The notes under the pieces: generated by a model
Databases searched by the model: none
Told to the model about the DNA's origin: nothing
Seen by the model: only the letters and a program-made list of their open reading frames with translations
Source: an uncultured Gammaproteobacteria bacterium
Lineage (GTDB): Bacteria > Patescibacteriota > Patescibacteriia > UBA2591 > UBA6264
NCBI GenBank assembly: GCA_964507075.1
Contig: CAZDOL010000020.1
Location: 1-7,182 of the forward strand
Direction: 5' to 3'
DNA: 7,182 nucleotides
Shown here: in pieces, positions 1 to 7,182 of the stretch
How the letters are laid out: the number at the start of each line of letters is the position of its first letter
How positions within the stretch are numbered: the first letter of the stretch is position 1
Made by a program: the position numbers and the translations under genes

Positions 1-118
1 TATAGTTATTTCGTTAGATATTTTAAATTCATTAAGAATCTAATACTGCTTAGTAAACGTAGGAATAGAGTCGGATTTCTATCTATTACTACAGGTTAAT
101 TATTTATAATTTCAAATT

Positions 119-316
119 ATGCAAGGAACTATCAAAAAGTTGACTGATAAAAACTTCGGTTTTATCACCCAAGAAGGTAGCGAAAAAGATTTATTCTTCC
201 ACGCTAGCGAATTAGCTGAAGGTGATTTCAGTGACTTAAGAGAAGGTGACGCAGTGACTTTTGAGGTAAATGATACCCCAAAAGGACCAGCGGCAACACA
301 AGTAAAAAAAGCTTAA
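119..316 (+). CDS. csp: Cold-shock domain protein (CspA family), 65 aa
   Basis: Complete ATG-to-TAA ORF. RNP1-like KNFGFI and RNP2-like DLFFHA motifs. Size and layout are typical of single-domain bacterial CSPs. A hairpin terminator follows immediately. Confidence 0.93.
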   Translation: MQGTIKKLTDKNFGFITQEGSEKDLFFHASELAEGDFSDLREGDAVTFEVNDTPKGPAATQVKKA

Positions 317-341
317 TACACTTTCTATAAAACAAAAATCA

Positions 342-367
342 AAAAACCACTTTCATTAGTGGTTTTT
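342..367. terminator. Bidirectional rho-independent terminator (csp on +, small Gly/Arg ORF on -)
   Basis: AAAAACCACT (342-351) pairs perfectly with AGTGGTTTTT (358-367) around a 6-nt TTCATT loop. The A-tract before and T-tract after the hairpin allow it to work in both directions. The GC core is only 4 bp (CCAC/GTGG), which is usual for an AT-rich genome. Confidence 0.6.
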
Positions 368-429
368 TGTTATAAAAAATTAGGTCTTTTTAGACAAATA
401 CAATATTTTCATATTTCACTTCTTTTTTG

Positions 430-558
430 CTATCTGCCTCCTCCGCCTTCACCTCCACCCCTACCATCTCTAGGGCCTCCACCAAGTCCCCCTCCTTCTT
501 TTCTTTCTTCGCTCCTTATTGTTTCTTTGGGTAAAGAAATATTAACAACATTACGCAT
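430..558 (-). CDS. Hypothetical 42-aa Gly/Arg-rich (RGG-like) small protein; not in the supplied ORF track
   Basis: Hand translation of the minus strand: ATG at 558, TAG at 432-430, giving MRNVVNISLPKETIRSEERKEGGGLGGGPRDGRGGGEGGGGR. It ends 60-odd nt before the bidirectional hairpin. There is no SD, but most genes here lack one. The opposite strand is also open (a Pro-rich ORF), so coding status is uncertain. Confidence 0.3.
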   Translation of the reverse strand: MRNVVNISLPKETIRSEERKEGGGLGGGPRDGRGGGEGGGGR

Positions 559-675
559 ATAAATATATATTAATTAATTATAATAATTTATATTACAATA
601 TTAACACATCCAGCAATATAGTAAATTATTAAAATACGAATAACCTATTTAATCAGTGGTTTTTTGTTATCTATA

Positions 676-915
676 TTATTGTCTGTAAGTATTCTCGCTT
701 CTTCGTTCTATGGTTAAAATATTAATCCCGTCGTCTTGCTTACAATAGATTATTCGTATCTTTCCTTTTCTAACTCTAAAAATATTATTTTTCTTTTTTA
801 ATTTTTTAGTATCTAAATCTTTCAAATCATTCTTTTTAATCTTCGTCAAAACACTCCTTATCACATCTCTTTCTTTTTGACTAAATTTATTTAAAACTTT
901 TTTAATTTTATCCAT
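676..915 (-). CDS. Type II toxin, RelE/ParE (RelE/StbE-like) family, 79 aa
   Basis: The C-terminal pattern KKLKKKNNIFRVRKGKIRIIYCKQDDGINILTIERRSENTY matches the family signature (L.g....yR.RvGdYRiiY....i.i..i.hR...Y). It sits 4 nt downstream of a Phd/YefM-like antitoxin gene in the usual antitoxin-then-toxin order. Confidence 0.8.
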   Translation of the reverse strand: MDKIKKVLNKFSQKERDVIRSVLTKIKKNDLKDLDTKKLKKKNNIFRVRKGKIRIIYCKQDDGINILTIERRSENTYRQ

Positions 916-919
916 AATC

Positions 920-1135
920 CTAAAGCCTTAGAAGAACATCATCAATATTAACTCCACCCCTCTTAATCTTAGTAAAATCAATCACTGACTCCCATGTTTC
1001 CTCTTGGTCAACAGGAGTTATTTTAAACAAAGGTTTAGAGCGTTTGACTACAAGAAAAGATTCTCCTCCTTTCACTTTCTCAGCATACTGAGACATATTT
1101 TGCCTTAAGGCTTTAAGTCCAATAATATTTTCCAT
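920..1135 (-). CDS. Type II antitoxin, Phd/YefM-like, 71 aa
   Basis: The N-terminus IGLKALRQNMSQYAEKVKGGESFLVVKRSKPLFKITPV fits the Phd/YefM fold pattern (query-for-assistance strand, then g.e.v.v.r.g.p.a.i.p). It lies immediately upstream of the toxin gene and downstream of a strong promoter. Confidence 0.72.
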   Translation of the reverse strand: MENIIGLKALRQNMSQYAEKVKGGESFLVVKRSKPLFKITPVDQEETWESVIDFTKIKRGGVNIDDVLLRL

Positions 1136-1169
1136 GCTTATAAAATTAAATTATTTTATCTATACACAA

Positions 1170-1198
1170 AGTATAACTTAAGTTCACCCTTAGGTCAA
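1170..1198 (-). promoter_or_regulatory. Sigma70-type promoter of the antitoxin-toxin operon with a candidate operator palindrome
   Basis: Read on the minus strand: TTGACC (1198-1193), a 17-nt spacer, then TATACT (1175-1170), about 35 nt upstream of the antitoxin ATG. The spacer contains the perfect 10-bp palindrome AACTTAAGTT (1175-1184). Confidence 0.55.
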
Positions 1199-1277
1199 CA
1201 TTAATCTGGGGATAACCCAAACCTTTTTAAAACCATTAATTAAAATACTAATGTGACATTTGTTAATTTTTTCATAT

Positions 1278-1502
1278 CTATTCCATAAACTTAAAACGAG
1301 GAATTTCCTCCCCGTTCTTAATAACATTTTCCACAAACATTTTCTTGGGCCTCACCCACATAGTATTAGCCCCCTTCCCTTTTATGGGGTCCGGATGAAT
1401 ATATACTATCATTTCTTCCATGGTTTCACTATCGAAAGCAACACCAATCACCTCCACAATCATTCCTTTAAAATGTCTGTATTTTCCCAATTTCATATCC
1501 AT
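1278..1502 (-). CDS. DUF1653 domain protein, 74 aa
   Basis: YRHFKG...EVIGVAFDSETMEEMIVY...MWVRPKKMF...PRF matches the DUF1653 signature (YrHYKG..Y.v...a.hSEt.e..VvY......lWvRP..MF). The + ORF at 1260-1523 is its antisense shadow. Confidence 0.85.
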   Translation of the reverse strand: MDMKLGKYRHFKGMIVEVIGVAFDSETMEEMIVYIHPDPIKGKGANTMWVRPKKMFVENVIKNGEEIPRFKFME

Positions 1503-1519
1503 GACGAAATTAAGCTCTA

Positions 1520-1672
1520 TTAATCCTTTCTATTAAACAAACCAATGATAATCATCACTAATCCTCCTCCCATCCAGATAATTAACTCAACTCCAGTATG
1601 AAGTAATATTCCAATTAAAAACCAAATAATCCCCAAACCTATATGAATTTGATAAGGAAATTTTCTTTTCAT
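1520..1672 (-). CDS. Hypothetical 50-aa membrane peptide with two predicted TM helices; not in the supplied ORF track
   Basis: Hand translation: MKRKFPYQIHIGLGIIWFLIGILLHTGVELIIWMGGGLVMIIIGLFNRKD. A positively charged N-terminus is followed by two hydrophobic stretches. It fills the gap between two same-strand genes almost exactly, starting 10 nt after the upstream stop and ending 17 nt before the DUF1653 start. Confidence 0.45.
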   Translation of the reverse strand: MKRKFPYQIHIGLGIIWFLIGILLHTGVELIIWMGGGLVMIIIGLFNRKD

Positions 1673-1682
1673 ATTCGTTTTT

Positions 1683-2120
1683 TTATTTCTTAATTTCTTG
1701 TTTAATTGCTTGTTCTAATCTTTGGGGTTCATCCGTACCTATCCTGTATGTTTTGCCATTTCGCATTTTTATCTCAACTGCATCAAAGCCAGAAACATTA
1801 TAAATCCACATAGGTGGTATTAAGCGACGTCTTATTCCCCATCCATAATACCAATGATTTTTTACTGCTTCTGCTGAAATTATTTCCTTAAGGGCAAAAC
1901 GTTTTCTAAATATGCCATATCCAAACTTAATTTTCACATGATTCTCATCAATTATTACTTGAAGTGATATAAAAGAAGACAGAACGAAAAGAATAAAAAA
2001 CATTGTTATAAAAAAAATAGAATCTGAATCAACTTTAGTTGAAAGGAAACAAAAATATAGAATAAAACCAAATAAAATAAATATCATTAACCGACCAGTT
2101 TGAGTATGTTGGTAAGTCAT
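1683..2120 (-). CDS. Membrane protein with two N-terminal TM helices and a C-terminal bacterial PH-like (bPH) domain, ~145 aa
   Basis: The ORF is open to 2174. The ATG at 2120 (MTYQHTQTGRLMIFILF...) avoids a 38-nt overlap with rubrerythrin and removes a low-complexity extension. Two hydrophobic helices are followed by a soluble beta-rich domain (KIKFGYGIFRKRFALKEI...WYYGWGIRR...VEIKMRNGKTYRIGTDEPQRLEQAI), reminiscent of membrane-tethered bPH domains. The family call comes from pattern memory only. Confidence 0.55.
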   Translation of the reverse strand: MTYQHTQTGRLMIFILFGFILYFCFLSTKVDSDSIFFITMFFILFVLSSFISLQVIIDENHVKIKFGYGIFRKRFALKEIISAEAVKNHWYYGWGIRRRLIPPMWIYNVSGFDAVEIKMRNGKTYRIGTDEPQRLEQAIKQEIKK

Positions 2121-2136
2121 ATCAACACTTGTGTTA

Positions 2137-2709
2137 TTATTTTTTAACTTCAAAATAAGCTTGAGGATGGCCACAAGAAGGACACTTGTCTATGGCCTCT
2201 TTTCCTTTATGCGTATATCCACATTTTCGACAAACCCAAACCACCTCTTCTTCTTTTTTGAACACTGCATTGTTTTCTAAAAATTCTAAAAAACCCTTGT
2301 ATCTATCTTCGTGATTAGCTTCGGCTTTAGCAATAGACCTTAATCTATTGGCAATGTCCAATAAATCTTCGCTCTCGGCTACATCAGCAAAATCTGGATA
2401 CATAATTGTATGTTCATAATTTTCCCCCTCAATTGCTGCTTTTAAATTTTTTTTTGTATCTTTTAAAATTGTTGGAGCGCCCACCTCAACCACGATTTCA
2501 TTATATTCTGCATTATCCCCCTTTAATTGATTAATCATTCTCATTAACCACTTAGCATGCTCTGTCTCTTGGTCAGCTGTTAATGTAAAATTAGCTGATA
2601 TTTCTTCATAACCCTCTTTCTTGGCAATTTTAGCATACATAGTATAACGATTTCTGGCTTGGCTTTCGCCAATAAATGCTTTTGTTAAATTTTTTATTGT
2701 TTTTTCCAT
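2137..2709 (-). CDS. rbr: Rubrerythrin, 190 aa (ferritin-like diiron domain plus C-terminal rubredoxin-like CxxC...CxxC)
   Basis: The N-terminus has GESQARNRY and ExxH (QETEHAKW, EGENYEH, AEANHEDRY) diiron ligand motifs. The C-terminus WVCRKCGY...CPSCGHP is the rubredoxin-type FeS4 site. Confidence 0.95.
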   Translation of the reverse strand: MEKTIKNLTKAFIGESQARNRYTMYAKIAKKEGYEEISANFTLTADQETEHAKWLMRMINQLKGDNAEYNEIVVEVGAPTILKDTKKNLKAAIEGENYEHTIMYPDFADVAESEDLLDIANRLRSIAKAEANHEDRYKGFLEFLENNAVFKKEEEVVWVCRKCGYTHKGKEAIDKCPSCGHPQAYFEVKK

Positions 2710-2993
2710 AATTAAATTACCTTAATTTATAATACAATGTTTTATTTAATTACAAGGTTCCTGAGCGGAGCGAAGGGTTCTTCTAATTAAATTACATTAT
2801 TATTTATAAAATAGAACTTAATTTCAACGTTCTCGACGAGCAAAGCGAGGAGAGGTTGTTATAATTAAATTACCTTAATTTATAATACAATGTTTTATTT
2901 AATTTCAAGGTTCCTGAGCGAAGCGAAGGGTTTTTCTAATTAAATTACTTTATTATTTATAAAATAATATTTAATTTATTTCAATTTTTTAAT
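2708..2993. repeat. Intergenic tandem array: four units (75/78/75 bp spacing) nested in a 153-bp higher-order duplication
   Basis: The exact 12-mer TAATTAAATTAC occurs at 2709, 2784, 2862 and 2937. Segment 2708-2813 matches 2861-2966 at 102/106 positions, with mismatches at 2752/2905, 2768/2921, 2780/2933 and 2796/2949. Three units carry a GC-rich core with conserved GAGC-NNN-GCGA-RG (2763-2776, 2838-2851, 2916-2929). The fourth unit decays into the 3' end of the upstream gene. Confidence 0.9.
2726..2755 (-). promoter_or_regulatory. Proximal candidate promoter of rbr (module 1 of the tandem array)
   Basis: Minus strand: TTGTAA (2755-2750), an 18-nt spacer, then TATAAA (2731-2726). Next come TTAAGG (a weak SD) and the palindrome TAATTTAATTA, which overlaps the A of the ATG at 2709. 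In AT-rich context -10-like hexamers arise easily by chance. Confidence 0.4.
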
Positions 2994-3323
2994 TTAAACT
3001 AAAACGCAGATTAATAAAATAATTACAACAGCCAAAAATAACCAACCAATGGTGTAGAATAATAATTTAATAGAATCTTTCTTTTGATTGTCCAAATAGA
3101 GATATATTGCTCTTCCCAACACCAGAAGACCAACAATTATCGCGGAAAGAACAAATAAAAGAAGAAGGGCAAAAGGCCCCCAGAAATCTTTCATTTTGCC
3201 AAAAATATTCTCTCCAAAAAACAAAAGCTGAGAAACAGCAAAAACATATACCAATGTTCCCATGGAATTAATTAAACTCCATGATAATAATTTTGCTTTG
3301 TTTTTGGTTTCTTTATTATCCAT
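2994..3323 (-). CDS. Hypothetical small membrane protein, 109 aa, three predicted TM helices
   Basis: Complete ORF with three long hydrophobic segments (GTLVYVFAVSQLLFF, FALLLLFVLSAIIVGLLVL, IGWLFLAVVIILLICVLV). I recognise no family. TATAAT (3338-3333, minus) lies 9 nt upstream of the ATG. Confidence 0.7.
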   Translation of the reverse strand: MDNKETKNKAKLLSWSLINSMGTLVYVFAVSQLLFFGENIFGKMKDFWGPFALLLLFVLSAIIVGLLVLGRAIYLYLDNQKKDSIKLLFYTIGWLFLAVVIILLICVLV

Positions 3324-3498
3324 ATTTTAATTATTATACACAAGTTAAGGTAATGTATAATTATTATAGCAGAATTTTTAAAACAAGGAAGCTTCCCGTG
3401 AGAACTGATGTAAAAACTTAATTTTTTAAAAAAAAATAATTGTTTATCTAAGCTAAACATCTAATTTCTTTGAATAAGAATCTCATCAAAAAGGTCAT

Positions 3499-3520
3499 CC
3501 AGCACAAGGTTCTGTGCGGG
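3499..3520 (-). terminator. Weak candidate terminator downstream of the repeat-protein gene
   Basis: GCACA (3502-3506) pairs with TGTGC (3513-3517) around a 6-nt loop, with partial CC/GG extension. It lies 28 nt after the stop at 3548. The T-run on the minus strand is separated by 6 nt (ATGACCTTTTT), so the signal is marginal. Confidence 0.3.
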
Positions 3521-3547
3521 ATACTTTTTATAATTACTCTTATATCT

Positions 3548-4249
3548 CTATTGTGTTAACGGTGAAAATGCTGCAAAATACCGAGTTTTGCATTCATTTT
3601 TCTGAATCACGGCAATCGCTAAAGTGCTGCTTGCCATGGTGCCTGCCTCTTGATACAAAACCAAACCTGCTAAAATTCCCGCTTCGGTCCTTCCTTTTTG
3701 AAATACGGAAAAACCTATAGCCAAAAACACACTCTGCTTAGCTTTCTGACAAAGAGATACACCTGCAAACATATTTGCATCCTTCGAGGCCTTCTGAAAT
3801 CCAGAAAAACCTATAAATGTAGTGGCTGAACCTTCGCTAGCTTCTTGATGGCCGGAGAAACCGACCCAAACAGTAGCTCCAGATTTTGATTTTTGGCAAA
3901 AAGAGGCACCAGCAAGCATATTTGTTTTGTCCGCCATTTGATAAACAGAGAAACCAAACAATGTGGTAGCACTCTTTCCTGCTCGTTGATATCCGCTTCC
4001 AACCAGAGCAAAGGCCTTGTCTTCTGCGTCTTGATGGACGGAGAAGACGGAAATCACATTTTTGGCTTGGGCGCTACCTAAAACCGTTATAACTGTACCA
4101 TTAATATTCAATGGCATGCAAAGTAGAGCCACTATCGCCAAGCCCTTGATGTAATAAGCTAATGATTGGAATTTTTCTGGTGTTATCACGAAAAACCAAA
4201 TCAGGAAAAACAACGTGACATTAGCAAAAAAAATCGTTAGGTTGTTCAT
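3548..4249 (-). CDS. Membrane-anchored tandem-repeat protein, 233 aa, about 11 degenerate 15-17-aa [hydrophobic-G-F/A-S-x-aromatic]-Q-x-A repeats
   Basis: The ORF is open to 4312, but that extension (MIIFYQLLFKIKKRKKRKEIE) covers the promoter and 5' UTR. The ATG at 4249 is preceded by AAAGGAG with 6-nt spacing. The N-terminus is hydrophobic (LTIFFANVTLFFLIWFFVI; GLAIVALLCMPL). Periodic repeats with an invariant Gln follow. ORFs 3514-3720(+), 3811-4011(-) and 3893-4081(+) are frame shadows. Confidence 0.8.
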   Translation of the reverse strand: MNNLTIFFANVTLFFLIWFFVITPEKFQSLAYYIKGLAIVALLCMPLNINGTVITVLGSAQAKNVISVFSVHQDAEDKAFALVGSGYQRAGKSATTLFGFSVYQMADKTNMLAGASFCQKSKSGATVWVGFSGHQEASEGSATTFIGFSGFQKASKDANMFAGVSLCQKAKQSVFLAIGFSVFQKGRTEAGILAGLVLYQEAGTMASSTLAIAVIQKNECKTRYFAAFSPLTQ

Positions 4250-4302
4250 TTCAATCTCCTTTCTTTTTTTTCTTTTTTTTATTTTAAAGAGTAATTGATA
4301 AA

Positions 4303-4331
4303 ATATTATCACATTTTTGCCTTTTTGTCAA
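4303..4331 (-). promoter_or_regulatory. Strong sigma70-type promoter (with extended -10) for the repeat-protein gene
   Basis: Minus strand: perfect TTGACA (4331-4326), a 17-nt spacer ending in TGA (TGn, 4311-4309), then TAATAT (4308-4303). The implied TSS near 4296 gives a ~47-nt A-rich leader ending in AGGAG. Confidence 0.65.
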
Positions 4332-4558
4332 GGTAAAAAATTCACTAAATAAAACTACATCTTCGCCCAAACCGCGAACCTTACAAGACTAACCAAAAAA
4401 ACAACTTCTTTTTGGTAAAAAAATCTATCATTCAATATTATCGCCAAACAAACGCCGACAAATTAAAATTACTCCTTAAAAGTTTTATGGCCTTGCGTAA
4501 TTCATGTTGGCCAATGCCCTTATTATATTACTCGCGAACAGCAAGCTTCTCTCCTGTG

Positions 4559-4838
4559 TTATATTTTTCTAATAATGGCAAAGCTCTTTTGTCCCCCCAA
4601 TTGCCCTAAAGTCCAAATAGCACTATTTTTCCCATATTGACTAGATTCATCAGCGATTAACTTCATTAATGCGTCAACGCACTCGCCTCCATAATCTCTC
4701 TGAACTGATTCACATTCTTCTTTTACACCATAACGAATCCAAGTGCAAGTAATAAAAAAACACAAATAAGAAGAGCAAAATTCCTACTCCAACAACACAC
4801 CCAATTAAATCTTTATCAATTTTTTGAAAAATCTTCAT
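4559..4838 (-). pseudogene. Frameshifted gene for a TM-anchored HEAT-like repeat protein (break at the A7/T7 run 4754-4760)
   Basis: The ATG at 4838 opens MKIFQKIDKDLIGCVVGVGILLFLFVFFYY..., which stops at 4710. The track ORF 4559-4765 (TTG start) continues in the +1 frame with ECVDALMKLIADESSQYGKNSAIWTLGQLGG, a HEAT/PBS-lyase-like pattern. Removing one T from the T7 run fuses the two frames into a ~92-aa product. A further HEAT-like fragment (SLLFASNIIRALANMNYARP) lies in a third frame down to 4485. Confidence 0.5.
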
Positions 4839-4869
4839 ATATTTAATTAAAAAATTATTATTTCGGATA

Positions 4870-5013
4870 TTAAAAAATGTTTTCAACTGATTCTCTGAAA
4901 ACCCTATATATCTTGAAAGCCAATCTCAAAGATGAGATGTATTTTATTTTTTCGATGGCAATAATAGTCTGACGAGTAACGCCCATCTTTGCTTGCTGAA
5001 CAACAAAAAGCTC
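4870..5013 (-). pseudogene. N-terminally truncated XRE/HTH_3-type transcriptional regulator remnant; not in the supplied ORF track
   Basis: Hand translation from the ATG at 4986: MGVTRQTIIAIEKIKYISSLRLAFKIYRVFRESVENIF (38 aa, TAA at 4872-4870). This matches the C-terminal two-thirds of small ~65-aa HTH regulators (GVSRQTI.aiEkGkYnPSL.LAlKIA.vF...vEeiF). In-frame similarity continues upstream (VVQQAK) only to a TAG at 5016-5014 inside the neighbouring terminator hairpin. Helix 1 and a proper start are missing, and conserved G and NP positions are substituted. Confidence 0.55.
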
Positions 5014-5030
5014 CTACGTTAGGAGCTTTT
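5006..5030. terminator. Rho-independent terminator downstream of the CxxC-x17-CxxC gene (bidirectional geometry)
   Basis: AAAAGCTCCT (5006-5015) pairs perfectly with AGGAGCTTTT (5021-5030) around a 5-nt ACGTT loop. On the minus strand it is followed by TTTTTGTTGTT. It lies 68 nt after the stop at 5098. Confidence 0.7.
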
Positions 5031-5097
5031 GTTAAATTGAATAGTATATATTTCCAGTCAGATTTTTTTACAAAATCAGCACTGTAAATGCATTTTC

Positions 5098-5583
5098 TTA
5101 TTTTTTTGCTTTTTTGGAAACCTTTTTCGCTACTTTCTTAACCTTAACAACTGGAGCTTTTTTCGCTACTTTCTTAACCTTCTCTTTTGCTACCAAGGGC
5201 TTAACATTTGTTATAGCTTCTACTATCTTAATAAGCTTATCCATTTTGACATTCAATGCCTCTAACTGCTTCTTGAATTCACTATTACTTCCTTTGCTAT
5301 CATTGCTCCCGAAATCAGCTTTAGGATAAGTTTTGTAATTACTAAAATTTTTCTGTGGAAATCTATCTCCTCCCCTCTTGTTTTCGGCATCTTTTTTCAT
5401 TCCAAAACAAACGCTACAATACACTGGCTTGCCTTCGGTTGGACGAAAAGGTACTTCGCAGGTTTTTCCACATTGAGCACAAACTGCTTGATGCATAGTA
5501 ACTGGACCACGGTCTCGTCTACCAAATCCGCCCCTATTGCCCCCGCTAAAATGTTTTCTTCCGTCTTGTCTATAATCTCCCAT
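5098..5583 (-). CDS. CxxC-x17-CxxC zinc-ribbon domain protein, 161 aa, with an RGG-like N-terminus and a Lys-rich KKVAKK C-terminal tail
   Basis: CAQCGKTCEVPFRPTEGKPVYCSVCF has exactly CxxC, 17 residues, then CxxC, as in the CxxC-x17-CxxC family. The N-terminus is GGNRGGFGRRDRG. The C-terminus is VKKVAKKAPVVKVKKVAKKVSKKAKK, encoded in part by a perfect 23-nt direct repeat (5123-5145 and 5159-5181). Confidence 0.85.
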   Translation of the reverse strand: MGDYRQDGRKHFSGGNRGGFGRRDRGPVTMHQAVCAQCGKTCEVPFRPTEGKPVYCSVCFGMKKDAENKRGGDRFPQKNFSNYKTYPKADFGSNDSKGSNSEFKKQLEALNVKMDKLIKIVEAITNVKPLVAKEKVKKVAKKAPVVKVKKVAKKVSKKAKK

Positions 5584-5612
5584 AAATTTATATATTAATT
5601 ATTAATAACATG

Positions 5613-5652
5613 AGTATACACTATTTCTATTAACAAAGCAAAAGGAAGTCAA
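5613..5652 (-). promoter_or_regulatory. Candidate promoter region for the CxxC-x17-CxxC gene (two overlapping alternatives)
   Basis: Minus strand: TTGCTT (5641-5636), 17 nt, then TATACT (5618-5613). Alternatively TTGACT (5652-5647), 17 nt, then TAGAAA (5629-5624). No terminator is evident after the permease gene, so co-transcription with the ABC operon is also possible. Confidence 0.35.
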
Positions 5653-5663
5653 ATTACACCAAA

Positions 5664-6431
5664 TCAACCCTCAACCTTACTAAACAACCAACTGCCCAAA
5701 ACCAACACCAATAAGACCGAGATTCCTAAAACCAAAAAATCAAAACTAACTGCCTGATGAAATTCCCCAATTAAACTGCCCCGAAGCCCATCAACCCCAT
5801 AAGTCAAGGGATTAAGCTTTAGTAACCAAGCAAAACCCTTCGGTAATCCTTCTAAGGGAAATAAAGCTCCCGACAAGAAAAATACTGGCATCACAATTAG
5901 ATTAATAATCAGCGGAAAGGCCTGCGTATCAGTAAAAAAAGTTGCCAAGGAAGTGCCAAGAGCTGTAAAAAATAAAGCAATTAAAAACATAAACAAAAAT
6001 GCCGGAAAAAGTCCAGCCAGAGAAACTAAATTAAATCCAATTGAAAATGTCACTAAAAATACCAATATCCCTTGAACAGTAGCTACAGTTGCTCCCCCTA
6101 ATGTTCTGCCAAAAATGATTGAAAATCGAGAAATTGGAGCTACTAAAGTCTCTTTCAAGAACCCGAATTGCTTATCGGTAATTACACTAATTCCGTTAAA
6201 CATGGCGCTGAAAACAACACTCATAACCACAATACCCGGCACTAAGAAATCTATATAATTGCCCTGTCCAGCTTGAGCATACATATTTTTAAAACCAAAG
6301 CCAAAAGCTATCAAAAAAAGAATGGGTTGAAAAATAGACAACAATAATCTTGATTTAGACCTTAAATGTCTTTTGATTTGTCGTAGCCATAAAATATATA
6401 TTGTCGCAATTTCATGTTTTATCTTTTCCAT
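5664..6431 (-). CDS. ABC-2 type transporter permease, 255 aa
   Basis: Six hydrophobic segments. The N-terminal WLRQIKRHLRSKSRLLLSIFQPILFLIAFGFGF motif is typical of ABC-2 (DrrB/NodJ/YadH-like) permeases. Its start overlaps the upstream ATPase stop by 13 nt, which suggests translational coupling. Confidence 0.9.
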   Translation of the reverse strand: MEKIKHEIATIYILWLRQIKRHLRSKSRLLLSIFQPILFLIAFGFGFKNMYAQAGQGNYIDFLVPGIVVMSVVFSAMFNGISVITDKQFGFLKETLVAPISRFSIIFGRTLGGATVATVQGILVFLVTFSIGFNLVSLAGLFPAFLFMFLIALFFTALGTSLATFFTDTQAFPLIINLIVMPVFFLSGALFPLEGLPKGFAWLLKLNPLTYGVDGLRGSLIGEFHQAVSFDFLVLGISVLLVLVLGSWLFSKVEG

Positions 6432-7182
6432 TTTTTTCTTTGTAATCGCATTCTCTCAATGCTCCCTATATTTTCGTCACGAATATCATAACCAGTCAAA
6501 CTTAAGAATGCTTCTTCTAAATTATTAGTTTTAGTCTTATTTTTAAGTAATTCCAATGTTCCTTTAGCCACAATTCGACCATGGTCAATAATAGCTATCT
6601 CGTCAGCATATCTTTCTGCTTCTTCCATGTAATGTGTGGTAAAAAATATAGTTAATCCTTTTTTATTATTTAATTCTTTAATATAGTCCCAAATATGATT
6701 ACGGGTTTGAGGGTCAAGTCCTAAAGTCGGTTCATCTAAAAATAACACATCTGGTTCATGCAATAAACCGCGAGCTATTTCTAATCGTCTTTTCATTCCC
6801 CCTGAAAATTTTTTAACTAAATCTTTTTTCCTGTCATCTAAATCAACTAATTTCAACAATTTATTTATCTTCGGTCTCCTTTCTTTGGCTGACAAACCGT
6901 AAACCACGCTATGAAAATACATATTTTCATAAGCTGTTAATTCATCATCTAAGCTATAATCCTGAAAAACAATACCAAAAGAATCTCTAACCTTAATCGA
7001 TTCCTTTAAAACATCAAAACCATTGATTGTTAATTGACCATTTGTTGGTTTTAATAAGGTTACGAGCATTTTAATGGTCGTGCTTTTACCGGCTCCATTT
7101 GGTCCTAAAAAAGCAAAAAAACTTCCTTTTTTTACCTCAAAAGAAATATTATCTACTGCTGTAAAATTATTAAATTTTTTGC
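6419..7182 (-). CDS. ABC transporter ATP-binding protein (DrrA/ABC-2-associated type), 5' end truncated by the window edge
   Basis: The frame continues open upstream of the track start at 7069 to the window edge, reading KKFNNFTAVDNISFEVKKGSFFAFLGPNGAGKSTTIKMLVTL with Walker A GPNGAGKST. Also present are the Q-loop, signature FSGGMKRR, Walker B VLFLDEPTLGLD, the H-loop TTHYMEEA and the LEEAFLSLTG tail. The codon phase leaves 7181-7182 as a partial codon. Confidence 0.95.
   Translation of the reverse strand, partial: KKFNNFTAVDNISFEVKKGSFFAFLGPNGAGKSTTIKMLVTLLKPTNGQLTINGFDVLKESIKVRDSFGIVFQDYSLDDELTAYENMYFHSVVYGLSAKERRPKINKLLKLVDLDDRKKDLVKKFSGGMKRRLEIARGLLHEPDVLFLDEPTLGLDPQTRNHIWDYIKELNNKKGLTIFFTTHYMEEAERYADEIAIIDHGRIVAKGTLELLKNKTKTNNLEEAFLSLTGYDIRDENIGSIERMRLQRKKWKR

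Follow-up and report, generated by a model that had tools for sequence, protein, structure and literature searches.

A dispersed, REP/BOX-like modular hairpin repeat of CPR bacteria probably fills the spacer upstream of a rubrerythrin gene

Upstream of the rubrerythrin gene (rbr) in our window, the whole analysed stretch of 7,182 nucleotides, the spacer is probably a pile-up of a mobile, modular repeat that resembles REP and BOX elements, is dispersed among CPR genomes and supplies a generic promoter or leader. The first-pass annotation had regarded the repeated blocks in this spacer as a functional set of cis-elements rather than the outcome of slippage. A conserved and functional-looking element set was supported, in that the same modules are found, with compensatory base changes, in hundreds of contigs. 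A control site dedicated to the oxidative-stress gene was not supported, because the repeat is dispersed, behaves like a mobile element and is probably a generic promoter or leader.

Four repeat units in front of rbr

The rbr gene (2137..2709, minus strand) is an open reading frame of 190 aa with matches to the Pfam families Rubrerythrin and RUBY_RBDX. Its ATG (2709-2707) directly adjoins the end of repeat unit 1. The gene upstream encodes a membrane protein of 109 aa (2994..3323, minus strand; identified as an ORF), whose stop codon borders unit 4; a scan of the spacer for a hairpin plus T-run terminator after this stop found none. The 284-bp rbr spacer comprises four co-oriented, head-to-tail repeat units. 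As described earlier, four exact copies of TAATTAAATTAC are located at 2709, 2784, 2862 and 2937 (spacing 75/78/75 bp), which was reached in 0 of 200 shuffles. Tandem Repeats Finder reported a period of 78 and 3.1 copies.

All four units were assigned to the plus strand. Unit 1 (2709..2783; type A, 75 bp) contains an AT module and a GC core and matched our covariance model at 2707-2788 with 87.0 bits. Unit 3 (2862..2936; type A, 75 bp) matched at 2860-2941 with 87.1 bits and is identical to unit 1 at 72 of 75 positions. Unit 2 (2784..2861; type B, 78 bp) has a B-type AT module, and its GC core is extended and includes two G.A blocks. The match of unit 2 (2790-2859) scored 22.1 bits; the same B core was found at another locus (L230), where GAGC/GCGA is changed to GAAC/GTGA in a compensatory manner. 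Unit 4 (2937..2977), delimited from the sequence, is a B-type AT module only. The GC core had been reported for every unit; GAGC-NNN-GCGARG is indeed present in three (2763, 2838, 2916) and is lacking from unit 4.

The array is not a misassembly, because the 284-bp spacer was 100% identical across nine contigs from separate samples; no copy-number variant was found among these nine. Two short contigs (L009, L012) terminate within the array.

The two halves of the array, 2708-2813 and 2861-2966, are identical at 102 of 106 positions, and the codon at their boundary reads ATG in unit 1 and ATA in unit 3, both as the earlier reading had stated. Such identity favors a neutral explanation, in which the region upstream of rbr was recently duplicated locally. 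However, the similarity extends at 94% to 2824/2977 and stops there, at an exact module boundary and not at a random point. Furthermore, the family is widespread and conserved, and A and B modules also lie upstream of rbr in relatives with different neighboring genes. Neutral duplication is therefore contradicted for the modules themselves and is very hard to credit as an account of the array, although the distal A-B pair by itself might still be explained in this way. Module number upstream of rbr differed among three lineages, with two modules in the rbr relative L101 (87% aa identity), three in L208 (85% aa identity) and four in the window. In L208, two of the three modules are identical to each other (81 bp each) and carry a different GC core.

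Two hairpin modules in each unit

The repeat unit (~75 bp) consists of an AT-rich hairpin module, whose outer arm is the 12-mer, and a GC-rich mini-hairpin. The 5-1-5 palindrome that was originally recognized in the 12-mer is in fact one arm, the outer one, of a larger inverted repeat, in which AATTAAAT pairs with ATTTAATT ~27 nt away. The AT hairpin of unit 1 (2709..2752, plus strand) has its arms at 2709-2717 (TAATTAAAT) and 2744-2752 (ATTTAATTA), and the arms in the other units are located on the same strand at 2785-2792/2816-2823, 2863-2870/2897-2904 and 2938-2945/2969-2976. The GC mini-hairpin is 29-31 nt long and follows the motif YGA-GC-GNA-GC-GAR, with tandem G.A pairs, a GNA triloop and AAGGTTCTT flanks. 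In unit 1 it reads AAGGTTCCT-GA-GC-GGA-GC-GA-AGGGTTCTT (2754..2782, plus strand; from the consensus structure, pair counts and a hairpin scan), where tandem G.A/A.G pairs and a GNA triloop are accompanied by outer G.T wobbles, which can pair on the plus strand only. A hairpin of the same motif class was read from the sequence of unit 2, CTC-GA-C-GA-GC-AAA-GC-GA-G-GA-GAG (2832..2854, plus strand), and that of unit 3 (2907..2935, plus strand; hairpin scan, consensus structure and sequence) has a GAA loop. Because the G.A pairs lie in a symmetric 2x2 internal loop bounded by Watson-Crick pairs, the hairpin is not a kink-turn RNA, which has a three-nucleotide bulge followed by tandem G.A pairs.

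Both hairpins were predicted by RNAalifold on the plus strand of the window and occupy columns 5-48 and 51-79 of the 85-column unit alignment. In the consensus structure, 98.9% of cells were paired, and none of 500 shuffles reached the observed covariation score. The hairpin class was enriched ~5x relative to control motifs. The closing pair of the GC hairpin, which lies outside the search pattern, was T-A in 194 copies, C-G in 38, T.G in four and another combination in one, and the AT arms also covaried (C-G 12 vs U-A 11; A-U 27 vs G-C 3), both variants being present inside one genome bin (JAHIEL01). Nearest-neighbor folding energies of single units, whether as DNA or RNA and on either strand, were no better than those of shuffles (z from -1.7 to +0.35).

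Sequence is strongly conserved as well as structure, with the consensus CAAGGTTCTTGAGCGAAGCGAAAGGTTCTTAT. This conservation beyond structure would suit sites in double-stranded DNA that are bound by an abundant protein of the chromosome or of transcription and that selection keeps and recombination, not transposition, copies. That AAGGTTCTT forms a direct repeat 20 bp apart, and that placement is intergenic and independent of orientation, points the same way. However, Y-R covariation occurs at different positions of the two direct repeats, which only base pairing fits. A gene-internal copy whose removal restores the ORF, together with the patchy spread described below, also speaks against duplex sites, and we consider them unlikely.

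Eight variable wobbles were counted on the plus strand vs 1-2 on the other, G.T and G.A pairs form on one strand only, and a strand asymmetry is predicted between the hairpin CCTGAGCGAAGCGAAGG and its complement. Covariation together with G.U wobbles that favor one strand could mean that the element acts mainly as RNA, with the hairpins serving as structured 5' leaders, small RNAs or terminators and the spread of the DNA as a by-product. The GC hairpin would then be a protein-binding G.A motif, and the AT hairpin would mask the region just before the AUG. Some copies (L116, L119, L230) are preceded by a consensus TTGACA-17-TATAAT that reads into the favored strand, and within the array a start in unit n would place the hairpins of unit n-1 in the leader. 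However, relative to rbr and half of all neighboring genes the favored strand is the antisense one, and both internal promoter candidates would start inside the AT hairpin and lose one of its arms. In addition, neither the spacer nor twelve array-bearing loci matched a tRNA, a tmRNA or any Rfam family, and ordinary hairpin plus T-run terminators occur elsewhere in the genome. We therefore judge a mainly RNA role improbable. Intrinsic terminators in particular were rejected, since none was flagged in the spacer, the orientation is unbiased, and the canonical terminators of this genome look different.

A repeat family dispersed among CPR genomes

A second copy of the repeat (L011:239-346) lies ~10 kb away on the same contig, inverted relative to the rbr array, where it precedes a peptidase gene. 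The repeat occupies two loci in this 23-kb contig and several loci per genome bin, and exact-core copies number a few per genome, not hundreds. The core pattern was found in more than 117 metagenome contigs, as a lower bound, and in 112 stretches from ~60 low-GC genome bins, those with names being mostly Patescibacteria. Its distribution is patchy (~60 of 185,579 species representatives), and the 31-nt hairpin is almost identical across distant CPR classes. Matches in Pseudomonas, Dethiobacter, Desulfonatronovibrio and similar organisms fell within coding DNA and were set aside as chance, and the viral contigs searched gave 0 matches. No description of the sequence was found in open-access texts.

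Modules are mostly intergenic, in either orientation, and have been recombined into distinct arrays from lineage to lineage. The expectation that the 12-mer and the core would occur elsewhere in the genome and be conserved in relatives was thus borne out, but what they mark is a dispersed repeat family instead of an rbr regulon.

Relation to neighboring genes

The 12-mer is followed by TG, which completes an ATG, in 11 of 83 non-redundant copies, and all 11 of these open ORFs of at least 60 codons. The genes belong to nine unrelated families, namely rubrerythrin in three lineages, DUF3048, CCA/polyA polymerase (PolyA_pol/HD), NTP transferase, SpoIID, triose-phosphate isomerase, LigB, ribosomal protein L19 and DUF4013. 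In roughly every second AT module, no long ORF started within 80 nt.

This gene list weakens the earlier suggestion of stacked promoters that share an operator, be it the 12-mer palindrome and/or the GC core, for a regulator of the oxidative-stress gene. Arrays of two, three and four modules directly upstream of rbr in three related lineages are in its favor, as is the sigma-70-like site in unit 2 that matches the consensus at 10 of 12 positions. However, the same leader adjoins nine functionally unrelated gene families, the orientation of the core relative to neighboring genes is unbiased (101 vs 81 and 17 vs 16), an inverted copy lies before the peptidase gene, one copy interrupts a gene, and the covariation of the palindrome arms within a single genome bin points to base pairing. 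We consider such an operator very unlikely. The anticipated enrichment upstream of redox or stress genes did not appear among the genes adjoining the 12-mer, and a redox operator of the PerR/Fur/Rex type was rejected on the same ground.

A role of the AT-rich part as a promoter or leader is plausible, because the end of the 12-mer adjoins the ATG of 11 genes. The best sigma-70-like site in the array is TTGAAA-17-AATAAT in unit 2 (2799..2827, minus strand; identified by scan), and a weaker one, TTAAAA-17-TATTAT, was scored at 9 of 12 in unit 4. The rbr-proximal promoter-like site, TTGTAA-18-TATAAA followed by TTAAGGTAATTTAATT and then the ATG (2726..2755, minus strand), was read from the sequence and left unflagged by the scan. 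Units 1, 3 and 4 had been proposed to carry workable promoters. A sigma-70 promoter has its -35 and -10 hexamers 16-18 nt apart, and its -10 keeps A at position 2 and T at position 6. The 18-nt spacer was found in units 1 and 3, but the TATAAA of units 1, 3 and 4 lacks the conserved last T, and promoter-like hexamer pairs were no commoner than in shuffles (4 vs 6.0 ± 3.0). The TTGAAA-to-TATA spacer also varies by subfamily, from 11-14 nt in some to 17-18 nt in others. The adjoining start codons favor the promoter reading, whereas the missing T, the hexamer counts, the variable spacer and the AT modules with no long ORF nearby count against it.

Insertion of the repeat

At least one copy is a discrete insertion. 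At locus L065, a 73-bp copy splits a Y1_Tnp-like ORF, and its excision restores an ORF of 234 aa, in which Pfam and NCBIfam matches cross the junction. This junction is compatible with a target-site duplication of 0-4 bp. Most copies have (T/C)AT, in one case TCT, on both sides. The repeat unit has no terminal inverted repeats, as its left end, TAATTAAAYTAC, and the reverse complement of its right end, ATAAGAACC, match over ~4-5 nt only, and a MITE with terminal inverted repeats was rejected for this reason. The arms of the AT module, taken alone, can be read as inverted repeats, yet they covary.

A BLAST search of flanks for empty sites yielded one clean case, and it belongs to a different small hairpin element, present in one and absent from the other of otherwise identical DNA (L029 vs L090/L164). 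It indicates that small hairpin insertions occur in these genomes and is not evidence for the family of the rbr array.

A RAYT-like Y1 gene (NF047646, 72 bits) is located 5 kb away on the same contig. Its flanks, AAAAGG(G/T)GTCAG..CCTTTT, have 11 nt in common with the core (L011). However, this 11-nt part was not conserved across five RAYT-like homologues, taken from a protein family with at least 7,967 members, and no canonical core was found within 10 kb of them. Other hairpins flank the gene, and we regard its link to the repeat as weak. Y1 homologues were found at only 4 of ~200 core-bearing loci. No transposase linked to the repeat was identified from the RAYT-like gene, its five homologues or the ~200 core-bearing loci.

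Comparison with known repeat systems

REP/BIME and REPIN-RAYT systems of Enterobacteria and Pseudomonas likewise consist of short, imperfect, intergenic palindromes in multiple copies, often in mosaic arrays, and the present repeat also resembles REP/RAYT in its covarying stems and in having a RAYT-like Y1 gene on the same contig. However, REP palindromes carry a GTAG or CGTC tag at one end (PMC3733652), and the consensus here has neither. Unlike REPINs, the array units are all co-oriented and form no inverted doublets. Copies per genome are few, the hairpin flanking the RAYT-like gene is a different one, and REPs are lineage-specific, whereas the core described here crosses CPR classes nearly unchanged.

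A variable number of tandem modules, as in our repeat, also marks other modular intergenic repeats, such as the BOX elements (boxA-boxB(n)-boxC) of Streptococcus pneumoniae. BOX elements also lie in intergenic DNA near gene starts, have stable predicted hairpins and are suspected of affecting the expression of neighboring genes. They have no sequence relation to the present repeat and belong to another host group, and the modules here are hairpins of two kinds, one with tandem G.A pairs.

Correia elements (CREE/NEMIS) of Neisseria and "mobile promoters" (PMC3575422) are similarly small, non-autonomous insertions at TA-rich sites, with outward promoter-like boxes, so that unrelated genes come to have a common upstream sequence. 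In Correia elements, terminal inverted repeats are clear and TA is duplicated, whereas our unit has no such repeats and its promoter activity is putative. PATEs derived from IS200/IS605 also lack terminal inverted repeats, have hairpins reaching both ends and a strand-asymmetric structure, insert beside a short fixed sequence, which in our repeat would be (T/C)AT, and stack head to tail. Unlike in PATEs, the two end hairpins are dissimilar, and no cognate TnpA was found.

TIGR-Tas systems (PMC12045711; bioRxiv 10.64898/2026.09.09.750476) also have TIGR arrays of tandem hairpin units in CPR genomes, with a box C/D-like G.A flavor and CUU at the stem base. Unlike in TIGR-Tas, the units are identical within the array and have no variable spacer pair, and the core is conserved between genomes. 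No Nop-domain tas gene was found in the 23-kb contig. A TIGR-Tas array was rejected on account of the missing tas gene, the missing spacers and the identical units.

Proposed origin and significance

The reading that we favor is that three full copies and one copy without the GC module appear to have been stacked in the rbr spacer. The repeat would spread as a small, non-autonomous mobile element that inserts beside T-A-T sites, probably through a single-stranded intermediate whose hairpins are recognized, and unequal recombination between copies would then alter their number. Toward rbr, the AT module may provide a generic promoter, a short leader with GTAATTTAATT-ATG at its end, or both, so that rbr would be driven by the one or two units closest to it. 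In this view, the distal A-B pair would be a lineage-specific extra copy, which may add transcription starts or put the proximal hairpins in a longer leader.

We also suggest, tentatively, that the repeat represents an undescribed family of CPR hairpin elements. The strand-asymmetric GC module, with its tandem sheared G.A pairs, GNA triloop and wobble-only outer stem, might be recognized as single-stranded DNA by an enzyme, while the AT module might act as a portable promoter or leader, whose stacking would re-wire the expression of housekeeping genes in reduced genomes.

The genomes of CPR bacteria are very small and their spacers short, and to our knowledge almost nothing is known about their promoters and small repeats. 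Here, one repeat both inserts into genes and precedes those for rubrerythrin, triose-phosphate isomerase and ribosomal protein L19. Annotators should be warned that a stress-specific control region is not implied by a striking array upstream of a stress gene. A nearly identical hairpin across CPR classes would help to trace how expression signals are distributed, how these genomes are rearranged and which enzyme mobilizes the element.

The array upstream of rbr

Upstream of rbr, the rubrerythrin gene (2137-2709, minus strand), a spacer of 284 bp reaches to the stop codon of the gene for a 109-aa membrane protein (2994-3323, minus strand). Its G+C content is 23%, compared with 32.5% in the window. 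The 12-mer TAATTAAATTAC matched exactly at 2709, 2784, 2862, and 2937, a count reached by none of 200 shuffles, and Tandem Repeats Finder gave a repeat period of 78 bp. The near-identity of the two halves noted in the first-pass annotation was confirmed, with 2708-2813 and 2861-2966 identical at 102 of 106 positions; their similarity ended at 2824/2977, exactly where the AT-rich part meets the GC core. That annotation had placed a GC core in all four units, but GAGC-NNN-GCGARG was found three times, and unit 4 (2937-2977) has no GC core. Nine contigs fetched from separate samples (ENA and JGI) carry the spacer without a single base difference, so it is not an assembly artefact. No copy-number variants of the array were seen among these nine contigs, and two short contigs terminated within it. 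The earlier observation of the array was thus largely correct.

Other features were recorded nearby. On the minus strand, the window encodes a predicted 254-aa membrane protein (3548-4312) with many internal GFSxxQxAxxxA repeats and no Pfam match, and a 42-aa Gly/Arg-rich ORF (430-558) that is an annotated gene in public contigs and lies in a short GC-rich island amid AT-rich DNA, where no Rfam match was found. L011, the 23-kb contig containing the window, carries a partly GC-rich direct repeat of ~100 nt (1140-1244 and 1725-1810, 83-89% identical) on either side of another gene for a 109-aa membrane protein, 74% identical to that at 2994-3323.

Two-hairpin structure of the repeat unit

Thirty non-redundant full units, taken from the window and other contigs, were aligned, and unguided RNAalifold predicted two hairpins on the plus strand of the window. 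The first is AT-rich, with arms AATTAAAY and RTTTAATT and a loop of ~20-28 nt containing TATA in every copy and TACCTT in most. The 12-mer, previously described as a palindrome, is the outer arm of this longer hairpin. The second is the GC core, with the consensus AAGGTTCYT-GA-GC-GNA-GC-GA-ARGGTTCTT, in which a triloop sits on two Watson-Crick pairs, a tandem G.A/A.G block, and a stem whose outer part pairs through G.T wobbles. Since AAGGTTCTT is self-complementary only with wobbles, its pairing is confined to the plus strand.

Across both hairpins, 98.9% of the cells were paired, and the covariation score exceeded those of all 500 shuffles and all slid controls. In low-GC loci, the closing pair of the GC core was T-A 194 times, C-G 38 times, T.G four times, another combination once, and never C.A; this pair lies outside the search pattern and thus provides an unbiased test of pairing. 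Pairs in the AT arms alternated between C-G (12) and U-A (11) and between A-U (27) and G-C (3), with both versions present within the single genome bin JAHIEL01, which argues for base pairing and against a protein sequence preference. Nearest-neighbour folding of single units was not better than that of shuffles, so the case for structure rests on covariation and not on energy.

Hairpins of the form stem-GA-NN-loop-NN-GA-stem were ~5 times commoner than control motifs in core-bearing loci. Their outer stems had many different sequences, their inner pair alternated between GC/GC and AC/GT, and their loops were GAA, GTA, AAA, GGA, GCA, or GTTA. The GC core of unit 2 is an extended version with two G.A blocks, and a copy of this type in another contig (L230) shows a compensatory change from GAGC/GCGA to GAAC/GTGA.

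Dispersal in Patescibacteria

A further copy was found in L011 at 239-346, directly before a peptidase S51 gene and in the opposite orientation to the rbr array. When the core was searched for as an exact pattern with 19 specified bases, metagenome contigs gave at least 162 matches in at least 117 stretches, and arrays of 2-7 identical units (period 42-66 bp) were common among the matches listed. In a set of one genome per species, the core occurred in 112 stretches from ~60 low-GC bins; for so conserved a sequence, ~60 bins among 185,579 species amounts to patchy occurrence. No core was found in viral contigs. The named bins were almost all Patescibacteria (Daviesbacteria, Woesebacteria, Shapirobacteria, Gottesmanbacteria, Nealsonbacteria, Paceibacteria, Berkelbacteria, Gribaldobacteria, and Minisyncoccia). 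Outside this group, genuine copies, among them an array of three units with a period of 66 bp, were present in one Desantisbacteria bin, MNUO01 (contigs L165, L183, and L224), and may reflect horizontal spread or bin contamination. Matches in Pseudomonas, Dethiobacter, and similar genomes were rejected as chance matches within genes.

Considering all cores, the downstream gene shared the strand of the core in 101 cases and lay on the opposite one in 81. Genes flanking full units were co-directional 17 times one way and 16 times the other, convergent four times, and divergent four times. It is near certain that the two-hairpin repeat is a dispersed family. Hairpin-repeat arrays also adjoined tRNA genes in four contigs (L179:742-813, L020:190-274, L085, and L187), and the array in L179 lies upstream of a 16S rRNA gene.

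Probable mobility and a candidate enzyme

In contig L065, a 73-bp copy very close to unit 3 of the window (2862-2936), TATAATTAAATTAC...GGGTTCTTATA, lies inside a Y1-transposase-like reading frame. Its removal restored a 234-aa ORF with matches to Pfam Y1_Tnp (residues 79-152) and NCBIfam REP_Tyr_transpos (residues 78-156), both of which cross the junction at residue 150. Any target duplication from 0 to 4 bp would be compatible with this junction. In most copies, (T/C)AT precedes the left end and TAT follows the right end; one copy is flanked by TCT at either end. No terminal inverted repeats of the whole unit were found. The two-hairpin repeat is likely a mobile, non-autonomous element. We favour spread by a single-strand mechanism of the IS200/IS605 or REP kind, which would fit the hairpins at both ends and the strand-asymmetric structure without inverted repeats.

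A different hairpin element of 84 bp (GCGGC-GAA-GCCGC stem-loop) was inserted in the loop of another repeat unit in L029 (4194-4276) and is missing, at TTATA|TG, from the otherwise 100% identical contigs L090 (1823-1825) and L164.

A RAYT-like Y1 gene of 224 aa lies ~5 kb from the array, beyond the end of the window, in L011 (4900-5640). Its product scored 72 bits with the RAYT model (cut-off 80) versus 22 bits with the IS200 model. The gene stands between inverted hairpins AAAAAGGTGTCAGGAACCTTTTT, as RAYT genes do, its stop codon falls within the right-hand repeat, and its flanks have 11 nt in common with the GC core. Across Patescibacteria, at least 7,967 proteins belong to this family (65-88% identity). 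Five further loci had the flanks AAAAGG(G/T)GTCAG..CCTTTT followed by TATGATATAAT. The upstream flank, ending in TATGATATAAT, is conserved; the stretch in common with the core is not. No core was found within 10 kb of the gene in these five loci, and only 4 of ~200 core-bearing loci had Y1 homologues. On these grounds, this protein does not hold up as the candidate mobilising enzyme. An internally deleted RAYT-like copy, with N- and C-terminal pieces left and the end hairpin still attached, lies in L208 (3050-3290), ~1 kb upstream of the rbr array of that bin.

Relation of the repeat to rbr

Two contigs with relatives of rbr were compared with the window. In L101 (Rbr 87% identical), rbr is preceded by two modules, a proximal type-A unit and a B-like AT module that align with units 1 and 2, and the neighbouring gene is typA-like, different from that of the window. 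L208 (Rbr 85% identical) has three modules, including two identical copies of 81 bp whose GC core differs (TCTGC-GA-AC-GCA-GT-GA-GCAGG). Thus the proximal A and B modules travel with rbr, and the number and kind of further modules vary by lineage. Units 3 and 4 of the window, its distal A-B pair, form a lineage-specific addition with ends at module borders, which fits better with unequal recombination between copies, or repeated insertion beside an existing copy, than with random slippage.

Towards rbr, each unit reads GC core, TTG(A/T)AA, an AT-rich stretch with TATA, TAAGGTA, and the 12-mer. Among 83 non-redundant copies, the 12-mer was followed by TA in 57 and by TG, which completes an ATG, in 11. 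All 11 TG copies open ORFs of at least 60 codons, and the genes abutted encode rubrerythrin (three lineages), DUF3048, a PolyA_pol/HD enzyme, an NTP transferase, SpoIID, triose-phosphate isomerase, LigB, ribosomal protein L19, and DUF4013. The 12-mer thus abuts the start codons of unrelated genes, a strong indication that a generic promoter and/or leader is provided by the AT module, probably including for rbr. The same abutment argues strongly against a redox-specific operator, and the rbr-specific promoter/operator array that had been suggested for this spacer is not supported.

The TATA box lies 16-18 nt from the ATG (eight sequences measured), and a start 6-8 nt past it would leave a leader of only ~6-11 nt. 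Subfamilies differed in the distance from the -35 element to TATA (17-18 nt in some, 11-14 nt in others), the TATAAA box is without the otherwise conserved T at its last position, and the AAGG before the 12-mer was not conserved (AAGG, AAAG, or AATG). A consensus promoter scan of the array detected TTGAAA-17-AATAAT in unit 2 (10/12) and a weaker site in unit 4, with no excess of promoter-like sites over shuffles. Elsewhere, TATAAT precedes the ATG by only 8-9 nt in the membrane-protein gene (3324-3360, minus strand) and the peptidase S51 gene (L011:330-356), which suggests leaderless or very-short-leader mRNAs in the host organism.

Comparison with known repeats

The closest kinds are REP/BIME/REPIN sequences, the modular BOX elements of pneumococci, Correia elements and "mobile promoters", and palindromic elements derived from IS200/IS605. 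The two-hairpin repeat departs from each of these in defining features: it lacks the GTAG or CGTC tag of REPs, the matching RAYT flanks of REP-RAYT systems, in which dispersed palindromes flank the RAYT gene, the inverted doublets of REPINs, and the terminal inverted repeats of Correia elements. It matches no Rfam family and is neither a TIGR array nor a kink-turn nor an ordinary terminator. Ordinary hairpin and T-run terminators occur in the window at 346-371 and 652-672 (e.g., CCACTTTCATTAGTGG TTTTTTG after a cold-shock gene), indicating that this genome uses canonical terminators unlike the GC core. No paper with the core sequence or such repeats in CPR bacteria (Patescibacteria) was found among open-access texts.

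Three features are unusual: the tandem G.A/GNA-triloop architecture in a small modular hairpin repeat, a core nearly identical across distant CPR classes, and a leader abutting start codons exactly. The best explanation of the array is that copies of a two-hairpin repeat, which is dispersed and probably mobile, are stacked upstream of rbr and that the AT module likely serves as the promoter or leader of this gene.

Follow-up and report, generated by a model that had tools for sequence, protein, structure and literature searches.

What kind of protein is encoded by the repeat-bearing gene on the minus strand of contig CAZDOL010000020.1, and what might that protein do? We analysed a stretch of 7,182 nucleotides of this contig, hereafter the window. 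The 233-residue product originally proposed is the exact translation of the minus-strand open reading frame at 3548..4249. Gene callers start the gene further upstream, at GTG 4312, which gives a protein of 254 aa (P0001). On sequence grounds, however, ATG 4249 and not GTG 4312 is the true start, because an M-x-N start is conserved in 30 aligned homologues and because the GTG-extended version would cover the gene's own promoter and Shine-Dalgarno (SD) sequence. The gene and its signals are as follows.

3548..4249, minus strand: coding sequence of 233 aa plus stop, read by translation from ATG (4249..4247) to TAG (3550..3548)
4303..4331, minus strand: predicted sigma-70-type promoter, with -35 TTGACA (4331..4326), a 17-nt spacer and a TG-extended -10 TAATAT (4308..4303)
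4256..4260, minus strand: SD sequence AGGAG, 6 nt 5' of the ATG

A consensus scan scored the promoter 10/12, with TG ahead of the -10. A strong predicted promoter is present, as had been claimed, but its description as the only near-perfect one in the window was overstated: six further sites also reach 10/12, and the total of promoter-like sites (32 vs 28.2 +/- 5.9 in shuffles) is not above chance. The companion claim, of the only strong SD in the window, was borne out, this being the sole SD among the 11 gene starts inside the window. Both signals recur elsewhere. A near-consensus -35/-10 pair was found in seven of eight relatives examined from other genomes, an AGGAG-type SD likewise in seven of the eight, and other MAGs too have AAGGAG-type sequences ahead of their family genes. 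At loci L007, L008, L010, L011, L012, L013 and L014 the family genes are preceded by TTGAC[ATG] / TATAAT-like pairs. The repeat-protein gene is probably well expressed.

The GC content of the gene is 0.42, against 0.24-0.39, and its GC3 (0.37) lies inside the window's range. Horizontal transfer, as an explanation of this GC bump, was rejected: the excess falls mainly on codon positions 1 and 2 (Ala/Gly/Ser-rich), while GC3 is normal for the window. A non-coding RNA or an opposite-strand gene was rejected as well, Rfam giving no match in the gene region and homologues backing the minus-strand frame. Six loci listed from different samples were identical across the gene and its flanks.

The gene is real, and its product is a small membrane-anchored protein of 16-residue repeats. 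The 11 repeat units listed in the original prediction proved contiguous and correct. Ten Gln-centred repeats lie between conserved caps at the two ends.

3578..4057, minus strand: ten Gln-centred repeats of 15-17 aa (residues 65-224), with Gln at 73, 88, 104, 119, 135, 152, 168, 184, 200 and 216
4058..4108, minus strand: N-terminal cap rung (residues 48-64, NINGTVITVLGSAQAKN), the family's most conserved stretch (NINGNVFTVLGNA)
3551..3577, minus strand: C-terminal cap (residues 225-233, FAAFSPLTQ), family motif [RK]-x-F-[AG]-x-[WF]-S-x-L

The periodicity is significant. BLOSUM62 autocorrelation over residues 61-233, compared with 500 shuffles, gave z scores of 5.8 (lag 16), 4.7 (lag 32) and 4.4-4.8 (lags 48/49), and 16 and its multiples are the sole significant periods in the protein. 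Pairs of Gln 15-17 residues apart number ten, against 2.3 +/- 1.4 in 20,000 shuffles (p ~5e-5). Each repeat Gln is followed mostly by K/E/R and then by A/S. The residues preceding it are, in order, H, Y, Y, C, H, F, C, F, Y and I; an aromatic 'ladder' is thus irregular in the window protein. GFS-type and AG..CQK-type units, which had been suggested to alternate, do so only weakly, with identity of 0.32 at lag 2 vs 0.28 at lag 1. Traces are left at the DNA level: AAAAACCTATA, an 11-mer, is confined to its two copies at 3709 and 3805 (expected 0.02), and 3738-3777 is 78% identical to 3885-3924. Tandem Repeats Finder detected no DNA array within the gene, and mean identity between repeat units is 28%. 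The repeats are old and degenerate.

Relatives of the protein were readily missed. A word-indexed homologue search returned the query alone, and two more proteins with a profile; exhaustive phmmer was needed to reveal the family. This search retrieved 214 cluster representatives at E <= 1e-3 and 142 at E <= 1e-10, of which the 141 besides the window's own protein span E values of 6e-31 to 1e-10. The family therefore comprises at least 214 clusters. Its best relatives are 37-45% identical to the window protein over the full length. We built an alignment of 30 homologues (A1) and a tighter 8-sequence alignment (A2) used for a genome scan, in which NINGN.FT served as the search pattern. An HMM from A1 scores the window gene at 3e-83. 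Invariant in A1 are L43, P46, G51, G58, S67 and the repeat Gln residues; G51 and G58, both in the N-terminal cap, are invariant in A2 also. F225 of the C-terminal cap is nearly invariant, and the cap motif is kept in both alignments. The window protein carries the family hallmarks throughout: the M-x-N start, two hydrophobic helices, the ALLCxPxNINGNxFTxxGNA cap, 16-aa G-phi-S-G-Y-Q-x-A-G-x-D-A repeats and the [RK]xF[AG]x[WF]SxL end.

Examples of this 'GYQ-repeat' family are OGN02398.1 (UniProt A0A1F8GHQ7) and OGM99226.1 (A0A1F8EEE1), and NCBI and UniProt call such proteins 'hypothetical' or 'uncharacterized' (Yanofskybacteria, Magasanikbacteria). Genome matches came from Candidatus Yanofskybacteria (three), Candidatus Saccharibacteria (one) and Patescibacteria-group MAGs. 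All named relatives are from Patescibacteria MAGs, the named hosts being groundwater and aquifer CPR. By sequence comparison, the protein belongs to a sizeable unnamed family so far seen only in the ultra-small cells of the Patescibacteria (CPR). Members have 3-23 Q-motifs in 99-326 aa and never another domain attached. The family logo, from 712 units, reads G-[LIV]-[SA]-[GLA]-Y-Q-[KRNE]-[AS]-G-x-[DN]-A-phi-[TV]-x-phi, with alternating conservation and conserved small residues. Gln-Gln spacings across the family are 16 (712 cases), 15 (255) and 17 (127).

No family had been recognised at the outset, and none emerged from Pfam, NCBIfam, PHROGs, PADLOC or PDB sequences, nor from the folds in PDB and BFVD. 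For the window protein and up to 30 members, Pfam, NCBIfam, PHROGs and PADLOC returned scattered chance matches only (E > 0.008); Pfam listed no family for the window protein at E <= 10, and PDB sequences yielded nothing at E <= 10 with either the single protein or the family profile. Curlin (PF07012), pentapeptide (PF00805 and related) and hexapeptide (PF00132) repeats had no Pfam match, and their periods (~22, 5 and 6) are absent. In CsgA/curlin, imperfect repeats stack as a beta-solenoid with Gln/Asn ladders. Curlin repeats measure 19-23 residues (S-x5-Q-x-G-x-G-N-x-A-x3-Q), and the protein is secreted and polymerises into amyloid. In contrast, the protein described here has a period of 16, is membrane-anchored and capped, and has no Pfam match.

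AlphaFold2 (AF2) with the 30 homologues gave a confident model (pLDDT 96.5, pTM 0.84), on which five models agree (pLDDT 95.7-96.5). It consists of helices at residues 2-21 and 30-44 followed by near-continuous strand, with unbroken runs of 31 and 45 residues. Strand is broken in seven of the ten repeats, by a gap of 2-4 residues at about Q+3/Q+4, so that the breaks recur with a 16-residue pattern. Strands at residues 47-49, 52-57 and 60 onward cover the N-terminal cap, and one at 222-227 reaches the C-terminal cap. The model favours a stacked coil over a meander, because the 31- and 45-residue strand runs fit only a stacked coil. Foldseek found no match below E = 0.2 in PDB or BFVD. The top PDB matches (E 0.4-7) are weak and nearly all beta-helices: LpxA/LpxD/GlmU, the budworm antifreeze protein with its 15-residue rung, and TPS domains. 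Of the two folds originally envisaged, the model thus points to a beta-solenoid, and the repeat domain is predicted to form one rung per repeat. The nearest of these folds, the Choristoneura fumiferana antifreeze protein (15-residue rungs) and the LpxA/LpxD/GlmU hexapeptide helices, are narrow parallel beta-helices; unlike them, the repeat domain lacks Thr ladders, a disulfide-braced core and hexapeptide periodicity.

Could the solenoid be a prediction artefact, the chain really forming an antiparallel meander, an amyloid-like intermolecular assembly or a partly disordered region? No structural neighbour exceeds TM 0.34 in PDB or 0.46 in BFVD, and the same sequence without an alignment gave a poor model (pLDDT 43.9) with shorter, separated strands. 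AF2 has a known bias for perfect repeats (PMC11795689). This bias is documented for perfect repeats without evolutionary information, whereas the units here are 28% identical. Since confidence is absent without the alignment, it comes from the family and not from the perfect-repeat bias, and the agreement of all five models argues in the same direction. Conservation, moreover, suits a tight coil, with fixed small residues, Gly at turns, an alternating core and conserved caps. We consider an artefact improbable. As a caveat, alignments of repeat proteins can yield spurious i/i+16 couplings through register slips, pushing AF2 towards a solenoid.

The N-terminus had been described as hydrophobic, with two segments, and Kyte-Doolittle means over 19 aa agree, rising to 2.43 (residues 4-22) and 1.83 (residues 37-55).

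4181..4240, minus strand: hydrophobic helix 1, transmembrane anchor (residues 4-23, TIFFANVTLFFLIWFFVIT; Kyte-Doolittle 2.43; AF2 helix 2-21, pLDDT >90)
4109..4165, minus strand: hydrophobic helix 2, putative second span or signal anchor (residues 29-47; AF2 helix 30-44)

Across the family, the uncharged run of helix 1 has a median of 22 residues. Helix 2 ends in ALLCxPxNI, with L43 and P46 the invariant positions (A1). It is likely but not certain to span the membrane, because its uncharged run ahead of the Pro is short (median 10 residues). The Cys of ALLCxP might suggest a lipoprotein; this was rejected, since there is no lipobox (-1 and -2 are Leu) and relatives have S/A/T/F in place of the Cys.

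Charge distribution bears on which side of the membrane the repeats occupy. The N-tail of family members is short (median 2 residues, 0.28 K/R), the inter-helix loop carries a mean of 3.6 K/R, and the 20 residues past helix 2 carry 0.98. Of 107 members, 88 have their strongest positive charge in this loop, and by the positive-inside rule the repeat domain is probably extracytoplasmic. The rule gives the opposite sign in 13/107 members; a divergent type with K/R in the N-tail (P0130/P0131/P0147) also has this opposite sign.

The shortness of helix 2 and the minority with reversed charge bias are the starting point for another reading, a cytoplasmic membrane-tethered scaffold. Helix 1 alone would span the membrane (N-out, C-in), or the hairpin would return the chain to the cytoplasm. 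The solenoid, placed beneath the membrane, would self-associate end-to-end or side-by-side in the manner of a bactofilin and organise cell-wall synthesis or division. Gene context speaks for this reading as well as for an envelope rod. Two Yanofskybacteria genomes have an ABC exporter on one side of the gene and mraY on the other, and a DD-carboxypeptidase and ftsW/rodA close by; bactofilins are often located in cell-wall gene neighbourhoods. This setting is confined to one lineage, and elsewhere unrelated housekeeping genes adjoin. Family genes are monocistronic, with one copy per locus. Clustering of neighbours at 23 loci revealed no conserved operon partner across independent lineages, the sole recurring neighbours being mnmA (four loci) and aspS (six loci, ~three independent lineages). 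An operon-based function was rejected, no partner among the 23 loci being common to independent lineages.

Structural comparison with bactofilins (PF04519) cuts both ways. Alike are the small size, the beta-helical fold (here predicted), the N-terminal attachment to the cytoplasmic membrane, the lack of an enzymatic domain and, in one lineage, the place beside cell-wall genes; the MinC C-terminal beta-helix, moreover, appears among the weak Foldseek matches (rank 24). Bactofilin windings are triangular and ~17-18 residues long; their core is purely hydrophobic, and the ends polymerise and lack caps. In the window protein, by contrast, the rung has 16 residues and an invariant Gln, the caps are conserved, which opposes open-ended polymerisation, and the domain is probably outside the membrane. 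PF04519 was unmatched in the window protein and in 30 members, and no bactofilin appeared in the top 50 PDB fold matches. With the charge bias favouring loop-in, domain-out in 88/107 members, we judge the cytoplasmic scaffold possible but unlikely. If the protein were cytoplasmic after all, it would represent a new kind of membrane-tethered cytoskeletal element.

We put at about even the chance that the protein is a rigid rod, tethered to the cytoplasmic membrane and lying outside it, with an envelope-structural or adhesive role that we infer. In the rod model, the pair of N-terminal hydrophobic helices would tether the protein to the cytoplasmic membrane, and the other ~185 residues would coil into a single-chain beta-solenoid in which each 16-residue repeat makes one rung. 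With rungs 4.8 A apart, ~11-12 of them would extend ~5-6 nm, with both ends closed by the conserved N- and C-terminal caps. Even positions (phi -4, G/phi -2, Q 0, A +2, A +6, T/V +8 and phi +10) would form a tight core, in which the invariant Gln side chains may stack as an internal hydrogen-bonded ladder, while G(-5) and A-G-x-D would form the two turns. Odd positions, including the conserved Tyr/Phe/His before the Gln, would present an aromatic stripe on the surface, with Ser and Lys/Glu to either side. From the parity of conservation and the published model of ice-nucleation proteins (INPs; PMC3196904), we infer that Gln points inward and Tyr outward. The rod would most likely stand out from the membrane's outer face and reach into the envelope. 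There it could be a rigid structural part that spaces or scaffolds the wall or a surface layer, or an adhesin through its aromatic stripe, and lineages would differ in rod length according to their number of repeats.

CPR/Patescibacteria are set apart partly by protein families without recognisable homologues, many of them membrane or surface proteins thought to act in cell-cell interaction (PMC6744442). The GYQ-repeat family fits that pattern, with at least 214 clusters, no name in the libraries tested and a confident but structurally unmatched model. If extracytoplasmic and abundant, the rod would be a candidate for shaping the envelope or for mediating attachment to the host, in organisms not yet culturable alone.

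Finally, we compared the family with INPs, whose 16-residue coil is its nearest analogue in repeat geometry. In these proteins the N-terminus is membrane-associated and a cap closes the C-terminus, as in the window protein. The INP model (PMC3196904) has tandem 16-residue repeats, each a beta-solenoid rung with Gly-rich turns, a capping C-terminus, an internal Gln ladder and an exposed Tyr ladder. The 16-residue period is shared with INPs (InaZ/PbINP, PF00818), and the best circular register brings G, Q, A, G, D and a small residue together (family G-L-S-G-Y-Q-K-A-G-N-D-A vs INP G-Y-G-S-T-Q-T-A-G-E-D-S). This register scored 1.78 vs -5.65 for the next, with a column-permutation p of 0.04. An INP search on plasmids gave only copper-resistance CopB repeats. 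Aligning A1 with real INP fragments from a homologue search (A3), hhalign placed 62 columns in the same register at a pairwise E of 0.0046, but with a probability of just 7.6%; the similarity is weak.

Such likeness could mean that the family is distantly related to, or a functional analogue of, proteins that nucleate or bind ice, its flat repetitive face ordering water or binding ice, mineral or glycan. Several observations argue otherwise. PF00818 was unmatched in the window protein (E <= 10) and in 30 members (E <= 1), yet real INP fragments, used as controls, have a precomputed Pfam match. The TxT and SxL[TI] faces of the INP consensus GYGSTxTAxxxSxLxA, its ice-active motifs, are absent from the family logo. 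INPs have ~50-80 repeats, whereas the window protein has 10 full repeats (10-12 rungs) and family members 3-23; INP Tyr lies four residues before the Gln, here adjoining it; and INPs associate with the outer membrane in Gammaproteobacteria, in contrast to a helical hairpin in a CPR cell. The named groundwater and aquifer hosts are not known ice nucleators, and the geometry of a 16-residue coil could force similar Gly/Ala/Gln placement by convergence. We regard an ice-active or similarly binding face as very improbable. That the family is an evolutionary relative of the INP repeat, in the form of a short, helix-anchored Gln-ladder coil, or that episymbiotic CPR cells arrived at this coil on their own and use it as an envelope strut or adhesin, seems to us quite doubtful. 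Should the INP relationship be true, this would be the first INP-like solenoid beyond Gammaproteobacteria; it would hint at where INPs came from and offer a minimal, tractable system for studying their fold, which is still unsolved.

Coils that combine a 16-residue rung with a ladder of invariant Gln are rare, and an INP repeat query found no entry among PDB sequences. A small member of the family (~185 residues), if expressible, would give experimental access to such a coil. Among the families compared, the 16-residue period is shared by INPs only.

Translation of the minus strand from ATG 4249 gave the same 233-aa protein as the original prediction, and a gene caller placed the start further upstream. 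The relevant features, with gene starts in the window that lack an SD, are:

4249 to 3548, minus strand: repeat-gene CDS, ATG 4249 through stop codon 3550..3548 (233-aa translation)
4312, minus strand: GTG start of the gene-caller version (P0001, 254 aa), with 21 extra residues from 4250-4312
4331..4303, minus strand: promoter of the repeat gene by consensus scan, TTGACA, 17-nt spacer, TG-extended TAATAT
6 nt 5′ of ATG 4249, minus strand: SD of the repeat gene, AGGAG, read from the sequence
119 (plus strand), 3323, 5583, 2709 and 1135 (minus strand): SD-less gene starts, by start inspection

Since the GTG extension lies across the promoter and SD of this very gene, and since M-x-N opens 30 homologues where the window gene has ATG 4249 (alignment A1 of family members), we take the 233-aa version to be the real protein. 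GC content is ~0.43-0.44 within the gene (window 3601-4000) against ~0.30 around it. This excess lies mostly at codon positions 1 and 2, the protein being Ala/Gly/Ser-rich; GC3 (0.37) is inside the window's range.

The remaining ten gene starts inside the window all lack an SD, so that the gene was rightly said to carry the only strong one. The companion claim of the only near-perfect promoter was overstated, as six more sites score 10/12 and the total count equals that of shuffles. At several of these SD-less starts a TATAAT-like box sits just ~6-12 nt before the ATG, an arrangement suggestive of leaderless or SD-independent initiation. For family genes of eight other lineages, the upstream region held a TTGAC[ATG]/TATAAT-like pair in 7/8 and an AAGGAG-type SD in 7/8, a pattern that fits independent, efficient expression.

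The window protein repeats every 16 residues around an invariant Gln, and the predicted periodicity proved significant. BLOSUM62 autocorrelation of residues 61-233 against 500 shuffles gave z = 5.8 at lag 16, 4.7 at lag 32 and 4.4-4.8 at lags 48/49, and Gln-Gln pairs 15-17 residues apart numbered 10, compared with 2.3 ± 1.4 in 20,000 shuffles (p ~5e-5). Mean mutual identity of the units is just 28%, and Tandem Repeats Finder detected no DNA tandem array within the gene. Block duplication has left two traces, an 11-mer shared by 3709 and 3805 and a pair of 40-mers 78% identical and 147 nt apart; the proposed alternation of two unit types is weak. Two hydrophobic segments precede the repeats (Kyte-Doolittle means over 19 residues peak at 2.43 and 1.83), and the protein has a predicted N-terminal hydrophobic anchor.

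No family had been recognised for this protein. Pfam, NCBIfam and PDB sequences indeed gave no match, and a word-indexed homologue search returned nothing beyond the query itself, but the protein is not an orphan: when phmmer was run exhaustively over 1.84 billion representatives, 214 proteins reached E <= 1e-3 and 142 of them E <= 1e-10, with 37-45% full-length identity for the best. The gene is real and conserved, and its product belongs to an unnamed Patescibacteria family. Where an organism name was given, hosts were all Patescibacteria; genome matches were to Candidatus Yanofskybacteria (three), Candidatus Saccharibacteria and Patescibacteria-group MAGs, and NCBI/UniProt labels, in Yanofskybacteria and Magasanikbacteria, read hypothetical or uncharacterised. 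When 30 members were compared with Pfam and NCBIfam, and three with PHROGs and PADLOC, all matches were at chance level.

Family members span 99 to 326 aa and share one architecture in A1. They open with M-x-N and hydrophobic helix 1; a loop rich in K/R leads to helix 2, which closes with ALLCxPxNI. The first rung (NINGNVFTVLGNA..EK.xYSxFSxYQ) is strongly conserved, the 16-residue repeats after it vary in number, and the chain finishes with the motif [RK]xF[AG]x[WF]SxL. Repeats number about 3 to 23 per member, and an additional domain was never found. The logo of 712 in-register units reads G(0.69)-[LIV]-[SA]-[GLA]-Y(0.59)-Q-[KRNE]-[AS](0.86) and then G(0.43)-x-[DN]-A(0.66)-phi-[TV]-x-phi.

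AF2 with the 30-sequence alignment predicted a beta-solenoid confidently (mean pLDDT 96.5, pTM 0.84; all five models 95.7-96.5), with helices at 2-21 and 30-44 followed by beta structure nearly without interruption. Most repeats show a 2-4-residue break ~3 residues past the Gln, at the A-G-x-D turn, and there are unbroken 'strands' of 31 and 45 residues. Such lengths match DSSP output for a stacked coil and cannot be single strands of a meander, so that of the two folds originally proposed, solenoid or meander, the model retains the first. At the 4.8 Å rise per rung of beta-solenoids, about 11-12 rungs of 16 residues would make a rod of roughly 5-6 nm. Foldseek found no significant neighbour in the PDB (best E = 0.38, TM at most 0.34) or BFVD (best E = 0.2); the weak PDB matches were nearly all beta-helices (LpxA/LpxD/GlmU, the 15-residue-rung budworm antifreeze protein, TPS domains).

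Could this confident solenoid be an artefact of AF2's bias towards solenoids for perfect repeats (PMC11795689)? Against this, the units here are degenerate (28% identical), and the confidence comes from the family, since the same sequence reached only pLDDT 43.9 when folded alone. A caveat is that register slips in repeat alignments can imitate i/i+16 couplings. We consider an artefact unlikely, and less likely than a cytoplasmic scaffold. Beta-solenoid repeat proteins are already known; what is new is the repeat type and the family within them. The family is unusual in its short rung and putative Gln ladder, and it has so far been met only in CPR bacteria. It brings no new principle, and uncharacterised CPR families are many.

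The side of the membrane was judged from 107 members whose N-terminus is intact. K/R counts are 0.28 in the tail that precedes helix 1 (median 2 residues), 3.6 on average in the inter-helix loop and 0.98 in the 20 residues past helix 2; the loop exceeds the other regions in positive charge in 88/107, ties in 6 and falls below in 13. The positive-inside rule would thus place the loop in the cytoplasm and, provided that helix 2 spans the membrane, the solenoid outside. The topology is uncertain because helix 2 offers only about 10 uncharged residues before its invariant Pro, and a divergent subgroup (P0130, P0131, P0147) has positive charges in the N-tail. The main rival, a cytoplasmic, bactofilin-like membrane scaffold, seems doubtful to us, and we lean towards a rod outside the membrane. 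Such a rod may have a structural or adhesive role in the envelope, its length fixed by repeat number.

The known 16-residue tandem-repeat proteins are the ice-nucleation proteins (INPs; consensus GYGSTxTAxxxSxLxA), modelled with one rung per repeat, a Gln ladder inside and an exposed Tyr ladder (PMC3196904). By analogy with that model, and from the alternation of conservation in our logo, even positions would form the core (phi -4, G/phi -2, Q 0, A +2, A +6, T/V +8, phi +10) and Ser(-3), Tyr(-1) and Lys/Glu(+1) an exposed stripe, giving a putative internal Gln ladder with an aromatic stripe at the surface.

Repeat profiles of the family and of real INP fragments carrying PF00818 (P0157-P0160) were compared in 16 circular registers. 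One register scored 1.78 (next best -5.65), pairing G-G, Q-Q, A-A, G-G, D-D and A/S; p was 0.04 under a column-permutation null taking the best of 16 registers. With hhalign, the family alignment could be aligned to INP repeats over 62 columns in the same register (pairwise E = 0.0046, probability 7.6%). Coil geometry is common to both groups. The family repeats lack the ice-active motifs TxT and SxL[TI], and their arrays are shorter by a factor of five to eight. PF00818 had no match in the window protein and 30 members. Membership among INPs is not supported, and true homology is of low probability, below the cytoplasmic scaffold in likelihood. The INP search also returned three metagenomic proteins from outside the window (P0161, P0162, P0163; 216-249 aa), which carry PF00818 yet are far shorter than INPs; their 8-residue STQTAGDG/STLTAGxx units are flanked by globular N- and C-terminal domains.

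The family gene is single-copy at every locus and mostly alone, at times on the strand opposite to its neighbours. Clustering of the neighbouring ORFs of 23 loci revealed no partner gene common to independent lineages. Only two neighbours recurred, aspS at six loci (L007/L015, L008/L016/L017 and L013, about three independent lineages) and mnmA at four:

L011 6867-8030, L012 43-1188, L013 4781-5860, and L021: mnmA (tRNA 2-thiouridine synthase) adjoining the family gene
L007 2889-8775 and L008 2933-8727: Yanofskybacteria envelope neighbourhood, family gene between an MsbA-like ABC exporter and mraY

The mnmA pair, divergent or convergent, occurs in Saccharibacteria, Yanofskybacteria and another MAG, and probably reflects conserved synteny, not a link in function. 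The order in L007/L008 (ftsW/rodA, MsbA-like ABC exporter, family gene, mraY, DD-carboxypeptidase, aspS) hints, in one lineage only, at an envelope role. CPR-specific membrane/surface families are thought to underlie the episymbiotic lifestyle (PMC6744442), and this family would gain importance if an envelope/adhesion role or the INP link were demonstrated.

In the window the neighbours are unrelated (a zf_Tbcl_2 protein, an ABC-2 transporter, rubrerythrin, DUF1653, a Phd/RelE-like pair). The contig was assembled identically from several samples within one study, and its low GC, small genes and zf_Tbcl_2 gene would suit a CPR organism. On L001, the longer version of the contig, positions 3801-6615, past the window end and a few kb beyond the ABC transporter, hold an AbiEii toxin-like gene, a Y1 (IS200-type) transposase and an SNase-domain gene; the repeat gene thus lies near accessory/mobile content, unlike the housekeeping surroundings in other MAGs. 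Upstream of it, 786 nt (4312-5098, minus strand) without a called gene contain decayed genes:

4986..4870, minus strand: remnant of an XRE-type HTH regulator, C-terminal half, 38 aa (MGVTRQTIIAIEK...)
4886..4710, minus strand: decayed ORF with a TM segment, running on past a frameshift into the HEAT-like fragment
4765..4559, minus strand: HEAT-like fragment (Pfam HEAT_PBS/HEAT_2, E ~0.01)

Elsewhere in the window, at 430-558 on the minus strand, lies a Gly/Arg-rich ORF of 42 aa (MRNVVNISLPKETIRSEERKEGGGLGGGPRDGRGGGEGGGGR), a called gene on L001; opposite it, the plus strand holds a spurious proline-rich ORF.
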